Part shown: positions 1-64,000 of the stretch, one piece after another
How the letters are laid out: the number at the start of each line of letters is the position of its first letter
Numbering within the stretch: the stretch's first letter is position 1
Assembly: GCA_028716245.1 (NCBI GenBank)
Contig: JAQUQW010000001.1
Coordinates: 296,793 to 360,792 of the forward strand
Source of the DNA: Candidatus Omnitrophota bacterium
GTDB lineage: Bacteria > Omnitrophota > Gorgyraeia > Gygaellales > Profunditerraquicolaceae
Reading direction: 5' to 3'
Length of the DNA stretch: 64,000 nucleotides
Position numbers and translations under genes: made by a program
The notes under the pieces: model-generated
The model's database searches: none
Seen by the model: only the letters and a program-made list of their open reading frames with translations
Told to the model about the DNA's origin: nothing

Positions 1-1
1 T

Positions 2-670
2 GAATATAATCGCGTTAATAGCGAAGGTACCCTTAATATGCTGGAGGCCTGCGCTAAAAACAGGGTTAAGCGGTTTGTCTTTGCTTCATCAAGTTCAGTC
101 TATGGAGAGGTTAACGATTATCCTGAAAAGGAAAATTTTATCCCCGGCCCTATTTCTCCTTACGCTTTAAGCAAATTAACCGGTGAGCACTATTGTAAGA
201 TATTTAGCCTATATTTTGGCCTGCCTACGATTGCCTTACGTTATTTTAATGTCTTTGGCCCGCGCCAGGGGCTGGATGATGATTACGCGGTGGTTATCCC
301 GAAGTTTATCCACTGCTTGTTAAAAAACCTGCGGCCGCCGATTTTTGGTAACGGTAAGCAGTCGCGGGATTTTACATTTGTCGAAAATGTAGTGCAAGCC
401 AATCTCAATGCCGTAAAAGCGAGCAAGGTAAAACACGGGGTTTTTAATGTTGCCGGCGGAAAAGATACCAGTATCTTGGATTTAGTCGGGGTTTTAAATA
501 AGATCCTGGGTAAAGAGATCAAGCCTTTATTTCTTCCTGTGCGCGCCGGCGATGTATTCAGGACGCTTGCCGACATAGGGGAGGCCAAAAAGAAACTCAA
601 CTATAAACCAACCGTTGATTTTAATGACGGATTAAAGGTAACCGTTGACTATTGGAAGGAAAATGCCTAA
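2..670 (+). CDS. NAD-dependent epimerase/dehydratase (nucleoside-diphosphate-sugar epimerase), C-terminal part; 5' end lies outside the window
   Basis: Reading frame is open from base 2 ([20 protein letters not shown]...). It contains the typical [20 protein letters not shown] and [14 protein letters not shown] epimerase motifs. The ORF-track entry 38..670 is only the internal Met. Confidence 0.8.
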
Positions 671-1595
671 AAAAACGGTTTTGATTACCGGCGGGGCCGG
701 ATTCATTGGATCGCATTTGATCCAAAAGTTGCTCAACTACGGTTATGCGGTAATCTGTTTGGATAATTTTATTACCGGCAGCCCGAATAATATTAAGCCG
801 TTTCTAAAGGATAAGAATTTTCGCCTGAATGTGTGTAATGTTGCCAATTATATCAATATCGCCGGTAAAATCGATTATGTTTTACATTGCGCTTCGCTGG
901 CCTCTCCCAAAGATTATTTGGATTTACCGATACAAACTTTAAAAGTCGGCTCTTTGGGCACGTATAACGCCCTGGGTCTAGCTAAAAAGAAAAAAGCCGC
1001 CTTTTTACTTTTTTCCACTTCGGAAGTCTACGGAGATCCATTTGTTCATCCGCAGAAAGAAAGTTATTGGGGAAATGTTAATCCGGTTGGTGTGCGCGGC
1101 TGCTATGATGAGTCCAAGCGTTTTGCCGAAGCAATCACGATGGCCTATCACCGCGTGCATAAAATAGACACAAAGATTGCGCGTATCTTCAACACTTATG
1201 GGCCCAGGATGCGCCATAGCGATGGAAGGGTAGTGCCTAATTTTATCGATCAGGCTTTAAAGGGAAAACCTTTAACGGTTTACGGTAAAGGGGAGCAAAC
1301 CAGAAGTTTTTGTTATATCGATGATTTGGTTGAAGGTTTATTCTGTTTAATGCGTTCAAAGGAAAACCAACCCGTAAATTTAGGCAATCCTTGCGAATTT
1401 ACGGTTATACAGCTGGCAAGGTTGGTTTTGAAATTAACTGCTTCAAAAAGCAAAATAGTCTTTAAGGACTTACCGCAAGATGACCCCCGGCAGCGCCAAC
1501 CGGATATCACCAGGGCCAGGAAATTTCTTGGCTGGAAACCGGCTGTCTCTCTGGAGGATGGCCTAAAGCGCACCATTTCCTGGTTTAAAGGGTAA
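663..1595 (+). CDS. UDP-glucuronate decarboxylase (UDP-xylose synthase)-like NAD-dependent epimerase/dehydratase
   Basis: Has the [14 protein letters not shown] Rossmann motif, YDESKRFAE catalytic YxxxK, and UXS-like FNTYGPRM and [14 protein letters not shown]. Likely start is the MPKK ATG at 663, preceded by GGAAGGA. Confidence 0.75.
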
Positions 1596-1613
1596 TTTTC
1601 AAGATCCCCTTCC

Positions 1614-1643
1614 TTGACAAGCCGCTCGAATATATGTTATACT
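1614..1643 (+). promoter_or_regulatory. sigma-70-like promoter upstream of cvpA-like gene
   Basis: TTGACA at 1614-1619, then about 18 nt, then TATACT at 1638-1643. An RBS GAGGAGG lies upstream of the ATG at 1679. Confidence 0.4.
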
Positions 1644-1678
1644 TTTTGATGAACTGAAAAATTGAGGAGGAGAGCGTA

Positions 1679-2257
1679 ATGATTAACGCAATTACACAGT
1701 TTAATTTTCTGGATGTTATAATCGTAATTATTTCACTTAGAATATGTTACGTTGCTTTTCAAATGGGTTTAGCCGTTGAGTTTTTTAAGCTTTCAGGGGT
1801 GATCCTGGCAACCTATCTCTCCTTGCATTATTATACCGGCCTTTCAGATATTATTCAGCGCCGATTTATCCCTAAAGGGATGCCTCTGGAATTTATGGAT
1901 CTTCTGGTTTTTATCATTTTAGCCGCAGGCGGATACCTGCTTTTTGTTGTTTTACGCAACTCCTTTTATCGTTTTATGAAATTGGAGGCTTCTCCTAAAA
2001 TCAGCCAATTCGGGGGGCTTACTTTGGGATTAGCGCGCCTGTTTTTTACAGTTGGGCTATTAATTTATATTTTAATGATCTCAGGCATAAAATACCTTAA
2101 TGATTCGGTAAAATATTCTTATTTAGGCAGCCGGAGCACATTAATTTCAAGCAATACCTATGGATGGCTATGGGGCAGTATTATCTCAAAGTTTTCTCCG
2201 AATGAGAAGTTTAATCCCACTGTTACCGAACTCCTGGAGAGATTCAACCGTAAATGA
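1679..2257 (+). CDS. cvpA: CvpA family membrane protein (colicin V production protein-like)
   Basis: The N-terminus has the CvpA signature (FNFLDVIIVIISLRICYVAFQMGL) and the protein has several predicted TM helices. Confidence 0.6.
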   Translation: MINAITQFNFLDVIIVIISLRICYVAFQMGLAVEFFKLSGVILATYLSLHYYTGLSDIIQRRFIPKGMPLEFMDLLVFIILAAGGYLLFVVLRNSFYRFMKLEASPKISQFGGLTLGLARLFFTVGLLIYILMISGIKYLNDSVKYSYLGSRSTLISSNTYGWLWGSIISKFSPNEKFNPTVTELLERFNRK

Positions 2258-3138
2258 AACTAATTAATTTTTATAATCAAGCGGTACATTTCGGTCGCTT
2301 GGCTGATCCGCGTAAAGATAAGTCCAAGATAAAAAACTTTGCGGATTCAGCCATTCTTTTTGGCAGGCCGGATCTGGAAGTTGAGAAGATAATGTTAGGC
2401 ATTGATATTGAAGTTGCCGATCTTCTGCTTGCTGACCATATCCGTCAAAGAGAAGGATTGGATTTGGTAGTCGCCCATCATCCGGAAGGAAAGCCTTTTG
2501 TGGATTTGCATGAGGTAATGAAGCTGCAGATTGACCTCTTGAGCCAGGCCGGGGTTGCCCGTAAAACAGCATCCAGGTTAATGGAAGAAAGGATGCTGGA
2601 AGTTGAGCGCAGGATCTTGCCGCAAAATCATACTCGCCCGGTTGATGCGGCCAGATTATTAGATATGCCTTTTATGAATGTGCACACTCCGGCGGATAAC
2701 CATGTTTACAGCTATCTAAACGCTTTTTTTAAGCGTAAGCTCAACAGTTTGTCTTTTCTTGAAGACGTAGTTAAAATATTGCTTACTATTCCAGAGTATG
2801 GGATGGCTAAAAAATTCAATACCGGGCCGCGGATAATTATTGGTAATCCCAAGAGGCGGGTTGGTAAGATCTTACTTGAGATGACCGGCGGCACGGAGGG
2901 TTCAAAAGATGTTTTTGACAAACTATATAAGGCCGGCGTCAGGACTTTAGTTTCTATGCATTTAAGCGAAGAGCATTTTAAGAAGGTCAAGGATGCCAAT
3001 CTTAATGTTGTTATCGCCGGCCACATTTCATCCGATACCTTAGGCTTGAATCTGCTTCTGGATAATATCGAAGTTTCCGCAAAACAAACTTTTCCTGTAG
3101 TGGCTTGCTCCGGTTTTACCAGAATTAAGAGAAAATAA
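2254..3138 (+). CDS. Nif3-like dinuclear metal centre protein
   Basis: VVAHHPEG metal-binding motif and a C-terminal VIAGHISSDTLG motif at the NIF3 positions. Its start overlaps the upstream stop by 4 nt. Confidence 0.6.
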   Translation: MKLINFYNQAVHFGRLADPRKDKSKIKNFADSAILFGRPDLEVEKIMLGIDIEVADLLLADHIRQREGLDLVVAHHPEGKPFVDLHEVMKLQIDLLSQAGVARKTASRLMEERMLEVERRILPQNHTRPVDAARLLDMPFMNVHTPADNHVYSYLNAFFKRKLNSLSFLEDVVKILLTIPEYGMAKKFNTGPRIIIGNPKRRVGKILLEMTGGTEGSKDVFDKLYKAGVRTLVSMHLSEEHFKKVKDANLNVVIAGHISSDTLGLNLLLDNIEVSAKQTFPVVACSGFTRIKRK

Positions 3139-3141
3139 AAA

Positions 3142-4908
3142 ATGGCTGGTCTTATTCCAGAAAATTTATTAGAAGATATCTTAAGCCGCGTGGATATCGT
3201 TGAGGTGATCTCCGGCTATATTCCGCTTAAGAAGTCTGGCCGTAATTTTAAGGCTAACTGTCCGTTTCACCATGAAAAAACAGCATCCTTTATGGTATCC
3301 GCGGAGCGCCAAATCTATCATTGTTTTGGCTGCGGTGAATCCGGTAATGCCTTTAAATTCCTTATGCGCCATGAGCGGATGGAGTTCCCTGAAGCGGTTG
3401 AGGTGCTGGCAAAAAAAACCGGGGTTATTTTACCTGAACAAAATAACCCGGCGGCGGCCAAGGCAGCCAGCTTAAGCAGCCAACTGCATAAAGTCAATGA
3501 GCTGGCAGTAAGTTTCTATGAGAATAATTTGCATGCTGCAAGTTCGGCTTCAGCATGTAATTATCTCTTAAATAGGGGCGTAAAACTCCAAACGGTAAAG
3601 GAGTTTCATTTAGGCCTGGCAACCAGCAACTGGGACAGCCTAATCAATTATTTAAGGTCAAAAAATATCGCTCTTTCGCTTCTGGAGCAGGCAGGCCTGG
3701 TCATGCCTAAAGATGCCGGGGGATTTTATGACCGTTTTCGCAACCGGATTATTTTTCCTATTTTTGATATTCGCAGCCGGGTAATCGGTTTTGGCGCCAG
3801 GGTAATGGACAATACCCTGCCTAAATATATCAATTCTCCGGAAACCCCGGTCTATACAAAAGGAAGGAATCTTTTTGGCTTGAATTTATCTAAAGATTTT
3901 ATCCGGGATGCCGATTGCGCGATAATTGTCGAAGGTTACCTGGATTTTATGATTCCTTATCAGGAAGGGGCCAAGAACATTGTAGCATCGCAGGGTACCG
4001 CCCTTACCTTAGAGCAGATCAAGTTGCTTAAGCGCTATACTCATAACGTAGTGATGATTTACGACGGGGATACGGCAGGGGAGATCGCCACCTTAAGAAG
4101 CCTGGATATCCTTATTGAAGAAGGCGTGAATGTAAAAGCAGTCCCGCTGCCAAAAGGGATGGATCCTGACTCCCTGGTGCGTAACCAAGGTATCGAAAAC
4201 TTCAAAGCCAAAGTCAATAATGCCAGCAGCTTATTTGATTATAAACTTAATGTTTTAAAGGGCCGTTATGATCTAAAGGAAGCCCACGGCAAAAGTAAGA
4301 TTGCCTCTGAAATGCTTTTGACGATTAATAAGTTTGATAATGCGATCCTGCGGGGAGAATACATTAAGAAATTAGCCGAGGAGATTAAAACTTCCGAACA
4401 TTATATTCTGGAGGAGCTGAACAAATTAAAATCGCCTGTTCTGGTGCGCCAGGCTGCTCCGGAAATTTTAGCGAAGAATAAATCCGAGATTAATCCGGCG
4501 GAAAAGCTTTTAATTAAATTCATGCTGGAGGAGAAAGAATTAATCTCAAGGATCATGCAGGAGCTTTCTCCGTCCGATTTCCAGGATTCCCGGACCGCTA
4601 AAATTGTTTCAGTAATGCATGATTTAGTCCTCCAGGGAAAAAATATCGCCCCCAGCATATTGATGAATTATTTTAGCGAAGATGACGCCAATCAGTTGGT
4701 TTGTGAAACTATGTTTATGCCCGAACTTTTAGATCAGGAAAGGGAAAAAGCCATTAATGACTGCATTGCGCGCATCAAAGTAGAAAGGCTAAAATCAAAG
4801 CGGGAACATTTACACGTGCAGATAAAAAGCGCCCAATTATTGGGGGATGAGCCGAAGTTAAACAGGCTCATTCAGGAATTTCATAATCTTATAAAGAAAG
4901 GCGACTAA
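3142..4908 (+). CDS. dnaG: DNA primase
   Basis: CHC2 zinc finger (CPFHHEKTASFMV...YHCFGCGESGN), TOPRIM region (IIVEGYLDF, DGDTAGE), and the conserved position ahead of rpoD. Confidence 0.9.
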   Translation: MAGLIPENLLEDILSRVDIVEVISGYIPLKKSGRNFKANCPFHHEKTASFMVSAERQIYHCFGCGESGNAFKFLMRHERMEFPEAVEVLAKKTGVILPEQNNPAAAKAASLSSQLHKVNELAVSFYENNLHAASSASACNYLLNRGVKLQTVKEFHLGLATSNWDSLINYLRSKNIALSLLEQAGLVMPKDAGGFYDRFRNRIIFPIFDIRSRVIGFGARVMDNTLPKYINSPETPVYTKGRNLFGLNLSKDFIRDADCAIIVEGYLDFMIPYQEGAKNIVASQGTALTLEQIKLLKRYTHNVVMIYDGDTAGEIATLRSLDILIEEGVNVKAVPLPKGMDPDSLVRNQGIENFKAKVNNASSLFDYKLNVLKGRYDLKEAHGKSKIASEMLLTINKFDNAILRGEYIKKLAEEIKTSEHYILEELNKLKSPVLVRQAAPEILAKNKSEINPAEKLLIKFMLEEKELISRIMQELSPSDFQDSRTAKIVSVMHDLVLQGKNIAPSILMNYFSEDDANQLVCETMFMPELLDQEREKAINDCIARIKVERLKSKREHLHVQIKSAQLLGDEPKLNRLIQEFHNLIKKGD

Positions 4909-4911
4909 CAC

Positions 4912-6465
4912 ATGAAGAAAAAAGAACGACCCACCAAAGATATGGAAAAATTGATTGCCTTGGGCAAACAGAAGGGTTTTCTTACTTACGATGAAGTCAA
5001 TGATCTTCTGCCCGAGGATCTTTCCAGCACCGTGGCCATCGACCATCTTTTTGAGTTGCTGGGCAATGAAGACATCCAGGTAGTTGAAGGCGAGGAGGAT
5101 GCCGGCTTGTCCGCAAGCCGGGCTGCCCAGGATAAACAAAATCTGGCTGCCAACCGGGAGGAGATTATTTGCGAACAGCTTAAGAGTGAAGAGCGTTTTA
5201 TGCCTTTAGATGATCCGGTAAAGATGTACTTGAAGCAGATGGGTTCAATTTCGCTATTGAGCCGGGAAAATGAAATCGAGCTGGCTAAAAAGATTGAGGA
5301 TGCCGAAGATAAATTCAAGCGCGCGGTCCTGGTGACTAAATTTGCCAGAAATGAGGTTTTAATTGTTGCCAATGATATCTTGGAAGACAAGATTAATATG
5401 GAAGAGGTGGTTAAAGAAGATATCCGGATAAAAAAAAGCAGCGTCCTGGGAAGGTTTAAGCGTATTTTAGCCAAAGCTAAGCAGACCCGCAGCGATAGTA
5501 ATGCGATTAATCTGATATTACAGCTTAACTTTACAACTTCCGTAATTGAAGCCGCGGTGCGTAAGCTGAGCCTTTTGATCCGGGAGCTTGATTATCTGAA
5601 GCGTTCGGGAAAAAGGAGTAATCTGCGCTGCCGCCAAATACTAAAAGAACTTGCTCAGCCCTACGGTAAAATTAAAGAGCAGATGAAGTTGATAAAATCT
5701 GCGCATCTTAAGTTTAGCCGCACGAAGAAAAAACTAGTAGAGGCAAACCTGCGCCTGGTTGTAAGTATTGCCAAAAAATATACTAATCGCGGCCTTTCCT
5801 TTTTGGATTTAATACAAGAAGGAAATATCGGATTGATGCGTGCGGTAGAGAAATTTGAATATAAACGCGGCTACAAATTTTCCACTTACGCAACCTGGTG
5901 GATCCGCCAGGCAATAACCCGTTCAATTGCCGATCAGGCGCGGACCATCAGGATACCGGTGCATATGACCGAAACGATCAATAAGATAATCCGTTTCTCA
6001 AGGGTCTTTGTCCAGAAGAACGGGCGTGAGCCCACTCCTGAGGAGATCGCCCATAAAATGCGTTTTCCGCAGGGTAAAATAAAATCCATATTAAAGATTG
6101 CGCAGGAGCCCATTTCATTACAGATGCCCATCGGGGATGAAGGGGATACGCATTTTGGGGATTTTATTCAGGATAAAAAAGCGGTTTCCCCCGCCAATGA
6201 AACCGTCCGTTCCATGCTCAAAGACGAAATGAATTCCGCTTTAAGTACCTTGACTGAAAGAGAGAAAAAAATCCTGGTTTTGCGTTTTGGTATCCAAGAC
6301 GGAGCCGCGCGCACTTTAGAAGAGGTAGGCAATGTTTTTAAGGTTACCCGCGAAAGAGTCAGGCAGATTGAGGCTAAAGCTTTAAAGAAACTCAGGCATC
6401 CGTCACGTTCGCGCAGATTGCGCACCTTTATGGATATGACATTGGCACACCAAAGGGAATATTGA
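4912..6465 (+). CDS. rpoD: RNA polymerase sigma-70 factor
   Basis: Region 2 ([28 protein letters not shown]), region 3 and region 4 ([29 protein letters not shown]). dnaG-rpoD synteny. Confidence 0.9.
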
Positions 6466-6494
6466 TTTTGGGGCTGTCCTTTTATTAATTAGAG

Positions 6495-8318
6495 ATGGAA
6501 AACCAAAAAGACAATAAAAAGGAAGAGGATAAGTCCAAAGATATCCGCGCCGAACTTGAGCTTAGGGTTAGGGTCAGGACAGCGGAATTGACCAGTTTAA
6601 ATGAAGAGCTGCGTAAAGAGATCAGCGAGCGCAAAGCAGTAGAAGCAGGGGCCGATACATTACATCAGCAGATTGGGTTTATTCTTGAGGCAACTAAGGC
6701 GGGTTTGGATATAATTGATAAAAATTATAATATTCTTTATGTAGATCCAAAACGGGCGCACCAGTATGGGGACTGGAAACAAAAAAAATGCTTTGAGTAC
6801 TTTATGGATCGCAAAAGCCCTTGCCTTGGGTGCGCTATCGATGAGGCACTCAAGACAAAAAAATCCATAGTTACTGAAAATGTACTGGCAAAAGAGGCTA
6901 ACCGGCCGATCCAGGTTACGGCAATACCTTTCCAAAATGAAAAAGGGGACTGGTTTATTGCCGAAGTAAGCGTCGATATAAGCCAGAAGAAGAAAGCTGA
7001 AGAAGAGTTGCAGCGTTACCGCAATCATTTGGAGCAGTTGGTGGAGGAACGCACGCAAGACCTTTTACAGGAGACGATCCGCTACCGGAATTCTGAATTT
7101 GAAAAAAGCAGGTTAAACCGCCAGCTGCTCAAAACTAATGAAAAATTAAAAAGCATCTCGCTTATCGACGCGCATACCGGTTTATTTAATTACCGTTACC
7201 TGCAGGATGCTATTGAAGTTGAGTTCAATCAGGCCAGGCGATACGCCCAGAATTTGGCCTTGCTTATGCTTGATGTCGATTATTTTAAATCCATAAATGA
7301 CGTATATGGGGTCGCTTTCGGGGATTTAGTTTTAAAGCAGCTGGCCGCTCAACTTAAGCGCATGGTCAGGCGTTATGATATCCTCATCCGCTATAGCGGA
7401 GAAGAATTTATCATTATCTCTCCCAGGTTAAACCGCAATACCGCCTTTAATATGGCGCAAAGGCTGCTTGAATCTCTGAATTTTATCAATTTCGGGAATA
7501 AAAAACACAGCGTTAAATTGAAATTAAGTTTTTCCGTGGTTTCTTTTCCCGAAGACAGGGTAAAGGGCGGAATAGATTTAGTCAATCTGGCCAATAGGGT
7601 GTTAAATAAGGTTAAGGAGAGCGGCGGCAACAGGGTATTTTCCGCCCTGGATATCAAAAGCCAGTTCAAGAAGGGGGTTGAAAAAATAACCAAAGCAGTG
7701 GGGGTAAAAACTTTAAAGAATACAATCAGTAAACTTAATAAGCAATCAAAACAGGGTTTGAGTGAATCCATTTTTGCTTTTGCCAAGACCCTGGAATTAA
7801 AAGACCATTACACCGGTGAGCATGTTGAAAACACGGTGCATTTTGCGACCGAGATAGCCAGGGAATTAAACTTACCTAAAGAGGATGTCGAATTGATCAA
7901 ACAGGCGGCAATGCTGCATGATTTAGGCAAGATCGGCATAAGCGAAAATATTCTGCTTAAGAAAGGCAAACTTAATAAGCGGGAGTTTAATGAGATCAAA
8001 AAACATCCGCAGATCGGCGCCGACATTATCCGGCCAATCCAGTTTTTACACGCCTTGATTCCGTTCATATTTTACCATCATGAGCGCTGGGACGGAAAAG
8101 GTTATCCCAGCGGAATAAGGGGAGAAGATATTCCTCTTGGGGCCAGGGTGATTGCGATTGCCGATGTCTATCAAGCCTTGATCAGCGACCGCCCCTATCA
8201 TAAAGCGTTTACTAAATCCGCGGCGATAGATATAATCAAAAAATCCTCGGGCACACAGTTTGATCCCCGTATCGTAAATACTTTTCTAAAGGTCTTGGGC
8301 CGGGAAAAGAAACCCTAA
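6495..8318 (+). CDS. GGDEF-domain (SGEEF variant) plus HD-GYP-domain c-di-GMP turnover protein, with N-terminal coiled-coil and a Cys-rich PAS-like sensor region
   Basis: Diguanylate-cyclase fold with RYSGEEF, followed by an HD-GYP domain (HDLGKIGI ... HHERWDGKGYP). The N-terminus has CFEYFMDRKSPCLGC. Confidence 0.8.
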   Translation: MENQKDNKKEEDKSKDIRAELELRVRVRTAELTSLNEELRKEISERKAVEAGADTLHQQIGFILEATKAGLDIIDKNYNILYVDPKRAHQYGDWKQKKCFEYFMDRKSPCLGCAIDEALKTKKSIVTENVLAKEANRPIQVTAIPFQNEKGDWFIAEVSVDISQKKKAEEELQRYRNHLEQLVEERTQDLLQETIRYRNSEFEKSRLNRQLLKTNEKLKSISLIDAHTGLFNYRYLQDAIEVEFNQARRYAQNLALLMLDVDYFKSINDVYGVAFGDLVLKQLAAQLKRMVRRYDILIRYSGEEFIIISPRLNRNTAFNMAQRLLESLNFINFGNKKHSVKLKLSFSVVSFPEDRVKGGIDLVNLANRVLNKVKESGGNRVFSALDIKSQFKKGVEKITKAVGVKTLKNTISKLNKQSKQGLSESIFAFAKTLELKDHYTGEHVENTVHFATEIARELNLPKEDVELIKQAAMLHDLGKIGISENILLKKGKLNKREFNEIKKHPQIGADIIRPIQFLHALIPFIFYHHERWDGKGYPSGIRGEDIPLGARVIAIADVYQALISDRPYHKAFTKSAAIDIIKKSSGTQFDPRIVNTFLKVLGREKKP

Positions 8319-8388
8319 CTTTTCAAACAAATTCTCTTGCCCCGATACAAATAATATGTTAAACTAAAAAAATTAAATATGTAAGTTA

Positions 8389-8462
8389 GGGCCCATAGCT
8401 CAGTCGGTTAGAGCAGTTGACTCATAATCAATTGGTCCGGGGTTCGAGTCCCTGTGGGCCCA
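8389..8462 (+). tRNA. tRNA-Met (anticodon CAU), elongator-like
   Basis: Manual fold. Acceptor stem GGGCCCA/TGGGCCC, D stem GCTC/GAGC, anticodon loop CUCAUAA, T loop GTTCGAGTC. It resembles the elongator Met tRNA. Confidence 0.85.
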
Positions 8463-8476
8463 GTATAATTTTTTAT

Positions 8477-8550
8477 GGGCGATTGGCTCAGTTGGTTAGA
8501 GCGCCACATTCACATTGTGGAAGTCAGGGGTTCGAATCCTCTATCGCCCA
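8477..8550 (+). tRNA. tRNA-Val (anticodon CAC)
   Basis: Manual fold. Acceptor stem GGGCGAT/ATCGCCC, anticodon stem CCACA/TGTGG with loop TTCACAT, T loop GTTCGAATC. Confidence 0.85.
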
Positions 8551-8581
8551 AATTTATAACCCTGAGCTTTAAGGAGTAAAA

Positions 8582-9301
8582 TTGGCAACAATTGATTTAA
8601 AAAAACAGATCATCGGTTTAGTAAAATTACAGGAATTAGACAGCGAAATTTACGCTTTAGGAAATGAAAAGGCGGCTAAACCCCAGGAGATTGCGGGGCT
8701 TTTGGCTTCTTTTGAAGCAAAAAAACAGGATTTAGCTGAACTGGAAAAAAAATCCCTGGAGATACAAAAACAACGCAAGGAAAAAGAACTGGAACTGGCA
8801 ACCAACGCCGAAGCGGTAAAAAAACTTCAAGGCCAGCTTTATTCTTTAAAAACAAATAAAGAATTTCAGGCTATGCAACAGCAGATTGCCGATAACCAAG
8901 CCGATGGGTCGGTAATCGAAGAAAAGATCCTTATTTCTTTCGAGGAATCGGATAAGATAAAAGCCAGGATTGAAGAGGAAAATTTAAAGTTAAAAAATGA
9001 AGAGAAAATTTTTTCCGAGCAGAAAAAAAAGGTAGAGGCCCGCGTAAAAGAAATAGATGAGCGTTTGAGCCAATTAGATGCCCAAAGAAAACAGGCCGTT
9101 GCGGATATTGACCCGAAGATGCTGCATGAATATGAACGGATCCTGCAGAGCCGTGATGGTTTGGCTATTGCGGCAGTTAAGGATAATTCCTGCGGTGGCT
9201 GCCACATGCTGCTGCCTCCTCAGGTAATTAATTTGATTAAAATGTATGAGCATATCATTACCTGTGAGATGTGCAACCGCATTCTTTACATTAACGAATG
9301 A
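8582..9301 (+). CDS. COG1579-type coiled-coil zinc-ribbon protein
   Basis: Long coiled coil with a C-terminal CGGCHMLLPP...CEMCNRIL zinc ribbon. TTG start with an AAGGAG RBS. Conserved neighbourhood with Nif3 and RNase H. Confidence 0.7.
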   Translation: MATIDLKKQIIGLVKLQELDSEIYALGNEKAAKPQEIAGLLASFEAKKQDLAELEKKSLEIQKQRKEKELELATNAEAVKKLQGQLYSLKTNKEFQAMQQQIADNQADGSVIEEKILISFEESDKIKARIEEENLKLKNEEKIFSEQKKKVEARVKEIDERLSQLDAQRKQAVADIDPKMLHEYERILQSRDGLAIAAVKDNSCGGCHMLLPPQVINLIKMYEHIITCEMCNRILYINE

Positions 9302-9723
9302 GCCATTTGAAAATTTACATCGACGGGGCATCGAAAGGTAATCCGGGCGAAAGCGGGGTGGGAGTTGTTATTTATCAGGATGACCGCATTATCAAAAAAA
9401 TTTCAGAATATATAGGGAGCGCTACGAATAACGCGGCTGAATATACGGCCTTAATCTATGCCCTTGAGGAGGCGTTATTATTAAAAGCCAAGAGTTTAGA
9501 GATTAACACGGACAGCCAGCTTTTGGCCAGGCAATTAAATAAGCTCTACAAGGTTAAACACGCGGGTATAAAAAATTTTTACAACCGGGTAACGCATCTT
9601 TTGACGGGTTTTGATAAAGCGCTGATTATTCATATTCCGCGGGAGCAAAATAAATTAGCGGATAAATTGGCAACCGAAGCGGTTAAAAAAAGCAGGCAGA
9701 ACGTGGCTGCCCTATTGAGATAG
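9298..9723 (+). CDS. rnhA: ribonuclease HI
   Basis: IYIDGASKGNPGESGVGVVI, TNNAAEYTALIYAL and DSQLLARQL catalytic motifs of RNase H type 1. Confidence 0.85.
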   Translation: MSHLKIYIDGASKGNPGESGVGVVIYQDDRIIKKISEYIGSATNNAAEYTALIYALEEALLLKAKSLEINTDSQLLARQLNKLYKVKHAGIKNFYNRVTHLLTGFDKALIIHIPREQNKLADKLATEAVKKSRQNVAALLR

Positions 9724-10025
9724 GGAGGAAAGTCCGGGCTCCAGAGGATAACGTAACGGGTAACCCCCGTCTCTTAACGCAAGTTAAGACGGATTCGAGC
9801 CACAGAGACGAGTAGCAGCTAAGGCTGCGAGGTGAAACGCGGCAATCTCTACGTGGAGCAAAGCAGAATAGGAGATGAGCGCTGATCCGGCGCGTTCCGT
9901 ATTTGCGGGAAATAATCTCGGGTAAGCTGCTAAAGTTCCGGGAGAAATTCCGGGATTGAGAGGAATAGCCACTAATCGATGCGCAGATTCGCATCAAGAC
10001 AGAACCCGGCTTATTCTGCCTGCTT
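9690..10025 (+). ncRNA. rnpB: RNase P RNA (bacterial type A)
   Basis: Universally conserved GGAGGAAAGTCCGGGCTCC at 9724-9742 and ACAGAACCCGGCTTA at 9999-10013. P1 helix AGCAGGCAGAA (9691-9701) pairs with TTCTGCCTGCT (10014-10024). The 5' end overlaps the last 30 nt or so of rnhA. Confidence 0.8.
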
Positions 10026-10047
10026 AATTATTAAAGAGGAGGAAGTT

Positions 10048-10803
10048 ATGTCAGGTCATTCTAAATGGAAGACAAATAAGGGGAAAAAAGGCATCGCTGA
10101 TGCTAAAAGAGGGGCAACCTTCACCAAGATTATCAAGGAGCTGGTGGTGGTGGCCAGGGACGGCGGCGGCAATCCCGATTCTAATCCCCGATTACGCGCA
10201 ATAATGCAGAAGGCCAAAGAAGCGAATATGCCTTCGGATAACGTGAAGATGGCAATTAAACGCGGAACCGGCGAGCTGCCCGGGGTAGTCTATGAGGCGG
10301 TAATGTATGAAGCTTACGGCCCGGGAGGCGTTGCGATTTTAATCGATTCGCTTACCGATAATAAAAATCGCACTACCGCCGAGCTGCGTAATCTTATGTC
10401 CAAAAGAGGCGGCAATATGGCCGGGGCAGGCGCGGTAAGCTGGATGTTTACGCAAAAAGGCTATATCTCGGTGGCTAAAGAAAAGATCAAGGAAGATGAA
10501 CTGATGAATATTGTCCTAGATGCCGGCGCCGAAGATATGAAACACGATAATAATCTCTATGAGATTTTCACTTCGATCCAGGATTTGGAAAGAGTAAAGG
10601 CGGCGCTGCAGGAAAAAGGGATCAAATGGGATGACGCGGAGTTAACCATGATTCCCTCATCCACGATTAAAGTTACCGGCAACGAAGCCAAGCAAGTGTT
10701 GGCTTTGATAGAATCGCTGGAGGAGCATGATGATGTGCAGCAGGTTTATGCTAATTTTGATATTCCGGATGAAATTTTAGATCAGGTTGCTTCTGAGCAA
10801 TGA
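10048..10803 (+). CDS. yebC: YebC/PmpR family DNA-binding transcriptional regulator
   Basis: MSGHSKWKTNKGKKGIADAKRGATFTKIIKEL is the canonical N-terminus. AAAGAGGAGG RBS. The ORF-track start at 9979 lies inside rnpB and is rejected. Confidence 0.9.
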   Translation: MSGHSKWKTNKGKKGIADAKRGATFTKIIKELVVVARDGGGNPDSNPRLRAIMQKAKEANMPSDNVKMAIKRGTGELPGVVYEAVMYEAYGPGGVAILIDSLTDNKNRTTAELRNLMSKRGGNMAGAGAVSWMFTQKGYISVAKEKIKEDELMNIVLDAGAEDMKHDNNLYEIFTSIQDLERVKAALQEKGIKWDDAELTMIPSSTIKVTGNEAKQVLALIESLEEHDDVQQVYANFDIPDEILDQVASEQ

Positions 10804-11282
10804 TCATTGTCGGTATTGACCCGGCTTTGGCGATTACCGGTTACGGTGTTATTGAGTCTAAAGGGAATTCTTTAGCTTTGATTGAGGCAGGGGTAATCCA
10901 AACTTCGGCCAAAGAGGCTGCTCCAAAAAGATTGGACCGGATATACCGCGGTGTACTTAAATTGATCAATGATGTAAAAGCTGATTGCCTGGTGCTTGAA
11001 AAAATATATTCGCATTATAAGCATCCGGCAACCGCCTGTATCCTGGGCCAGGCCAGGGGAGTTATCTGTTTGGCGGCCTCAACCAAAAGGATACCTTTTT
11101 TTGAATATGCGGCTACGCGCGTAAAAAAAGCTATAGTCGGAAAAGGCCTGGCTTCTAAGGCCCAAGTGCAGAGAATGGTTACCCATACCTTGGGGCTAAA
11201 AACTTTACCGGCTTATATGGATATTACCGATGCCTTGGCGTTGGCTATCGCGCATAGTTATATTATAAAAAGTAAATTATGA
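10800..11282 (+). CDS. ruvC: Holliday junction resolvase
   Basis: MIIVGIDPALAITGYGVIE; yebC-ruvC-ruvA synteny. Confidence 0.9.
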   Translation: MIIVGIDPALAITGYGVIESKGNSLALIEAGVIQTSAKEAAPKRLDRIYRGVLKLINDVKADCLVLEKIYSHYKHPATACILGQARGVICLAASTKRIPFFEYAATRVKKAIVGKGLASKAQVQRMVTHTLGLKTLPAYMDITDALALAIAHSYIIKSKL

Positions 11283-11905
11283 TCTCTGGAATTACCGGAA
11301 AGGTTCTGGAAAAAGGTTTAAATTATTTAGTCCTGGATTTATGCGGGCTAAGTTATGAGGTTTTTATACCCACTTGCGTTATGCAGGGGCTTGATAAATC
11401 CATGGCTTGCGATGGTAAGATCTCCCTGTTAACCTATCATTATTATCAGGTTGAGCAAGCCAAGAGTATTCCCGTATTAATCGGGTTCTTAAGCCAGGTG
11501 GAAAAGGATTTTTTTGAAATATTTATCACGGTTTCCGGTATCGGCCCGCGGGCGGCGCTAAAGGCCTTAAATAAACCCATTTCATTAATCGCTAAAGCTA
11601 TTGATGAAGGTGATTTAGTTTTTTTAAAATCCCTTCCCGGTATCGGCGAGCAAAGGGCAAAAGAAATCGTGGCTAAGCTGCAGAATAAAGTAGGTAAATT
11701 CGGCCTGATCAAAGATCACGGTATAGAAGAAAAAACCGCCTGTAAAGATATATCCGAAGAGGCTTTGGATGTTTTGTTGCAATTAGAGTATAAAAGATCA
11801 GAGGCGCAGGGCATGATTAAGAAAGTTTTAGAAATGAATTCCGGGGTCAGCACTACCGAGGAGTTGTTGAATCTAGTGTATAAGCAAAAACGGGCTGGCA
11901 GGTAA
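11279..11905 (+). CDS. ruvA: Holliday junction branch migration protein RuvA
   Basis: The N-terminal OB fold (GKV....YLVLD) and HhH motifs (GIGPRAALKAL, LPGIGEQRAKEIV). Confidence 0.85.
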   Translation: MISGITGKVLEKGLNYLVLDLCGLSYEVFIPTCVMQGLDKSMACDGKISLLTYHYYQVEQAKSIPVLIGFLSQVEKDFFEIFITVSGIGPRAALKALNKPISLIAKAIDEGDLVFLKSLPGIGEQRAKEIVAKLQNKVGKFGLIKDHGIEEKTACKDISEEALDVLLQLEYKRSEAQGMIKKVLEMNSGVSTTEELLNLVYKQKRAGR

Positions 11906-11907
11906 AG

Positions 11908-12498
11908 ATGGAAGAGAATAATTTAAAATCCGCTGTTGAAGCATTAATTTTTGCATCCGAAAGGCCCGTTACCTTAGAGCAGATAAAAAAGGTCCTGGGG
12001 ATTACGGATAATGCCAGCGTAAATAAAATTATTGAAGAATTAAGAAGCGAATACGAAACTCAAAATAGGGGTATCCGCGTAGTCGAGGTTGCCGGAGGGT
12101 TTCAGATGACCACCTGCGCTGTTTTTGCCCCCTTCTTAAAAAAACTATTTAAGAACCGTTACAGCGATAAGTTATCCCGGCAGGCTCTTGAGAGCCTGGC
12201 GATTATTGCCTATAAACAACCGTTGACCAAGGCCGAGATTGAATCTTTAAGGAACGTGAATGTCGATGGGGTGATGAAAAGCTTACTTGATAAAAATTTA
12301 ATCCGCGTTTGCGGAAGAAAAAAGATCCCCGGCAGGCCTTTTGTTTTTGGGACAACCCGGGAATTCCTGGAGCATTTCGGTTTAAAATCGCTGCAAGATT
12401 TGCCAAAGATCGAAGATTTCACGGTGATGGCGCAAAAAAAGGAAGAAGAGGCCGGTATAGAGCCGCTTAGCCAAACAGACCTGGAGGTTAAAGAATGA
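11908..12498 (+). CDS. scpB: segregation and condensation protein B
   Basis: EALIFASERPVTLEQI and winged-helix repeats typical of ScpB. Confidence 0.8.
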   Translation: MEENNLKSAVEALIFASERPVTLEQIKKVLGITDNASVNKIIEELRSEYETQNRGIRVVEVAGGFQMTTCAVFAPFLKKLFKNRYSDKLSRQALESLAIIAYKQPLTKAEIESLRNVNVDGVMKSLLDKNLIRVCGRKKIPGRPFVFGTTREFLEHFGLKSLQDLPKIEDFTVMAQKKEEEAGIEPLSQTDLEVKE

Positions 12499-13556
12499 GC
12501 CTGGATAGATTGCGTAACGAAATTGATTCGCTGGATTGTAAATTAATTAAATTATTAAATTTACGCGCCGAAGCGACCAAAAAGATCGGCAAAATCAAGA
12601 TTAATACCGGTAAAAGCATTTATACGCCGGAAAGAGAGATGGAAGTTTTACGTAAAATTATTTCTTTAAATAACGGCCCTTTAAAAAACGGGGCTCTTGA
12701 AGCCATTTACCGGGAAATTATGTCGGCGGGACTGGCTTTAGAGAAGCTTTTAAAAATTGCGTATATGGGGCCGCAGGCGTCTTTTAGTAATTTGGCCGCT
12801 TTAAAGAGATTTGGATCGCAGATGAGTTATATTGCCTGCGGAAGTATCCCGGAAGTATTTTTAGAAGTAGAAAGAGGCGCGGCAGATTACGGAGTTGTTC
12901 CGGTAGAGAATTCTATTGAGGGGGCAGTGACGCATACTTTAGATATGCTTGTGGATTCGGATCTAAAGATTTGCTCCCAGGTGATTTTGGATGTTTCACA
13001 TAATTTGCTGGCTAATTGCGCAAAAGATAAGATTCGCCGAGTTTATTCTAACCCGCAGGTTTTCGGGCAATGCCGAATCTGGCTGCAGAAAAATCTGCCC
13101 AACGCAGAGTTAGTGGATGTATCCAGCACAACCCGGGCGGCGGAAATGGCCAAGAAGGAAAAAAACAGCGCGGCTATCGCTTCGCTATTGGCTTCTAAAG
13201 TCTACGGTTTAAAAATAATCGCTTCCGGAATACAGGATTCTTTGCATAATATTACGCGTTTTTTAGTGGTTGGTAAAAATGTGGCAGCCAGGACCGGGCA
13301 TGATAAAACATCCTTGCTTTTTTCGATCAAGGACCATATCGGGGCCCTCTATGAGACGCTCCTGCCTTTTCGTAAATACGGGGTTAATCTTACCAAGATC
13401 GAATCCCGGCCGTCAAAAAAGAAAGCCTGGGAATATTATTTTTTTGTGGATATTTCCGGGCACAAAGATGACGCTAAAATACAGAAGGCGTTAAAGGAAT
13501 TGGAACATAAGTGTACTTACTTAAAAATATTGGGATCTTATCCGGTTGGAGAATAA
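12495..13556 (+). CDS. pheA: bifunctional chorismate mutase / prephenate dehydratase
   Basis: N-terminal chorismate-mutase helix (LRNEIDSLDCKLIKLLNLRAE), PDT domain (YMGPQASFS) and C-terminal ACT (FSIKDHIGALYETL). Confidence 0.85.
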   Translation: MSLDRLRNEIDSLDCKLIKLLNLRAEATKKIGKIKINTGKSIYTPEREMEVLRKIISLNNGPLKNGALEAIYREIMSAGLALEKLLKIAYMGPQASFSNLAALKRFGSQMSYIACGSIPEVFLEVERGAADYGVVPVENSIEGAVTHTLDMLVDSDLKICSQVILDVSHNLLANCAKDKIRRVYSNPQVFGQCRIWLQKNLPNAELVDVSSTTRAAEMAKKEKNSAAIASLLASKVYGLKIIASGIQDSLHNITRFLVVGKNVAARTGHDKTSLLFSIKDHIGALYETLLPFRKYGVNLTKIESRPSKKKAWEYYFFVDISGHKDDAKIQKALKELEHKCTYLKILGSYPVGE

Positions 13557-13562
13557 TTCAAA

Positions 13563-14660
13563 GTGAATAGTTTGGTTTGTAAAAGTGTTCTGAATGTTAA
13601 ACCTTATGTTCCTGGCAAGCCTATTGAGGAAACCAAAAGGCAGCTAGGGTTAAAAGAAGTAGTTAAGCTGGCTTCCAACGAAAATCCTTTCGGGCCATCG
13701 CCAAAAGCGGTCAAGGCAATGCAAAAAAGTTTATCCGGGGTTAACCGTTATCCGGATGCCCAGGGATTCTATCTAAAGAAGCGCCTGGCCAGGCACTTTG
13801 GATTAGCTGCGGAAAATTTTGTCCTGGGTAACGGTTCCGATGAAATAATCGATGTTTTGATCAAGACTTTTGTGGAAGCGGATGAAAATATCGTAACCAG
13901 CGATACAACTTTTCTTGAGTATGAGATTATCGCCCAGGTCAATAGCCGCAAGGTAAAAAAGGCGCCTTTGCGCTATTTTAAATATGATTTAGGGGCGATC
14001 CTGAAACTGGTGGATAAGAAAACCAAACTGGTTTTTATCGCCAATCCCAATAATCCTACCGGCACCTATGTTACCAAATATGAGGTTGCGGATTTCCTAA
14101 AGGCATTGCCCAAACGGGTCATTGTTGTTTTTGATGAAGCTTATGATACTTTTATTGATGTAGATGATTATCCGGAAAGTTTAAGTTACCTTAGAAGGAA
14201 AAAGAAGGTGATTATCCTCAGGACTTTTTCTAAAGCATATGGTTTAGCCGGATTACGTTTGGGATATGCGATCGCCGATCCGGAATTAGTTTCTTATATG
14301 GAGAGAGTACGCCAGCCCTTTAATGTCAATATCCTGGCCCAGGTGGCGGGACTGGCGGCAATCGCCGACCGGGATTTTTTAAAGAAAACCCGGCGGCTGA
14401 CCTTAGAAGGCAAGGATTTTATTTATCAAGCGCTAGCTAAAATGGGTTTAGGGTATGTGCCTTCAGTGGCTAATTTTATTTTAATTGACGTAGAAAAAGA
14501 CGGTCAGGAGGTATTTAAATCCATGCTTAAATTCGGGGTGATTGTCCGGGAAATGAGCCAGTACGGCCTTAAGAATTTTATTCGCCTGACTATCGGCAGC
14601 CAAAAAGAAAACCAGAGGTCAGTGCGCGTCTTAAGGAAAGTTTTAGCATCCCGCGCCTAA
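13563..14660 (+). CDS. hisC: histidinol-phosphate / aromatic aminotransferase (class II PLP)
   Basis: LASNENPFGPSP, the TFSKAYGLAGLRLGY PLP-lysine region, and a GTG start. The context suggests an aromatic-amino-acid role. Confidence 0.8.
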   Translation: MNSLVCKSVLNVKPYVPGKPIEETKRQLGLKEVVKLASNENPFGPSPKAVKAMQKSLSGVNRYPDAQGFYLKKRLARHFGLAAENFVLGNGSDEIIDVLIKTFVEADENIVTSDTTFLEYEIIAQVNSRKVKKAPLRYFKYDLGAILKLVDKKTKLVFIANPNNPTGTYVTKYEVADFLKALPKRVIVVFDEAYDTFIDVDDYPESLSYLRRKKKVIILRTFSKAYGLAGLRLGYAIADPELVSYMERVRQPFNVNILAQVAGLAAIADRDFLKKTRRLTLEGKDFIYQALAKMGLGYVPSVANFILIDVEKDGQEVFKSMLKFGVIVREMSQYGLKNFIRLTIGSQKENQRSVRVLRKVLASRA

Positions 14661-14672
14661 AGGAGAACATTA

Positions 14673-15692
14673 ATGATTATCGTCTTAAAACCTCAAGCAA
14701 CCGAAGCAGAAGTTAACCACATTATCGAAAAAGTAAAGTCTTTGGGCTTGACTCCGCATGTTTCTAAAGGTTCGGAGAGGACAATTATCGGGGTTATCGG
14801 CCCGGAGGACGTATTAAGGGTCACTCCTTTGGAAGCTTTTCCCGGGGTAGAAAATGTTATTCCGGTACTGGCGCCTTTTAGGCTGGTTTCCCGAGAGTTT
14901 AAGAAAGATGATTCGGTAATCGATCTGGGAAAAGGAGTAAAGATTGGCGGTAAAGAGATAGTGATTATGGCCGGACCCTGCACCATTGAAAATATCGACA
15001 GCCTTTTTGAGATTGCCAGGGAAGTGAAGAAAGCCGGAGCAACAGTATTGCGTGGAGGGGCTTTTAAGCCCAGGACATCTCCATATAGCTTTCAAGGTTT
15101 AGGCAAAGCAGGGCTGCAGATGCTTCGGGAAGTAGGTAATGAATTGAGCCTGGTTACGGTAAGCGAGGTAATGGATAGCCGCGATGTGGCCTTAGTTGCC
15201 GATTATGTGGATGTTTTGCAAATTGGCTGCCGGAACATGCAGAATTTCAATCTTTTAAAAGAGGTGGGAGCGACTAAAAAACCGGTAGTCTTGAAACGCG
15301 GAATGGCTTCTACAGTTAAGGATATGCTAATGTCGGCGGAGTATATTCTAAGCGCGGGGAACTTTTCGGTAATCCTTTGCGAAAGGGGAATTCGCACATT
15401 TGAAGATTCTACGCGCAATACTTTGGACATAAGCGCGGTGCCGGTTGCCAAGCAGCTTTCGCATCTGCCGATTATCGTTGACCCTTCGCATGCTGCCGGA
15501 AAATGGGGCTTGGTTCCGGCATTAGCTAGGGCTGGTATTGCCGCAGGGGCAGATGGCTTGATTATCGAAGTGCATAATCATCCCGAAGAAGCTGTTTCTG
15601 ATGGCGCGCAATCACTGGTTCCGGATAGATTTTTAAGCCTGATGGGTGAACTCAAAAGCATTGCCAATTCCATAGGAAGAAAAATTTCATGA
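14673..15692 (+). CDS. aroF: 3-deoxy-7-phosphoheptulonate (DAHP) synthase, type I-beta with N-terminal ferredoxin-like regulatory domain
   Basis: KDO8PS-like core ([27 protein letters not shown]) plus an 80-aa or so N-terminal domain, as in Thermotoga-type DAHPS. Confidence 0.8.
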
Positions 15693-16519
15693 AGATGTTT
15701 AATAAAGTAGTGATTATCGGTACCGGCTTAATCGGAGGGTCTCTGGGGCTGGATTTAAGAAAAAAGCATTTGGCTGGTCAGGTTATTGGCTTAAGCCGTA
15801 AAAAAGAAAACGCAAATTTAGCCAAAAGAAGCGGAGCGATTGATTCTGTCGGTCCATCTCTAGACGTAGTCAAGGACGCGGATCTGGTTATATTGGCTGC
15901 TCCGGTTGATGCGATTATGGATATGGCGCCTAAAATCGCCGATAAATTAAAAAAAGATTGCATAGTTATCGATGTTGGCAGCAGCAAAGAAAAAATAGTC
16001 TCCAAATTAAGCGCTCTTATCCCGAATTTTCTTGGCTGCCATCCTTTGACAGGCTCAGAGAAAAGAGGAGCCGCTAATCTTGGAGCGGGTATTTTTAGCG
16101 GTTCGGTTTGTGTTATTACCCCCACCCCTAAAACCGTCAAAAAAACATTAGAGAAAATCAAACTGCTTTGGCAAAAATTAGGATCTAGCGTGGTTATTCT
16201 TTCTGCGAAGAAACACGATCGGATTTTAGCTTCTACCAGCCACCTGCCGCATACGATAGCTTTTTCATTGATCGGCTCAGTCCCGAATCAATTCTTAAAC
16301 TTAAGTTCGGGGGGGCTAAAGGATACTACGCGAATCGCTTCTTCCGATGCCCGCCTTTGGAGCCAGATTTTCCTAAGTAACCGCGGTAATTTATTGGCCG
16401 CGCTTTCCTCCTTCCAGGTTAAACTCAACGCTTTAAAGCTTGCCTTAAAAAATAAGAATAAAAAACTTTTAACAAAAATTCTTGCATCTGCACAGAAAAA
16501 ACGAAAGAAACTAAGATGA
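15689..16519 (+). CDS. tyrA: prephenate/arogenate dehydrogenase
   Basis: [18 protein letters not shown]-binding motif and the HPLTGSE catalytic region. Confidence 0.8.
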
Positions 16520-17169
16520 TTATTGCTGTTGACGGCCCATCCGGGGCGGGAAAAAGCACGGTCGCCAGGATCTTAGCTAAGAAATTGGGATTTCTATATA
16601 TTGATACCGGAGCAATGTATCGGGCCTTAACCTTAAAAGCGTTAGAAAATAATGTGCCCATTAATGACCAGTCGCGGATTTTTAAGCTCGCCGAAGGAGC
16701 GAGGATAGGTTTACATAATAATCCCGATGGATCATTAAGTGTTATTTTAGACGGCAAAGACGTTTCTTTAGATATTCGCAGGCCCAGAATCACCCAAGTA
16801 GTTTCTGATCTGGCTAAGATTAAAGAGGTGCGCCAGGTATTGGTCAAGCTGCAGAGAGAACTTGGCCAAAAAGGGGATTGCGTTTTAGACGGCAGGGATA
16901 TTGGCACGGTAGTTTTTCCTGACGCGGCGAAGAAATTTTTTATCGATGCATCCCCGGAGGAGCGGGTAAACCGGCGCTTTAAAGAATTAAAAGGCTTAGG
17001 GCAGAATGTTTCAGAAAATGATGTTGCCAAAGATTTAGCCAATCGCGATAAGATCGATTCTACCCGCAAGGCTTCTCCATTACGTAAGGCAGAGGATGCA
17101 ATTTATATTGATACTACCAAACTTTCTATAGAGCAGGTAGTAGGTAAAATGATGGAATGTATAAGGTAA
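16516..17169 (+). CDS. cmk: cytidylate kinase
   Basis: [36 protein letters not shown]. Confidence 0.9.
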   Translation: MIIAVDGPSGAGKSTVARILAKKLGFLYIDTGAMYRALTLKALENNVPINDQSRIFKLAEGARIGLHNNPDGSLSVILDGKDVSLDIRRPRITQVVSDLAKIKEVRQVLVKLQRELGQKGDCVLDGRDIGTVVFPDAAKKFFIDASPEERVNRRFKELKGLGQNVSENDVAKDLANRDKIDSTRKASPLRKAEDAIYIDTTKLSIEQVVGKMMECIR

Positions 17170-18969
17170 ATGGATAAATCTCTCTTAAGGAATTTTTCGA
17201 TTATCGCCCATATTGATCATGGTAAATCTACTTTGGCTGACCGGATATTGGAGATAACCGGAGCGGTTGATCTGCGCCATAAAGGGGATCAACTGCTTGA
17301 TGATATGGAACTGGAAAAGGAACGAGGAATTACCATTAAAGCTTCAATGGTCAGGTTGAATTATTTTTCTAAAAAATTCAATCAAGAGTATACTCTAAAT
17401 CTTATTGATACTCCGGGGCATGTTGATTTTACTTATGAAGTATCTAAATCTTTGGCTGCCTGTGAAGGCGCTATCCTGGTGGTTGATGCCGGGCAGGGGA
17501 TTGAGGCCCAAACCGTCGGCAATTACTATCTGGCATTAGAAAATAACCTGCAGGTTATTCCGGTAATCAATAAAATTGATTTGATTTCCGCGGATATCCC
17601 TAAGGTAAAATCGCAGGTGGAAACCGTTTTAGGTTTTAAGGAGGAGGAAATTATCCTGGCATCAGCAAAGGAAGGGCGCGGTATTATTGAAATTTTAGAT
17701 AGAATTGTGGAAACGATTCCGGCTCCCGCAGGACAGGCGGATAATCCGCTTAAAGCATTAATTTTTGACTGCCGTTTTGATCCTTTTAAAGGCGTGGTAG
17801 TCTTTGTAAAAGTAATTGACGGGCAAATTTTCCCTAAAACCCAATTAAAAATGTTTAATGCCGGCAAAATTTATAAGATTGAAGAACTGGGGGTCTTTAA
17901 GGATTTAAAATATTCTGCGGTGGACTCCTTAACCTGCGGAGAGGTCGGTTATTTTACGGCTAACCTGCGTGACCCGCGAGAGGTGGTTATCGGAGACACA
18001 ATTACCGACCCTAAAAATCCCTGCGCTCAAGCTTTACCGGGTTACCGTAAAGTAAAGCCCCTGGTTTTTTGCGGAATTTATCCGGTTAATCCGGCGGATT
18101 TTCCGGAATTACGCGATGCTATGGATAAGTTAAAACTTTCCGATGCTTCTTTTGTGTTTGAGCCGGAAAATTCCCAATCATTCGGGACAGGTTTTCGCTG
18201 CGGCTTCCTGGGGCTCTTGCATATGGAGATTGTCCAGGAAAGGCTGGAGCGGGAGTATAACTTAAACCTTATCCTCACCGTGCCCAATGTAGTCTACCGC
18301 ATAAAAACAAAATCCGGAGAAGTTATCGAAGTAGATACGCCGGCCAAGCTTTGCGCTCCACAGGATATCGATGAGGCTCTTGAACCATATGCCAGTTTGC
18401 TAATGATCGTGCCGGTTGATTCTATCGAAGCGGTTTGCGATTTTAGCAAATCCCGCCGGGGAATTTTTATTTCAAATGAATATTTAGGCGAGGACCGCGT
18501 AAAGGTGGTGTTTTCTATACCTCTTTCTGAAATAATTGTCGATTTTTATGACCGGATAAAATCGATTACCCGCGGCTATGGCTCAATGGATTACGAAGTT
18601 AAAGAATATTTATCGACAAAATTAGTGAAACTGGATATACTGTTAAACGGCCAGATTTGCGACGCTTTTTCTTCCTTAATGTTTAAAGAAAAGGCCACCT
18701 CAAGGGCCCATCTTTTAGTAAGTAAATTGAAAGACCTGATTCCCCGGCAGCTGTTTGAAGTATCGATCCAGGCAGCGGTAGGAAGCCAGATTTTAGCTTC
18801 TGAGAAAATACGTTCAGTAGGCAAGCATGCCACAAGTAAGTGTTCTGGAGGGGATATTACGCGTAAGCGCAAACTCTGGGAAACCCAGAAAAAAGGCAAA
18901 AAAAGGCTAAAGCAATTCGGTAAGGTCGAGATCCCGCAAGAAGCATTTTTGGAGGTATTAAAAATATGA
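17170..18969 (+). CDS. lepA: elongation factor 4
   Basis: IRNFSIIAHIDHGKSTLADR, DTPGHVDF, and the LepA C-terminal domain. Confidence 0.95.
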   Translation: MDKSLLRNFSIIAHIDHGKSTLADRILEITGAVDLRHKGDQLLDDMELEKERGITIKASMVRLNYFSKKFNQEYTLNLIDTPGHVDFTYEVSKSLAACEGAILVVDAGQGIEAQTVGNYYLALENNLQVIPVINKIDLISADIPKVKSQVETVLGFKEEEIILASAKEGRGIIEILDRIVETIPAPAGQADNPLKALIFDCRFDPFKGVVVFVKVIDGQIFPKTQLKMFNAGKIYKIEELGVFKDLKYSAVDSLTCGEVGYFTANLRDPREVVIGDTITDPKNPCAQALPGYRKVKPLVFCGIYPVNPADFPELRDAMDKLKLSDASFVFEPENSQSFGTGFRCGFLGLLHMEIVQERLEREYNLNLILTVPNVVYRIKTKSGEVIEVDTPAKLCAPQDIDEALEPYASLLMIVPVDSIEAVCDFSKSRRGIFISNEYLGEDRVKVVFSIPLSEIIVDFYDRIKSITRGYGSMDYEVKEYLSTKLVKLDILLNGQICDAFSSLMFKEKATSRAHLLVSKLKDLIPRQLFEVSIQAAVGSQILASEKIRSVGKHATSKCSGGDITRKRKLWETQKKGKKRLKQFGKVEIPQEAFLEVLKI

Positions 18970-19541
18970 GTTTAAAAAAGAAATCGGTTTTGCGCGATTG
19001 GGTTGAATCAATTATCGTTGCCTTTATTTTGGCTATGGTGATCCGGACCTTTGTCGTCCAGGCTTTTAAGATTCCCACTGGGTCAATGCGCATGACCTTG
19101 TTGGAAGGAGACCTTATACTGGTAAATAAGTTTATTTACGGGGCAAAAGTCCCTTTTACTAGCCATCGCCTGCCCGCGGTACGCCAGCCAAAGCGGGGGG
19201 ATGTGGTTGTTTTTATTTATCCCGAAGATAAGAAAAAAGATTTTATTAAAAGACTGGTTGGCCTGCCGGGAGAAACCATTGAGATTAAAGGCGGTTCAAT
19301 TTATGTAAATGATAAACCGGCACCCGAGCCGATCTTTAATCAAATTTATTATTATAATCGGGGCGATTTTGCTTCCGAAGGCCAGAAGATCCGCGTGCCC
19401 GCTAACAGTTATTTTGTTTTAGGAGATAACTCTGTTTCTTCAAAAGACAGCCGTTATTGGGGTTTTGTGCCTAAAGACGACCTGTTGGGCCAGGCCTTGA
19501 TTGTTTACTGGCCGCCGCAGCGGATCAGGTTGATTAAATGA
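18966..19541 (+). CDS. lepB: signal peptidase I
   Basis: GSMRMTLLEGDLILVNK (Ser box), KRLVGLPGE, GDNSVSSKDSRYWGFV. Confidence 0.85.
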   Translation: MSLKKKSVLRDWVESIIVAFILAMVIRTFVVQAFKIPTGSMRMTLLEGDLILVNKFIYGAKVPFTSHRLPAVRQPKRGDVVVFIYPEDKKKDFIKRLVGLPGETIEIKGGSIYVNDKPAPEPIFNQIYYYNRGDFASEGQKIRVPANSYFVLGDNSVSSKDSRYWGFVPKDDLLGQALIVYWPPQRIRLIK

Positions 19542-20101
19542 ATATAGCCAATAAAATTTCGACATTTCGTATTTTAAGCGTGCCATTTTTTATTGCCTGC
19601 TTGCTATACTATGCGCCAGAAAGGGCCTATCTAAAAGACTTGGCCTTAGTCATATTTATCCTAGGAGTAATCTCTGACGGCTTAGACGGTTTTATCGCCA
19701 GAAAAGCCAAAATACAATCAAAGGCCGGATTGATTTTAGACCCGTTAGGGGACAAGTTTTTATTAATGAGCGCATTTATATTCCTGTCTCCGATAAGCAG
19801 ATTAGAGTTGAAGTTTCCGCTTTGGGTTAGTTTTATCGTGATTTCGCGGGACCTGATCATAATTATGGGGGCAGTGGTTATTTATATGGTCAAACAGTGT
19901 ATTGATGTTTATCCTACAAAATGGGGGAAACTTACAACTACATTCCAGATGCTTTCGGTTATTTGTATTTTATTACAATGGAGGCTGGTTGCCTTGATTT
20001 GGTGGTTGGCGGTGATTTTTACCGTTATTTCGGGGATAGATTACGTAAAGAGAGGATTTAAAATTCTATATGCTTTGGACAATCGCCGCGTTACTGCTTA
20101 G
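19538..20101 (+). CDS. pgsA: CDP-diacylglycerol--glycerol-3-phosphate 3-phosphatidyltransferase (CDP-alcohol phosphatidyltransferase family)
   Basis: DGLDGFIARK......GLILDPLGDK motif; multi-TM protein. Confidence 0.8.
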   Translation: MNIANKISTFRILSVPFFIACLLYYAPERAYLKDLALVIFILGVISDGLDGFIARKAKIQSKAGLILDPLGDKFLLMSAFIFLSPISRLELKFPLWVSFIVISRDLIIIMGAVVIYMVKQCIDVYPTKWGKLTTTFQMLSVICILLQWRLVALIWWLAVIFTVISGIDYVKRGFKILYALDNRRVTA

Positions 20102-20693
20102 TTATTTATTAGGCTCTATACCGACAGCTTATCTTTTTGGCAAGGCCCTGAAAGGGATCGATATCCGTAAAGTCGGTTCAGGTAATGTGGGAGCAACCAA
20201 TGCCTTGCGCGTTTTGGGAAAAAGGGCTGGGATTACAGTTCTGTTTCTAGATATATTAAAGGGTTTTGTCGCCATTATTTTACTGGGAGATTTTTTTGCG
20301 GATAAACCTCATTTATTGCAAGCACAGAACTTACGTATTTTCATGGGGTTATGTTGTATTTGCGGCCATAACTGGACGATATTTTTACAGTTTAAAGGAG
20401 GAAAAGGAATTGCCACTTCTTTTGGGGTATTGCTTGGCCTCTCAATGAGAGTGCCTGGATTAAACATAGTAATGGGATTAATAATTTTAACTTGGTTTCT
20501 CGTTTTTTTTAGCTTCAGAATGGTCTCGTTAGCTTCGATCATGGCAGCCTTAGCCCTGCCAATTTTCTGCCTCTTTTTCAAACAGCCGTTTTCGCTCACA
20601 TCCTTGAGCTTATTGCTTTGTATTTTCGTCATCATTCGACATTCAACAAATCTAACCAGGATATTCCAAGGTAAAGAACCCCGCCTTTATTAA
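20070..20693 (+). CDS. plsY: glycerol-3-phosphate acyltransferase PlsY
   Basis: LGSIPTAYLFGK...KVGSGNVGATNALRVLGK motifs. Overlaps the pgsA 3' end by about 30 nt. Confidence 0.85.
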   Translation: MLWTIAALLLSYLLGSIPTAYLFGKALKGIDIRKVGSGNVGATNALRVLGKRAGITVLFLDILKGFVAIILLGDFFADKPHLLQAQNLRIFMGLCCICGHNWTIFLQFKGGKGIATSFGVLLGLSMRVPGLNIVMGLIILTWFLVFFSFRMVSLASIMAALALPIFCLFFKQPFSLTSLSLLLCIFVIIRHSTNLTRIFQGKEPRLY

Positions 20694-20787
20694 AGCAAAC
20701 GCTTTCTTTTTTCGGCAAAATCGTATTGATTCGGCCGAGTTTTACCTGCATACTTTTCTTACCCATCAGCCACAGAGGGAAGCAAAT

Positions 20788-21126
20788 ATGCAGGCTCTGC
20801 TTTACAAAAACCTAACTTCTTCCGACCGCAGCCGTAAAATCATTACCAGTTCAGAGGTAACTGATAAAGAAGGCATCCACAGCGTGGTGCGCCGGCATTT
20901 TGCCTGTATGGTAAAGCAATTAGAAAACGAAAAAGCGGAAAAACAACAGCCTTATCTTTATGTCTTAAAAGAAAGGAATACCAAACAGAAGCGGGAGCAT
21001 TTCTTTTGCAAGATAAAGGGGGGCCTTCTGGCGGAAAACAAGGGAAAATTACTGCATATTGCATTCGTCCACACCTTAAGCGTTGAGCTTACCGCCTCGG
21101 AAAAATTAAGCGGACAAATCAGCTGA
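20788..21126 (+). CDS. hypothetical protein (112 aa), no recognisable domain
   Basis: An ORF with a weak GAGGGA RBS lying in an otherwise empty 475-nt gap. Not recognised. Confidence 0.3.
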   Translation: MQALLYKNLTSSDRSRKIITSSEVTDKEGIHSVVRRHFACMVKQLENEKAEKQQPYLYVLKERNTKQKREHFFCKIKGGLLAENKGKLLHIAFVHTLSVELTASEKLSGQIS

Positions 21127-21132
21127 TTTTTG

Positions 21133-21160
21133 TTGACATAAATTTCAAGTTGTATATAAT
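21133..21160 (+). promoter_or_regulatory. strong sigma-70-like promoter for the 909-aa outer-membrane protein gene
   Basis: TTGACA at 21133-21138, a 16-nt spacer, then TATAAT at 21155-21160. The ATG at 21170 is only about 10 nt downstream and has no Shine-Dalgarno sequence. Confidence 0.45.
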
Positions 21161-21169
21161 AATAGCAAT

Positions 21170-23899
21170 ATGAAAAAGCTATTATTCAAATACAGTGGCA
21201 GAGCGCTAGCAAGTTTGGCGCTTTTATCTTTATCGGCTGGTTTGGTTTTTGCCCAAAGCCAGGCGGCAGATTATCTTTGTGAATTGGGTAAAACTTTCTA
21301 TTCTTTAGGCAAGGTTGACGATGCCCTTTCCGAATTTCATAAGGCCCTTCTGGCGGATCCTGCCAATGAAACTGCCAAATTGTATATTAATAAAATTTTT
21401 AATCAAAACTTGAATTCTTCTTCTGAAAATATGGCCCCCGTAAGCGCTCCTGTCTTAGAAGCTAACAATTCAACTGAACCCAAAAAATATATGAGTAAAG
21501 AACAGGCTATGGATGAGGCGATGCTTAAGATGGAACCCAATACTGCCTCAAAAAAAGAGAGCAAAGGAATAAAGGCCGGGCCGCTTACCATAAGCGGACA
21601 GATGCAATTAAGCTTTGGCGTAACTGCCGATGATTTTATCTGGAAAAGGGCTAATTTTGATTTAAATGAAAAATCGAAAAGCTGGCGGATGAGTTCAGAG
21701 GCGGGTTTTAATAACCGGTTCAATACTTTTGATCCCCGGATCTACGATGGCTTAGCTGTTAATTTAGATACGGAAAATAAAGAAGGCTTCAATCTTCATT
21801 CCAATCTTACGGTTGACCCCTGGAGTTTTACCGGTAAGAGCAGTAAAACTACCATTACCAACGGTGGAGACCCCGCCGAAGTAGAATTATTATATTGGTC
21901 AAACACCGGGCTTGTGGTAAATCACACTGTTTACGGGGCGCTGAAAGGAACCACTCTTAATATTCCGGAGCTAAAGGTTGTTGATGAAAAAACTACCGCG
22001 ACCACGATTAATGGCTTTAATATCCCGAGCATGAAGATCCAGCGCCAGTTTCAGCCGGTGCGTGAATTATGGATGGATTACGCAAATGACCAGATAAAAT
22101 TCCGCGCTTTCCCCATGGGCCTGCAGGATCAGGCTTACAGTTCCGATGATCCTATGGGAATCAGCAATCACCATATCTGGTGGAAGGATAGCAGCTGGCT
22201 GCGTAGTTATACCCCCGGAGCGGCCCATTCCGGAAACACTCCCGTTGATTTTACCAAAGGCATTTGGGATGATTCCCTTTCATTTCTGACCAAAGATTCT
22301 ACCGGCAAATACCTTACGGCTTTAAGGGGCTTTTCTTTTAGCTTTTTACCGGATGAAAAATCTTCATTCGATACAACCTTTGCCACTCCTAAGCATCTCT
22401 GGCAGGATTACGGACAAGCGGATAACGTGATTAATGCCAGCCGTCTTAAACATTATTTCACTGATAATTTTATGGCTGGGGCAACCTTTACCAGCCGCAC
22501 GGGCTTTATCACTGAACCTAACCAGAAGCTAGACAGCCAGAATTATGTTGGCGGAGTAGATATTGGTTATGAAATGACCGAAGGATTAAAAGCACAGGCT
22601 GAAGTTTTATCCTCCCAATCTTTTTATGATATGAGTAATTCCGTTTTTAAGACACAGGCCCGCGGCAACGCCTATTATTTTTCATTTATCAGCCGTTACC
22701 CCCAGAAAAGTTTAATGGATTTAAAATACGGTTACGATGAGATAGCTTTGGATAAAGATGAAGATTACCTGCTGAAATCCAAATTTTACTTAAGCAGGAT
22801 GGACCGCGGATTTGATTCTTCTCTTTCCAGTTACCATGAAACCCGCCAGGATACCTTTTGGTCAAGGCATATTCATTTTCGTAAACCAATGGATTATTAT
22901 TCCGCAGGATTATACGATTCTACTACTAATTGGGGGGAGCTTAATTCAACACGGATTGGTGATGGCATTGATGCCGGCAGAAATACCATTGGTTTTCGCG
23001 TTGAATCATCCCTGAAAGATAAAGTCTATAACCTTTTCGACGTACGCAATGTCCATAATGTTAACGGTAAATTTATCGAGAATGTGGTGCGCGATGAAGC
23101 AACGGTAGGAGTTACGGATAAATTAAGCGCCAAAATTCTGGGTATTTACCAGAAACTTCCGCGTACCCTTGGCGGGACCGATCCGTTTATCTATGACGGC
23201 AATACCGGTAATTTTTTTCTCAATGCCGCTGTCCCCGATGGGAATAACCCGTCGATTATCACCGGATCCTTTGGCCTTAATTATGATTTCTTTGATTGGT
23301 TAAGTTTAAACGGTATTTACGAACGCACCAATGATTATTATCTGGCTTATGATGGTTTTCCGGCCAATACTTTACGCGACGATACCAATTTATTCGGTAG
23401 ATTTCATCAAAATGATAACCTTTACTCATTTAAACAGCCGTTTCTTTATAGCCAAGGCGGGTTTCCTCAAGCCCCATACGAATATTATAATGTTTTTAAG
23501 ACCGGCCTAAGAATAATGCCGATTAATAACCTGGAGCTTTACCTTGATTATACGCGTAATCAATTCGAGAGTGCCGCCCAAAACTCGGATGGGATGAACC
23601 ATGTTGGCATTGAAATGACTTATATGCCAACTAAGAAGTTCGGAATGGCTTTAAAATATACTTACTCCCGGTGGCAGGATACTGACCGGCTGGTTGCCGG
23701 CAACACTAACCCGCTTGGCCACCATAATTTCTTCGGTGAATTTAGATATCTGCCTTCCAGGGATGATGAATTTATCCTGCAATACGGAGAGGGCAATACC
23801 AGTAATTTAGGTAACTTTTCCCTTGATCCTTACGGAGGCACCTCCCTCACCATTGATACTGCGCATATCTTGCGCGCCTATTACCGCAGAAAGTTTTAA
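21170..23899 (+). CDS. large secreted outer-membrane beta-barrel candidate (909 aa) with N-terminal TPR-like helix pair
   Basis: Signal peptide (MKKLLFKYSGRALASLALLSLSAGLVFAQS), a beta-rich body with alternating hydrophobic residues, and a C-terminal YYRRKF ending in Phe (OMP targeting signature). Confidence 0.6.
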   Translation: MKKLLFKYSGRALASLALLSLSAGLVFAQSQAADYLCELGKTFYSLGKVDDALSEFHKALLADPANETAKLYINKIFNQNLNSSSENMAPVSAPVLEANNSTEPKKYMSKEQAMDEAMLKMEPNTASKKESKGIKAGPLTISGQMQLSFGVTADDFIWKRANFDLNEKSKSWRMSSEAGFNNRFNTFDPRIYDGLAVNLDTENKEGFNLHSNLTVDPWSFTGKSSKTTITNGGDPAEVELLYWSNTGLVVNHTVYGALKGTTLNIPELKVVDEKTTATTINGFNIPSMKIQRQFQPVRELWMDYANDQIKFRAFPMGLQDQAYSSDDPMGISNHHIWWKDSSWLRSYTPGAAHSGNTPVDFTKGIWDDSLSFLTKDSTGKYLTALRGFSFSFLPDEKSSFDTTFATPKHLWQDYGQADNVINASRLKHYFTDNFMAGATFTSRTGFITEPNQKLDSQNYVGGVDIGYEMTEGLKAQAEVLSSQSFYDMSNSVFKTQARGNAYYFSFISRYPQKSLMDLKYGYDEIALDKDEDYLLKSKFYLSRMDRGFDSSLSSYHETRQDTFWSRHIHFRKPMDYYSAGLYDSTTNWGELNSTRIGDGIDAGRNTIGFRVESSLKDKVYNLFDVRNVHNVNGKFIENVVRDEATVGVTDKLSAKILGIYQKLPRTLGGTDPFIYDGNTGNFFLNAAVPDGNNPSIITGSFGLNYDFFDWLSLNGIYERTNDYYLAYDGFPANTLRDDTNLFGRFHQNDNLYSFKQPFLYSQGGFPQAPYEYYNVFKTGLRIMPINNLELYLDYTRNQFESAAQNSDGMNHVGIEMTYMPTKKFGMALKYTYSRWQDTDRLVAGNTNPLGHHNFFGEFRYLPSRDDEFILQYGEGNTSNLGNFSLDPYGGTSLTIDTAHILRAYYRRKF

Positions 23900-23901
23900 A
23901 A

Positions 23902-23966
23902 CTAGGGAGCGCTTCTATTTTTCTTTCAGAACTATGTAACAAAAAAAATAGAAACGGTCCCTAGTT
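23902..23966. terminator. bidirectional intrinsic terminator hairpin between convergent genes
   Basis: CTAGGGAGCGCTTCTATTTTT at 23902-23922 is complementary, with 2 mismatches, to AAAAATAGAAACGGTCCCTAG at 23944-23964. It has T-runs on both sides. Confidence 0.6.
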
Positions 23967-23967
23967 T

Positions 23968-26900
23968 TTATTCAAGATAAATATCGATTTGCTTAATTTG
24001 GCGTGATCTTACTTTTTGGGCATAAAGCGGGCCAAGCGTTGCGGATTTTATTTCTATAGGGTGATCGTTTTCAAAAATGATTATTTTGGAAATTTTTGCC
24101 GCGTTTTTTCCAAAAGTATTTTTTCTTTTCGGATTATGGTAAGTTACCCGGATTTGGCTTAAGAAATTAAAAGCATATTTTCCATTCCTATCGAATAACC
24201 AGCCGGCCAGGTTTGGTTTAAATGTTAAATTAAGCTCTCCGTTATTATCTAAAGAAAATGGGCAGGCCCCGGCATTCATGATCAACCAGATATTCAGGAA
24301 TTCCGCGGTTGAGCCGGAGAGCCTGGCGACAAATCCGTTTCCGTGCAATTTTTTATCGGCAAACACGCTGCTTACCAGAAAAGAGGAATTTTCAAGTATG
24401 CTGCGCCCGTATCTTTGCGGGTCCTGGAAAGGGATGAGCACGTTTTTAAATTCCGCGTAAAATTCATCAATCAACCCGCCTTTAAGCAGCTCCAGGATAT
24501 ATTTATACTCCATATGCAGCCAGATGGATTCATTTTCCAGCCAACCGGGAGTGAATACCCGACATCTGCCGATTTCTTCCGGCATAGAACCAAGGTTGGA
24601 AGTCACTTTATACATTCTAAGTTTTTTATCAAAAAGCGCGCTTTTCTTGGTTGATTTATGCAAAGACAAGAGATGTTTTTTGTCTTCGGTAAGCCTTAAG
24701 GCATGCATTTGGCCTTCAAGAAAGAGAGGGACTGTTTTTTGGGTAAATTTTTTCGGTTTTATACGGTGATCATCAATCAAATCATATTCGGTAATCTCAT
24801 TAATAAAATATGAATTATAAATCCCTTGCCTGCTGTTAAAAGCTTTGCTTAATCCCAACTCAACTTTCTTTAATGCCGCGTCCACAAAACTAATAAGCTT
24901 GGCAACGGCCAAATTTACCGAAATCCCGGAAAAACCAAGGCGTATATTAGAACGGTATGTTTCTTTTAGCGCATTGCTCTTATCCCAATAAGTAAAATCA
25001 TCCTCAGAGAACAAGAGAGAGAGCCCCTCGATAAAATTAGAGATTTCATCGGCAAGTTCAATTTCATTAATCTTTGAATTTTCTAACGCCCCTTTGATCA
25101 TCTTAAGCAGGCGTTTTAGTTCAAAGGTTTCACAACTGGAGGAACCCAAAAGCGCCGGCAGCCCGTTAAGAGAATCAAACCAGTTAGGTTTATTGGCTTC
25201 CATCTCGATACCGGTACCAAAAGGGTCAAGGGAGGCCAATTTATTCGCCGCCAGGCACAGAAGTTTAGCGATAAGGGTAGTGTAATAGATTTGGCCGCTG
25301 CCGGACTGTGCCCTTAAAAGATGCGGATTATCCAAACGTTTGCGCAGTATTTCTTTTTTGGTGGCATCAAGCACAAGGGAGTGCAATTGGCGCGGCAGGC
25401 CGTTATAAAGGACGTATCTTTCGCTGCGCGGCCTGACTAATTCGGCGTTATCATAGAAGGAAAAAACTTTTCGGTGAAAGAATAATTCATTAAATCTTTC
25501 AGGGTAAATCCCCAGGTAACTGTCGATTAAGTCCAGGTTATAGGTCCAGTGGTCAGTCCAAAAGCCTTCAGCATGCTCAGCTTCCTGTGATTTTAGCGCG
25601 GAAGAGAGTATCAGATTTAGAAAATCATCATAAGAACATTTAAGTTTTATTTTATTATCTTCAATAAAGATAATTAACTCACCTGGGGTGAAGGTTTTTT
25701 TAAAAAAGGCGCTAAGTTTATCGATATCATTTTTTTCAGCCACGGCTGCCAGCAGCCTGTAAAGATCCAGGTTGTCTTTGAGCAGGAAACTTTCGCCTTT
25801 TACGATCAGGGGATTAAAACCGTCAGCCTGGATTAGATTCATGAAGAAGACAATATTTTCATCGTTTATCTCAGGATTAAACCAGGGATCATTGCGCCGG
25901 TTTTGGTTTGTATCGCGGTAATTACCGTTGCCTTGGGAAAAATAAGTCGGCTGGAGCACAAACTTATTGTAATCCCTTTCCAGGTCACCGTGTTTACGTG
26001 AATAAAGATAAAAAACCACCCCGGATTTAAAAACTTCCGGGTAGCCGCCGCGCATAATGTTATCCAGGTAAGTCTGTCCGGCGTATAAATCAAAAGCTTT
26101 AGAGCTGCTTTGAGTTAAAATATCATCTTTTAATTCCCGGATTAGTTTGGAACTTTCCTTCATTTTGGTTTCTATGTAACCGAATTTCATAATTTTTCCA
26201 ACCGAACTATTTAAAGTTTTGGTGTCGCGGACCTGGCCGATTACCGAATAAAATGTTTTTTGCTCTTTGGCCCCCAGCTCAAGGCTCATTAAAAGCAAAG
26301 CGCTGGGAGTTTTACTTTTGGTCATTTGCTGGGCAGGATATTGAAATTTATGCTTGGCCAGGAATTGGGCAGGGTAAGAGAAATCGGTTACTGCCCCAAA
26401 AACAGCTTCAGGGTCGACTATTGGCCGGATAAGTTGGGATTTGGTACCATTAAAATGAAAACCCATATAAAAATTCCCGTGCTCAATATGCACTACCTCC
26501 GGCCGGTCCGAAGGGTCAACTGCTAATTTATAAAAAGGGACATCATTATTCAGGTTATCGGTATTCATCCAGGCTTCGATAGTGCGGCCGAGTTTCTTCA
26601 GGAAAAAATTGTTCGTGCCAAAAGGGACAATCTGCGGCAGACCGTCAATAATCTCCATGGACCTGGGTTTAGGCGACGTATTTTCAATAGAAACGGTCCG
26701 GCTTAAGCCGGCGTAGGTATCATTAGGAATATTAAAATATTCTACGCGTGTTTTTATCCCTAATGTCCGGTTTTCTTCTTCCAAAATGAGTTTATCCGAA
26801 TCTATACGCATAGAGTTGGTTATCTGGTACTTTAAATTCAGGCAGCCGTTGTGAAACGGCTCGTAATAGAGAAGTTTTTTTGCGGATTTAATTTTAATGA

Positions 26901-27168
26901 AGGTGCGGAATCCTTGGGCAGAAACAAACTGCCAGGATTTATTCGCCGGAAAGAATTCTAAAATCGACTGGTCTTTATCCTTGGTGCCGAAGCTGCTGAT
27001 ACACTGGCCGCGGTTAACGTAGAAGACCCACATGGGGATCCCGTATTTTCCGGCAATCCCCGGAAAAAAGTTAGCGAAAGGTTTGGCGTAATTGTAATTT
27101 TGGATAACAAATTCGCCCTGTTTATTTAAATAATACTTTACTTTTGCTTGCTTAGATTTTATTTCCAT
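23968..27168 (-). CDS. GH94-like glycoside phosphorylase family protein (1066 aa; cellobiose / beta-1,2-glucan phosphorylase-like six-hairpin fold)
   Basis: N-terminal GH94-like beta-sandwich (FVIQNYNYAKPFANFFPGIAGKYGIPMWVFYVNRGQ), an NWFDSLNGL segment resembling the GH94 GDWNDGLN motif, and a size similar to long GH94 enzymes. Confidence 0.5.
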   Translation of the reverse strand: MEIKSKQAKVKYYLNKQGEFVIQNYNYAKPFANFFPGIAGKYGIPMWVFYVNRGQCISSFGTKDKDQSILEFFPANKSWQFVSAQGFRTFIKIKSAKKLLYYEPFHNGCLNLKYQITNSMRIDSDKLILEEENRTLGIKTRVEYFNIPNDTYAGLSRTVSIENTSPKPRSMEIIDGLPQIVPFGTNNFFLKKLGRTIEAWMNTDNLNNDVPFYKLAVDPSDRPEVVHIEHGNFYMGFHFNGTKSQLIRPIVDPEAVFGAVTDFSYPAQFLAKHKFQYPAQQMTKSKTPSALLLMSLELGAKEQKTFYSVIGQVRDTKTLNSSVGKIMKFGYIETKMKESSKLIRELKDDILTQSSSKAFDLYAGQTYLDNIMRGGYPEVFKSGVVFYLYSRKHGDLERDYNKFVLQPTYFSQGNGNYRDTNQNRRNDPWFNPEINDENIVFFMNLIQADGFNPLIVKGESFLLKDNLDLYRLLAAVAEKNDIDKLSAFFKKTFTPGELIIFIEDNKIKLKCSYDDFLNLILSSALKSQEAEHAEGFWTDHWTYNLDLIDSYLGIYPERFNELFFHRKVFSFYDNAELVRPRSERYVLYNGLPRQLHSLVLDATKKEILRKRLDNPHLLRAQSGSGQIYYTTLIAKLLCLAANKLASLDPFGTGIEMEANKPNWFDSLNGLPALLGSSSCETFELKRLLKMIKGALENSKINEIELADEISNFIEGLSLLFSEDDFTYWDKSNALKETYRSNIRLGFSGISVNLAVAKLISFVDAALKKVELGLSKAFNSRQGIYNSYFINEITEYDLIDDHRIKPKKFTQKTVPLFLEGQMHALRLTEDKKHLLSLHKSTKKSALFDKKLRMYKVTSNLGSMPEEIGRCRVFTPGWLENESIWLHMEYKYILELLKGGLIDEFYAEFKNVLIPFQDPQRYGRSILENSSFLVSSVFADKKLHGNGFVARLSGSTAEFLNIWLIMNAGACPFSLDNNGELNLTFKPNLAGWLFDRNGKYAFNFLSQIRVTYHNPKRKNTFGKNAAKISKIIIFENDHPIEIKSATLGPLYAQKVRSRQIKQIDIYLE

Positions 27169-27234
27169 TTTGGTTTAAGTTAATTAGTAGTATTTTACAC
27201 ATTTTAATGGATTTGTCAATCTCAAGATGTTAAT

Positions 27235-27272
27235 ACGACCCTATTTCCCGATTGGTTAGGAAATAGGGTCGT
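27235..27272. repeat. palindromic element (14-bp arms) in a divergent intergenic region
   Basis: ACGACCCTATTTCC ... GGAAATAGGGTCGT. It shares the AAATAGGG/CCCTATTT core with palindromes at 23902, 43681 and 44716. Confidence 0.4.
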
Positions 27273-27330
27273 TTGATGGAATCCAGGATGTTGACTTTTA
27301 ATAAAAGGGTGTTAGAATATTAAGAAATAA

Positions 27331-27420
27331 CACCCCGCGCTACCTGGCGTTTAATTGAATTGCGCCAGTATCCGCCTCGTGGCGGATTATAATGCGGGTG
27401 TGCCCTTGTGGGCAAGGAGG
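27331..27420 (+). promoter_or_regulatory. structured leader element copy A (ACCCCGCGC ... GCGGGTG family) immediately upstream of gatC
   Basis: CACCCCGCGC pairs with GCGGGTG, enclosing hairpins CTGGCG/CGCCAG and TCCGCC/GGCGGA. A terminal hairpin GTGCCC-TTGT-GGGCA abuts the SD AAGGAGG. It is homologous to the elements at 33631, 50851 and 61881. Confidence 0.4.
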
Positions 27421-27425
27421 TTCTG

Positions 27426-27713
27426 ATGCCAATAGATCAAGAAACGGTTAAACATATCGCGCATTTATCGCGTATCGAATTGCAGCCTAATGAGTTAGAA
27501 AAATTATCCGGACAGTTGGATGGCATACTGGGTTTCATCGATAAAATAAGTAATTTGAATATAGACAGGGTTAACCCTACAAGCCATATCTTACCAATCA
27601 GCAATGTGTTGCGGGAGGATACGCCCCGCGCTTCTTTATCCCCGGAAAAAGCTCTGGAAAATGCACCGAGCAAAAAAGGGAGCTTCTTTAGTGTCCCAAA
27701 GATAATCGAATAA
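27426..27713 (+). CDS. gatC: Asp-tRNA(Asn)/Glu-tRNA(Gln) amidotransferase subunit C
   Basis: [39 protein letters not shown] at 27426 with an AAGGAGG RBS. The ORF-track start at 27408 was trimmed. Confidence 0.85.
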
Positions 27714-27715
27714 TC

Positions 27716-29143
27716 ATGGAATTAAATCAGCTGACTGCCCACGAATTATTGGATAAACTCGCAAGTAAAAAGGCTACCCCGGAAGCCCTTTATGATTCTC
27801 TTTATGGCCGCATTCAAAAGACTGAAAGCCTGGTTAAGGCCTACGTCAGGGCCGAAGTTGACAGGCAGACAATTTTTAGCTCACCGGGTGCACTCAAGGG
27901 TTTGCCGATTACCATTAAGGATAATATCTGCACCGAGGGGCTAAAAACCGAATGTTGCTCAAAAATCCTCAAAGATTTTCGTCCGCCATATGATGCCACG
28001 GTTATTGCCAAATTAAAAAAATCCGGGGCCGGGATCTTTCCTCTAAAAGCGAATATGGATGAATTCGCTTTTGGTTCATCAACGGAAAATTCATTTTTCG
28101 GGCCCACGGCCAATCCCTGGAATTTAGCATCTGTGCCCGGAGGTTCTTCCGGAGGTTCAGCGGCTGCCGTGGCCAGCGATGAAGCGATCTGGGCTTTAGG
28201 CTCGGATACGGGCGGATCAATCCGCCAGCCGGCATCTTTCTGCGGTGTGGTAGGGTTAAAACCTACTTATGGCCGCGTTTCACGTTTCGGGTTAATCGCT
28301 TTTGCTTCCAGCCTTGATCAAATCGGGCCGATTACTAAAGATGTGGAAGACGCGGCAATCCTGACTAAAATTATTTCCGGTTACGATCCTAATGATTCAA
28401 CATCGGTTAATCTGGATGTTCCGGATTACACGCAAAGCCTGACTAATGATATTAAGGGTTTAAAGATCGGCATACCCAAAGAGTATTTTGTTGAAGGCAT
28501 AGACCAGGAGGTTAAAGCCGTTATCGAAGAAGCTATTAATAAACTTAAAAGCTTGGGCGCTGTTTCCAGGCCGGTTTCATTGCCGCACACAGAGTACGCG
28601 GTGCCGGTTTATTATATTGTTGCTACTGCCGAAGCCAGCTCAAACCTGGCAAGGTTTGACGGTGTCCAATACGGATACCGGGCAAAGTCGGATAATTTAA
28701 TCCAGATGTATAAGTTAACCCGCGCCCAGGGTTTTGGAGATGAGGCCAAGCGCAGGATACTTTTAGGTACATTTGTCTTGTCGCATGGATATTATGACGC
28801 CTATTATTTACGGGCTTTAAAAGTGCGGACATTGATCAAGCAGGATTTTGACCGGGCCTTTAGCGATTTCGACTGTATCGTTGCTCCGGTATCTCCGACT
28901 GCGGCTTTTAAAATCGGCGAAAGAACAGAGGATCCCCTAAAAATGTATCTTTCTGATATCTATACCATATCAGTAAACCTGGCCGGAATTCCGGCAATAT
29001 CTGTTCCCTGCGGGTTTACCAAAAAAGGCTTACCCGTAGGCCTGCAGATTATGGCCAAGCCATTTGATGAAGAGATGCTTTTCAGGGTAGCACATGCTTT
29101 TGAACAGAACACGCAATGGCATAAACTTAAACCAAAATTATGA
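27716..29143 (+). CDS. gatA: Glu-tRNA(Gln) amidotransferase subunit A (amidase signature)
   Basis: Amidase signature [12 protein letters not shown]...[12 protein letters not shown]; gatCAB order. Confidence 0.9.
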
Positions 29144-30573
29144 ACTACCAGACAGTCATCGGTTTAGAAGTCCACCTGCAATTAAAAACTAAAACCAAAG
29201 CGTTCTGCGGTTGCGCCATTGATTTTGGAAAAGCCCCTAATTCCGGCACTTGTCCGGTATGCCTGGGATTCCCCGGATCGCTTCCGGTTTATAATAAGGA
29301 GGCGTTAAATTCGGCAATCAAAGTGGCTTTGGCTTTTAATTGCCAGATACAGGAACACACGAAATTTGACCGCAAAAATTATTTTTATCCGGATTTACCG
29401 AAGAACTACCAGATTTCGCAATTCGACTTGCCTTTATCGCGCAACGGCCAGCTGATTATTTTCGACCAGGATCATCAGCCCAAGCGTATCGGCATTACCA
29501 GGATACATTTAGAGGAGGATGCCGGCAAGCTTATCCACGAAGCGGATTCCAGCCTGGTAGATTTTAACCGCACCGGAATCCCCCTGCTTGAAATTGTCAG
29601 TGAACCGGATTTAAACAGCCCCCAGGAAGCTTTTGATTATTTGAGCAGTTTAAAAAGCATCCTTGAATACCTGGATGTATCTGATTGCGATATGGAAAAG
29701 GGCTCTTTGCGCTGCGATGCCAATATATCTTTGCGGCCGCAAGGCGCCAAGGAATTAGGGGTCAAAACGGAATTAAAAAACATGAACTCTTTTAAAGGGG
29801 TTAAGGATGCTTTAACTTTTGAAGTCAAGCGTCAGACGGAATTGCTACAATCAGGGCAAAGTTGGCAGCAGGAAACCCGGCTTTGGGACGCGCAGAAAGG
29901 ACTGACCGTATCTATGCGCAGCAAAGAAGGGGCAAAAGATTACCGGTATTTTCCTGATCCGGACCTGGCAGTTTTTATCATCGATGCGCCGATGATTTCC
30001 CGAATAAAAGCCGGACTGCCGGAATTGCCTCAGGAAAAAATGCGGCGGTTTATGCAGGAGTATGCGTTATCCGAATATGACGCTAAAATTTTAACTTCTT
30101 CCAAGAAATTCGCCGACTACGCAGAAGAGTGCATGAAGATTTTCCCGGATAAAGACAAAAAGCCGATTGCGAATTGGTTGATTGGCCCGTTTACATCTGT
30201 TATATCCAATCTTGCCGATCAAGCCAAACAAGAATACATCCAATCAAAAAATCTTGTCGAATTGGTTGAACTGGTTGAAAAAAAACAAATTATTTCTAAT
30301 CTTACCGGTAAAATTGTTTTAGAAGAGATGTTCGCAACCGGGAACACGGCAAGGGCAATAATAACCGAAAAAAACCTGGCGCAGATTTCAGATACAGGCA
30401 GTCTTGAGATAATTGTGCAGGAAGTCATTAATGAAAACCCTAAGTCGGTGAGTGATTACAGCGCGGGAAAAACAAACGCGCTGATGTTCTTAGTCGGACA
30501 GGTGATGAAAAAGAGTGCCGGTAAGGCTAATCCTAAGGTGGTCACAGATCTGATAAAGAGGAGGCTGTCTTGA
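29140..30573 (+). CDS. gatB: Asp-tRNA(Asn)/Glu-tRNA(Gln) amidotransferase subunit B
   Basis: [15 protein letters not shown], the [12 protein letters not shown] zinc site, and the C-terminal YqeY-like tail. Confidence 0.9.
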
Positions 30574-31853
30574 TGCATAAAAAAATATTCATTGGGTTTT
30601 TATTTATTGTTCTTGTGCTTATCGGTACCAGGATCTCTTTTTCCGACAACAAGAATAAAAATAACGATGCGCTGTACAAACAGGTGGAACTATTTTCCGA
30701 TACCCTGGCAATTATCCAAAAGGAATATGTTGATGATACAAAACCCAAAGATTTGATTTATGGTTCATTAAAAGGCATGCTTTCTTCCCTTGATCCGCAC
30801 AGCCAATTTATGGATCCGGATACTTACAATGAATTAAAGGTGGATACCGAAGGAAAATTCGGCGGTCTGGGCATTGAAATTACCATCAAAGACGGTTTGC
30901 TCACCATAATTACCCCGATTGAAGATACCCCTGCCTGGAAAGCGGGAATAAAAGCTGGCGACCATATTGTAAAGATCAATGATGCCTTGACCCGCGAGAT
31001 GACCCTTACCGACGCGGTTAAGAAGATGCGCGGTGCGCCCGGAGAAACAGTTAATCTTACGATATTGCGGGATTCCGAAAATAAACTCCTGGATTTTAAA
31101 ATTACCAGGGCAGTCATTAAAATTGAAGATATAAAATATGCGCGTATTTTGGAGGATGGGATCGGTTATATCCGTTTGATTGAATTCCGCGAAAATACCT
31201 TGCAGGAATTCAATAATGCTTTAAGTTCTCTTGTCAAACAGGGAATGCAGGGTTTAATAATAGACTTGCGTAATAATCCCGGAGGGCTTCTGGATGTCGC
31301 GGTGAAAATCACCGGCCGGTTCATCGCACCCAATAAAATGATTGTTAATACCAAAGGCAGGCATAAAGAGCAGAATCTGGAGTTTTATTCTGACGCCAAA
31401 AACGCGCTTTTAGATTTACCTATGGTGATCCTGATTAATGGAGGCTCAGCTTCCGGCAGCGAAATTATGGCCGGGGCCCTTCAGGATTATAAACGCGCCA
31501 TAATTATCGGAACTAAATCTTTTGGCAAGGGCTCGGTTCAGACCGTTATACCTCTGGGGGATGGTTCAGCCTTACGCCTGACTACCAGCCACTATTTTAC
31601 GCCATCCGGTAAGATTATTAATGGTAAAGGGGTTACTCCGGATATTCTGGTGGAAGAGAATAAAGAGCCGGATCTTCTTAAAGACCAGGATGCAAAAGTT
31701 AAGAAACCAAATGAACTATTTAATGAGATTGAAAGTAAACAGCCTAAAAATAAGCCGATAGGAGAGGTTTTTAATTATAAGGATGATCTCCAGTTGATTC
31801 GCGCTCTGAATACCTTAAAAGCCATAGTAATTTATAAACAGTCAAAGTTGTAA
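30570..31853 (+). CDS. ctpA: carboxyl-terminal processing protease (S41 family) with PDZ domain
   Basis: PDZ (GGLGIEITIKDGLLTIITPIEDTPAWKAGIKAGDHIVKIND), the S41 catalytic region (LRNNPGGLLD ... SASGSEIMAGAL...GTKSFGKGSVQ), and a signal peptide. Confidence 0.85.
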   Translation: MMHKKIFIGFLFIVLVLIGTRISFSDNKNKNNDALYKQVELFSDTLAIIQKEYVDDTKPKDLIYGSLKGMLSSLDPHSQFMDPDTYNELKVDTEGKFGGLGIEITIKDGLLTIITPIEDTPAWKAGIKAGDHIVKINDALTREMTLTDAVKKMRGAPGETVNLTILRDSENKLLDFKITRAVIKIEDIKYARILEDGIGYIRLIEFRENTLQEFNNALSSLVKQGMQGLIIDLRNNPGGLLDVAVKITGRFIAPNKMIVNTKGRHKEQNLEFYSDAKNALLDLPMVILINGGSASGSEIMAGALQDYKRAIIIGTKSFGKGSVQTVIPLGDGSALRLTTSHYFTPSGKIINGKGVTPDILVEENKEPDLLKDQDAKVKKPNELFNEIESKQPKNKPIGEVFNYKDDLQLIRALNTLKAIVIYKQSKL

Positions 31854-31868
31854 AAGTATCTGTAAATA

Positions 31869-32645
31869 TTGCGGTCAATGAAAAATAAGCCTCTGATTGT
31901 TATCGCGGTAATTTTAGTTTTACTTTTATTCATTGCCCTTATTCTGACACCGATTTATAAAAAAGTGCCGGGCAAGAAAGTCTTTGCAAAGGCAAGAATC
32001 GCCATCGTAATTGATGATTGGGGTTATCATTTGGATAATCTGGCAATCATCAAAAAAATAAAGGTGCCTTTGACCTGCGCGATTTTACCGAACTTAAAAA
32101 ATTCAAGCCTTGTCGCCCAAAAATTGAATGGTTTTGGTTTTGAAATAATCCTCCACCTGCCAATGGAGCCTAAAGAAAAAATCAGGTTGGAAAGCAATAC
32201 CATCACCTCCGTTATGGATGCCGGCCAGATTCATGATATCCTGGATAAAGATTTAGCCTCGGTTATCTTTGCCAAAGGAATTTCTAACCACATGGGATCA
32301 CGGATTACCGAGGATAGAAAGATCAGCGCAATAGTAATGGCCGAAGTAAAAAAACGTAAGCTATATTTCCTGGATAGTTTTGTAACCGCTAAATCCGTCT
32401 GCCGGGAAATTTCCGCAAAGATAAAAGTAAGATTCGCCAGAAGAGATGTATTTCTGGATAATCAGGATGATCCGGTATATATAAGAGACCAGTTGATGAA
32501 ATTAATGAACCTGGCCAGAAGGCAAAAAACTGTAATTGCTATCGGCCATGATCGTAAAAACACTTTAACGGTATTAAATGAAATGCTTCCAACAATGAAA
32601 AAAGAAGGCTATAAATTTGTTTTTGTTTCGGAGATAGCTAGATGA
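31869..32645 (+). CDS. divergent polysaccharide deacetylase family protein (YibQ-like)
   Basis: N-terminal TM helix, then IAIVIDDWGY...LTCAILP...ILHLPMEP, typical of the YibQ/DUF610 family. Confidence 0.65.
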   Translation: MRSMKNKPLIVIAVILVLLLFIALILTPIYKKVPGKKVFAKARIAIVIDDWGYHLDNLAIIKKIKVPLTCAILPNLKNSSLVAQKLNGFGFEIILHLPMEPKEKIRLESNTITSVMDAGQIHDILDKDLASVIFAKGISNHMGSRITEDRKISAIVMAEVKKRKLYFLDSFVTAKSVCREISAKIKVRFARRDVFLDNQDDPVYIRDQLMKLMNLARRQKTVIAIGHDRKNTLTVLNEMLPTMKKEGYKFVFVSEIAR

Positions 32646-33625
32646 TTGTCTTAGGGGTTGAGAGTTCTTGCGATGAGACCGGGGTTGCCGTAGTCAGGGA
32701 CGGGAAGAAAATCCTGTCTAACGTAGTTGCCAGCAGCCTCAAGATACACAGTAAACACGGTGGAGTAGTTCCGGAGATTGCCTCGCGTATGCAGCTGGAA
32801 AGCATCGCCGGAGTTTTCTCTGAAGCAATTAAGATCGCCAAGATAAGACCGGAGCAAATAGATTTGATATCCGTAACCGCCGGCCCCGGATTGCCGGGAT
32901 CACTGCTGGTGGGGATTTCTTTTGCTAAAGCATTGGCATTAAGTTTGGACAGGCCGATACTGGGCATTAATCACATCCATAGCCATGTTTATGCCAATCT
33001 GCTTTGTCATCATAATATCAAAACGCCCTGCGTAGCTTTAGTTGTTTCCGGCGGCCACACAACTCTTTTTTATATAGAAGATTTCAGTAAAATTAAAATC
33101 TTGGGGCAAACTTGCGATGATGCCTGCGGCGAAGCTTTTGATAAAGTGGCAAAAATTATGGGAATGGGTTATCCCGGAGGCCCGCTGATTGAAAAATTAG
33201 CCAAGGGCGCAGATGGCCGTAAAATTAAGTTTGCCTGCTGCGGGACGGACAATGAGCTGGATTTTAGTTTTAGCGGCATAAAAACCGCGGTCTTATATTA
33301 TTTAAAGGATAAAAAAGCAGGAAAAAAAATAAAAAAGGATCTGGCTGCTTCTTTCCAGGAAAGCGCAGTCAATGCTTTGATCAGAAAATCGCTCCTTGCC
33401 TGCAAACGTAAAGGTGTTAAAAATCTTTTAATTGGCGGAGGCGTAGTTGCCAACAGTTGTTTGCGTCAAAAATTCGCGCAGAGCTCTAAAAAAAACGGGA
33501 TTAATTGTTTTTTTCCAAGCATCAATTTATGCCTGGATAATGCGGCTATGGTTGCCGGCCTAGCGGATTATCTCTATAAACAAGGTTTGAGAAGCAGTCT
33601 TAACCTGAATATGGAATTTAACTAA
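32642..33625 (+). CDS. tsaD: tRNA N6-adenosine threonylcarbamoyltransferase
   Basis: MIVLGVESSCDETGVAVV, the HSH metal-binding region (INHIHSHVYA), and GGGVVANSCLR. Confidence 0.9.
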   Translation: MIVLGVESSCDETGVAVVRDGKKILSNVVASSLKIHSKHGGVVPEIASRMQLESIAGVFSEAIKIAKIRPEQIDLISVTAGPGLPGSLLVGISFAKALALSLDRPILGINHIHSHVYANLLCHHNIKTPCVALVVSGGHTTLFYIEDFSKIKILGQTCDDACGEAFDKVAKIMGMGYPGGPLIEKLAKGADGRKIKFACCGTDNELDFSFSGIKTAVLYYLKDKKAGKKIKKDLAASFQESAVNALIRKSLLACKRKGVKNLLIGGGVVANSCLRQKFAQSSKKNGINCFFPSINLCLDNAAMVAGLADYLYKQGLRSSLNLNMEFN

Positions 33626-33630
33626 CTAAT

Positions 33631-33727
33631 ACCCCGCGCTAAAGACACCCGACGCTAAGAGGTATTGTGTAGGTGTGCGCTAAGTAGCGCAAATTGCGCG
33701 GGTGTGCGCTTTCTGCGCAAGGAGGAG
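33631..33727 (+). promoter_or_regulatory. structured leader element copy B (longest copy, with internal duplication) upstream of the mgtC-bactofilin operon
   Basis: ACCCCGCGC ... GGTATTGTGTAGGTGTGCGCTAAGTAGCGC ... GCGCGGGTG, then hairpin TGCGC-TTTCT-GCGCA, then AAGGAGG. The 3' module co-varies with copy A. Confidence 0.4.
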
Positions 33728-33730
33728 AAA

Positions 33731-34177
33731 ATGCCTACTGATTTAGAAATGGTTACGCGTTTATTATTGACTTTAACCTTAAGCGGATTAATTGGCCTTG
33801 AGCGGCAGGTCCACCGCAGGGATGCCGGCTTGCGCACGCATATACTGGTAGCTTTAGGTTCATGTCTTATAATGTTGACATCTATATATGTTTTTGATAT
33901 ATATAAAGACAGTGCTTCGCTGGATCCGGCCCGTATTGCCGCCGGGGTAATCACCGGTATTGGATTTCTGGGCGCTGGCGCCATAATCCGTGAACCTGAA
34001 CGGATCCGGGGGCTGACTACCGCTGCCAGTTTATGGGTAGTTGCCGGCATTGGTTTAGCGGTAGGAATCGGTTTTAATAAAGTAGCAATCTATACCACAA
34101 TTTTGGTATTAATCGTTTTGCATTTCTTGCGTTACGTGGAAGGATCGCTCACCAAGGAGGATAAACATGGCATTTAA
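33731..34177 (+). CDS. MgtC/SapB family membrane protein (N-terminal MgtC domain only)
   Basis: LIGLERQVHRRDAGLRTHILVALGSCLIML...AAGVITGIGFLGAGAI. ATG at 33731 with an AAGGAGG RBS. The ORF-track start at 33665 lies inside the leader element and is rejected. Confidence 0.7.
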   Translation: MPTDLEMVTRLLLTLTLSGLIGLERQVHRRDAGLRTHILVALGSCLIMLTSIYVFDIYKDSASLDPARIAAGVITGIGFLGAGAIIREPERIRGLTTAASLWVVAGIGLAVGIGFNKVAIYTTILVLIVLHFLRYVEGSLTKEDKHGI

Positions 34178-34670
34178 AAAGAAACTGGAGGAAAAAACTC
34201 TGGATGTGGACGCGGCAATGCAGGGGACTTTAAGCTTCAAAGATCCGGTTAATCTGCGTATTAATGGAAAATTCGAAGGAAATCTGGATACCCGCGGCAA
34301 CCTTACGGTCGGACCTACCGCCATAATTAATGCCGATATTATCGGGGATAATATTATTATCGGAGGCAAGGTTAAAGGTAAAATTACCGCCCGCGAACGG
34401 CTGACTCTCTTGCCGCAAGCCGTAGTTGAGGGCCATATTTATCCGGCAAAACTTAATGTTGCCGAAGGCGCTATTCTTGAAGGCCAATGTTCGATGCTCC
34501 ATGATTTTCTTAACTCCGAGCAGCTGGCAAAATACCTGGAAGTAGAATTAAGCTCGATCATGGAGTGGGCTAATTCGGGAAAGGTCCCGGCGAATAAAGA
34601 GAATGATGATTGGAAATTCGAACGTAAAGCCATAGACAGCTGGGTGGCTGCGGGTAAAATAGGAAAATAA
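34167..34670 (+). CDS. bactofilin (polymer-forming beta-helix protein) fused to a C-terminal excisionase/MerR-type HTH domain
   Basis: Bactofilin repeat pattern NLRINGKFEGNLDTRGNLTVGPTAIINADIIGDNIIIGGKVKGKITARERLTLLPQAVVEGHIYPAKLNVAEGAILEGQCSM, followed by SEQLAKYLEVELSSIMEWANSGKVPANKENDDWKFERKAIDSWV (HTH_17-like). Overlaps mgtC by 11 nt. Confidence 0.75.
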   Translation: MAFKKKLEEKTLDVDAAMQGTLSFKDPVNLRINGKFEGNLDTRGNLTVGPTAIINADIIGDNIIIGGKVKGKITARERLTLLPQAVVEGHIYPAKLNVAEGAILEGQCSMLHDFLNSEQLAKYLEVELSSIMEWANSGKVPANKENDDWKFERKAIDSWVAAGKIGK

Positions 34671-34683
34671 ACTTACGATAAAA

Positions 34684-34995
34684 ATGAGCGAAGAAAAAAT
34701 GCTGACAGTCAGGGATGTCTCGATTATACTGGGCATATCGGAGAAGGATGTTTTAGATCTAACTGAAAACGGAACGATTCCCGGTTATAAAATAGGAGGC
34801 GTATACTTAAGGTTTAAAAAAGAACAGGTTGAGCAGTATAAAAAAACCCAGCATCACCTGCACCCAAACGCGCTCAAACAGGAATCCGCAGGTTTTGGCA
34901 GCAAGATTTCCGATTTTTTCTATTTCCACGATTTCTATATCCTGGCCGCAATTCTTATAATCCTTTTAGGATATCTTGTTTACCGGGGCCTATAG
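34684..34995 (+). CDS. membrane-anchored excisionase-type HTH DNA-binding protein
   Basis: MLTVRDVSIILGISEKDVLDLTENGTIPGYKIGGVYLRFKKEQVEQY is an HTH_17 domain, followed by a C-terminal TM helix (FFYFHDFYILAAILIILLGYLVY). Confidence 0.6.
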   Translation: MSEEKMLTVRDVSIILGISEKDVLDLTENGTIPGYKIGGVYLRFKKEQVEQYKKTQHHLHPNALKQESAGFGSKISDFFYFHDFYILAAILIILLGYLVYRGL

Positions 34996-35000
34996 TTTAA

Positions 35001-35672
35001 ATGTCTGTGAAAAAAGGTTTTTGCGATTTAGGGTTTGCCAAGTTTGACATCGATAGAATAAAACGTAAAGGGTTTGCCGAAGTTATTTATTGTCCGGGTA
35101 AGGACCGGGCGCACTTAAAAGAAATTGCCAAAAAAATAACTAAGTCCAAACAAGACCTGTTGTTAACCAAGCTGGACAAAGCCACGTTTTCTTTTTTAAA
35201 GAAAGTTATTCCCGCGTTAAAATATAACCCTCTGGCAAAAATCGGCTATCTCTTAGCAAAACCTAAAATCCTCTCTAGAGGTTCGATTTTAGTGGTTTCC
35301 GCGGGCACCAGCGACATTCCTATAGCTGAAGAAGCGGCGCAAACCTTGGAAATTATGGGTAATCGCGTTGAAAGATTATACGATGTCGGCGTAGCCGGCG
35401 TACACCGCCTGATGGATAATATTGAGAAATTAAAACTAGCTCAGGTAATCATTGTTGTGGCGGGAATGGAAGGGGCTTTACCAAGTTTAGTCAGCGGGTT
35501 GGTCAAGGCGCCGATTATCGCGGTTCCGACCAGCTGCGGCTATGGCTCCAGTTTTTCCGGTCTGGCCGCGCTGCTGACGATGTTAAACGGATGCTCGCCG
35601 GGGGTCACAGTGGTAAATATAGATAACGGGTTCGGGGCGGGTTATTTTGCCAGTTTGATCAACAGGGGATAA
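35001..35672 (+). CDS. larB: LarB-like PurE-fold protein (nickel-pincer cofactor biosynthesis carboxylase family)
   Basis: PurE-like core (ILVVSAGTSDIPIAEEAAQTLEIMGNRVERLYDVGVAGVHRL...VIIVVAGMEGALPSLVSGLVKAPIIAVPTS) with an N-terminal extension of about 85 aa, as in LarB. Confidence 0.6.
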   Translation: MSVKKGFCDLGFAKFDIDRIKRKGFAEVIYCPGKDRAHLKEIAKKITKSKQDLLLTKLDKATFSFLKKVIPALKYNPLAKIGYLLAKPKILSRGSILVVSAGTSDIPIAEEAAQTLEIMGNRVERLYDVGVAGVHRLMDNIEKLKLAQVIIVVAGMEGALPSLVSGLVKAPIIAVPTSCGYGSSFSGLAALLTMLNGCSPGVTVVNIDNGFGAGYFASLINRG

Positions 35673-35674
35673 TC

Positions 35675-37006
35675 ATGGCGTTATCGGGTTTAGATATTTA
35701 TAAGTTATTACCTAAAACAAACTGCCGCCAGTGCGGATTTGCTACTTGCCTGGCTTTTGCCATGCAGCTGGCTAAAAAAGCGGTCACAATTGAAAAATGC
35801 CCTTTTATTTCGCCGGAAGCTAAAATGATTTTAGAGGCGCAAGCCCAGCCTCCGATTAAACCAATTATTTTAGGCAATAAGGAATCAAATTTTGAGGTCG
35901 GCAATGAAACAGTAATGTTCAGGCATGAAGAAAAATTCCGTAATCCGGCAGGAATCGGTTTTATTATCGAAGATAATCTAAGTGAGGCGGAAATAAAAGC
36001 CAGGCTTAAAGAAATCAATCAGTTAAAATTTGAACGGGTAGGCCAGCTGCTGGAAGTTAATCTGTTGGCTTTAAAACAAAATAAGGACGCTAAAAGTTTT
36101 CTTGAGGCGACTAAATTGTTCCTGGACAATACTCCTTTACCGCTAATGTTGATGAGCGGCGACTTAGCAGCTTTAAGGCAGGCAGCGGAAATCGCCAAAG
36201 ACCGTAAACCCCTGCTTTATTGCGCCACCAAGGATAATTTCGCCCAAATTGGAGCGATTGCCAAAGAGTTTGGGCTGCCGCTGGTAGCAACCGCGCAGAA
36301 TTTTGATAATCTCTCTGAACTTACCAAAGAACTTAACGCCTTAGGGGTACATAACCTGATTTTAGATACCGGGAAGAAATCCGTGACTGATAAAATCTGG
36401 GACTTAACGCAATTACGCCGCCAGGCGCTTAAAAAATCCAACCGGACATTGGGATATCCTGCTTTGGCGATCGTCGATAAAACCGATCCTTACGAAGAAG
36501 CTGTCGAGGCAACCGCTTATATCGCTAAATACGCCGGGATTGTTTTGATCAAAGGCACCGCGGCCTGGGAAATCATCTCTATTTTGACCTTAAGGCAGAA
36601 TATTTATACCGACCCGCAGAAACCCCTGCAGATCGAATCCAAGCTTTATCCGATAGGGCAAGTCAATCCGGATTCCCCGGTTTTAATCACGACTAACTTT
36701 TCCTTAAGCTATTTTACTGTTTTAGGAGAAGTGGAGGCCAGCAAAATACCGGCTTATATTTTAAGCGTGGATACTCAAGGCATGTCTGTGCTTACCGCCT
36801 GGGCCGCAGAAAAATTCAACGCCGAATGTATCACTAAATCCCTGGCTGACCATGGCGTTAAAAACGCGATCAAACACAAGAATTTGATTATCCCAGGGTA
36901 TGTGGCGATAATCAGCGGCGACCTTGCGGACAAGTCGGGTTTTGAAATAATCGTCGGCCCTAAAGAAGCGGCGGGGATCCCTGCGTTTCTAAAAAACCTA
37001 AACTGA
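35675..37006 (+). CDS. acsC: corrinoid iron-sulfur protein large subunit (acetyl-CoA decarbonylase/synthase gamma subunit)
   Basis: N-terminal 4Fe-4S motif LPKTNCRQCGFATCLAFAMQLAKK...KCP, a TIM-barrel pterin-binding-like middle domain, and a size of about 443 aa typical of AcsC/CdhE. Confidence 0.8.
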   Translation: MALSGLDIYKLLPKTNCRQCGFATCLAFAMQLAKKAVTIEKCPFISPEAKMILEAQAQPPIKPIILGNKESNFEVGNETVMFRHEEKFRNPAGIGFIIEDNLSEAEIKARLKEINQLKFERVGQLLEVNLLALKQNKDAKSFLEATKLFLDNTPLPLMLMSGDLAALRQAAEIAKDRKPLLYCATKDNFAQIGAIAKEFGLPLVATAQNFDNLSELTKELNALGVHNLILDTGKKSVTDKIWDLTQLRRQALKKSNRTLGYPALAIVDKTDPYEEAVEATAYIAKYAGIVLIKGTAAWEIISILTLRQNIYTDPQKPLQIESKLYPIGQVNPDSPVLITTNFSLSYFTVLGEVEASKIPAYILSVDTQGMSVLTAWAAEKFNAECITKSLADHGVKNAIKHKNLIIPGYVAIISGDLADKSGFEIIVGPKEAAGIPAFLKNLN

Positions 37007-38931
37007 TGCAAAAATTCAAAGTTACATTCTTACCGGATAATAAAACTGTTTCTGTCGATAAAGACTCAACCGTACTTTCGGCGGCAATCTCGGCAGGAGT
37101 CTATATCAATTCTACCTGCGGCGGAGATGGGATTTGCGGAAGGTGCAAAGTTGTCGTAAAAGGACAGGTTACCAGCCAGCCCAATGGGATAATTACTCCC
37201 GAGGAACGCAAGAATAATATCTATTTAGCCTGCCTGACAAATGTCCATGGAGACTTAGAGGTCCAGGTTCCCGATAGTTCACGGCTTAATTTTGATAAGC
37301 TTACTCCTGAAGAATTAGAGGAGCGTTTAAACGGGTTTTATTCAAAAGCAGAAGAGATCTCTCCGGTAAAAGCAAAATTTGAAGACCGGGTTTTTAAGCA
37401 TTCTCCATTTGCCACAAAATTATATCTTGAACTGCCTAAACCGACGATTAATGACAGTATCAGCGATCTGGAAAGGCTATACCGGGCCCTGAGGAATTTT
37501 GAAGAATTTCCCGTAATCCAGGCCGGCTTATTTAATATCCGCCAGCTGGGTGAATTATTGCGCGATTATGAATGGAAAGTTACCGTAACGCTGGGTAAAC
37601 GCAATAATACGGTTGAGATCGTGCTCATTGAGCCCGGCGATACAACGCAGAAGAACTTCGGGCTTTGTTTTGATATCGGCACAACTACAATTTCCGGCCA
37701 ACTGGTAAATCTAAATTCAAAAAAAATCCTGGGAACAAAAGCCGCTTATAATCAACAGGCGGCTTTCGGCAGCGATGTAATTACGCGCATAATTCACGCG
37801 GCAAAAAGCGATGGCTTGGAACAGTTGCATAATGCCGTTTGCGACACAATAAACCAGATTATCAAAGACCTGGTTTTAGAACACAAGGTGGATTTAAACA
37901 CGGTTAACTGCATTGTCTGCTCGGGGAACACTACAATGATACATCTGCTTTTAAATATGGATCCTTCCCATATCCACAGGGAACCGTATGTTCCGACGGC
38001 AAACTTCCTGCCGGTAGTGCGGGCCGCAGAAGCCGGAATAAATATTAACCCCAGAGGCCTGCTGGCTTGCGTTTCGGGGGTCTCTAGTTTCGTCGGCGGG
38101 GATACTACCGCCGGAGTTCTATCCAGCGGGTTATACCAAAAAGAAAAACCCTGCATATTAATTGATATTGGCACAAACGGGGAAATTGTTTTAGGTAATC
38201 AAGAATTCCTGGTTGCCTGCGCGGCATCCGCCGGCCCGGCTTTTGAAGGCAGCGGGGTCACCAGCGGGATGCGGGCAAGCAGCGGGGCGATCCAAAAAGT
38301 GCGCATCGATAGAAAAGATTTTAATGTTAAATATTCCGTGATCCAGGATAAAAAACCCAAGGGGATTTGCGGCTCGGGTTATATCGACCTGCTCAGTGAA
38401 ATGCTAGAGGCAAGGATAATTGATAAGAGCGGAAAAATCAAAGCCCAAAACCATCGGCGTATCCGCCAAACCGATCTTGGTTATGAATTTGTGGTTTGTT
38501 TTAAAGAAGAAACCGCTGCCGGCTCGGATATTGTGATTAACGAAGCCGACATTGAAAACCTTAAACGCTCTAAAGGAGCGATATATTCAGCCACCTCGAT
38601 TTTAGTTAAACATTTGGGTTTGGAATTTGCGGCAATCCATAAGTTTTATATTGCCGGAGGGTTTGGAACCTACCTGGACATTGAAAAAGCAATCAGGATA
38701 GGGTTATTACCGGATTTGGAACGCGCAAAGTTTGTTTTTATCGGGAACAGTTCCCTGGCAGGGGCAAGAGAGATACTTTTATCAAGCCAAGCGATGGAGA
38801 TGGGGGATAATCTTGCCTCGAAAATCACTTATTTTGAATTATCGGTTGAACCCGGATATATGGAGGAGTATAGCCAGGCTTTATTCTTTCCGCATACGGA
38901 TTTAACCAAATTCCCAACGGTGAAATTTTAA
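37006..38931 (+). CDS. corrinoid activation/regeneration protein (RACo; 2Fe-2S ferredoxin + ASKHA ATPase)
   Basis: N-terminal plant-type 2Fe-2S domain (CGGDGICGRCKV ... ACLT) followed by an ASKHA/DUF4445 ATPase domain (DIGTTTISGQLV, IDIGTNGEIV). About 640 aa, as in RACo. Confidence 0.75.
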   Translation: MQKFKVTFLPDNKTVSVDKDSTVLSAAISAGVYINSTCGGDGICGRCKVVVKGQVTSQPNGIITPEERKNNIYLACLTNVHGDLEVQVPDSSRLNFDKLTPEELEERLNGFYSKAEEISPVKAKFEDRVFKHSPFATKLYLELPKPTINDSISDLERLYRALRNFEEFPVIQAGLFNIRQLGELLRDYEWKVTVTLGKRNNTVEIVLIEPGDTTQKNFGLCFDIGTTTISGQLVNLNSKKILGTKAAYNQQAAFGSDVITRIIHAAKSDGLEQLHNAVCDTINQIIKDLVLEHKVDLNTVNCIVCSGNTTMIHLLLNMDPSHIHREPYVPTANFLPVVRAAEAGININPRGLLACVSGVSSFVGGDTTAGVLSSGLYQKEKPCILIDIGTNGEIVLGNQEFLVACAASAGPAFEGSGVTSGMRASSGAIQKVRIDRKDFNVKYSVIQDKKPKGICGSGYIDLLSEMLEARIIDKSGKIKAQNHRRIRQTDLGYEFVVCFKEETAAGSDIVINEADIENLKRSKGAIYSATSILVKHLGLEFAAIHKFYIAGGFGTYLDIEKAIRIGLLPDLERAKFVFIGNSSLAGAREILLSSQAMEMGDNLASKITYFELSVEPGYMEEYSQALFFPHTDLTKFPTVKF

Positions 38932-39684
38932 ATGGGTAAAATCATCGCGCTAGCCGGAAAAGGCGGGACCGGAAAAACCACGCTGAGCGCTTTAATTATC
39001 CGTTTGATTAAAGAAAAAAAATTGGGTTCGGTTTTAGCTATTGATGCTGACCCGAATAGTAATTTAGGGGAGGCGCTGGGGGTAAAATCCGAGGAGAGCA
39101 TCGGTAAAATACTTGATCTTATATGCACTGACCCGGATAAAGTTCCAACCGGTATGACCAAGGAGCGTTTTATTCAGCATCAAGTGCAATCGGCAATCCA
39201 GGAAGAGCAAGGTTTTGACATCTTAAGCATGGGTAAGCCGGAAGGCCCGGGTTGTTATTGTTACGTCAATAATGTCCTGCGCGGAGTAATCACCAAGCTG
39301 ATTCATGACTACGATTACATCGTAATCGATAATGAGGCCGGGTTAGAGCATTTGTCCCGGCGCACCACTCGCTTTGCCGACATACTCATTGTTGTTTCAG
39401 ATGCCTCCAGCGTCGGCTTAAAGTCGGCCAAAAGAATCATCGACTTAGTAAAGCAGCTGAAATTTGAAGTAAAAAAAAGTTTTCTTTTGATTAACCGTTT
39501 TAACAAAAACATCGATAATGAAAAAATCAAGGCAACCGGCCTGAATTATTTAGGCAATCTGCCCAATGATCTGGAAATCGAAAATTTAAGCCTTGAAGGA
39601 AAATCAATTTTTGAATTGAAATCAAACGCGCCGGTATTTAAGGCGCTTAATTTACTGGGAGAGCAAATATGGGAACGCAATTAG
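38932..39684 (+). CDS. cooC: CooC/AcsF-type nickel-insertion accessory ATPase (MinD/ParA superfamily)
   Basis: Deviant Walker A GKGGTGKTT and the CooC-like CxC motif region (GPGCYCYVNN). Confidence 0.75.
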   Translation: MGKIIALAGKGGTGKTTLSALIIRLIKEKKLGSVLAIDADPNSNLGEALGVKSEESIGKILDLICTDPDKVPTGMTKERFIQHQVQSAIQEEQGFDILSMGKPEGPGCYCYVNNVLRGVITKLIHDYDYIVIDNEAGLEHLSRRTTRFADILIVVSDASSVGLKSAKRIIDLVKQLKFEVKKSFLLINRFNKNIDNEKIKATGLNYLGNLPNDLEIENLSLEGKSIFELKSNAPVFKALNLLGEQIWERN

Positions 39685-40604
39685 TGCTCGAGAAATGGCC
39701 GGGAATTATCTCCACCGTAATCATCGGGGCCACCAAAGATGAAGGAGGTTCCCGGGCAAATACCGTAAAGATCGGCGGACAAAACAGTTTGCCTTTGTTA
39801 TTTAAAGAAGGGGATCTTCCCAATAAACCCAAAATCGCTTTTGAAATCTGGGACATTGCCCCGCAAGACTGGCAGGAGGAGTTAATTTCTGCCTACGGAA
39901 AAGCGGTAAATGATCCTTTTGCCTGGGCGGAAAAATGCGTCAATGAGTTTAAAGCGGAAATACTCTGCCTAAAATTGCAGGGAACGCATCCTGATTGCGG
40001 CAACAAAACTCCTCAGGAGTCAGCTAAATTCGTCTCGGCTTTATTAAATAAGGTCAAACTCCCTTTAATAATTATCGGAAGCGGCGACGATACCAAGGAT
40101 AACCTGGTTATGCCTGTAGTTTCAGAAGCGGCTAAGAAAGAACGCTGTTTGATTGGCTGCGCGGCACAGGATAATTATAAAACCTTAGTTGCCAGCGGAT
40201 TAGCCGACGGCCACAGCATTATTGCCGAAAGCCCCATCGATATCAATATTGCCAAACAATTGAATATATTGATTTCCGATATGGGATTAAGCTTAGAGCG
40301 CATCGTGATTAATCCGACTATCGGAGCATTGGGCTATGGCCTTGAATATGCCTACTCGATTATGGAACGGGCAAGATTGGCCGCTCTATCCGGCGATAAA
40401 ACCCTAGCTTCACCGTTTATTTGTTTTGTGGGGCAGGAGGCCTGGAGGACTAAAGAAGCCAAAGTCAGCCTGGAACAGGGAATTATGTGGGAGACAATTA
40501 CTGCCACCAGCCTCATTCAATCGGGAGCGGATCTTTTGGTTATGCGCCACCCCAAAGCAGTGCAGAAAGTGCACAATTTCATTGAAACATTATATCGAGG
40601 ATAA
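39669..40604 (+). CDS. acsD: corrinoid iron-sulfur protein small subunit (acetyl-CoA decarbonylase/synthase delta subunit)
   Basis: TIM-barrel AcsD-like sequence of about 311 aa, positioned between cooC and acsE as in acs operons. Confidence 0.7.
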   Translation: MGTQLVLEKWPGIISTVIIGATKDEGGSRANTVKIGGQNSLPLLFKEGDLPNKPKIAFEIWDIAPQDWQEELISAYGKAVNDPFAWAEKCVNEFKAEILCLKLQGTHPDCGNKTPQESAKFVSALLNKVKLPLIIIGSGDDTKDNLVMPVVSEAAKKERCLIGCAAQDNYKTLVASGLADGHSIIAESPIDINIAKQLNILISDMGLSLERIVINPTIGALGYGLEYAYSIMERARLAALSGDKTLASPFICFVGQEAWRTKEAKVSLEQGIMWETITATSLIQSGADLLVMRHPKAVQKVHNFIETLYRG

Positions 40605-40606
40605 GT

Positions 40607-41404
40607 ATGCTTGTTATTGGTGAACTGATTAATGGGATGTATCCGGAAATTGCTCTGGCAATTAAAGAGCGCGATAAGAAAATAGTGCAAAAATACGCGC
40701 TCCAACAGGTTGACTGCGGCGCCGATGCCCTCGATGTCAACTGCGGTCCGGCTTCGGCTAAACCATTATTGGATATGCCCTGGCTGGTTGAAATAATTCA
40801 AGAGGTAACCGATAAACCGCTGAGCCTTGATTCCAGTAAGCCTGAGGCCATTAAAGAAGGCTTAAAAGCCGCCAGGAATAAAACAATTATCAATTCTACC
40901 ACAGCGGATCCGGAAAAGCTGGACATTCTTGTTCCTTTAGCCAAACAGTATAATTCCAAATTAATCGGGATCACTATCAACTTAAAAGGAATCCCCCAAA
41001 ACAAAGACCAGCGCGTGGAATTAGCGGCAATAATCGTCGCCTATTGCCAAGAAAATGAATTCCCCATCGAAGATCTTTATTTAGACCCGATACTGTTGCC
41101 GATTAATGTCGCTCAGGGGCAAATGATTGATATTTTAGAATCTATCCGCGAATTCAAGATAATCTCCGAGCCAAGCCCCAAGACCATTCTGGGCTTAAGC
41201 AATGTTTCCCAGGGCACGCACACTCATAATACACATAGCCTGATCAACCGCACATTTTTAACAATGGCAGTTGCGTATGGCTTGGATTCTGCTATACTTA
41301 ATCCTGAAGATAAAGAGCTGATGGACAGCTTGATTACCGCAGAGCTTATTTTGAATAAAAATATTTACTGTAATTCGTATCTAGAGGCTTACAGAAAAAA
41401 GTGA
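40607..41404 (+). CDS. acsE: methyltetrahydrofolate:corrinoid iron-sulfur protein methyltransferase (pterin-binding, DHPS-like)
   Basis: Pterin-binding barrel (IGELINGM...DCGADALDVNCGP...LSLDSSKPEA...INSTT) of about 265 aa. Confidence 0.75.
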   Translation: MLVIGELINGMYPEIALAIKERDKKIVQKYALQQVDCGADALDVNCGPASAKPLLDMPWLVEIIQEVTDKPLSLDSSKPEAIKEGLKAARNKTIINSTTADPEKLDILVPLAKQYNSKLIGITINLKGIPQNKDQRVELAAIIVAYCQENEFPIEDLYLDPILLPINVAQGQMIDILESIREFKIISEPSPKTILGLSNVSQGTHTHNTHSLINRTFLTMAVAYGLDSAILNPEDKELMDSLITAELILNKNIYCNSYLEAYRKK

Positions 41405-41411
41405 TAGATTT

Positions 41412-41488
41412 GGCGGAGTAGCTCAGCCTGATAGAGCACGCGGCTCATACCCGCTTGGTCGGTGGTTTAAATCCACTCTCCGCCACCA
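41412..41488 (+). tRNA. tRNA with CAU anticodon (tRNA-Ile2/lysidine-type or Met); CCA encoded
   Basis: Manual fold. Fully paired acceptor stem GGCGGAG/CTCCGCC, anticodon loop CUCAUAC, T arm GGTGGTTTAAATCCACT. The body resembles E. coli ileX more than metT, and tilS lies 2.3 kb downstream. Confidence 0.8.
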
Positions 41489-41696
41489 TTTTTTAGCGAT
41501 TGTGTTTTGAAGTAAATCTCAGCAGTAAAATTAAATACCTAACTGTGTCACACTATCTATCAACATAAACTCTCTCGTTTGGCCTGTGGTTAGGACCCAA
41601 TAGGGAAGGAACCATAAAAAATCAATATAAATTAACTTATAACTTTTTGCAGTACAATAAGTTATAATCCTCAAAAAAGATAAATTCACCCCCCAC

Positions 41697-41725
41697 TTGA
41701 AAAGCCCTCCAGGATATGTTATATT
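41697..41725 (+). promoter_or_regulatory. sigma-70-like promoter upstream of lytic transglycosylase gene
   Basis: TTGAAA at 41697-41702, a 17-nt spacer, then TATATT at 41720-41725. Confidence 0.4.
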
Positions 41726-41783
41726 CCTTTTAATGTGCTTTTACACTCAGCAATACAAAATAAATAGCGCAAGGAGAGCGTGT

Positions 41784-42347
41784 ATGCAAAAAACCCTATT
41801 ATTGTCGCAAATTACTAAACACTTTATAAAAGTGTCTAAGTTAGTTTTGCTGATACTGCCTATTTTCTTTGTCTCTATCTTTATTTACCAGCTGTCTTTT
41901 GCCTTTATAGATTACAAGGCAATACTGCCGGCTGCGCCTGGATATGCGACCATCGAGGTTACGCCGGAATTGCTCGAAGCTCTTATTCAGGTAGAAAGCT
42001 CAAATAACCCCAGCGCATACAACCACTACACCAAAGCCAGGGGGCTTACCCAGATTACGCCGATTGCCTGGAGAGAATTGCGTAAACATTACGGCTCTAA
42101 ATACGCTAATCTTAACTTTTGGGAGGATATGTGTAAATCGCAGGTAGCCAGAGAAGCCGGAACAGACTATCTTTACCACCTGCAGAAGATTTTAAAAGCA
42201 AAACGCATTCCGGTAACCCTGGATAATTTACTTGCCGCTTATGTCTGGGGGCCCAACAACCTGGAAAAAAACGGCATACATAACGCCCCCCGTGTAGTCA
42301 AAAATTACGTATCGAAGGTTAAAAAATTGGCCCAAGCCAGCGATTAA
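41784..42347 (+). CDS. lytic transglycosylase (SLT/GH23 domain) with N-terminal membrane anchor
   Basis: EALIQVESSNNPSAYNHYTKARGLTQITPIAW (catalytic Glu and the ES..GLMQ motif). ATG at 41784 with an AAGGAGAG RBS. Confidence 0.65.
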   Translation: MQKTLLLSQITKHFIKVSKLVLLILPIFFVSIFIYQLSFAFIDYKAILPAAPGYATIEVTPELLEALIQVESSNNPSAYNHYTKARGLTQITPIAWRELRKHYGSKYANLNFWEDMCKSQVAREAGTDYLYHLQKILKAKRIPVTLDNLLAAYVWGPNNLEKNGIHNAPRVVKNYVSKVKKLAQASD

Positions 42348-42359
42348 ACCGGCTGAATC

Positions 42360-43640
42360 TTAACTACTACTTGAGATTTCTTTGGCGAGTTTTTCAATAA
42401 TCAGTGAAGTAAGAATAAATACACCTGCCTCAGTGAAGACCGTAGCTAATGCTGCCCCCACGTAAGAGAATTGATGTATAAGTATGAATATCAGCGGCAA
42501 ACCGATAAGCGCGGCGGCAACATGAATCTTAGCGTATAAATCCTGTTTACCGCAGACAAGCAAAAACTGTACCTTAAAGTTATTCGCGCCGACAAAAAAT
42601 ACCGCAGCCAACAGCAATCTTAAAGCAAGCACTACTTCTTTATAAGCAACCCCGCAGGTAATCTGGATAATCCAGGGAGCGATAAAATAGGCAATCGGCA
42701 GGCTGACTACAAAGCCTAAGGTTATGCCGTCCTGGATCCGAAACATTATCGCTACCGCCCGCTGTTTATTTTTCGCGAACACATTGCTGATCCTGGGGAA
42801 TACCGCCCGGGTAAATGAATCCATGGGGAAGGTCTGGATAATATTGGCGATCCTTTCGGCAATAGAATAGTATCCGGTAATCACGTTATTGGTAAGTAAC
42901 CCCACCGCAAAAACCCGGGTAGTCGTATAGGCGTTAACCGCCAGGATAGAAATAAAAATATCCCAGCCGGTTTTAAGTTCTTGTTTTATATGAACATATT
43001 TCAGGAAAACAAATTCCAGGCGGAATTTCCTAAAAGCGATATAGAGGCCAAGAATTCCGCTGATTATGGATAGCAGAGAGTTTAATAACGGCACCAAAAG
43101 GAAATCACCGGGGCCCTTTATAAAAACAAAAATACAAATTGCGTATACTATACCGCTGATCACGTTAACTGTGGCAATATAGCTCATTTTTTCTTTGCCC
43201 TGAAAAAACCAGACTGGAAATAAAGTGCTGCCGATTACGGCGCCGAAGCTTAAAGTATAAACCAACCAATCATTCCTGAATCTAGGCACAAAATAGAGGA
43301 TCGCGCAGAGGATTATAAAGCTCAATCCCGCGAATATCAGTTTTACGGTCATTACCGATGAAAATACCTTGCTGGTCTTTTCCTTATGTTCTCCGATAAG
43401 CGCGATTGTTTTAGTCGCTGAAAGGCTGAAACCGTAGTCGGTTAAAATCAGGAAATATTGCACCAGGCTCTGGGCAAAAGCGATCAGGCCGAATTTTTCC
43501 ATTCCAATTACCCGGATAAGATAGGGAAGGACGACTAAAGGAAGGATATAGCTGATACCTTGAAGGGTGGTCAGGGAAATGAAATTTCCCAGGACGATTT
43601 TTCTTTCTTTATGTGTTACGATTTTTTTACGCACCATCAT
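42360..43640 (-). CDS. Wzx-like polysaccharide/oligosaccharide flippase (MOP superfamily)
   Basis: 12 or more TM helices, with a Wzx-type N-terminus KKIVTHKERKIVLGNFISLTTLQGISYILPLVVLPYLIRVIGMEKFG. The start is set at the MMV codons (43640) rather than the ORF-track start at 43673, which abuts the palindrome. Confidence 0.6.
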   Translation of the reverse strand: MMVRKKIVTHKERKIVLGNFISLTTLQGISYILPLVVLPYLIRVIGMEKFGLIAFAQSLVQYFLILTDYGFSLSATKTIALIGEHKEKTSKVFSSVMTVKLIFAGLSFIILCAILYFVPRFRNDWLVYTLSFGAVIGSTLFPVWFFQGKEKMSYIATVNVISGIVYAICIFVFIKGPGDFLLVPLLNSLLSIISGILGLYIAFRKFRLEFVFLKYVHIKQELKTGWDIFISILAVNAYTTTRVFAVGLLTNNVITGYYSIAERIANIIQTFPMDSFTRAVFPRISNVFAKNKQRAVAIMFRIQDGITLGFVVSLPIAYFIAPWIIQITCGVAYKEVVLALRLLLAAVFFVGANNFKVQFLLVCGKQDLYAKIHVAAALIGLPLIFILIHQFSYVGAALATVFTEAGVFILTSLIIEKLAKEISSSS

Positions 43641-43680
43641 CCATAATTTACACTTTAAGATCCATAAAGTCAATATTTTT

Positions 43681-43728
43681 AATAGGGACAGCGACCATTT
43701 TTTTAAAAAAAATGGTCGCTGTCCCTAT
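43681..43728. repeat. perfect 24-bp-arm palindrome in the divergent spacer between the flippase gene and tilS
   Basis: AATAGGGACAGCGACCATTTTTTT | AAAAAAATGGTCGCTGTCCCTATT, with no loop. It fills most of the divergent intergenic space. Core shared with the other palindromes. Confidence 0.5.
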
Positions 43729-43750
43729 TTTCTATGGTAAAATAAGTTTT

Positions 43751-44710
43751 ATGAATAAATTCAAGGAAACAATCAAAAAATACAACCTGATCCAAAAAGG
43801 CGATAAAATCCTGGTTGGAGTTTCCGGCGGGCCGGATTCACTGACCCTGCTTTTGCAACTCTTTAACCTAAAATCAAAATTGGGATTGGCTTTACATATT
43901 GCCCATCTTGATCACGGCTTACGGAAAAATTCCGGCGCGGATGCTCTTTTTGTAAAGAAATGGGCTAAGCGGCTCAATATCCCCATGAGCATAAAACAAA
44001 TTGACCCCAAGCTCCTTAAGGAAAAAGGCTCTCTTGAGGAGCTTTGCCGAAACGCAAGGTTAGATTTTTTTATTAAAACCGCAAAGAAAATCAAAGTAAA
44101 CAAGGTTGCTTTGGGGCATAACCTTGATGACCAGGCCGAAACAGTCTTAATGCGCCTGTTGCGGGGAACAGGTTTATCCGGATTAAGCGGAATATCTTTA
44201 CAGCGGAAAATCAATGGGGTCACTTTTATCCGTCCGCTTTTGGAAACTTCCCGTTATGAAATTAATAAATATCTAAAACGCAGGGGAATAAAACCGCGCA
44301 TCGATTCAACGAATAAGGAAGAGGTATTCTTGCGTAATAAGATCCGCCACAATTTAATTCCCTTATTAAAAAGTAAGTACAATCAAAATATCGTTAGCGT
44401 CTTGGCAAATCTGGCGGAAAGTGTTTCTTATGATTATGAATACCTTGATCAGGCCGCCCGGCGCAGCCTAAAAGGTAATACCAGCCATCTCAATATTAAG
44501 AAAATCCTTAAATTGCACCCGGCAATTTTACGCCTTAAAATCAGGCAGAGTATCGGCTATCTTCAGGGGAATACGCGCCGGATAGGATTTGTGCACATCA
44601 AAGAAATAGAGGATTTACTAAATAGCCGGCCAAAAGGATCAATTGTCGATTTGCCTAAAGGAATCTCGGTACAAAAAACCCGCGCTTACCTGCGATTTTA
44701 TAAGCGTTAG
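43751..44710 (+). CDS. tilS: tRNA(Ile)-lysidine synthetase
   Basis: PP-loop VGVSGGPDSLTLL; tilS-ftsH synteny. The ATG at 43751 is the first one after the palindrome. Confidence 0.85.
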   Translation: MNKFKETIKKYNLIQKGDKILVGVSGGPDSLTLLLQLFNLKSKLGLALHIAHLDHGLRKNSGADALFVKKWAKRLNIPMSIKQIDPKLLKEKGSLEELCRNARLDFFIKTAKKIKVNKVALGHNLDDQAETVLMRLLRGTGLSGLSGISLQRKINGVTFIRPLLETSRYEINKYLKRRGIKPRIDSTNKEEVFLRNKIRHNLIPLLKSKYNQNIVSVLANLAESVSYDYEYLDQAARRSLKGNTSHLNIKKILKLHPAILRLKIRQSIGYLQGNTRRIGFVHIKEIEDLLNSRPKGSIVDLPKGISVQKTRAYLRFYKR

Positions 44711-44715
44711 AATCA

Positions 44716-44765
44716 GGGACCGTTTCTAGTTTTTTGGGGAAAAATAGAAACGTTCCCTAGTTTTT
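44716..44765 (+). terminator. intrinsic terminator after tilS (repeat-family hairpin)
   Basis: GGGACCGTTTCTA at 44716-44728 pairs with TAGAAACGTTCCC at 44745-44757, followed by TAGTTTTT. The right arm is nearly identical to the right arm at 23944-23966. Confidence 0.55.
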
Positions 44766-44767
44766 CC

Positions 44768-44796
44768 TTGATTTTACCTCCTTTAACCGCTATAAT
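44768..44796 (+). promoter_or_regulatory. sigma-70-like promoter for ftsH
   Basis: TTGATT at 44768-44773, a 17-nt spacer, then TATAAT at 44791-44796. Confidence 0.4.
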
Positions 44797-44833
44797 AAAA
44801 AATCTATTAACCATTTAACCTTGGAGAATTAAG

Positions 44834-46690
44834 ATGCCCCCGCAAAATAAACCTAAATCTAATAAGAACAATAAGTTTAAACGCTTCCCTTTTGGCTGGT
44901 TGCTGGCTTTTTTCCTGTTCATCATCCTGATGAACTTTTTCAGCAATATTCCGATTACCGGCGTCCCCAAAGAAATCACCTACAGTCAGTTTTATAAAAT
45001 TTTAAAGGATAATCCTGACCGCATAAAACATCTCGTTAAAACCGAAACCATTTTACAGGGCGATTACGCGGATAACTCAAAATTCTTTCTGAATATCCCG
45101 GAGAATGACCCGGAATTACTCGGCCTGATGCGGCAAAATTTAAAAAATTTTGAAGTTAAGCCGGCGCGCACATTCTGGGTTACTTTACTTTTCAATTTAG
45201 GGCCGATACTATTACTTATTTTCTTCTGGTGGATGATGGCCGCCCGGGGAGAACAATTGGGCAGTAAAATTATGACTTTTGGAAAAGTTAGATCTAAAAT
45301 CCAAAGTAATAATGAGAAGGCTACTTTTGATGATGTTGCCGGAGTTGATGAAGCAAAAGAAGAACTAAAAGAAGTAATTGAATTCCTTAAAGATCCTAAG
45401 AAATTCCAAAAGCTGGGAGGCAAGATTCCAAAAGGGGTACTTTTGGTCGGGCCTCCGGGATGCGGAAAAACATTGATTGCCCGGGCAGTTGCCGGTGAAG
45501 CCAATGTGCCTTTTTTCAGTATATCCGGCTCTGATTTTGTCGAGATGTTCGTGGGAGTAGGGGCAAGCCGGGTAAGGGATTTATTCGACCAGGGCCGTAA
45601 AGCCGGGATCGTTTCCGGTAAAGGGGCGATAATCTTTATCGATGAAATTGACGCGGTTGGCCGCTTGCGTTTTTCCGGAATCGGCGGAGGCAATGATGAA
45701 CGCGAACAAACCCTTAACCAGTTACTGGTTGAAATGGATGGCTTTGACAGCCAGCAGGGTTTGATCCTGATTGCCGCGACTAACCGTCCGGATACATTGG
45801 ACCCGGCGCTTTTGCGTCCGGGAAGATTTGACCGGACAATTATCGTCAACCTTCCGGATATAAAAGGGCGCGAAGAAATACTCAAAGTGCATACCCGTAA
45901 GATCAAACTGGCTCCTTCAGTTAATTTAAAATCCGTGGCCAGCCAGACTCCGGGTTTCTCCGGCGCGGATTTGGCCAATCTCTGCAATGAGGCGGCGCTG
46001 GTGGCTGCGCGTAATAATAAAGAAGCGGTGGAAGAAATCGACCTGGATAAATCCGTCGAAAGAGTGTTGATGGGGCCGGAGAAAAAGAGCCATATTATGT
46101 CTAAGAAGGAAAAGGAGATAACTTCTTTCCATGAATCCGGGCACGCTTTGCTTTCTTTGCTGCTGCCCGAAGTTAATCCTTTAAAGAAGGTCTCGATAAT
46201 CCCTAGAGGCTTGGCCGGAGGATATACTTTTACACCTCCGTTAGAAGACCGGCATTATTGGACCAAGGCGGAATTAATCGCCGAGATTACGATGATGCTT
46301 GGGGGCAGGGCTTCGGAAGAGTTAAACCTAAACGGGGTCACTACCGGCGCGCAGAACGATCTGGAGGTGGCCACAGCTATGGCCAGGCGAATGGTTACGC
46401 AATTTGGAATGTCGGAAAAGCTGGGAAATTTAACCTTAGGTAAAAGAGAAGGGCTGGTATTTTTGGGCCGCGATATTATGGAGGAGAGGAACTACAGCGA
46501 ACAAACCGCCCATATCATTGACGAAGAGGTAAAAAAAATAATTGATGATGCTTATGGAAAAGCAATCGAGCTATTAAAAAATAATCTGGATAAGCTTAAG
46601 CTTCTGGCAAGTAACCTTTTAGAGAAAGAAGTTTTAGGGGCAGAGGATGTAAAAAAATTACTGGGGATTGAAAAAAGCGACTTAGTTTAA
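44834..46690 (+). CDS. ftsH: ATP-dependent zinc metalloprotease FtsH
   Basis: Two N-terminal TM helices, AAA+ ([19 protein letters not shown]), and the zinc-binding HESGHAL. Confidence 0.95.
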
Positions 46691-46692
46691 AA

Positions 46693-47901
46693 ATGCGTAT
46701 TTTCCGGTTTACCGACCAAAACGAAGTAAGGAAGTCTATGCAGAATATCGGAGTTGATCCGTATGGTATCAAGATCATGCTGCCCAAGGCTCTTGCCTTT
46801 ACAATTCGCTTAAATGCCATAAACAATGTTACGGCTAATATCCTTAAGCAGGAGATGCTTTCTTTGGGAGGGGATGCGGCGGTTGCCAGAGGGTCGCTTA
46901 CCGGAAAAACTAAAAAAACCGATATTCTTCTTTTCGGCCAGCTCCGGCAGCTTAAATCCCTGGCGGATAAATTAAAATTCCAGCCTTTTGGCCTGCGTAA
47001 ACTTGGAGTTGAGCTGGATGAAAATATTGAAAATTACACCCGGGATAATTTTATTTTAGGATTAAGAGAACACACTTTGAATCTTAGCCAAAAAACCCAG
47101 ATTATGGGCATTATTAACTTAACTCCGGATTCATTTAGCGGGGATGGTTTATATAAGGCAAACCGCAAAGAACATCTCAAGCTGGTTTTAGAAAAAGCGC
47201 AAAAAATGTCCGCTGATGGGGCAGATATAATTGACCTTGGAGGACAATCCAGCCGTCCGGGCGCAAAAGCAATCAGCACTAAAGAAGAACTGCTGCGTAC
47301 TGCGCCCGCGGTAAAGCTATTGGCAAAAAAAATTACTACTCCTATTTCTATCGATACTACCAAGCCGGAGGTTGCCGAGGCTGCCTTAGAAGCCGGGGCG
47401 CAGATAATTAATGATATCTCGGGATTAAGAAATAAGCGCATGATTAAAGTAGCCGCCAAATATAAGGCTGCTGTAGTGATTATGCATATGCTTGGGTTAC
47501 CGGTAAATATGCAGAAAAAAATCGCCTACCATTCCTTAATTGATGACATTACCGCCTATTTAAAAACCGCGATTGAGTCTGCCTGCTCCGGTGGAATAAA
47601 TCCGGATAAAATCATTATCGATCCAGGGCTGGGATTTGGGAAAACCAAAGAACATAATCTTGCAATAATGCGGCATCTGGCGGATTTTAAAGTCTTAGGA
47701 AAACCTATCCTGATCGGGCCATCCCGAAAATCTTTTATCGGTAAAGTCTTAGGCACTGACGTTAAAAAAAGGACCGCCGGTTCACTGGCCGCCTCGGTAA
47801 TGGCAGCTCTAAACGGAGCAAATATACTCCGCGTGCATGATGTTAAAGAAACAAACCAATCCTTAAAAATTGTCGAGGCGATAAAAAATGCTGACGCATA
47901 A
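46693..47901 (+). CDS. folP: dihydropteroate synthase with about 120-aa N-terminal extension
   Basis: The C-terminal 280 aa carry IMGIINLTPDSFSGDG, DIGGQSSRPG and GPSRKSFIG. The N-terminal 120 aa are an unrecognised extra domain. Confidence 0.85.
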   Translation: MRIFRFTDQNEVRKSMQNIGVDPYGIKIMLPKALAFTIRLNAINNVTANILKQEMLSLGGDAAVARGSLTGKTKKTDILLFGQLRQLKSLADKLKFQPFGLRKLGVELDENIENYTRDNFILGLREHTLNLSQKTQIMGIINLTPDSFSGDGLYKANRKEHLKLVLEKAQKMSADGADIIDLGGQSSRPGAKAISTKEELLRTAPAVKLLAKKITTPISIDTTKPEVAEAALEAGAQIINDISGLRNKRMIKVAAKYKAAVVIMHMLGLPVNMQKKIAYHSLIDDITAYLKTAIESACSGGINPDKIIIDPGLGFGKTKEHNLAIMRHLADFKVLGKPILIGPSRKSFIGKVLGTDVKKRTAGSLAASVMAALNGANILRVHDVKETNQSLKIVEAIKNADA

Positions 47902-48646
47902 CCTGATTTTATACTGGAAACCGGTAGTTGAAATTTTAATCCTGTGGTTCTTTATTTACCACATCCTGCTTTTTTTCGTAGGGACACGGGCAATACAAGC
48001 TTTACGGGGAATAATCATACTGTTACTTGCTTTCTTAATTTTCCAAAAATTTGATTTTTTCGTATTAAATAGGTTATTCAAAGAACTCTTTGGCATATCG
48101 GTGATTGCGATCTTAATTATTTTTCATCCTGAGATCCGGCAAGGTTTAGCCTCCATAGGCAAAGGGCAGGTTTTCAAAACCAACCAGAAAGATGAGGGCA
48201 TCGACTTTATTATCAGCCAAATTACGCAGGCCTGTGAAAATTTAGCGCAAAATAAACTCGGCGCTCTGATTGCTATTGAAAAAAACGACTCCTTATCGGC
48301 ATATATCCAAAGCGGCGAGATCATCGACTCGCGCATTTGCGCCGATTTAATCGAAGCGATCTTTACCCCGAATAACCCGCTTCACGACGGCGCAATGATC
48401 ATCCAAAAAAGAAGGATCGCCGCCGCCGGATGTTTTTTCCCCCTTACGGCAAACCAGCAACTAAGCCGGATTTTTGGGACACGCCACCGCGCGGCCTTAG
48501 GTTTAAGCGAAGAGAATGACGCGGTATTAATTATTGTCTCCGAAGAAAGGCACGACATATCCATAATTTTCCGCAAGAAATTTTATAAGGATTTGGGCGG
48601 AAAACAACTGGAAGCAAAAATAAAGGAGTTGCTTTTAAATGAATAA
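47888..48646 (+). CDS. cdaA: diadenylate cyclase CdaA (DAC domain) with three N-terminal TM helices
   Basis: NPLHDGAMII and GTRHRAALG DAC motifs. Confidence 0.85.
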   Translation: MLTHNLILYWKPVVEILILWFFIYHILLFFVGTRAIQALRGIIILLLAFLIFQKFDFFVLNRLFKELFGISVIAILIIFHPEIRQGLASIGKGQVFKTNQKDEGIDFIISQITQACENLAQNKLGALIAIEKNDSLSAYIQSGEIIDSRICADLIEAIFTPNNPLHDGAMIIQKRRIAAAGCFFPLTANQQLSRIFGTRHRAALGLSEENDAVLIIVSEERHDISIIFRKKFYKDLGGKQLEAKIKELLLNE

Positions 48647-48761
48647 AACAGGTATTTTTTCCCGCATAGCCTCATTCTTTATCACCCACCCCTGGTTAAA
48701 ACTTATCTCCTTGCTGCTGGCGGTTATTGTCTGGTTTTACGTAAAAGGGGAGAAGATTTAA
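48639..48761 (+). pseudogene. 40-codon ORF resembling only the N-terminal TM segment of CdaR/YbbR (truncated cdaR remnant or mini-protein)
   Basis: MNKTGIFSRIASFFITHPWLKLISLLLAVIVWFYVKGEKI overlaps the cdaA stop (ATGA arrangement). Its N-terminus has the CdaR pattern, but no YbbR domains follow. Confidence 0.35.
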
Positions 48762-48769
48762 AGTCAAAT

Positions 48770-49483
48770 ATGCCTAAATTGGGAGTAAACATTGATCATG
48801 TAGCTACTCTTCGCCAGGCGCGCAGGGGAATCTTTCCGGATCCCGTATACGCGGCATTTTTATGCGAAGAAGCCGGCGCCGATAGTATCGTGGCGCATTT
48901 AAGGGAAGACCGCAGGCACATTCAGGATGAGGATATCCGCCTTCTGCGTAAAAAAATCAGGACTAAACTTAATCTGGAGATGTCCATTGCTCCGCAGATT
49001 CTAAAGATTGCCTGTAAAATTAAGCCCTACCAGGCTACTCTGGTACCCGAGAATAGAAAAGAACTGACTACTGAAGGCGGGCTGGACGTGATCGGCAACC
49101 TTAAAAAAATTACCTCTGCTTTAAAAAAATTGAAAAACTGCGGGATTCGGGTAAGTTTATTTATTGACCCGGATAAAGATCAGGTTGATGCGGCAAAAAA
49201 ATCCGGGGCCAAGATTATTGAATTGCATACAGGCGGCTATGCCGATGCAAAAAAAATAAAGCGGAAAAGAAAACTGCTTAATCAGATAAAAAATACTGTT
49301 AAATACGCAAAAGCCAAAGGCCTGATAGTTAATGCCGGCCATGGCCTGGATTACGCCAACGTCACAAATATTGCTAAAATTAAAGGAATAGAGGAGCTTA
49401 ATATTGGCTATTCGCTTATCTGCAAGGGGTTATACGTTGGTTTATTTAAAGCGGTTAAAGAGATGCGGAGGTTGATAAAGTAA
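48770..49483 (+). CDS. pdxJ: pyridoxine 5'-phosphate synthase
   Basis: LGVNIDHVATLRQARR and HLREDRRHI motifs. Confidence 0.9.
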   Translation: MPKLGVNIDHVATLRQARRGIFPDPVYAAFLCEEAGADSIVAHLREDRRHIQDEDIRLLRKKIRTKLNLEMSIAPQILKIACKIKPYQATLVPENRKELTTEGGLDVIGNLKKITSALKKLKNCGIRVSLFIDPDKDQVDAAKKSGAKIIELHTGGYADAKKIKRKRKLLNQIKNTVKYAKAKGLIVNAGHGLDYANVTNIAKIKGIEELNIGYSLICKGLYVGLFKAVKEMRRLIK

Positions 49484-49839
49484 TGTTTATCGGCACCGGC
49501 GTAGATATTACCGAGGTCCGGCGGATCCGCCAGGCGATTGAAAAATGGGGAAATGATTTTTTGCGCCGTGTTTTCACGGAAAGCGAGATTGAAAACGCCA
49601 AAACCAAAACTTCTTTCTATCAGCATTTAGCTGGAAGATTCGCGGCCAAAGAAGCAATTTTTAAAGCAGCGGGGGACAAAAAAATATCCTGGCAGGATAT
49701 ACAAATATTGAATAACCGTGAAGGTAAACCGGTCTGCCAGTTTTTAAATGGCCGGGGAAAGAATATTGCCGTGCATATTTCTATTTCACATGTTAAAACC
49801 TATGCGGTTGCCAACGCGGTTATTACGAAGAAAAGCTGA
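49483..49839 (+). CDS. acpS: holo-[acyl-carrier-protein] synthase
   Basis: IGTGVDITEVRRI...FAAKEAIFKA. Confidence 0.85.
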   Translation: MFIGTGVDITEVRRIRQAIEKWGNDFLRRVFTESEIENAKTKTSFYQHLAGRFAAKEAIFKAAGDKKISWQDIQILNNREGKPVCQFLNGRGKNIAVHISISHVKTYAVANAVITKKS

Positions 49840-50656
49840 TTCCCATAAAGTCAGCTATGGGCATATCTTGATTTTGGCCGGCTCAAGCAGGTTTTCCGGA
49901 GCCGGTTTGCTTTGCGCGGAATCAGCTTTACGTTCCGGAGCAGGATTAGTAACATTAGCTATACCCAAAAGTATTAACCTGGCGTTAATTAAAAATAAGG
50001 CAAATGAAATTATGACCTTACCATTACCGGAAACTAAAGAAGGAACATTGAGCCTTAAAGCTTTTACGAAGATAATTTCTTTTCTTAAAAACGCCGATGT
50101 GTTGATCATCGGCCCTGGGCTTGGAAAGAACGCGTCGACTTACGCGCTAATCAGAAAAATTATCAGAAAAACTAAACTGCCCATGGTCCTGGATGCTGAT
50201 GCGCTCAACGCTCTCAATAATCACTTAGAGATACTTAAAACCCACAAAGACAGCCTTATTTTGACACCGCACGAGAGAGAGATGTCTTTGCTCTTTGGGA
50301 TAGATCTTGATTTTATAAAGAAAAACAGGAAATTGGTTGCCAAAAAGTATTCAAAACATTATAATAATATAATTATCCTTAAAGGGCACAATAGCATTGT
50401 AAGTAACGGCAGCGGTCAGTGTTATATAAACAGGACCGGTAATCCCGGAATGGCAACTGCCGGAAGCGGGGACGTATTAAGCGGCATAGTTGGCGCATTC
50501 CTGGCTCAAGGCTTGGATGCGTTTAAGGCGGCAAAATTTGCAACTTATATTCACGGCTTAGCCGGTGACTTGGCAGCAAAAGATAAAACGCAAATGGGAT
50601 TAATTGCCTCGGATATTATCATTAGGATTCCGGATGCGATTAAAAGATGCAGTTAG
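49790..50656 (+). CDS. nnr: ADP-dependent NAD(P)H-hydrate dehydratase (YjeF C-terminal domain family)
   Basis: RKADSHKVSYGHILILAGS...GAGLLCAESALRSGAGLV...GSGDVLSG. The start is uncertain: 49748, 49790 or 49802. It overlaps the acpS 3' end. Confidence 0.7.
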   Translation: MLKPMRLPTRLLRRKADSHKVSYGHILILAGSSRFSGAGLLCAESALRSGAGLVTLAIPKSINLALIKNKANEIMTLPLPETKEGTLSLKAFTKIISFLKNADVLIIGPGLGKNASTYALIRKIIRKTKLPMVLDADALNALNNHLEILKTHKDSLILTPHEREMSLLFGIDLDFIKKNRKLVAKKYSKHYNNIIILKGHNSIVSNGSGQCYINRTGNPGMATAGSGDVLSGIVGAFLAQGLDAFKAAKFATYIHGLAGDLAAKDKTQMGLIASDIIIRIPDAIKRCS

Positions 50657-50657
50657 T

Positions 50658-50730
50658 GCCGGCGTAGCTCAGTTGGCAGAGCGGCTGTTTTGTAAACAGC
50701 GGGTCGGGGGTTCAATTCCTCTCGCCGGCT
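50658..50730 (+). tRNA. tRNA-Thr (anticodon UGU)
   Basis: Manual fold. Acceptor stem GCCGGCG/CGCCGGC, anticodon stem GCTGT/ACAGC with loop TTTGTAA. Confidence 0.85.
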
Positions 50731-50746
50731 TTTGATAAATAAAATC

Positions 50747-50833
50747 GGGCAGGTACCCAAGTTGGTCAAAGGGGACAGACTGTAAATCTGTTGCACTTGT
50801 GCTTCAGAGGTTCGAATCCTCTCCTGCCCACCA
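50747..50833 (+). tRNA. tRNA-Tyr (anticodon GUA), long variable arm, CCA encoded
   Basis: Acceptor stem GGGCAGG/CCTGCCC, anticodon loop CTGTAAA, and a long extra arm. Confidence 0.85.
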
Positions 50834-50850
50834 TTTTAATACTTTCGCAG

Positions 50851-50900
50851 CACCCGGCGCTAATAGGTATTGCGTCGGTGCGCGCTAGGTAGCGCGGGAG
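50851..50900 (+). promoter_or_regulatory. structured leader element copy C, inserted between tRNA-Tyr and tRNA-Gly; its 3' end merges with the tRNA-Gly acceptor stem
   Basis: CACCCGGCGCTAATAGGTATTGCGTCGGTGCGCGCTAGGTAGCGCGGGAG is about 85% identical to the central part of copy B (33631-33690). The terminal GCGGGAG is the first 7 nt of tRNA-Gly. Confidence 0.4.
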
Positions 50901-50964
50901 TAGTTCAGTGGTAGAACAATAGCCTTCCAAGCTATATATGGGGGTTCGATTCCCCTCTCCCGCT
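50894..50964 (+). tRNA. tRNA-Gly (anticodon UCC)
   Basis: Acceptor stem GCGGGAG/CTCCCGC, anticodon stem ATAGC/GCTAT with loop CTTCCAA, discriminator U. Confidence 0.85.
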
Positions 50965-50979
50965 AAAAAACCATCTATT

Positions 50980-52428
50980 ATGGATAGTGCTATAAAAGAG
51001 GTTCTGCCTAAATTAATTGAAGATGCCGACGTAATAGTGCTTTATTTAGACAACCAAGAAAATATTCTTCTCTGTAATAAAAAAGTCCGGGAATTAACCG
51101 GCCTCAAAGATACTGATATTATAGGCAAAAACTGGCTTAAGGTATTATTCAGGCATTCAGATAATAACATTAAGAGAGCTATGTTTAAAGCAGTAATGGA
51201 TGATTCTCTAACTTATAAAAGGCCAAAAGATTTTGAATGCCACATTTTAGATAATTCCGGTAAAAATCGCCTCATCTCCTGGAGTATTAACCCAATCTTG
51301 GACAAAGACAATAAAGTTGAAGCAAGCACGCTCTTTGGACAGGATATTACGGAAATAAAAGGAAGAGGGGCTGCGATAAAAAATATCGATGACTCCTTAA
51401 AAAATATCTTCTCCAGCATAAAAGAATATGCTTTATATGTGATTAATCTTGACGGGAAAATAACTTATGTCGGGATGGGATGCCTTGCCATGCTGGGTTG
51501 GGATAAGAAAGATATTATCTTTAAACATGCCAACATCCTGCATAATATTGAAGGAGAACTGCCTAATTTGGATTTCATCCTAAAACAGGTACGCTTATTG
51601 GGTAAGTACGAAACAGAAACTGAACTGGTTACTAAGGATGAAAAAATTATTCCGGTTATATTGACCGTCAACCAGTTTTTGGACCCTTCAGGTAAGCTTT
51701 CAGGCTTTATTTTTATCGCTAAGGACATGACCGAAAGAAAAAAACTGGAATACCAAATCTTCCAGGCTGAAAAGCTGGCGGCCCTGGGGCAGCTCTCCGC
51801 AGGGATGGCCCATGAGATCAATAACCCTCTTTTTGTTATTTCCGGCAGGTTGGAAATGCTCAAACAGGAAGAAGTCAATCAAAAGGTTAAAGATGCCCTT
51901 AGCTTAATCGGTTCTCAAACCGACCGTATCCGTAATCTCGTTGACAGGATCCTGAGGTTTTCCCGTAAATCAACCACAACTTTGGAACCAATTGACATCA
52001 ATGAGGCTATTGAAGCTGTCCTACCCTGGGTCCAATATAATAAATTGCCAAGCGCTGAAGTTGTCCTTGAGAAATCTTTTACAAAAAATATGCCTAAAAT
52101 CAAAGGAGACCTCCATCAGCTGCAAGAAGTTTTTCTGAATCTCCTGATTAACGCTTATCAATCAATGCCTAACGGAGGAAAAATTAAAATTATTACCAGT
52201 AAATTCGATGACCATTATGCCCAAATCCAGATTATCGATTCAGGGGTGGGAATCCCAGCGCATCATCTCAAAAATATTTTCATGCCTTTTTTTACAACCA
52301 AAAAAGAAGGCTTAGGCTTAGGGTTATCCATTTGCCATAATATTATTAAAAACCATAACGGTTCAATTGAGTTAACGAGTAAAATTAATCAAGGGGCGTC
52401 TTTTACCATTAAACTGCCTTTTATTTAA
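50980..52428 (+). CDS. PAS-domain sensor histidine kinase
   Basis: Two PAS-like regions, the HisKA H-box (GMAHEINNPLFVISGRLEML), and HATPase_c (DSGVGIP...GLGLGLSICHNII). The ATG at 50980 was chosen because the ORF-track start lies inside tRNA-Gly. Confidence 0.8.
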   Translation: MDSAIKEVLPKLIEDADVIVLYLDNQENILLCNKKVRELTGLKDTDIIGKNWLKVLFRHSDNNIKRAMFKAVMDDSLTYKRPKDFECHILDNSGKNRLISWSINPILDKDNKVEASTLFGQDITEIKGRGAAIKNIDDSLKNIFSSIKEYALYVINLDGKITYVGMGCLAMLGWDKKDIIFKHANILHNIEGELPNLDFILKQVRLLGKYETETELVTKDEKIIPVILTVNQFLDPSGKLSGFIFIAKDMTERKKLEYQIFQAEKLAALGQLSAGMAHEINNPLFVISGRLEMLKQEEVNQKVKDALSLIGSQTDRIRNLVDRILRFSRKSTTTLEPIDINEAIEAVLPWVQYNKLPSAEVVLEKSFTKNMPKIKGDLHQLQEVFLNLLINAYQSMPNGGKIKIITSKFDDHYAQIQIIDSGVGIPAHHLKNIFMPFFTTKKEGLGLGLSICHNIIKNHNGSIELTSKINQGASFTIKLPFI

Positions 52429-52440
52429 AAGGAGGTTGGC

Positions 52441-52827
52441 ATGCTCTATAAAATCCTGGTGGTTGATGACGAAGCACCGGTAAGAGAACTATTTGTAGAT
52501 TTATTTAAAAAAGAGGATTGCCAATCTGTCGCCTGCGCAACCGGAGAAGAAGCTTTGGAAATACTTAAAAAAGAAACTTTCGATGTCGTGTTGCTGGATA
52601 TCAAGCTTCCCGGGATGAGCGGCCTGGAGGTACTTAAAAATATCAGGGAGACTCATGTGGACCTTCCGGTGGTTATGATCACGGGGTTTGGGTTCGATGA
52701 GGAGCTGATCGCTAAAACCAAACAATTTGGCTGTGCCGGATATATCGGTAAGAATATGCCTGTGTCCCAAATTATAGTTACTTTCAAACAATTCGTTAAA
52801 ACCGCCAAAGAAAAAGGCTGCCTCTAA
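52441..52827 (+). CDS. single-domain response regulator (CheY-like receiver)
   Basis: ILVVDDE...VLLDIKLPGMSGLEVL has the receiver Asp and no output domain. Confidence 0.8.
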   Translation: MLYKILVVDDEAPVRELFVDLFKKEDCQSVACATGEEALEILKKETFDVVLLDIKLPGMSGLEVLKNIRETHVDLPVVMITGFGFDEELIAKTKQFGCAGYIGKNMPVSQIIVTFKQFVKTAKEKGCL

Positions 52828-53573
52828 TGGGTGAAGAATTCTTAAAACTGGTTTCCATAGATGCCTTTGACCTGGATGATGCCTGGTTTCAATGCCTATC
52901 AGCAATATTGGATAAGGGCCATGTTTATACCATTACCCGCGGAAGCTATGAAGGACAGAAGCGCCTGGAGTTTGATTTTATTTCAGTGCGGGTGCGCAAA
53001 CCCGCGCATCAGATCATTCCGATAATCCCTGAAGGCATGAATATTCCGGCTCCTACCGACATGGATTATATCCAAGGTTATTTAAGCTACCTGCTTACCG
53101 GGGCAAAAACCGAAACCGAAGATTATACTTATGGAGAAAGGTTAGTTGACCCTAAAGTCAAGATTAAACAAAACCGGGATGGCCAAGAATTGATCTTTGA
53201 GATGCCTTTAAATGTAAACCAGATTGAAGAAGTTATCAAGATGTATAAAGAAAAAGGGCATGGTACAAATCAGGCGGTTATGGAGATCGGCATGCCATCG
53301 GATATAAAATTGGCGGACCCGCCGTGTTTGAGGCTCATTGATACGCGGATACGTTACGGTAAACTGCATTTCATACTTTATTTTCGTTCCTGGGATCTCT
53401 GGGGTGGATTTCCATCTAACCTGGGAGGCCTGCAACTGGTAAAACAATATATGGCCGAAGAGATCGGGGTTGGTGATGGAGAAATTATTGCCGTAAGCAA
53501 AGGCCTGCATCTCTATGATTATGTATGGGATTTAGCCAAGTTAAGGACAAACAAAACCAAAGATTTAAAATAA
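52827..53573 (+). CDS. thymidylate synthase-like protein, short archaeal/methanogen-type ThyA fold
   Basis: PPCLRLIDTRIRYGKLHFILYFRSWDLWGGFPSNLGGLQLVKQYMAEEIG...KGLHLYDY parallels the ThyA core (Cys nucleophile, YQRSxD-like, HIY-like). About 248 aa. Confidence 0.5.
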   Translation: MGEEFLKLVSIDAFDLDDAWFQCLSAILDKGHVYTITRGSYEGQKRLEFDFISVRVRKPAHQIIPIIPEGMNIPAPTDMDYIQGYLSYLLTGAKTETEDYTYGERLVDPKVKIKQNRDGQELIFEMPLNVNQIEEVIKMYKEKGHGTNQAVMEIGMPSDIKLADPPCLRLIDTRIRYGKLHFILYFRSWDLWGGFPSNLGGLQLVKQYMAEEIGVGDGEIIAVSKGLHLYDYVWDLAKLRTNKTKDLK

Positions 53574-54572
53574 ATGATGAATAAATTACGCATTGGGATA
53601 TTAGGCGACGGAGGATGGGGAACAACACTGGCAATCTTACTTTCTAATAAGGGGTATCCGGTTACTCTTTGGAGCGCTTTTGAAAATTACGCCAAAGAGA
53701 TGGCTAAAACCAGGCTTAATCCTAAATTTTTACCGGGAATAAAGATCCCGCAAGAAATTAATATTACCGGAGACATCAAATCAGCGGTTAGCGATAAGGA
53801 GATTATTGTACTGGCAATCCCTTCACAATATAGCCAGTCGGTATTAAAAAAGGCCAAGCCCTGCTTTTCTAAAAAATCTATTTTTTTAAGCGTGACCAAG
53901 GGGATTGAAATCGGTTCACTAAAAAGAATCTCGGAAGTAATTTACGCAGAACTCGGGCAGGTCAAGCTGGCGGTGTTAAGCGGCCCGACTATCGCCCAGG
54001 AGGTAGCCAAAGGAATCCCGACTACCGCGGTAGTAGCTTGCGCTAATAAAAAAATACGCAAAACAATTCAGTCGGTATTTAGCAGTGAAAAATTCAGGGT
54101 ATATACCAACCCGGACCTGGTTGGTGTGGAGTTGGGCGGCAGCTTAAAAAACGTAATTGCGATCGCCTGCGGAGTTTCCGACGGATTAGGATTTGGGACA
54201 AACACCAAAGCGGCGATCCTTACCCGGGGGCTTGCCGAGATGTCCCGGCTGGGCGAGGCGATGGGGGCAAAATTAAAGACTTTTAGCGGAATTAGTGGGT
54301 TAGGGGACCTAGTTACCACCTGCATAAGCCGCCAGAGCCGCAATCGGATGGTCGGAGAACTGATCGGGCAAGGTAAAAGCTTAAAAGAAATTTACCGGCA
54401 TATGCAAATGGTTGCCGAAGGAGTACCTACGGCAAAATCCGCTTACGCGTTAAGCAAAAAATACAAGATCGATATGCCGATCACCAAAGAAGTGTATCGG
54501 CTGCTTTATATGCATAAATCTCCTCGCAAAGCGGTAAAAGATTTAATGACGAGGAAAAACAAAGAAGAATAA
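53574..54572 (+). CDS. gpsA: NAD(P)H-dependent glycerol-3-phosphate dehydrogenase
   Basis: IGILGDGGWGTTLA, NPDLVGVELGGSLKNVIAIA. Confidence 0.9.
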   Translation: MMNKLRIGILGDGGWGTTLAILLSNKGYPVTLWSAFENYAKEMAKTRLNPKFLPGIKIPQEINITGDIKSAVSDKEIIVLAIPSQYSQSVLKKAKPCFSKKSIFLSVTKGIEIGSLKRISEVIYAELGQVKLAVLSGPTIAQEVAKGIPTTAVVACANKKIRKTIQSVFSSEKFRVYTNPDLVGVELGGSLKNVIAIACGVSDGLGFGTNTKAAILTRGLAEMSRLGEAMGAKLKTFSGISGLGDLVTTCISRQSRNRMVGELIGQGKSLKEIYRHMQMVAEGVPTAKSAYALSKKYKIDMPITKEVYRLLYMHKSPRKAVKDLMTRKNKEE

Positions 54573-54584
54573 ATTACGGCAATA

Positions 54585-54661
54585 CGGGGCGTGGCTCAGC
54601 TTGGTAGAGCGCTTGAATGGGGTTCAAGAGGTCACAGGTTCAAGTCCTGTCGCCCCGACCA
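54585..54661 (+). tRNA. tRNA-Pro (anticodon GGG), CCA encoded
   Basis: C1-G72 acceptor stem (CGGGGCG/CGCCCCG), anticodon stem CTTGA/TCAAG with loop ATGGGGT. Confidence 0.8.
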
Positions 54662-54695
54662 AATTTAATATTGTAATTTAAAGAAATAAATTTTA

Positions 54696-56048
54696 ATGAA
54701 CAAAAAAATCATAACCTTAATCCTGATTACGGGTACAATTCTTGTTACTGGGCTCTCTCTTCGGGCATCGGCAAAAGAATCCACTAAAAATGAAGCTCAG
54801 AAAAGGCTTTCCCGGGTTAAGGTCGCCTCGCTTTATGAAAATATAACCGATGGGGTTGCCATTAGCAGAAGCATAGACGATACGGTTGGCATTCTCAAAG
54901 ATACAAAAACCGATTTAATATTCCGCGGATTTTGGAAATGGACACCGGTTGTTGATTCTCCGGACAATATCCCTGCGGAGTTACTTAAGCTGTCCGGGGA
55001 TAAAAATCTTAACCCAAAGCAGATTTCTGAAAATCTTAGAAGAAACGGTCATTATTACCAAGAGCTAAAAAGATGGATTTCCGCGATAAAGAATAAACTG
55101 CCTGACATTATCTTTGTTGGAGCAATTCCAGCGCAGACCCTCGGTAGAATCGAATACAATCCGGTTACGGGTAAAGTCTATCCTATGGAAGAGACCTGGA
55201 GGATGGCGCTTAACCCTGCCAAATGGGAAATAGAACAAAATGGTAAACTGGTAACCAAAGAGCAGTTCCAGGAATGGTTTTATGGTGTCCATCCCTACGG
55301 GGGAAAAGCAGAATCTGGCTATGATTGGCGCAAAGCGCCGGCGTTTTTTCCCGATATAACCAATCCCGATTTTCAGGGGCTGCTTTTAAGTTGGGCAAAA
55401 AAACAAATAGACTGCGGCGCGGATGCCATTTGGGTTGACATGCTTTATTACCAGGCCTCCCGCCTTGCCCAAATCGCAAGAGACCTGAACCATCCTTCAG
55501 TAAAAGAATCTGTTTATGCCGCTTCAAAAATCGTGGATGAAATCCATAATTACGGAAAGTCCAGGGGAAAATACATCTACGTAGGAAGCTGGCCCGGACC
55601 TTTTGTTTTAGCGGAATTTAAAGGTCGCAAATTTCCTTATCCTCTGCCTGATCTGGATTTTATCACCATATCCCCATTGAACAAGGAGGTTACGGACAAA
55701 AAACTGGATAATGCAAGATGGGAAAAAGGGATTTCCATCATCAGAAAGAAATTTGGCGATATTCCAATTTTTGCCTTTATAGACTGGGCATTTGATGAAT
55801 CACAAACGGTAATTTTCTCTCAAAAATTAAGCAAAGAGGAGCAAAGGGAAACACTAAAGACATTTGATGAGTCCTTTGCAAAAATGGGGGTGAATTTTAT
55901 TTATCCTATTCATGGCGGCTATATGGGCAGGGGAAAAATTACCACCAATCTTGCCTGGGATAAATACAGGATTTACGATGCCTTAGCTCCGGAATTTGAT
56001 ACCTATGCGACAATAAAGGAACTTGCCCAAAAGAAAACAGAAAAATAA
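54696..56048 (+). CDS. secreted hypothetical protein (450 aa), possible glycoside-hydrolase-like fold
   Basis: Signal peptide MNKKIITLILITGTILVTGLSLRASA. No recognised motifs. No SD upstream. Confidence 0.5.
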   Translation: MNKKIITLILITGTILVTGLSLRASAKESTKNEAQKRLSRVKVASLYENITDGVAISRSIDDTVGILKDTKTDLIFRGFWKWTPVVDSPDNIPAELLKLSGDKNLNPKQISENLRRNGHYYQELKRWISAIKNKLPDIIFVGAIPAQTLGRIEYNPVTGKVYPMEETWRMALNPAKWEIEQNGKLVTKEQFQEWFYGVHPYGGKAESGYDWRKAPAFFPDITNPDFQGLLLSWAKKQIDCGADAIWVDMLYYQASRLAQIARDLNHPSVKESVYAASKIVDEIHNYGKSRGKYIYVGSWPGPFVLAEFKGRKFPYPLPDLDFITISPLNKEVTDKKLDNARWEKGISIIRKKFGDIPIFAFIDWAFDESQTVIFSQKLSKEEQRETLKTFDESFAKMGVNFIYPIHGGYMGRGKITTNLAWDKYRIYDALAPEFDTYATIKELAQKKTEK

Positions 56049-56088
56049 AAAATGGCGGGCTTCTAACTAAAAACATAAGGGAGGACAT

Positions 56089-56448
56089 ATGACAAAGAAA
56101 TATGAAGGCGCGGAAAGAAGAAAATTTCCGCGGGTAGAGGGAAGGTTCATTGTTTCATATAGGATCATCCCGACTAATGATAACGCCGATATAACCCAAA
56201 CTAAGAACTTAAGCCTGGGCGGAATGCTCCTGACCACCAATTGCCAGTTTCCGGTCGGAACAAACCTGGCCCTTGAAATCCGCCTGCCTTTTGATCCGGA
56301 CCCGATTATGATTATCGCCAATGTCCTGGAGTCAAAAGAGATAACCAAGAATATAATCTATGATACCCGGCTGGTTTTTTTGGCAGTGGATGAAAAACAC
56401 CGTAAAGTAATCGCCGAAACCGTCGGCTATTATCTTAAGAAAGGGTAA
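56089..56448 (+). CDS. PilZ-domain c-di-GMP-binding protein
   Basis: RRKFPR (RxxxR) and NLSLGG (D/NxSxGG) c-di-GMP-binding motifs. AGGGAGG RBS. Confidence 0.7.
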   Translation: MTKKYEGAERRKFPRVEGRFIVSYRIIPTNDNADITQTKNLSLGGMLLTTNCQFPVGTNLALEIRLPFDPDPIMIIANVLESKEITKNIIYDTRLVFLAVDEKHRKVIAETVGYYLKKG

Positions 56449-56451
56449 TTT

Positions 56452-57747
56452 ATGAAGAAAATTAATCTTGGCCTGATTGGTTTCGGCAATATCGGCTGCG
56501 GAGTCGTAAAAATCCTGCAGCAAAGAAGATTATTTTTAACTCAAAAAATAGGGGTTGAAATCGTAATTAAAAAAATATGCGATAAGGATATTGCCAGAAA
56601 AAGAGATGTCCGGGTAGATAAAAATTTACTTACCCGTGATGCCAATGAAATAATCAATGATCCCCAGATTGATATCGTAGTCGAATTAATGGGCGGAATC
56701 AACCCGGCAAAAGAATTTATTCTGGCGGCTTTAAAAAAGGGCAAACATATAGTAACCGCCAATAAAGCCCTGCTTGCCGAGTGCGGAAACGAGTTGTTCA
56801 GGGAAGCTGCCGAACGGGGGAAAAATATTTATTTTGAGGCTTCCGTAGGCGCGGGAATCCCCATTATAAAATCAATAAAGGAAGGGCTGGTAGCTAATAA
56901 ATTCAGCTGCATTTTTGGTATTGTCAACGGCACGTCTAATTATGTGCTGACGCAGATGTCTAAAGAAGGCTGTTCTTTTGCCAACGCCATTGGCGCGGCT
57001 AAAGCTAAAGGTTTTGCCGAAAAGGATCCTACCCTGGATATTGAAGGGATTGACTCGGCGCATAAACTGGTATTACTTACTTATCTGGCCTATGGCAGGA
57101 TTGTCAGCGTAAAAGATATTTTTATCGAAGGAATCTCCCAGGTCTCCGCTGCCGATATCGCTTACGCCAAAGAGTTGGGGTACGCGATAAAATTATTGGC
57201 GATTGCTAAAAAGAAGGTTGATGAATTGGAAGTGCGGGTGCATCCGACTTTTTTACCGGTAAACCATTTACTTTCATCTGTGGACGGAGTTTTTAACGCC
57301 ATTTATGTTTCCAGTGACCTGGCAGGAAACCTTATGTTTTATGGGCCCGGAGCAGGGCAATTGCCCGCGGCTTCGGCGGTTGTCTCGGATATCGTTGATC
57401 TTACCCAGGATATCAAAGCGGGCCTGTTCCGGCCGACTTTAAATTCCATTGAAGACAACTCGATTAAAAGCTTGCGTAAGATAGATGAATTTGAAAATAA
57501 ATATTATATCCGCATTGCGGCTGTAGATAAACCGGGGGTATTGGCTAAGGTATCGGGGATCCTGGCAAAATTTGGCATCAGTATCGCTTCAGTAACTCAA
57601 AAAGAAAAATTAAGGGCTCAGGTTGTACCGGTAGTCATGGTTACGCATGAAGTAAAAGAAAAAAATCTGCGTAACGCTTTAAAGATGATCGATCAATTAA
57701 AGGATATCAAAGAAAAATCCATTGCCATAAGAATTGAGGACGTTTAA
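56452..57747 (+). CDS. hom: homoserine dehydrogenase with C-terminal ACT domain
   Basis: [16 protein letters not shown](P)-binding motif, the catalytic region, and C-terminal ACT ([28 protein letters not shown]). Confidence 0.9.
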
Positions 57748-58828
57748 AGTGTGTGAACAAGGCTATAAAGGGATAATCCAAAAGTACAAACGTTTCTTAC
57801 CGGTCAATGACCAGACACCGGTAATTACGCTAAACGAAGGGAATACTCCCTTAATTTATGCCGGTTATTTAAGTAAATTGGCCGGTGATAATATTGAAGT
57901 TTACTTAAAATACGAAGGGCTTAATCCTACCGGTTCATTCAAAGACAGGGGGATGACCCTGGCCATATCCAAGGCCTGCCAGGAGAAGGCTAGCGCGGTT
58001 ATGTGCGCTTCCACCGGAAATACATCCGCATCCGCGGCTGCCTATGCGGCACGGGCAGGAATAAAATGCATTGTACTTATTCCCAGCGGTGCGATTGCGC
58101 TGGGAAAACTTAGCCAAGCGTTAATTCATGGGGCAAAAGTCCTGGCGATTAAAGGTAATTTTGATGCGGCGCTGGATCTGGTAAAAGAAATTACTAAAAA
58201 ATACCCCATCGTATTGGTAAACTCTTTGAACCCTTACCGCATCGAAGGGCAAAAAACCGCCAGCTTTGAAATATGCGACTATTTAGGCGATGCGCCGGAT
58301 TTCCAAATCATGCCGGTAGGAAATGCGGGTAATATTACTGCCTACTGGAAAGGATACAAAGAATATAAAACACAAAACTTAAGCAAAAAGCTTCCGGTTA
58401 TGCTAGGCTTCCAGGCAGAAGGAGCCGCGCCCATTGTCAGAGGCAAACCAATCAAGAATCCGCAGACTATTGCTACTGCCATTCGTATCGGAAACCCGGC
58501 AAGCTGGAAAAGCGCGGTCGAGGCGCGTGATGAATCCGCGGGGTTAATTGACCTGGTTTCGGATGCCCAAATTCTTGAGGCTTATAGAATACTGGCTGAA
58601 AAAGAAGGGGTATTCGCTGAACCGGCTTCGGCAGCTTCGGTCGCCGGGCTTTTAAAATTAATCAATAACGGATATTTTAAAAAAACCGGCCTGAATAATA
58701 AATACCGGATCGTCTGCGTATTAACCGGGCACGGCTTAAAAGACCCTGAGCGGGCGATTAAAACAATTAAGCATCCGAAGGTTATCCGGGCGGATTTAAA
58801 AACAATAATTAAAGAAATTGGCTACTAA
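57734..58828 (+). CDS. thrC: threonine synthase
   Basis: PLP-lysine motif [11 protein letters not shown] and the GNAGN glycine loop. Follows hom. Confidence 0.85.
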
Positions 58829-59450
58829 AAAGATTCTTATTACTGCCGGGCCTAGCTGGGTGGCCATTGACAAAATCAGGGTAATCAGCAATATTGCTTC
58901 CGGTGAAACCGGATTTATCCTGGCAGAAAAATTTAAAAAACTTGGAGCCAAAGTTACTTTGTTATTGGGGCCGGGTTACTTTTGCGGGTCTCAAACCGGA
59001 ATAAAAATAATCCGTTTTAAGTATTTTTCGCAGCTGGCGCGACTTTTGAAAAACGAATTAAAAAAAGGAAAATACGCCGCAGTTATCCATGCGGCGGCAG
59101 TTGCGGATTATACGCCCAAAAAGGTAATCCGGCATAAAGTGAGTTCGCATCGGGCTAACTGGAGGATTGATCTGGTCCCAACTAAAAAACTGATTAATGA
59201 CTTGAAAAATTACGGAAAAGGATTATTTACCGTGGGTTTTAAGTTTGAACCGGATAAAGATGATGCCGGGCTTATTGAAAAAGGCAAAAAATTGCTTAAA
59301 CAGGCAAGGCTGGATCTAGTAGTTGCCAATTCCAATAAAAATGCGGTTTACCGCGCTTTTATACTTGATAGTAGAAATAAATACGGCCCTTTCCCAAGTA
59401 AAATAAAAATGGCTGCTTATTTATCCAGGCTGGTGGAGAAAAAAATATGA
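58818..59450 (+). CDS. coaB: stand-alone phosphopantothenate--cysteine ligase (CoaB-domain) homologue
   Basis: [47 protein letters not shown] and AAAVADY align with the Dfp C-terminal CoaB domain. Confidence 0.7.
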
Positions 59451-60661
59451 CAAAATTCATTGTACTGGTTGGAGACGGAATGGCGGATTATCCTATACAG
59501 GAGCTGGGAATGCGCACGCCTTTAGAGGCAGCGCGCATTCCCAATATGGACTTTATTGCCAAGAACGGATGCCTCGGTCAGGCCAAAACTATCCCGGATA
59601 AAATGACCCCGGCATCAGATGTAGCTAATCTTTCGATATTGGGATATGACCCCAAAAAATACTATACGGGAAGAGGGCCGCTGGAAGCGGCAAACCTGGG
59701 CATTGAATTAGAAGAAGATGATGTTGCTTTCCGCTGCAATTTGATTACGGCAACCGGCGATACCCTGCTTGATTACAGCGCCGGGCATATCAAATCGACG
59801 GAAGCTGAAAAATTGATTAAATTTCTCGATCAAAAAATAGGAACCAATAAAATGCGTTTTTATCCCGGAATAAGTTACCGCCATCTCCTTTTAGCCAAAG
59901 GCGCGGCCCAATTAAAACTCCATAATTTAAAATGCCTGCCCCCGCATGATATTGCCGGCCAAAGTATCAGCAAAAACCTGCCCAAAGGCGATAACGCGGA
60001 TTTAATCATTAAACTGATGCAGGATTCCCGGGAGCTTCTGGATAACCATGAAATTAATCATGTGCGCCTGGACTTAAAAGAGAACCCGGCAAATATGATC
60101 TGGCTCTGGGGGCAGGGCAGAAAGCCGGATATGCCTAAATTTATGGATAAATTCGGCCTATCCGGAAGCGTGATTTCAGCGGTAGACCTGATTAAAGGTT
60201 TAGGGCGCATCCTGGGCTTAGAGGTAATCAATGTCCCGGGAGCAACCGGTTATTATGATACCGATTATCTGGCTAAAGCAAAAGCGGCGATTAAATCCCT
60301 GAAGAAAAACGATTTTATTTTTGTGCATGTGGAGGCCCCTGATGAAGCCGGGCATAACGGTGATCTACGGGAAAAACTTACCGCGATTGAGAGGTTTGAC
60401 CAATTAGTGGTCGGCCCTCTTTTAGAATATTGTAAAACCAAGGATGATTTCCGGATAATGGTCTTACCGGACCACGCTACTCCGGTTGCCCTAAAAACGC
60501 ACACTGCCGAAATTATTCCCTTTGCGATTTACGGCAAAGATATACCCGCAAAGGATTTTCTTAATTACAGCGAAAAAGAAGCGCAGAAATCCGAATTATA
60601 TTTTGAAAATGGATATCAACTTATGGAATATTTTATTCAAGGGAGAATAAGCAATGCATAA
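59447..60661 (+). CDS. cofactor-independent phosphoglycerate mutase (archaeal ApgM-type) family protein; by context the probable non-canonical homoserine kinase ThrB2
   Basis: Alkaline-phosphatase-superfamily ApgM motifs (FIVLVGDGMADYP ... HVEAPDEAGHNGD ... VLPDHATP). Embedded between thrC and lysC, with no canonical thrB present. Confidence 0.75.
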   Translation: MTKFIVLVGDGMADYPIQELGMRTPLEAARIPNMDFIAKNGCLGQAKTIPDKMTPASDVANLSILGYDPKKYYTGRGPLEAANLGIELEEDDVAFRCNLITATGDTLLDYSAGHIKSTEAEKLIKFLDQKIGTNKMRFYPGISYRHLLLAKGAAQLKLHNLKCLPPHDIAGQSISKNLPKGDNADLIIKLMQDSRELLDNHEINHVRLDLKENPANMIWLWGQGRKPDMPKFMDKFGLSGSVISAVDLIKGLGRILGLEVINVPGATGYYDTDYLAKAKAAIKSLKKNDFIFVHVEAPDEAGHNGDLREKLTAIERFDQLVVGPLLEYCKTKDDFRIMVLPDHATPVALKTHTAEIIPFAIYGKDIPAKDFLNYSEKEAQKSELYFENGYQLMEYFIQGRISNA

Positions 60662-61874
60662 GGGTTTAGTTGTTCAGAAATACGGCGGATCATCGGTTGC
60701 CAACGTCCAACGCATTCAAAAAGTCGCCCAAAGGGTGGTCGGTTACAGCAAAAAAGGTTATCAACTGGTAATTGTTGTTTCAGCCTTGGGAGATACTACC
60801 GATGAATTAATTGCATTGGCGGATAAAATCAATCCCAATCCTTCGCAGCGGGAAATGGATATGTTGTTATCAACCGGAGAGCAGATCTCTGTGGCTCTTC
60901 TAGCCATGGCAATTCATAAATTAGGAGCCCGGGCGATTTCGTTTACCGGTTCGCAAGTCGGGATCATTACCGACACCAGCCACACCCAGGCCAGGATTAT
61001 CAAAATAAACGGGAATAAAATTAAAGAAGAGCTAAGAAAAGGCAATATCGTTATTGTCGCCGGTTTCCAGGGGGTAACTTTAAATCAAGATATTACTACT
61101 TTGGGCAGGGGAGGATCGGATTTAACTGCCGTAGCCCTGGCTAAAGAACTCAAAGCCGATTCTTGCGAAATTTACACGGATGTCGAAGGAATTTATACTA
61201 CCGATCCGCGGATTGAACCCCGGGCTAGAAAAATAAAAGAGATTACTTATGATGAGATGCTGGAAATGGCCTCACTCGGGGCCCAGGTAATGCAGGCGCG
61301 GTCCATCGAAGTAGCAAAAAAATTTGATGTGCCCTTGCATGTGCGTTCATCATTTAGCGATAAAAGCGGAACGATGATCATTAAGGAGGTAAAAAAGATG
61401 GAAGATGTGGTGGTCAACGGCGTAACTCTAAATAAAAATGAGGCAAAAATCACTCTTTGCGGGGTTCTGGATAAGCCGGGGGTTGCGGTAAAATTATTCA
61501 AGAACCTGGCAGACGCGGGGGTAAGCGTCGATATGATCGTCCAAAATGTAAGCCATACCCGCTCAACGGATATATCATTTACGATTGCCAAATCCGAAAG
61601 CGCCAAAGCCGCTAAAATCACTAAAATGGTAGCCAGGAAAATCAGAGCAGGAGAGGTCCTGCTGGATGAAGATATTGCCCAGGTTTCTATCGTCGGAGTA
61701 GGTATGAAATCGCACCGTGGTGTCGCGGCTAAAATGTTCGGGATACTGGCAGATAATAAAATTAACATTGAGATGATCTCTACTTCCGACATCAGCATAT
61801 CCTGTATTATCAAAAAAAAGAACGCCGAGATAGCGGTAAGAAAATTACATCAGGAGTTCGGGTTAAATAAATAG
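60654..61874 (+). CDS. lysC: aspartate kinase with two ACT domains
   Basis: VVQKYGGSSV, the TTLGRGGSD region, and C-terminal tandem ACT domains. Confidence 0.9.
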   Translation: MHKGLVVQKYGGSSVANVQRIQKVAQRVVGYSKKGYQLVIVVSALGDTTDELIALADKINPNPSQREMDMLLSTGEQISVALLAMAIHKLGARAISFTGSQVGIITDTSHTQARIIKINGNKIKEELRKGNIVIVAGFQGVTLNQDITTLGRGGSDLTAVALAKELKADSCEIYTDVEGIYTTDPRIEPRARKIKEITYDEMLEMASLGAQVMQARSIEVAKKFDVPLHVRSSFSDKSGTMIIKEVKKMEDVVVNGVTLNKNEAKITLCGVLDKPGVAVKLFKNLADAGVSVDMIVQNVSHTRSTDISFTIAKSESAKAAKITKMVARKIRAGEVLLDEDIAQVSIVGVGMKSHRGVAAKMFGILADNKINIEMISTSDISISCIIKKKNAEIAVRKLHQEFGLNK

Positions 61875-61880
61875 GTAAGG

Positions 61881-61930
61881 CACCCCGCGCTTAGCGGAAT
61901 TGTGCGGGTGTTGTCTCCGTAGACAAGGGG
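61881..61930 (+). promoter_or_regulatory. structured leader element copy D (minimal unit) immediately upstream of cimA/leuA-like gene
   Basis: CACCCCGCGC-TTAGCGGAATTGTG-CGGGTG, then hairpin TTGTCT-CCGT-AGACAA, then GGGG and the ATG at 61936. The 3' hairpin co-varies with copies A and B. Confidence 0.4.
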
Positions 61931-61935
61931 TAACC

Positions 61936-63498
61936 ATGCTTAAGGTAAAATTATACGATACCACGCTTCGTGACGGCTCACAGGCCGAAGGAATATCTTA
62001 TTCGGTAATGGATAAGGTCCGGATTGCCGAAGAACTGGATAAATTCGGTATTCATTTCATTGAAGGAGGCTGGCCCGGTTCAAACCCCAAAGACCGGGAA
62101 TTCTTTGAAAAGATAAGCAAGGCCAAACTTAAAAATTCCAAGATTGCCGCTTTTAGCATGACCCGCAGGCCAAATATCAAAGCTTCGCAGGATAGCAACA
62201 TCGGTGCCCTTTTAAAATCAGAAGCCCAAGTAATTACTATCGTCGGTAAAACCTGGGATTTTCATGTGGTTGAAGTTTTAAAAACTACGCTGGATGAAAA
62301 CTTGGAGATGATCAAAGATACCATCAGCTTTTTGATTAAAAAGGGTTTTGTCGTTTTTTATGACGCGGAGCATTTTTTCGACGCTTACCAGGCAAACAAA
62401 GATTACGCTTTAAAAACCTTGATTGCCGCCCAAGACGCAGGGGCTTCTGCCATCTGCCTTTGCGATACTAACGGCGGTTCCTTGCCAAACCAGATAACAA
62501 CTACAATCAGTGAAATCAAGCATAGGATTAAAGTTGATTTGGGTATCCACTGCCATAATGACGCCGGCGTTGCCATTGCCAATTCTTTAGCGGCCATCGA
62601 AGCCGGAGCAACCATCGTTCAAGGAACGATAAACGGCTACGGAGAACGCTGCGGAAATGCCGATCTGATCCCGATCATCGCGAATTTAAAGCTTAAACTA
62701 AAAAATAACTGCATTCCTGACCTGCAGCTAAAACAATTAACCCGCCTTTCGCATTTTGTCAGCGAAATCAGTAATATGCGCGTAAAAAATGAACAGCCTT
62801 TTGTCGGGGATTCAGCCTTCGCGCATAAAGGCGGGATGCATATTAACGCCATAATGAAAAATCCCTTAACTTATGAACATATCGACCCGTCCTTGGTCGG
62901 AAACCACCGCAGGATCCTGGTTTCCGAACTGGGCGGCAAAACCGGTATTTTGTTAAGGGCAAAAGATTTGAATTATGATTTAAGCAAAGGGGACCCGCAA
63001 ACCAAAAAAATCCTGGAATTAGTCCAAGACTTAGAGCATAAAGGATTCCAGTTTGAGGCTGCCGAAGCGTCCTTCCAGATATTGATGCAGAAGCATTTGA
63101 AAAAATTTAAGGGTTTCTTTGAACTTGAAGGATTTAAAGTAGTCATTGAAAAACGCCAAGATAAAAAGATCACATCGGAAGCGATTATAAAATTAAAGGT
63201 CAACGGAATCAAGGAACACACTGCTGCCGAAGGCGATGGCCCGGTAAACGCATTAGACAATGCCCTGCGCAAAGCGCTTAAAGACTTTTATCCGGCTTTG
63301 GCCAAAATGCACTTATCCGATTTTAAGGTGCGCGTTTTGGATGAAAAGGCCGGCACCGCGGCAAAAGTGCGGGTTTTAATCCAATCGCAGGATGAAAAAG
63401 ACACCTGGAACACCATCGGTGTCCATGAAAACATAATTGAAGCCAGCTGGCAGGCCTTAGTCGACAGCGTTGAATATAAACTTTTAAAAGATCAATAA
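61936..63498 (+). CDS. cimA: LeuA-family alpha-ketoacid C-acetyltransferase, most likely (R)-citramalate synthase
   Basis: [23 protein letters not shown]-like barrel and [12 protein letters not shown], with a C-terminal LeuA-dimer regulatory domain. Its length (about 520 aa) and its place in the Thr/Ile neighbourhood favour CimA over LeuA. ATG at 61936. Confidence 0.75.
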
Positions 63499-64000
63499 TG
63501 GCCGAAGCGCTCTCCAAGCAATATAATCCTAAAGAAACCGAGGATAAGTGGTATAAAATCTGGGAGGAGAATAATCTTTTCAGCGCCAAAGTTTCCCCGG
63601 ATAAATCACCCTACTGCGTAGTTATCCCGCCGCCCAATGTCACCGGTATCCTGCATATGGGCCACGCCCTGAATAACAGCATCCAGGACATTTTAATCCG
63701 TTATAAAAGAATGAAAGGATTTGAGGCTTTATGGATGCCGGGTACCGACCATGCCGGAATCGCCACGCAAAACGTAGTGGAAAAAGCCCTGGCAAAAGAA
63801 GGATTGAAGCGTCAGGATCTAGGCAGGGAAAAATTCATTGAACGGGTCTGGCAATGGAAAGAACAATACGGCTCAACCATAATTCATCAATTAAAAAAAC
63901 TGGGCTGCTCATGCGACTGGAAACGGCTGCGTTTCACTATGGATCAGGATTATTCGGCGGCAGTCACCGAAGTTTTTGTCAGACTCTATAATAAAAAATT
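63498..64000 (+). CDS. valS: valyl-tRNA synthetase, N-terminal fragment (continues beyond window)
   Basis: [48 protein letters not shown] (HIGH motif, class I). No stop before the window end. Confidence 0.85.

Follow-up and report, generated by a model that had tools for sequence, protein, structure and literature searches.

The described systems that most resemble the repeats reported here are the REP/REPIN-RAYT systems, for which our comparison draws on Nunvar 2010, Bertels & Rainey 2011 (PMC3116915) and Bertels 2017 (PMC5581495), and the TIRtrons or TIRYTs, in which long terminal inverted repeats (TIRs), not GTAG-tagged REPs, lie on either side of RAYT-like genes (Di Nocera et al. 2013, PMC3733652). 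Some of these TIRs form moderately abundant families and one TIR group carries a GGGGWSAS tip (PMC3733652). Both systems are known chiefly from Proteobacteria, with some examples from a few other phyla; the repeat families described below are from Omnitrophota. A full-text search of the literature found no paper on such repeats in Omnitrophota. Other sequences can take a similar form. Classical MITEs are derived from DDE transposons and make target-site duplications. Ordinary terminators at dozens of loci in different species have no 18-nt stem in common, and they do not flank transposase genes. In Neisseria and Haemophilus, DNA-uptake signals are often paired in inverted orientation and then form terminators.

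The window analysed here, a stretch of 64,000 nucleotides taken at its full length, comes from a Candidatus Omnitrophota MAG. It encodes a TilS protein and a GH94-like protein with hundreds of close homologues, which belong to Candidatus Omnitrophota or Omnitrophica wherever they are labelled. Syntenic relatives were the genome GCA_041643255.1 (loci L001 and L003), which is the closest at 92-93% protein identity, isolate STD1_64 (GCA_028715785.1; L002, L046 and L177) and GCA_041643235.1 (L183), both at 90%, and two JGI contigs, L004 and L184, at 88% and 85%, respectively. A window-wide search returned four hairpins as the strongest and longest intergenic inverted repeats of the 64 kb. They are numbered as copies 1 to 4, following a first-pass annotation that had placed them to within a few bases and had described their gene contexts accurately. 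The features that matter here are, in order of position:

Stop codon 23897-23899, plus strand: gene of a 909-aa TPR protein, convergent with the GH94-like gene (stop codon 23968-23970).
23898-23968, no strand: copy 1, family A, the whole spacer between the convergent TPR and GH94-like genes.
23968-27168, minus strand: GH94-like gene (1066 aa, 'cellobiose phosphorylase' in other annotation), flanked by copy 1 (3' end) and copy 4 (upstream).
27192-27219, minus strand: promoter-like site of the GH94-like gene, TTGACA-16-TAAAAT, its -35 box 16 nt from copy 4; conserved in all orthologues.
27235-27272, no strand: copy 4, an orphan palindrome between the -35 boxes of the divergent GH94-like (minus) and gatCAB (plus) promoters.
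27291-27318, plus strand: promoter-like site of gatCAB, TTGACT-16-TAGAAT, with TG, its -35 box 19 nt from copy 4.
41589-41610, plus strand: the 'degenerate copy' (GGTTAGGACCCAATAGGGAAGG), downstream of tRNA-Met.
Start at about 43640, minus strand: Polysacc_synt flippase gene, divergent from tilS.
43681-43729, no strand: copy 3, family B, in the divergent spacer between the flippase gene (minus) and tilS (plus).
43751-44710, plus strand: tilS, with copy 3 upstream and copy 2 downstream.
44711-44765, plus strand: copy 2, family A, starting 5 nt past the tilS stop codon.
44768-44796, plus strand: promoter-like site of ftsH, TTGATT-17-TATAAT, directly 3' of copy 2; conserved in L001 and L002.

Copy 1 has arms of 28 nt (23898-23925 and 23941-23968; 89%) separated by a 15-nt gap, within which the 18-nt core arms lie at 23905-23922, with two mismatches to the family consensus, and at 23944-23961, identical to it; T-runs follow the stem on both strands. 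Copy 2 is shorter, with arms of 19 nt (44715-44733 and 44740-44758; 89%) and a 6-nt gap. Each of its core arms (44716-44733 and 44740-44757) has one mismatch to the consensus, and its tail, TAGTTTTT at 44758-44765, ends immediately before the ftsH promoter-like site. Copy 3 consists of two family B arms (AATAGGGACAGCGACCATTTTTTT) set head to head (43681-43704 and 43706-43729; 24 nt, 100%) and fully complementary as 24+1+24 nt. It had been described as a loopless palindrome of 24+24 bp; the 24-nt arms are indeed perfect, but one A between them is unpaired and the repeat measures 49 bp, not 48. Copy 4 has arms of 14 nt (27235-27248 and 27259-27272; 100%) around a 10-nt loop. Folded as RNA, plus and minus strands respectively, copy 1 reaches -26.8 and -33.0 kcal/mol (z -6.7 and -8.1 against shuffles), copy 3 reaches -36.3 and -36.8 (z -12.3 and -13.4) and copy 4 reaches -22.8 and -25.2 (z -4.2 and -7.2), while the fold of copy 2, at -20.1 kcal/mol, departs only moderately from its shuffles (z -2.8). 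Copies 1 and 2 show the stable stem followed by a U-run at a gene 3' end that defines intrinsic terminators; a simple terminator scan reports copy 3 alone because the loops of the other two exceed the limits of the scan. No Rfam family matched any of the hairpins. Scans of viral contigs returned two single arms for family A, none for family B and single-arm chance matches for copy 4, and thus gave no link to phages.

The first-pass annotation had united the four hairpins, together with a degenerate copy near position 41560, in one family with a common core. One of its observations is borne out, since copies 1 and 2 have right arms that are identical but for a single position (1 of 26, where the expectation is 0). 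The common core fares less well: the exact sequence ATAGGGAC occurs in copy 3 only (2 matches against 1.5 expected), and AAATAGGGAC with at most one mismatch has 10 matches in the window against 6.3 expected. Profile searches instead divide the hairpins into two families and an orphan; the window contains exactly four family A arms and two family B arms, which assigns copies 1 and 2 to family A and copy 3 to family B. Nothing in copy 4 matches either nhmmer profile, even at E=10. The supposed degenerate copy, which actually lies at 41589-41610, has a z of -0.8, no profile match at the same threshold and a sequence partly conserved in L002, and was rejected as a family member. We consider it very unlikely that one family with an AAATAGGGAC core has diverged into all four hairpins and the 41.6-kb site. 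Such a family could account for the TAGGGAC tip, to which the similarity of A and B is limited, for the short AAATAGGG(AC)-like units that are tandemly repeated beside some family B arms, and for the right arm of copy 4, which is GGAAATAGGGTC. However, the core is not enriched in the window, the profiles miss both disputed sites, copy 4 has the opposite geometry, with the GGG end of its right arm facing outward, and no second copy 4 arm was found in about 1.3 Mb of related DNA.

Copies 1 to 3 very probably belong to two families of repeats, A and B, that are the TIRs of elements carrying RAYT-like Y1 transposases; in the same reading, copies 1 and 2 probably double as terminators and copy 4 is unrelated. 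Family A is a dispersed repeat of one Omnitrophota clade, and its hairpins have near-invariant 18-nt arms, GGGACCGTTTCTATTTTT and AAAAATAGAAACGGTCCC, and a variable loop. One genome was scanned for each of 185,579 species with the 18-base pattern AAAATAGAARCGNTCCCNAG. Of the 52 loci found, about 31 are in Omnitrophota MAGs, including 11 matches in KR13_N1.mb.50, 6 in E14_maxbin.165, 5 in MEGAHIT-group-0.17 and 3 each in C19_metabat.bin.11_sub and STD1_64. Complete matches from Omnitrophota are always the right arm of a hairpin, the left arm GGGACCGTTTCTATTTTT lying 3 to about 100 nt upstream. The roughly 20 matches from other phyla have no partner arm, with the exception of L032 (labelled Planctomycetales), and their number fits chance, as a pattern with 17-18 specified bases is roughly expected a few tens of times in about 1.2e12 positions.

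After de-duplication, 40 distinct family A hairpins remained, from at least 9 Omnitrophota MAGs and about 0.28 Mb of Omnitrophota DNA. Half of them (20/40) have perfect consensus arms, six carry GGGAAC/GTTCCC and five the sub-variant GGGGACGGTTCTATTTTT / AAAAATAGAACCGTCCCC, the changes in these sub-variants being compensated on both arms. Both window copies fall within the imperfect-arm minority and consequently may be old relics. In an alignment restricted to the arms, pairing holds for 91.5% of cells, and changes on both sides are seen at 7 pairs; the covariation score exceeds those of all 500 shuffles and of all slid controls, with counts that are inflated by copies sharing an ancestor. The loops, of 3-102 nt, vary freely in sequence and some of them enclose a complete hairpin of another repeat family. 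Single arms are almost never seen in family A, nor are arms within genes.

The genomic context of family A is that of gene ends. The hairpins lie in 25 tandem and 5 convergent spacers and in no divergent one, 3 were called 'inside' an ORF, a doubtful call, and 5 lie at a locus edge. It had been argued that hairpins in promoter-bearing spacers speak for a dispersed element; this argument cannot be applied to family A, none of whose 33 classifiable copies lies in a divergent spacer. The broader view of dispersed REP-like palindromes, as opposed to independent terminators, is upheld for copies 1, 2 and 3 and fails for copy 4, which is in neither family. Family A copies start between -1 and about 30 nt past the upstream stop codon, and many end 13-23 nt ahead of the next start codon, so that the ribosome-binding site directly adjoins the stem.

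These positions bear on one alternative, namely that the hairpins are ordinary intrinsic terminators of this lineage that evolved independently and resemble one another in their stem-plus-T-run shape. Copies 1 and 2, with a stable stem and then T-runs exactly at gene ends, conform to it, as does the T-rich stretch (at least 5 of 9 nt) found on at least one flank of all family A copies and on both flanks of 21 of 39. Yet independent origin does not explain why, across at least 9 MAGs, no fewer than 20 sites that are not orthologous have identical 18-nt arms, nor the transposase genes that the arms bracket. Many copies are so close to the next start codon as to leave no room for a promoter, there is nothing to terminate at copy 3, and a generic promoter/terminator scan found terminator-like sites in the window at no more than the shuffled expectation. 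We therefore regard independent origin as extremely improbable. Because T-runs flank their stems, copies 1 and 2 would probably serve as intrinsic terminators as well. Judging by its sequence, copy 1 would terminate in both directions between the convergent genes and copy 2 would do so after tilS. For the many family A members within apparent operons, a role as stabilising or attenuating hairpins is more plausible, by analogy with REPs.

Family B, with the repeat AAATAGGGACAGCGACCATTTT, includes copy 3 as a consensus-perfect doublet. A metagenome scan for ATAGGGACAGCGAYCNTTTT returned at least 120 loci with at least 156 matches. Among the matches listed, 196 arms give the consensus aAAATAGGGACAGCGACCaTTTTt, which both arms of copy 3 reproduce exactly, and the arms comprise 50 inverted pairs and 112 solitary arms. 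Some family B arms form short direct arrays or follow tRNA genes. Families A and B are seldom found on one contig. Locus L153 encodes a homologue of the GH94-like protein (60% identical), which places at least part of family B in more distant Omnitrophota.

The first-pass annotation had proposed a search for a cognate RAYT gene. While tblastn found none in the window, related sequences yielded one for each family, in the REPtron/TIRtron arrangement: family A arms bracket such a gene on five contigs (L178-L182), with a hairpin lying 5' of one in L055, and family B arms do so on six contigs. In the latter (metagenome contigs L130, L174, L140, L066, L104 and L155), inverted family B arms flank a gene of about 224 codons, one arm 35-55 nt before the ATG and the other 2-5 nt past the stop codon; the gene is frameshifted in L155 and follows the same tRNA-like gene in three contigs. 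Such bracketed genes account for 7 of the 8 wide family B pairs, spaced 705-725 nt apart, among the matches listed. The B-type protein scores 56 bits against Pfam Y1_Tnp (cut-off 23). Among NCBIfam models it scores highest with 'REP-associated tyrosine transposase', at 70 bits for a cut-off of 80, and it reaches only 21 bits against the IS200 model. Across all transposase clades tested, the scores were 55-74 bits for REP_Tyr_transpos (equivalog cut-off 80) and 20-27 bits for IS200 (cut-off 55).

Searches with tblastn revealed homologues of the B-type protein at family A loci, at 33-37% identity. In L055, from the Omnitrophota MAG KR13, a Y1 transposase gene is preceded by a family A hairpin at a distance of about 70 nt. 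On contigs L178-L182 the Y1_Tnp homologues P0308 (93% identity) and P0319 (78%) are bracketed by family A arms, the left arm about 100 nt upstream of the gene and the right arm overlapping its stop codon; the transposase gene thus takes the place of the 'loop' in a family A hairpin. In L055 and L178 alike, birA precedes the A-type gene. Shared neighbours of this kind, like the tRNA-like gene beside the B-type gene and the synteny of a third RAYT type, are hints of the single-copy, vertically inherited state of RAYTs. The only PDB match of its product is E. coli TnpArep (4ER8; E=0.0025), with the HxH (HUH) and YxxxNPV motifs aligned. The sequence TACTATTTTTT..., found inside the left arm of the gene-bearing A element, also forms the loop of short hairpins in L010, L030 and L051, and on the strength of this shared sequence these hairpins would look like internal-deletion derivatives of the gene-bearing element. 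The closest A-type homologues were found only on contigs under 10 kb, and the repeats may accordingly help to explain breaks in assemblies.

For families A and B, the TIRtron or TIRYT is the best match among known arrangements. As in TIRtrons, a RAYT-like Y1 gene is bracketed by repeats that serve as TIRs and are not small GTAG-tagged palindromes, the 3' repeat can overlap the end of the gene (family A), and the repeats are dispersed and moderately abundant, as singles, dimers and groups. The GGGGWSAS tip of one TIRtron TIR group is matched at 7 of 8 positions by family B (AGGGACAG) and by subfamily A2 (GGGGACGG), at 6 of 8 by family A (AGGGACCG) and at 8 of 8 by a family D (GGGGACAC). Unlike the TIRtrons described, the elements belong to the phylum Omnitrophota and have new arm sequences, the arms of family A are nearly always closely spaced inverted pairs and hence hairpins, the arms are conserved across species, and the loops accept nested copies of other families.

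The likeness to REP/REPIN-RAYT systems extends to short palindromic repeats present in many copies, extragenic and at gene ends, to a Y1 transposase bracketed by its own repeats in inverted orientation, and to a best NCBIfam match with REP_Tyr_transpos that nevertheless stays below the equivalog cut-off. Unlike REPs, families A and B have no conserved GTAG tag, which occurs only in a separate family C, and their tips, (C/A)TAGGGAC, are variable outside GGGAC. Unlike in REPINs, where each REP is itself an imperfect palindrome, neither the 18-nt A arm nor the 20-nt B arm can pair with itself, and a hairpin forms only between arms. The short hairpins also recall MITEs such as the Correia/NEMIS elements of Neisseria in being non-autonomous TIR-loop-TIR derivatives that lie at gene ends and can terminate; they differ from DDE-type MITEs in the enzyme with which they are associated, an HUH tyrosine transposase, and in the target sites of copies 1 and 2, where a comparison of filled and empty sites showed no target-site duplication. 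Like intrinsic bidirectional terminators, copies 1 and 2 lie at gene ends and have stable stems (-20 to -33 kcal/mol) with U-runs after them. The IS200/IS605 group, which has different subterminal hairpins at its two ends and multiple full-length copies, is set apart by the low scores against the IS200 model, and the two ends of the present elements are complementary to each other.

We propose that families A and B are the terminal inverted repeats of small elements carrying a RAYT-like Y1 (HUH) tyrosine transposase, and that the short hairpins represent two element ends without the gene, comparable to MITEs or REPINs. By analogy with published work on E. coli TnpArep, single-stranded DNA may be where the arms pair into a hairpin, which the cognate transposase may then cut and rejoin in trans. 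Such cleavage and rejoining would allow copies to spread to, and to disappear from, transcribed gene ends. We infer this mobility from the distribution of the repeats and from the E. coli enzyme. Invariant arms with highly variable loops are explained equally well by recent copying, by selection on the arms or by hairpin-templated correction.

Selection on the arms leads to another alternative, in which they are recognition sites, either DNA-uptake-type signals or sites of a nucleoid or termination protein. The near-invariance of the arms beside loops that are free in length and sequence, the maintenance of the copy 1 site across several species and, among the matches listed, the excess of solitary family B arms (112, against 50 pairs) are what such sites might show. 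Against it stand the near-confinement of family A arms to pairs outside genes, the inverted termini that both families form at Y1 transposase genes, and the cleanly empty orthologous sites in the closest relative. We judge this alternative highly unlikely and retain the transposase-associated repeats as the preferred reading.

Orthologous sites in the relatives are filled in some genomes and vacant in others. The copy 1 site is occupied in the window, L004, L046 and L183, retains only a right-arm remnant (GAAACGGCCCCCAG) in L184, which indicates loss by deletion, and is vacant in L003, with only 3 bp between the convergent genes. Its occupants differ: in L046 a family C palindrome is nested in the loop, and in L183 the arms are of the sub-variant type with one more compensated change. 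With several species occupied and one half-deleted remnant, this site shows a pattern of loss, not of gain. At the copy 2 site, L002 has a perfect palindrome of the sub-variant (subfamily A2) and L001 is cleanly empty (AAAACCG|TAGTTTTTCC); the different sub-variants at this site suggest, from the sequences, replacement or concerted change. Since the closest relative (L001/L003) lacks both copies, the terminator role of copies 1 and 2 appears to be dispensable. Copy 3 is found in the window only and is missing from the orthologous site in L001 and L002. Its perfect agreement with the consensus fits a recent insertion into the divergent spacer, which would probably be near-neutral.

Copy 4 requires a separate explanation. 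It is present in the window and in L003 and absent from L183, L184 and L004, and the flanking promoters are kept even in genomes that lack it. The window and L003 differ at 2 positions in 38 bp, which form a symmetric compensating pair (CCCTATTT/AAATAGGG against CCCTGTTT/AAACAGGG); for two random substitutions, the chance of such a pair is estimated at about 1%. An E-value search of Rfam near copy 4 gave only a meaningless miRNA match and, given its position between two -35 boxes, copy 4 is probably not transcribed. Most likely it is an orphan, lineage-specific palindrome that is kept symmetric and acts at the DNA level, perhaps as an operator, or else it may be the relic of another repeat family. 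The more specific proposal, an operator at which a dimeric regulator would control the divergent GH94-like and gatCAB promoters, draws on the perfect 14-bp dyad centred between the two -35 boxes and on the fact that the only differences from L003 are symmetric and compensating. We hold it to be possible but on balance unlikely, because the palindrome is an insertion confined to the two closest genomes, its promoters are conserved without it in L183, L184 and L004, no regulator gene adjoins it, and hairpin-templated repair can also give symmetric changes.

For annotation, it follows that such hairpins should not be called independent terminators or operators. Families A and B also offer ready-made markers for Omnitrophota genomes. 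The system is suited to the study of how an HUH transposase holds 18-nt arms constant from species to species even as the loops drift, of the co-option of hairpins as terminators and of the nesting of families. A bolder reading, which we consider rather unlikely, is that hairpins spread by domesticated Y1 transposases supply much of the transcription punctuation of this clade, both as terminators and as intra-operon hairpins, with several co-resident families nesting in each other's loops and arms kept uniform. If true, terminators would here be a mobile, transposase-maintained commodity and not locally evolved signals. The uniformity of the arms across species could then come about through the transposase or through hairpin-templated correction.

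As in REP/REPIN-RAYT systems, several families co-reside, each with its own transposase, and one RAYT type is syntenic (L177). We infer that this third transposase clade (P0297, MDD5476656.1) is represented on the source contig of the window, where it is the only RAYT type traced. In STD1_64 the P0297 orthologue has no A or B arms and is flanked instead by inverted GTAGACAGTTTAC-like sequences; it lies between tyrS and a PQ-loop gene, a syntenic position that is conserved.

The annotated Omnitrophota transposase P0291, a Y1 tyrosine transposase resembling the REP-associated type (RAYT-like), is encoded at 4763-5353 of L033 (L-numbers denote loci fetched from related genomes or metagenomes), and its gene is flanked on both sides by inverted copies of another short palindrome, GGGGACGCTCCCC. 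The Omnitrophota genomes examined therefore hold several transposase/repeat pairs. Outside the window, a third-clade RAYT-like gene encodes protein P0297 (MDD5476656.1) and is on record for a contig of 649,478 bp, which we infer to be the source of the window. In isolate STD1_64, inverted GTAGACAGTTTAC-like sequences lie on either side of its orthologue.

Orthologue of the P0297 gene
L177 10001-10687: isolate STD1_64, neighbours tyrS and a PQ-loop gene

Among several MAGs the P0297-type gene is at least 90% identical, suggesting that it has been domesticated and is inherited vertically.

Two further repeats were found, some copies of which lie within family A, the dispersed hairpin with 18-nt arms and a variable loop. 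Family C, a perfect palindrome tagged with GTAG (GTAGGGGAGGTTTAAACCTCCCCTAC), is absent from the window and reaches a density of up to 7 copies per 8 kb elsewhere. In L047 and L046 it lies within a family A loop; the L046 hairpin is the orthologue of copy 1, the window's family A copy between the convergent TPR and GH94-like genes. Family D, a fourth hairpin family (GGGGACACTTTCC ... GGAAAGTGTCCCC), is nested within family A loops in MAG E14_maxbin.165, and its tip matches exactly the motif GGGGWSAS published for TIR-associated tyrosine transposases (TIRYT; PMC3733652).

Copies of families C and D
Family C, L011: 937, 2516, 4574, 4667, 7584, 7636, 7753
Family C, L022: 2645, 4439
Family C, L046: 5071
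Family C, L047: 2378
Family C, L177: 8648-8673, 12789-12820
Family D inside family A loops: L016, L029, L033, L050
Family D example, L033: 2056-2102, enclosed by a family A hairpin at 2030-2127

Families A and B were seen adjacent to each other outside the window only in L052 (4282-4351, Omnitrophota MAG KR13), where a solitary arm (AAAACGATCGCTGTCCCTAT) of family B, the second repeat, immediately follows a family A hairpin. Beside transposase genes and some family B arms, the outer repeat tips are partly duplicated in tandem (e.g., AATAATGGGACCGTTTCTAG with AATAATGGGACCG...; GAAACGGTCCCTTTAATACTTT twice; AAATAGGGAC-like units in a row), and these duplications may have arisen as the tips were cut and rejoined over and over.

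Tandem tip duplications
L179: ~50-110
L178: 3679-3710
L180, L181, L182: directly 3' of the transposase gene stop
Many family B loci, e.g., L060, L065, L066, L108

The promoter of the GH94-like gene has, upstream of its -35, direct repeats resembling (A/G)ACATCTTGAG and spaced by ~14 nt, to which a regulator may bind; copy 4, the orphan palindrome between this gene and gatCAB, appears to have inserted among them.

(A/G)ACATCTTGAG-like direct repeats, by alignment
Window 27273-27290
L183 3440-3500

The gatC leader contains a structured segment of ~90-100 nt (window 27322-27420, + strand; folding energy -42 kcal/mol, z -3.6), in which an outer stem (ACACCCCGC/GCGGGTGT) surrounds two GC-rich hairpins. 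It has no match in Rfam, and intergenic-spacer lengths suggest that the orthologous spacers of the syntenic loci L003 and L183 lack it.

At tilS, an extended -10 (TGGTAAAAT) is followed after 7 nt by the start codon (window 43735-43753), and the flippase start lies almost directly after the -10-like TAAATT (window 43640-43673); this layout is the same in the syntenic loci L001 and L002. Because neither start has a Shine-Dalgarno sequence, both mRNAs may be leaderless.

The window also encodes seven tRNAs and a class A RNase P RNA, the latter scoring 167 bits.

RNase P RNA and seven tRNA genes
9692-10027; 8389-8551; 41412-41488; 50658-50964; 54585-54661

Follow-up and report, generated by a model that had tools for sequence, protein, structure and literature searches.

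Several described elements resemble the repeat reported here. REPs and their BIME arrangements are short (20-40 nt) imperfect palindromes with a bulge, present extragenically in high copy number and co-transcribed; they are recognized in hairpin form, are restricted to particular lineages and can influence the stability of mRNA. IS200/IS605 elements and their miniature derivatives (PATEs) are recognized through imperfect hairpins that carry an extrahelical base. MIRUs measure 46-100 bp, lie in gene sense within short intra-operon gaps, vary in tandem number and overlap stop and start signals. The Correia (CREE/NEMIS) repeats of Neisseria and the ERIC repeats of enterobacteria are co-transcribed, fold in mRNA, alter processing or stability and occupy strain-polymorphic sites. 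Finally, 5′-terminal stem-loop stabilizers (of the ompA type, and in Bacillus with a strong Shine-Dalgarno sequence, SD) place a stable hairpin immediately before a strong SD that is accessible. The ultra-small, uncultured Omnitrophota have compact genomes, of which 176 complete ones are described in bioRxiv 10.64898/2026.06.07.730766, and to our knowledge their non-coding repertoire is essentially uncharted. Our analysis of a 64-kb window (the whole stretch of 64,000 nucleotides from an Omnitrophota contig) has shown that four of its leaders are copies of one previously undescribed 46-nt two-hairpin repeat. The preliminary description had reported a recurrent motif at four sites, and all four were confirmed in position and on the plus strand (Table 1). 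No description of the repeat was found in the Omnitrophota literature searched.

Table 1. Positions of the repeat copies and adjoining signals in the window.
Feature	Position	Strand	Sequence	Remarks
Promoter-like hexamers	27291-27318	+	TTGACT (27291-27296), TAGAAT (27313-27318)	Upstream of copy A; context, outside the repeat
Copy A, nested HP1	27331-27400	+		Sequence, fold, comparison with relatives
Copy A, outer 5′ arm	27331-27340	+	CACCCCGCGC	
Copy A, inner HP1 variant	27341-27370	+	TACCTGGCGT-ttaattgaatt-GCGCCAGTA	
Copy A, inner hairpin	27371-27386	+	TCCGCCTCGTGGCGGA	
Copy A, linker	27387-27393	+		
Copy A, outer 3′ arm	27394-27400	+	GCGGGTG	
Copy A, HP2	27401-27414	+	TGCCCTTGTGGGCA	
Copy A, SD	27416-27420	+	GGAGG	
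gatC start codon	27426-27428	+	ATG	
Copy B, nested HP1	33631-33704	+		Sequence, fold; inner HP1 45.7 bits
Copy B, outer 5′ arm	33631-33639	+	ACCCCGCGC	
Copy B, 5′ part of loop	33640-33645	+	TAAAGA	
Copy B, inner HP1	33646-33675	+		
Copy B, inner hairpin	33676-33691	+	TGCGCTAAGTAGCGCA	
Copy B, 3′ part of loop	33692-33695	+	AATT	
Copy B, outer 3′ arm	33696-33704	+	GCGCGGGTG	
Copy B, HP2	33705-33719	+	TGCGCTTTCTGCGCA	
Copy B, SD	33721-33725	+	GGAGG	
mgtC start codon	33731-33733	+	ATG	
Copy C, HP1	50851-50880	+	CACCCGGCGC-taataggtatt-GCGTCGGTG	47.4 bits
Copy C, HP2	50881-50896	+	CGCGCTAGGTAGCGCG	GGAG directly after
Copy D, HP1	61881-61910	+	CACCCCGCGC-ttagcggaatt-GTGCGGGTG	52.5 bits
Copy D, HP2	61911-61926	+	TTGTCTCCGTAGACAA	
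Copy D, SD	61927-61930	+	GGGG	
cimA start codon	61936-61938	+	ATG	

The module is about 46-48 nt long and consists of a first hairpin, HP1, and an abutting second one, HP2. HP1 is a 30-nt hairpin of 9-10 bp with a bulged C and an 11-nt loop, CAC[C]CNNCGC-UNANNGGWAUU-GCGNNGGUG, standing on a conserved CAC/GUG base. The loop is conserved as UNANNGGWAUU or, in a short-loop subfamily, as UANNGGAU; loop, bulged C and base are kept in both subfamilies, while the stems vary by free covariation. Judged by eye from the alignment, roughly two in three copies carry GGA in the loop and one in three GGU. The consensus of the 5′ flank is A-A-G-R. HP2 follows with zero linker and is 14-17 nt long and variable in sequence, with 5-6 freely covarying base pairs, its loop being NNGU or UUUCU in most cases. 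Directly 3′ of it lies either the SD core, which reads GGAGG or GGGG, or the 5′ end of tRNA-Gly (copy C). A hairpin of 5-6 bp was present at 0 nt after HP1 in 110 of the 129 copies collected, which makes the short hairpin noted earlier, followed by AAGGRGG and a start codon, a real and general feature. HP2 was also considered as a feature of all 5′ UTRs, and this was rejected since the other clear-promoter leaders of the window (genes starting at 1679, 21170 and 44834) lack an HP2-like hairpin.

Two other elements of the preliminary description stood in part. Its “GGWATTGYG box” is real; it is not a separate element, being the 3′ half of the HP1 loop plus the start of the 3′ arm. Likewise, the pairing described as a long-range P1 helix in copies A and B is real, but it belongs to an outer HP1, as its stem; a second complete HP1 and a small hairpin lie in the loop of this outer hairpin, so that a full module is nested within another HP1. 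Five repeat units were counted in the window. Minimum-energy prediction folded copy A into a three-way structure (-44.9 kcal/mol, z -2.9). With filters off, a covariance model built on the core hairpin returned exactly three strong matches in the 64 kb, at 61877-61914 (52.5 bits, E 2e-12), 50847-50884 (47.4 bits) and 33642-33679 (45.7 bits), while copy A scored weakly (8.3 bits). The string ACCCSGCGC occurs five times in the window against 0.94 expected, and none of 100 shuffles reached five; the fifth match, at 45801 within the ftsH coding sequence, is a chance match. The last three nucleotides of HP2 in copy C are nucleotides 1-3 of tRNA-Gly(UCC) (50894-50964), and HP1 of copy D begins 6 nt past the aspartate-kinase stop codon (61872-61874). 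By reading of the sequence, the gatC start codon would be the ATG at 27426, a correction of the earlier description. The TTGACT/TAGAAT pair upstream of copy A is a putative promoter; a TTGACT/TAAAAT pair is conserved in the relatives L201-L204 whether the repeat is present or not.

Covariation was strong in both hairpins, in agreement with the earlier claim of a structured motif with compensatory changes. Free pairs of HP1 were GC in 64, CG in 44 and AU in 10 cases, and at a second position GC in 87 and AU in 26, while double compensatory changes were found at all six pairs of HP2. The covariation score was 0.462 compared to 0.134 in shuffles, with 0 of 500 shuffles as high, and RNAalifold independently predicted both hairpins. 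Covariation alone cannot tell selection on RNA from selection on a hairpin recognized as single-stranded DNA. The asymmetry of G-U and A-C pairs was tried as an RNA test and set aside, since its outcome was mixed (5:0 in the HP1 interior, 4:10 at the terminal pair, 7:8 in HP2) and it cannot separate RNA from top-strand single-stranded DNA anyway. There is no U run of the kind that an intrinsic terminator has; HP1 is followed by HP2 and then by GGAGG.

An exact-pattern scan of one genome per species found, among the matches listed, at least 120 copies in 68 assemblies, nearly all labeled Omnitrophota, including Candidatus Velamenicoccus archaeovorus LiM. LiM (NZ_CP019384.1), whose culture and published metatranscriptome are described in PMC12583861 and PMC13153191, is the only culture with the repeat. 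In 629 kb of control loci that encode CimA relatives there were 0 true units, compared to 137 hairpin matches in 938 kb of unit-bearing loci. Viral contigs gave 0 matches, which disfavors a phage origin. An Rfam 15 scan of the whole window at gathering thresholds returned only RNase P RNA and seven tRNAs, and permissive E-value scans of copies A, B and D gave chance-level matches only (E 1.7-9.7); no Rfam family matches, in line with the earlier failure to place the motif among known riboswitches or leaders. Copies are 75% identical within one genome and 70% between genomes, and near-identical pairs are few, which gives no sign of a recent burst. At the same time, 96-99% of stem positions are still paired in these diverged copies. 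This looks like long-term constraint on each copy and favors a host-level function, in RNA or otherwise.

Copies are not randomly placed with respect to genes: in 64 of 129 an SD and a start codon lie 20-36 nt downstream in sense, compared to 1 in the antisense control. The gap between HP2 and SD is 0 nt in most leaders, and in the class of HP2 with a 6-bp stem and a 4-nt loop, GGA follows directly in 40 of 65 units; other right flanks are AAUUG in nested copies and various sequences in orphans. Many copies lie within operons, and 27 of 129 units start 0-10 nt past an upstream stop codon. The genes downstream (ndk, rpsF, ssb, rpsT, ilvC, panD, pfk, glyA, gatC, mgtC, cimA and tRNAs) are unrelated housekeeping genes and tRNAs, as diverse in function as the four window sites had suggested, and no functionally coherent set was found across species. 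Further, the module recurs at the same genes in several species, namely ndk (3 loci), rpsF (2), ssb (2), rpsT (2) and tRNA-Gly. Selection for translation could also produce an HP2 flush with an accessible SD. The module is equally flush at the 5′ ends of tRNA-Gly and tRNA-Pro, where the right flank is again GGRG; this points to a preference for the target or junction and away from selection for translation. About 18 orphans (about 14% of copies) are antisense to all neighboring genes. Although 107 of 129 units are on the G-rich strand, orientation does not come purely from the replication strand, since several units follow a minority-strand gene and the antisense orphans exist. HP1 was also considered as a promoter-proximal or transcription-start element and rejected, because -10-like hexamers 5-13 nt upstream are only mildly enriched (39 against about 30 expected) and so many units start just past a stop codon.

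The four window sites vary in presence and absence among relatives whose flanking proteins are 79-94% identical. Based on four proteins, relatedness is (((window, L201), L202), L203), L204, with identities of 93.5%, 86.8%, ~83% and ~79%, respectively. Site A is nested in the window, has a homologous nested form in L203 and is empty in L201, L202 and L204; the junction reads aaatat/GGAGG when empty and aaataa/[84 nt]/GGAGG in the window, and GGAGG-TTNTG-ATG is common to copy A and the empty sites of its relatives. Site B is empty in L204 (TTAAA/GGAGG), single in L201 and L202 and nested in the window. Comparison of empty and filled sites revealed no target duplication at A or B. The tRNA-Tyr/tRNA-Gly spacer of site C lacks the module in L205 and L208, and L206 has several units there. 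Site D, between the aspartate-kinase gene and cimA, is empty in L121-L125 and has a degenerate homologue in L206. At the purE junction, a unit is present in L204 alone, with an exact 34-nt flank duplication. These comparisons show that gain and loss affect the module as one discrete block, usually placed flush 5′ of a pre-existing GGRG; in mRNAs this GGRG is the SD core, and in tRNA-Gly and tRNA-Pro it is the G-rich 5′ end. The module is otherwise found in the loop of a resident HP1 (nested) or behind a resident HP2 (tandem). The distribution requires repeated clean loss or gain, and clean absence in close relatives indicates that the module is dispensable for the genes. A rule of insertion 3′ of AAGR, with duplication of AAGG, was considered; copy D, the flank consensus and many of the nested and tandem copies agree with it, but it fails at site A (left flank AATAA, empty site without AA) and at site B.

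Block-wise gain and loss against ribosome-binding sites is the behavior of a mobile structured module and not of a gene-specific RNA switch. Taken together, we think it probable that the leaders belong to a new interspersed structured repeat of the REP/MITE/MIRU kind, which is mobile or spreads by duplication and becomes part of the transcript as a 5′ leader, and that any role in RNA would be generic and not that of a riboswitch. The fallback reading of the preliminary description, a lineage-specific small mobile motif, gave the best fit. Since the module lies in sense between a promoter or stop codon and the SD, it is necessarily co-transcribed. In the RNA, HP1 and HP2 are predicted to fold independently and to leave the SD single-stranded directly 3′ of HP2. 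The most plausible generic effect would be that of a stabilizing 5′ stem-loop that insulates or protects the ribosome-binding site with no gene-specific switch. The conserved bulge, base and loop may form a recognition surface for one trans-acting factor, either a copying or excising enzyme acting on the hairpin in single-stranded DNA or an RNA-binding protein. Either an enzyme specific for the hairpin or template switching guided by microhomology, between copies that have AAGR and GGAGG at their flanks, may account for its spread. Counting against a mobile repeat, no consistent target duplication is seen: sites A and B have none, and the insertion in L204 has one of 34 nt. Further, no copying enzyme (transposase, reverse transcriptase or other) has been linked to the repeat, and a low-power tblastn search of 1.65 Mb of loci, a small fraction of each genome, with approximate IS608 TnpA and E. 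coli RAYT queries gave 0 matches.

One could go further and suppose a self-propagating “portable 5′ leader”, a hairpin element that homes to the 5′ edge of an SD-like GGRG without destroying it, copied by a dedicated enzyme or through an RNA intermediate, with a host factor reading the same hairpin. We regard this extension as unlikely. A tRNA-Gly leader is its possible ancestor, as the HP1 stem repeats the acceptor pairs of tRNA-Gly. A retron-type reverse transcriptase has been reported in the LiM genome (PMC13153191). If this extension is true, insertion would recruit genes into a shared post-transcriptional regime, and the element would be a bacterial one whose target is the ribosome-binding site itself.

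Among the rival explanations, a selected leader RNA for one global factor is possible, although we hold it only tentatively. HP1 would dock a lineage-specific RNA-binding protein that sets translation or stability across a large housekeeping regulon, with changes in copy number representing regulon turnover by duplication; the GG(A/U) of the loop and the GGA of the SD, ~30 nt apart, would form a CsrA-like two-site arrangement. Such a factor would account for the features that stay fixed in both subfamilies while the stems covary, for the sense orientation ahead of start codons, for recurrence at orthologous ndk, rpsF, ssb and rpsT, and for within-genome copies that have diverged and yet remain paired. 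The pair R(-1):U(+31), which is AU in 42 copies, GU in 18 and AC in 0, is also in its favor. It does not sit well with the insertion of whole 46-nt blocks, including nesting that destroys the outer loop, with clean absence in close relatives whose genes can do without the module, or with the antisense orphans and the flush placement at tRNA 5′ ends. GGU in place of GGA in about a third of loops and the near-pairs of HP2 (GU 7, AC 8), which show no RNA-type asymmetry, also argue against it, and a low-power tblastn search of the 1.65 Mb with approximate CsrA and FliW queries gave 0 matches. Much of the same evidence bears on the proposal of a processing or punctuation signal, which from sequence we judge to be quite improbable. 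An endonuclease would cut at HP1/HP2 in polycistronic mRNAs and in precursors of tRNAs, so that HP2 would stay as a hairpin protecting the 5′ end before the SD, or the tRNA leader would be released. Units between co-directional genes, in 27 of 129 cases just past a stop codon, units directly 5′ of tRNA-Gly and tRNA-Pro and the uniform position relative to the downstream functional RNA would be expected of it; polymorphic sites, orphans and nesting would not, and some copies, such as copy A, which starts 12 nt after the -10 box, apparently lie at the 5′ end of a primary transcript where no cut is needed.

The main reading of the preliminary description, a translational switch that responds to a ligand or condition by alternately occluding the SD with its 3′ arm, now appears very unlikely. 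CCTTG can pair with CAAGG in copy A alone, and the minority variant UCCUCC-NNGU-GGAGGA (L078, L087) does place the SD within HP2. Nevertheless, the proposed occlusion is absent from the minimum-energy fold of copy A and is not a feature of the family: over 60 leaders, the mean probability of the SD core being unpaired was 0.68, with values below 0.3 in 7%, and no conserved alternative pairing sequestering the SD or start codon was seen, the minimum-energy folds leaving the SD free. Functionally unrelated downstream genes, tRNAs among them, and sites that are empty in close relatives argue against the switch as well. We give equally little credence to a double-stranded DNA operator bound by a dimeric transcription factor. 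In its favor, the module has the form of an inverted repeat, and a -10 box stands just upstream of some copies, but the arms covary with no fixed half-site sequence, the bulge is asymmetric, the loop is both conserved and asymmetric, most copies are away from promoters, and many are inside operons.

These observations indicate that the tiny intergenic gaps of Omnitrophota are remodeled by a 46-nt structured block at ribosome-binding sites, and that close relatives differ, owing to the module, in how the 5′ UTRs of their housekeeping genes are structured. The conserved bulge and loop of HP1 point to a candidate protein partner, and if the targeting of the SD edge is enzymatic, it would represent a new insertion specificity. 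In practice, gene callers place some starts inside the repeat, e.g. in the cimA homologue of L206, and scans for structured RNA will keep flagging it as a candidate riboswitch.

Compared to described systems, the repeat resembles REPs in form, with an HP1 that is a 30-nt imperfect palindrome and at least 120 extragenic copies among the matches listed. In contrast, REPs favor the 3′ side of genes and frequently form inverted pairs (REPINs, BIMEs), whereas the Omnitrophota repeat is 5′, flush with the SD, in sense and in direct tandem or nested arrangements, with no inverted doublet among 120 loci. The REP hallmark GT(A/G)G stands 5′ of the hairpin; here that position has A-A-G-R, and GTRG, although common in the repeat, falls within the HP2 loop and 3′ arm. 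REPs also have a cognate RAYT (TnpA-REP) in their genome, with REPs on its flanks, and no RAYT was found near the repeat in the low-power search of 1.65 Mb with approximate queries. The lack of duplication at sites A and B, the apparently seamless loss and the insertion beside a short specific sequence may be shared with IS200/IS605 elements, which insert beside a fixed sequence of 4-5 nt. Unlike these, the repeat has its preferred GGRG flank on the 3′ side of the strand carrying G-T pairs, is only 46 nt long with hairpins reaching both ends, shows one insertion with a 34-nt duplication and had no TnpA in the 1.65 Mb (approximate query). The hallmarks of classical DDE-derived MITEs, terminal inverted repeats and a short target duplication of constant length, are lacking, as the two ends of the module, HP1 and HP2, are not inverted copies of each other and duplications are 0 (A, B) or 34 nt (L204). 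MIRUs do not form two-hairpin palindromes and have no sequence in common with the repeat, and their link to genes is by small overlapping ORFs, whereas 12 upstream ORFs merely end now at UAA or UGA in the HP1 loop. Correia and ERIC elements, at 100-155 bp, differ in their terminal inverted repeats, TA target duplication (Correia) and lack of a fixed relation to the SD. Finally, ompA-type and Bacillus stabilizers are single-gene features, whereas the Omnitrophota repeat is a dispersed family with a conserved loop.

Our studies have confirmed by direct sequence inspection that the motif occurs at four sites, all on the plus strand of the window, 5′ of gatC (copy A), mgtC (copy B), tRNA-Gly (copy C) and cimA (copy D). 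The string ACCCSGCGC was found five times in the window versus 0.94 expected. The fifth match, at 45801, is due to chance, lying within the ftsH coding sequence where it encodes ...DPALLRPG.... Side-by-side comparison of the copies gave a 30-nt hairpin (HP1) with the consensus CAC[C]C-NN-CGC / U-N-A-N-N-G-G-W-A-U-U / GCG-NN-G-GUG, comprising a 9-10 bp stem, a single bulged C and an 11-nt loop. A second hairpin of variable sequence (HP2) follows at 0 nt in every window module. In copies A, B and D, HP2 leads directly into GGAGG or GGGG, with the start codon 5-10 nt on, and in copy C it runs directly into the GGAG of the tRNA-Gly acceptor stem. When the whole window was searched with an HP1 covariance model and filters switched off, matches were confined to the sites of copies A-D. 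Because nearly all window genes lie on the plus strand, the window alone cannot tell whether unit orientation tracks genes.

HP1 elements of the four window copies (window-relative positions)
Feature	Position	Strand	Basis or remark
Copy D HP1, single unit	61881-61910	+	sequence
Copy C HP1, single unit	50851-50880	+	sequence
Copy A outer HP1 stem	27331-27340 with 27394-27400	+	composite copy
Copy A inner HP1, complete	27341-27370	+	inside outer HP1, plus small hairpin
Copy B outer HP1 stem	33631-33639 with 33696-33704	+	composite copy
Copy B inner HP1, complete	33646-33675	+	inside outer HP1, plus small hairpin

The preliminary description could match the motif to no riboswitch or leader, and this is borne out: at Rfam 15 gathering thresholds the window contains RNase P RNA and seven tRNAs alone, with no family at copies A-D, and scanning Rfam permissively gave nothing better than chance for copies A, B and D. 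No mention of the repeat was found in the Omnitrophota literature searched. The RNase P RNA is of bacterial class A (9692-10027; 166.7 bits), and spurious entries of the mechanical ORF list overlap it.

To describe distribution, an exact-pattern scan (ACCCNNCGCTNNNNGGWATTGYGNNGGT) was performed on a collection comprising a single genome for each of 185,579 species, for which we estimate ~4 chance matches. It returned at least 120 stretches, from 68 assemblies among the matches listed. The labels of these listed matches are almost all Candidatus Omnitrophota or Omnitrophica, and the complete genome of Ca. Velamenicoccus archaeovorus LiM also carries a match. About a dozen of those listed are co-assembly MAGs labelled Planctomycetales/Planctomycetia, with one each labelled Deltaproteobacteria and Margulisiibacteriota; from proteins common to other matches, we infer that such MAGs would mostly be Omnitrophota or binning noise. 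The viral collection yielded 0 matches to ACCCNNCGCTNNNNGGWATTGYGNNGGT, and control loci that encode CimA relatives (629 kb in all) contained no true units. A pattern-free hairpin scan gave 137 matches in 938 kb of unit-bearing loci versus 1 in the 629-kb controls, and uncovered a second HP1 subfamily, in which the loop is 8 nt long (UANNGGAU) and the upper stem covaries freely.

At the two HP1 stem positions that the search pattern did not fix, covariation is near-perfect among 123 copies (GC 64, CG 44 and AU 10 at one; GC 87 and AU 26 at the other), with a score of 0.230 versus 0.083 for shuffled alignments (0/500 shuffles reach 0.230). Copies found without the pattern also covary where it was fixed (CAC[C]U...A-GUG for CAC[C]C...G-GUG; GCC/GGC or GCU/AGC for CGC/GCG). 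HP2 lies at 0 nt behind 110 of 129 units. Among HP2s of 6 bp with a loop of 4 nt there are 23 different stems, and double compensatory changes occur at 6/6 pairs (score 0.462 versus 0.134 for shuffles). RNAalifold independently predicted both hairpins. This covariation is strong evidence that HP1 and HP2 are selected hairpins. The compensatory changes from which selection on RNA structure had been proposed thus hold, but covariation fits a hairpin acting as RNA or as single-stranded DNA alike and does not say which.

Synteny around gatCAB-...-tsaD-mgtC is kept in four relatives (L201-L204). Based on four proteins, relatedness is (((window, L201 93.5%), L202 86.8%), L203 about 83%), L204 about 79%; L205 belongs to the L202 genome and L206 to that of L204. 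At the gatC site, all five share a promoter-like TTGACT/TA(A/G)AAT pair. L201, L202 and L204 are empty there, with ...aaatat running straight into GGAGG-N5-ATG, and the window has an 84-nt nested module (a module within the loop of another HP1) exactly between these flanks. L203 has a larger nested form homologous to the window's. To account for this pattern, two or more events sharing the same clean boundaries are required. The divergent minus-strand gene upstream of gatC (23968-27168) encodes a 1066-aa protein with no Pfam match on record, and its synteny is kept in L201, L202 and L204, repeat present or not.

At the mgtC site, L204 is empty (11-nt gap, TTAAA|GGAGG), L201 and L202 have a single short-loop unit plus HP2, and the window has this unit with an extra module in its loop and a compensatory stem change (GG/CC to CG/CG). 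L203 carries an unrelated repeat here, with arms GTCATTGCGAG...CTCGCAATGAC (16136-16335), in a gap that is empty or holds the HP1 module in relatives. Arms resembling these occur upstream of cimA homologues in three loci from other metagenomes (L151, L173, L197). The tRNA-Tyr/tRNA-Gly spacer is empty in L205, where it measures 20 nt, and also in L208, and L206 has two units. At 10936-11216 of L205 (Omnitrophota MAG STD1_64, JAQURC010000002), a group I intron (RF00028, 90.7 bits) splits the anticodon loop of tRNA-Tyr(GUA), which is uninterrupted in the window (50747-50833), L206 and L208; for Ca. Velamenicoccus archaeovorus, a group I intron has been reported in the 23S rRNA (PMC13153191). In L121-L125, whose CimA proteins are 82-91% identical to the window's, only 4-11 nt separate the aspartate-kinase gene from cimA, with no unit between them, and the more distant L206 has a degenerate homologue of the module with the same left flank. 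At this site (L206 20520-20580), the HP2 of the degenerate module (TGGTCTTCATAAGACAA) runs directly into ATG without a Shine-Dalgarno (SD) sequence, and the public gene call begins at a GTG within the HP1 3′ arm.

The reverse case is a unit present at the purE/cdhD junction in L204 alone, with 34 nt from the end of purE duplicated exactly, in direct orientation, on its two sides (17766-17799 = 17848-17881). Here purE reads into HP1 and ends ...LINGTPR at the loop TAA; the window's ends ...LINRG. The L202/L205 genome is empty at the gatC and tRNA-Gly sites, yet has units elsewhere (L087, L114).

With regard to placement, 64 of 129 units are followed by an SD, a start codon and an ORF of 60 codons or more, which begins 20-36 nt past HP1 (mode 26), versus 1 in the antisense control. 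The downstream genes are diverse and housekeeping, with ndk, rpsF, ssb and rpsT recurring across species. Fold predictions leave the SD mostly unpaired (mean probability 0.68 over 60 leaders; below 0.3 in only 7% of them), so the SD occlusion suggested earlier is not a feature of the family. An HP2 variant in L078 and L087, UCCUCC-NNGU-GGAGGA, has the SD itself as 3′ arm pairing with an anti-SD-like 5′ arm, and only in these copies does sequestration look built in. On the upstream side, 27 of the 129 units begin no more than 10 nt past the upstream gene's stop codon, and in 12 the upstream ORF terminates at the HP1-loop UAA or UGA. Approximately 18 orphan units run antisense to all of their neighbouring genes, and most of them fall in a subfamily with the HP2 loop UUUCU.

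Units precede 7 of 47 tRNA genes in unit-bearing loci, tRNA-Gly in 6 of the 7, with further cases at tRNA-Pro beyond this count. In all tRNA cases the HP2 3′ arm continues into the 5′ end of the tRNA. The flank past HP2 (GGAG, GGTG, GGGG or GGAC) is of the same kind as the SD core. A palindrome, CGCGGGATACTCCCGCG, was also observed upstream of tRNA-Gly(UCC), in up to three repeats (L206 11200-11360; L208 about 11820-11840); it consists of both acceptor-stem strands linked by TAC. In L208, an HP1 unit at 15966 precedes a truncated tRNA-Pro-like start, adjoined by a run of small ORFs and a DUF3854/D5_N primase gene (16187-20855), probably an integrated element at tRNA-Pro.

Taken together, the module is a discrete block that has been gained and lost over 6-20% protein divergence, and it stacks in nested and tandem forms, usually flush with a pre-existing GGRG. 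An interspersed repeat that is mobile or duplicative behaves in this way; a gene-tied regulator does not. Since tRNA 5′ ends show the same flush placement, unit position argues for a junction or target preference and not for selection on translation alone. Compact intergenic gaps (a 5′ UTR of ~10 nt at the empty gatC site; operon gaps of 2-12 nt) must also filter which insertions survive. Copying could involve an HUH-type enzyme specific for the hairpin, which would fit the bulged base, the lack of duplication at the gatC and mgtC sites and seamless loss; however, neither the flank geometry nor the 34-nt duplication fits. Microhomology-guided template switching between copies (AAGR left, (A)AGG-AGG right) is another candidate, and direct repeats either side of the hairpin would also account for clean deletions. 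A reverse-transcribed RNA may be a third.

The module may also have an RNA-level or host-level role. Copy divergence with kept pairing, loop, bulge and base suggests constraint on individual copies, and for this reason we retain a global factor as a less likely alternative. Identity is 75% within genomes versus 70% between them, with few near-identical copies, yet 96-99% of stem positions remain paired. The HP1 loop, bulge and base are conserved in both subfamilies and across the 68 assemblies among the matches listed, and the pair R(-1):U(+31) is AU in 42, GU in 18 and AC in 0. Against such a factor, nesting destroys the outer HP1 loop, antisense orphans exist, GGU loops occur, and HP2 has no excess of G-U over A-C (7 versus 8). 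Whatever the module's origin, sense copies are necessarily transcribed, and would place a stacked pair of hairpins immediately ahead of a free SD. At the RNA level, the most economical effect might be that of a generic 5′ insulator or stabiliser.

In conclusion, the recurrent structured motif of the preliminary description is real and extends beyond the window, whereas its riboswitch-like reading is not supported, given block-wise gain and loss among relatives and no family-wide SD occlusion. The motif represents an Omnitrophota repeat family not described before, whose closest counterparts in kind are REP, MIRU or Correia-type elements. Its two-hairpin anatomy, its nesting and its location at the ribosome-binding-site edge set it apart from these.

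Follow-up and report, generated by a model that had tools for sequence, protein, structure and literature searches.

The locus examined here lies within a 64-kb window (the whole stretch of DNA that was analysed) and comprises the tsaD gene (32642-33625, PF00814), an intercistronic spacer and, on the same strand, the mgtC gene, which adjoins a gene for bactofilin. The spacer is occupied by a structured element, hereafter copy B, bounded by the tsaD stop codon (33623-33625) on one side and on the other by the AGGAGG Shine-Dalgarno (SD) sequence at 33720-33725, from which a 5-nt spacer leads to the MgtC ATG at 33731-33733; this native SD and ATG (33720-33733, plus strand) are kept in relatives that do not carry the element. 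The letters at 33631-33727 are identical to the string quoted in the initial annotation, which had described the segment as a leader preceding an mgtC-bactofilin operon. Copy B, however, heads no operon, and sits in an intercistronic spacer within a long co-directional string of genes: a promoter scan found no plus-strand sigma-70 promoter-like site (-35/-10, 16-18 nt spacing) at 33626-33730, the nearest good promoter match being 6 kb upstream (27291-27318). Over the same interval a terminator scan reported no intrinsic terminator (G+C-rich hairpin plus U tract), the last hairpin being followed by AAGGAGG.

The mechanically called reading frame of mgtC starts at TTG 33665 and passes through copy B, as had been pointed out at the outset, and the accompanying proposal that the region is non-coding and that translation starts at ATG 33731 is borne out by more than 40 MgtC relatives that begin at the homologous ATG, and by the consensus AGGAGG 5 nt before 33731. 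For this comparison 48 metagenome loci were fetched, with relatives at 60-90% amino acid identity; their MgtC start reads ATGCCTAC.GAT or ATGCTTAC.GAT, preceded by AAGGAGG. In most of them only about 10-25 nt separate the tsaD stop from the mgtC ATG, so that the 22 extra residues implied by the 33665 start are without counterpart. The MgtC domain (Pfam PF02308, 7.8e-41) begins at residue 11 of the short form.

The tsaD-mgtC spacer consists of two nested copies of a unit of about 46 nt that forms two hairpins, H1 and H2. The outer unit opens with the 5′ arm of its H1, TACCCCGCGC (33630-33639), which has one mismatch relative to the consensus CACCCnnCGC and is paired with 33696-33704 in the minimum free energy (MFE) fold; next comes the 5′ part of the outer loop, TAAAGA (33640-33645), and in other genomes nested copies likewise have TAARGG or TAAAGA ahead of the inner unit. 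The inner unit then begins with its H1, CACCCGACGC-TAAGAGGTATT-GTGTAGGTG (33646-33675), slightly decayed with one G/A mismatch and G-U pairs, and continues into its H2, T-GCGC-TAAGTA-GCGC-A (33676-33691), where the TGCGCTAGGTAGCGCA subtype is the usual inner H2 in nested copies elsewhere. The outer loop resumes with AATT (33692-33695), equivalent to the conserved final four loop bases, (A/T)ATT, of simple units, and is closed by the outer 3′ arm GCGCGGGTG (33696-33704), an exact consensus match that pairs with 33631-33639. The outer H2, T-GCGC-TTTCT-GCGC-A (33705-33719), lies flush against the SD, as is the rule in the family. All of these features are on the plus strand, and the MFE fold of copy B recovers H1 of both units and, of the H2 hairpins, that of the inner unit.

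This arrangement revises the earlier view of an internal tandem duplication of a terminal module, which was based on two similar segments, GGTGTGCGC-TAAGTA-GCGCA at 33669-33691 and GGTGTGCGC-TTTCT-GCGCA at 33698-33719. Each supposed module is a 3′ arm together with the H2 that follows it, the first belonging to the inner unit and the second to the outer unit, and what lies nested in the outer H1 loop is an entire H1+H2 unit (33646-33691). Copy B had also been called the longest copy in the window, which holds only by a small margin (first arm through H2, it spans about 90 nt and the copy preceding gatC about 85 nt), while its nested build is shared with the gatC copy. The repetition within copy B far exceeds chance. 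The string GTGTGCGC occurs exactly only three times in the 64 kb, twice inside copy B; R1, a covariance model of the Omnitrophota H1-H2 repeat that was built in the present analysis from copies of other genomes, gives 54.8 bits (E 1.4e-12) for the inner part (33640-33695); and this part is identical at 39 of 45 positions to 50851-50895, which belongs to another copy in the window (copy D).

In its simple form, H1 is a 9-bp stem with one bulged C, in which the arms CACCCnnCGC and GCGn′n′GGTG enclose an 11-nt loop, TWAnnGGWATT, and H2 follows directly as a hairpin of variable sequence with 4-7 bp, typically 5-6. Base pairing was evaluated in an alignment of 126 units, of which 122 form a clean H2 hairpin, mostly with a 6-bp stem and a 4-nt loop. 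Most positions of H1 were fixed in the search pattern; the two pairs of this stem that it left open covary (GC 60, CG 50, AU 10 and UA 2 at one, GC 91, AU 27 and CG 2 at the other), and double changes are seen at all five of the five H2 pairs. Altogether 90.8% of the cells are paired, as compared with 27-53% when the 3′ partner is slid. Model matches that fall outside the search pattern reveal compensatory changes at the pattern-fixed positions as well, such as replacement of the outermost C-G by U-A, CACCT...AGTG and GGCCC/GGGCC; once these are included, double changes occur at 11 of 14 pairs and the paired fraction of cells is 92.8%, in an alignment fitted to the model, which favours structure. 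Both stems are thus maintained by compensatory changes. G-U cells outnumber A-C cells (29 vs 12, p 0.012, with one ambiguous-bulge pair excluded; 11 vs 0 inside H1), an excess that identifies the sense strand as the folded one, be it RNA or DNA; with the ambiguous pair included the count is near-symmetric, owing to 9 A-C cells that stem from the bulge assignment in the CACCT...AGTG variants. The sequence of the H1 loop, TWAnnGGWATT, is conserved: 62 units open it with TAA, 43 with TTA and 15 with TGA, and its GGW reads GGA in 82 and GGT in 43 of the 126. The first bases of H2 (TTG, TCG, TTA, CGC) are complementary to the bases preceding the GGAG tract (CAA, CGA, TAA, GCG).

The window contains six units at four sites, all on the plus strand, located before gatC, mgtC, a cimA/leuA-like gene and a tRNA-Gly gene. 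The family was missed by a generic repeat finder, because its copies differ by insertions, and was recovered with blastn-short and pattern searches. Copy A, before gatC (27331-27414), is nested: its outer H1, CACCCCGCGC ... GCGGGTG, encloses in the loop a degenerate inner unit at 27335-27390 (18.6 bits against R1), and the outer unit scores 28.3 bits as one match with a large insertion. The outer H2 of copy A is TGCCCTTGTGGGCA, followed by AGGAGG at 27415-27420 and an ATG at 27426; the fold z-score is -3.4. A sigma70-like TTGACT-16-TAGAAT at 27291-27318 is predicted to place H1 of copy A at about +5 of the transcript. Copy C is a simple unit (61881-61926, 65 bits) upstream of the cimA/leuA-like gene (Pfam HMGL-like/LeuA_dimer), with the SD GGGG at 61927-61930 and an ATG at 61936. 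Copy D, a simple unit between tRNA-Tyr and tRNA-Gly(UCC) (50851-50896, 60.4 bits), overlaps by its H2 3′ arm the first 3 nt of tRNA-Gly, which starts at 50894, and the same layout recurs in three other contigs (L025, L024 and L072). The outer unit of copy B was assigned to the family by the match of both arms and by the fold. As in copy A, decay is visible in individual units, the inner unit of A being degenerate and that of B carrying mismatches.

To follow the repeat beyond the window, one genome per species of a GTDB-based collection was scanned for exact occurrences of CACCCNNCGCTNNNNGGNATTGNGNNGGTG, a pattern with 20 fixed bases. It matched at least 120 stretches, and among the matches listed nearly all are Candidatus Omnitrophota metagenome-assembled genomes (MAGs), from groundwater, lake, marine and subsurface samples; by chance, the pattern is expected about once per 1.2e12 positions if base frequencies are equal, or about one time in the scan. 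A few of the matches listed are labelled Planctomycetales, Margulisiibacteriota or Deltaproteobacteria. One Cupriavidus match among those listed looks like a chance occurrence. The same pattern had no match in 2.9 million viral contigs, and a phage origin was rejected on this count. The window is syntenic with two Omnitrophota contigs, L075 and L025, at 72-77% nucleotide identity, and all comparison sequences are MAG or metagenome contigs. The unit is therefore repeated both within the window and across the phylum. Rfam 15 yielded no match for the window at gathering scores, none at E<=10 for 33500-33850, and none for consensus copies; full-text search of the searchable literature on Omnitrophota/Omnitrophica found no description of the repeat.

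In 68 of 123 units a same-strand ORF with an SD starts 19-31 nt after H1, most often at 26 nt, which means that the SD begins at the end of H2; in copy B, 33719 is the last base of the outer H2 and 33720 the first of AGGAGG, on the strand of mgtC. On the 5′ side, the interval between the upstream stop codon and H1 varies from 0 to 68 nt, so that this side is unanchored. Compactness of spacers as the cause of the flush SD was considered and rejected, as the 5′ side keeps 0-68 nt and the 3′ side none. By crude ORF calls, 73 units are co-directional with their neighbours, 6 lie in divergent spacers facing their gene, 2 lie in convergent spacers, and 9 are antisense to the genes on either side. 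The genes downstream are mutually unrelated and include ndk, rpsF, rpsT, rpsP, ssb, dnaN, dnaA, glyA, metK, pilT, panD, ilvC and others, and units also adjoin tRNA-Gly(UCC), tRNA-Gly(GCC) and tRNA-Arg, with H2 overlapping the first 2-3 bases of the tRNA. The 3′ end of the unit is thus anchored flush to a GGAG-type purine tract, which is either an SD or the 5′ end of tRNA-Gly or tRNA-Arg. Among 65 long same-strand upstream frames, 11 end within the H1 loop (8 at its TAA, 3 one base later), and no unit-internal ORF was seen to restart the next gene. The 5′ flank of the units is A/G-rich (..AGA, ..AGG, ..TAA), a feature largely composed of the upstream stop codon (TAG/TAA) and of stem extension.

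We then compared orthologous junctions with and without the unit. At tsaD|mgtC it is present in the window, in nested form, and in two relatives (L154 and L161), while about 40 relatives have an empty site, the element being missing at about 40 of 45 MgtC loci; several genomes, L075 included, carry a different palindrome at this junction. At mgtC|bactofilin the site is filled in L126 and L155 and empty in the window and in about 33 relatives. The junction larB|acsC is filled in five contigs (L075, L121, L127, L129 and L132) and empty in the window and in six others (L122, L124, L125, L131, L145 and L156). The native SD of acsC is kept at this junction: the empty L145 reads AAT|GGGAGATAAGC-ATG, and the filled L121 reads AAT-AA, then the unit, then GGGAGATAACT-ATG. 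In L075 and L132 the larB frame continues into H1, where the TAA of the loop terminates it. Sequence identity between the filled and empty sites compared is about 70-85%, a divergence at which exact insertion junctions are unreadable, and a test for target-site duplication gave 24-25 flank matches versus 18 +/- 3 in shuffled pairings, a weak excess. The turnover between filled and empty states marks the unit as an insertion-type sequence rather than a gene-specific leader; the earlier notion of a leader motif tied to the mgtC operon is at odds with it, as the repeat also precedes unrelated genes and tRNAs and the same junction is empty in most relatives.

The nested layout of copy B (outer 5′ arm, TAARGG, inner H1+H2, AATT, outer 3′ arm, H2, SD) recurs in six other contigs (L037, L069, L095, L018, L079 and L106), the last four of which also have AATT after the inner unit. 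A second nesting point, after the loop GGWAT, is used in L101, L116 and L112, and direct tandem arrays of H1+H2 are found in L017, L046, L039 and L082.

We consider it more likely than not, on the whole of this evidence, that an Omnitrophota-specific interspersed repeat of the REP/MITE kind, a small hairpin-forming sequence, occupies the tsaD-mgtC spacer as a two-copy composite. Such a repeat would be a non-autonomous insertion element, copied by a machinery that recognises the folded H1 on one strand, and its spread may have followed a single-strand DNA mechanism similar to that of REP/RAYT or IS200/IS605 systems, a logic that fits because the hairpin is strand-specific, has an extrahelical base and is accompanied by no clear target duplication. 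The preferred targets would be the 5′ edge of GGAG tracts and the loops of H1 itself, and copy B may have arisen either by insertion of the inner unit into an older one or by copying of a ready-nested composite. Once inserted, the unit would be co-transcribed and would form a stable block of hairpins directly upstream of an exposed SD, with presumably generic effects only on the downstream cistron, such as uncoupling of mgtC from tsaD translation or shielding of the 5′ side; neither Mg2+ sensing nor any mgtC-specific regulation by the unit would be expected. A search for a transposase or partner gene between inverted unit pairs saw none in about 1 Mb of fragments, where the ORFs lying between oppositely oriented units (in L094, L067, L029, L070, L004 and L031) correspond, by their N-terminal sequence, to dnaA, housekeeping and secreted proteins.

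The main rival, which we regard as possible though on balance unlikely, is that H1-H2 acts in cis as a functional RNA module, part of a post-transcriptional system shared by the whole phylum. The H1 loop and the bulged C would be read by a conserved host factor, which could be an RNA-binding protein, an RNase or the ribosome, H2 would place H1 at a fixed distance and keep the SD open, and the module, which genes would gain and lose by recombination, would control processing, stability or translation initiation of the downstream cistron. Much of the placement agrees with it: sense orientation and the fixed 26-nt distance to the start codon, a 3′ side that is anchored while the 5′ side is not, and the excess of G-U over A-C on the sense strand; indeed, the sense bias, the flush SD and the G-U excess are equally expected of a functional 5′-leader RNA. 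Conservation of the loop sequence and of the bulge across the phylum is stronger than is usual for selfish repeats, and would also fit a host RNA-binding factor. In addition, wherever a sigma70-like promoter can be recognised, the transcript would have H1 at its extreme 5′ end (copy A and, by eye, L002, L040, L048 and L070), and orthologous sites before ndk, rpsF, rpsT and tRNA-Gly are retained, with compensatory changes in H2. Such a module, however, is optional at every junction compared, and units placed directly before tRNAs are in a position where translation is irrelevant; about 10% of units are antisense to both neighbours and still have a perfect H1; and self-nesting, tandem arrays and decayed copies are typical of proliferating repeats. 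The more specific idea of a CsrA-type site with a GGA loop was rejected, as about one third of the loops (43/126) have GGU.

A reading less probable still makes H1-H2 either an element guided to SD sequences (SD-homing) or an RNA module dedicated to presenting the SD. H1 would be read by a phylum-specific factor via its loop and bulged C, and guidance to ribosome-binding sites (RBS) and tRNA 5′ ends would come from the first bases of H2, complementary as they are to the bases preceding the GGAG tract. If so, Omnitrophota would possess a system that remodels the 5′ edge of translation-initiation regions, and that could be programmable and could also act on mRNA.

It is very unlikely that the repeat is a signal at the DNA level, either a promoter or the palindromic operator of a dimeric regulator. 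Its distance to start codons and tRNA 5′ ends would suit a promoter with a short leader, and a TATAAT is present in the loop remnant of copy A, but the arms covary rather than being conserved, their spacing extends from 11 to about 55 nt through nesting, and the G-U/A-C asymmetry points to one folded strand. Ordinary TTGACA/TATAAT promoters exist elsewhere in the genome, one of them upstream of copy A, and the promoter idea was rejected on the grounds that stems covary, nesting splits the loop and canonical promoters are found elsewhere.

Enterobacteria and Firmicutes are known to possess leaders that govern mgt genes, and an mgtC-specific leader, acting as a Mg2+-sensing or attenuator-like riboregulator in which mutually exclusive hairpins switch the SD, was weighed as well; we hold it to be even more improbable. 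What speaks for it are five self-complementary GCGC blocks, 9-10 nt apart, at 33677-33718 (GCGC-N3-8-GCGC occurs 18 times versus 6 expected) and an MFE fold in which the SD is base-paired to CUUUCU, the loop of the outer H2. The GCGC blocks, however, are merely the arms of the two H2 hairpins and of the outer H1, Rfam yields no matching family even at E<=10, the element is missing from about 40 relatives in which tsaD and mgtC are still syntenic, and unrelated genes are preceded by the same H1-H2 unit. Finally, that MgtC begins at TTG 33665 with a 22-residue N-terminal extension has a negligible probability, since apart from an open frame there is no SD before 33665, the consensus SD serves the ATG at 33731, relatives use that ATG and are without the upstream sequence, and the same structured repeat sits in non-coding contexts elsewhere.

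The unit has practical consequences for annotation, as it creates false N-terminal extensions, such as that from TTG 33665, and alters upstream C-termini, as in the relatives in which larB ends at the H1-loop TAA. The 30-nt H1 signature is a near-specific marker of Omnitrophota contigs that could aid binning and the spotting of mis-assigned contigs, for which the matches listed under Planctomycetales, Margulisiibacteriota and Deltaproteobacteria labels are candidates. A pair of hairpins conserved across a phylum and set against the RBS implies a conserved partner, be it a single-strand nuclease/transposase or an RNA-binding factor, and a mobile element that inserts into its own hairpin loop and against GGAG tracts would be making unusual choices of target.

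Comparison with repeats from other bacteria shows partial likeness to several of them. REPs are characterized by a GT(A/G)G head and inverted doublets, with a rayt gene flanked by inverted REPs (PMC2817692). The Omnitrophota unit resembles REP/BIME sequences in being a short G+C-rich imperfect palindrome with many extragenic copies, in which palindromy is kept by complementary mutations, in forming co-transcribed intercistronic hairpins, and in having a recognition sequence conserved lineage-wide (PMC2817692). It differs in that it has no GT(A/G)G head, with neither GTAG nor GTGG in the 5′ flank, and is bipartite, with a conserved H1 and a variable H2; it is anchored 5′ of the next gene's SD, whereas a REP trails the upstream gene, and its composites are same-strand nestings or direct tandems, unlike the inverted or alternating clusters of BIMEs and REPINs. 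No RAYT (an IS200/IS605-related Y1 transposase) was found in about 1 Mb of fragments. With respect to MITEs, the H1 arms constitute an internal inverted repeat rather than terminal inverted repeats.

Neisseria REP2 and Borrelia IR lie directly upstream of ORFs and contain two internal stem-loops ahead of the RBS (PMC3184786), and the Omnitrophota unit likewise presents two stem-loops and then the RBS just upstream of ORFs, the comparison being one of layout. Those elements, however, carry their own promoter, RBS and ATG and are species-level families, whereas the present repeat is phylum-wide, makes use of a native SD and ATG that are found also at empty sites, and in copy A has the promoter outside the unit. 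MIRUs are units of 40-100 bp in intercistronic spacers of operons, co-oriented with genes, arranged in tandem, with filled and empty sites and overlap with the end of the upstream ORF (PMC3184786). The Omnitrophota units share with them the intercistronic location, co-orientation, tandem arrangement, filled and empty orthologous sites and upstream ORF overlap, but MIRUs are defined by translation-coupling small ORFs and not by a conserved hairpin with a specific loop, self-nesting is unreported for them, and their host phylum is unrelated.

Mg2+-responsive leaders of mgt genes include the M-box riboswitch and the enterobacterial mgtA and mgtCBR leaders; copy B has in common with them a structured 5′ region before an mgt gene and possible alternative hairpins, but is without an Rfam match, is not conserved with mgtC and also occurs before unrelated genes. 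IS200/IS605 derivatives have hairpin ends, transpose as single strands and read their target by base pairing beside the hairpin. The Omnitrophota repeat likewise has a strand-specific hairpin with an extrahelical base and is inserted beside a short specific sequence without obvious duplication, and the complementarity of its first H2 bases to the bases before the GGAG tract is reminiscent of such target reading, although it could equally reflect ordinary hairpin maintenance; it differs in having no defined transposase, left-end/right-end pair or cleavage sites. Among elements of this general kind, the repeat is distinguished by its anchoring to the SD, its bipartite build, its self-nesting in a hairpin loop and its phylum-wide conservation.

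The variable hairpin H2 of the H1-H2 unit, the approximately 46-nt Omnitrophota repeat in which it follows the conserved hairpin H1, may be partly built from the sequence into which the unit is set. Across units, the outer H2 pairs match the first 3 nt of the hairpin with the 3 nt lying directly before the GGAG tract, the purine stretch (a Shine-Dalgarno sequence or a tRNA 5′ end) abutted by its 3′ end, as in TTG..CAA, TCG..CGA and TTA..TAA, or CGC..GCG at tRNA-Gly. In units that precede a tRNA, the first two to three acceptor-stem bases of the tRNA form the 3′ arm of H2. This overlap is seen in the window, where H2 (50881-50896) of a simple, un-nested unit runs into tRNA-Gly (50894-50964), and on three other contigs (L025, position 707; L072, 1128; L036, 1035). 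Since the same bases serve both structures, H2 and the tRNA fold are mutually exclusive.

The tsaD-mgtC spacer of the window carries two nested units. At 33709-33727, the mgtC Shine-Dalgarno sequence AGGAGG is complementary, wobble pairs included, to the outer H2 loop CUUUCU, and the predicted minimum free energy fold of the full spacer favours this loop pairing over H2. Pyrimidine-rich 5-nt loops (TTTCT, CTTCT, TTCCT) define a recurrent H2 subclass. Downstream of mgtC, the bactofilin (34167-34670) carries a fused C-terminal HTH_17 domain of the excisionase type. Behind it lies another HTH_17 protein (34684-34995), which is small and has a predicted hydrophobic C-terminal tail.

On contigs L075 (approximately 6440-6460) and L132 (approximately 4455-4470), the larB frame enters the inserted H1 and stops at the conserved TAA of its loop, indicating that the unit has replaced the last larB codons together with the stop. 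Among the listed matches with a long upstream frame on the same strand, that frame ends inside the H1 loop in 11 of 65. About 10% of the listed units, by crude ORF calls, are antisense to both flanking genes (L028, L038, L080 and six other loci); in the three named, H2 is of the type TGTTGC-nnnn-GCAACA, followed by an A run, and those of L038 and L080 adjoin an apparent intrinsic terminator of the opposite strand. The bacterial class A RNase P RNA of the window (9692-10027, 166.7 bits) is overlapped by spurious ORFs in the mechanical ORF list.

Perfect H1-H2 units were also found, among the listed matches, in contigs binned outside Omnitrophota: L079 (Margulisiibacteriota), L049 (Deltaproteobacteria) and several “uncultured Planctomycetales” MAG contigs. 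These seem more likely to be Omnitrophota contigs that were mis-binned or mislabelled than cases of genuine occurrence beyond the phylum.

The spacer occupied by the H1-H2 composite in the window is taken in several relatives by a second repeat family, a long palindrome with A/T flanks, AAAACTAGGGACCGTTTCTATTTTT ... AAAAATAGAAACGGTCCCTAGTTTT, which is present at the tsaD-mgtC junction of L124, L127, L130 and L075. The window lacks a third palindrome, a small insert of the form CCTGCCTGCC-nnnn-GGCAGG(CAGG), which occurs in L012, L070, L100, L102, L114, L125 and L157. This insert frequently lies within the H2 of an H1-H2 unit or beside it; L125 has it in the tsaD-mgtC spacer itself. The window copies of the second family (23898-23968, 43681-43729 and 44713-44765) lie at gene ends, and look like bidirectional terminators.
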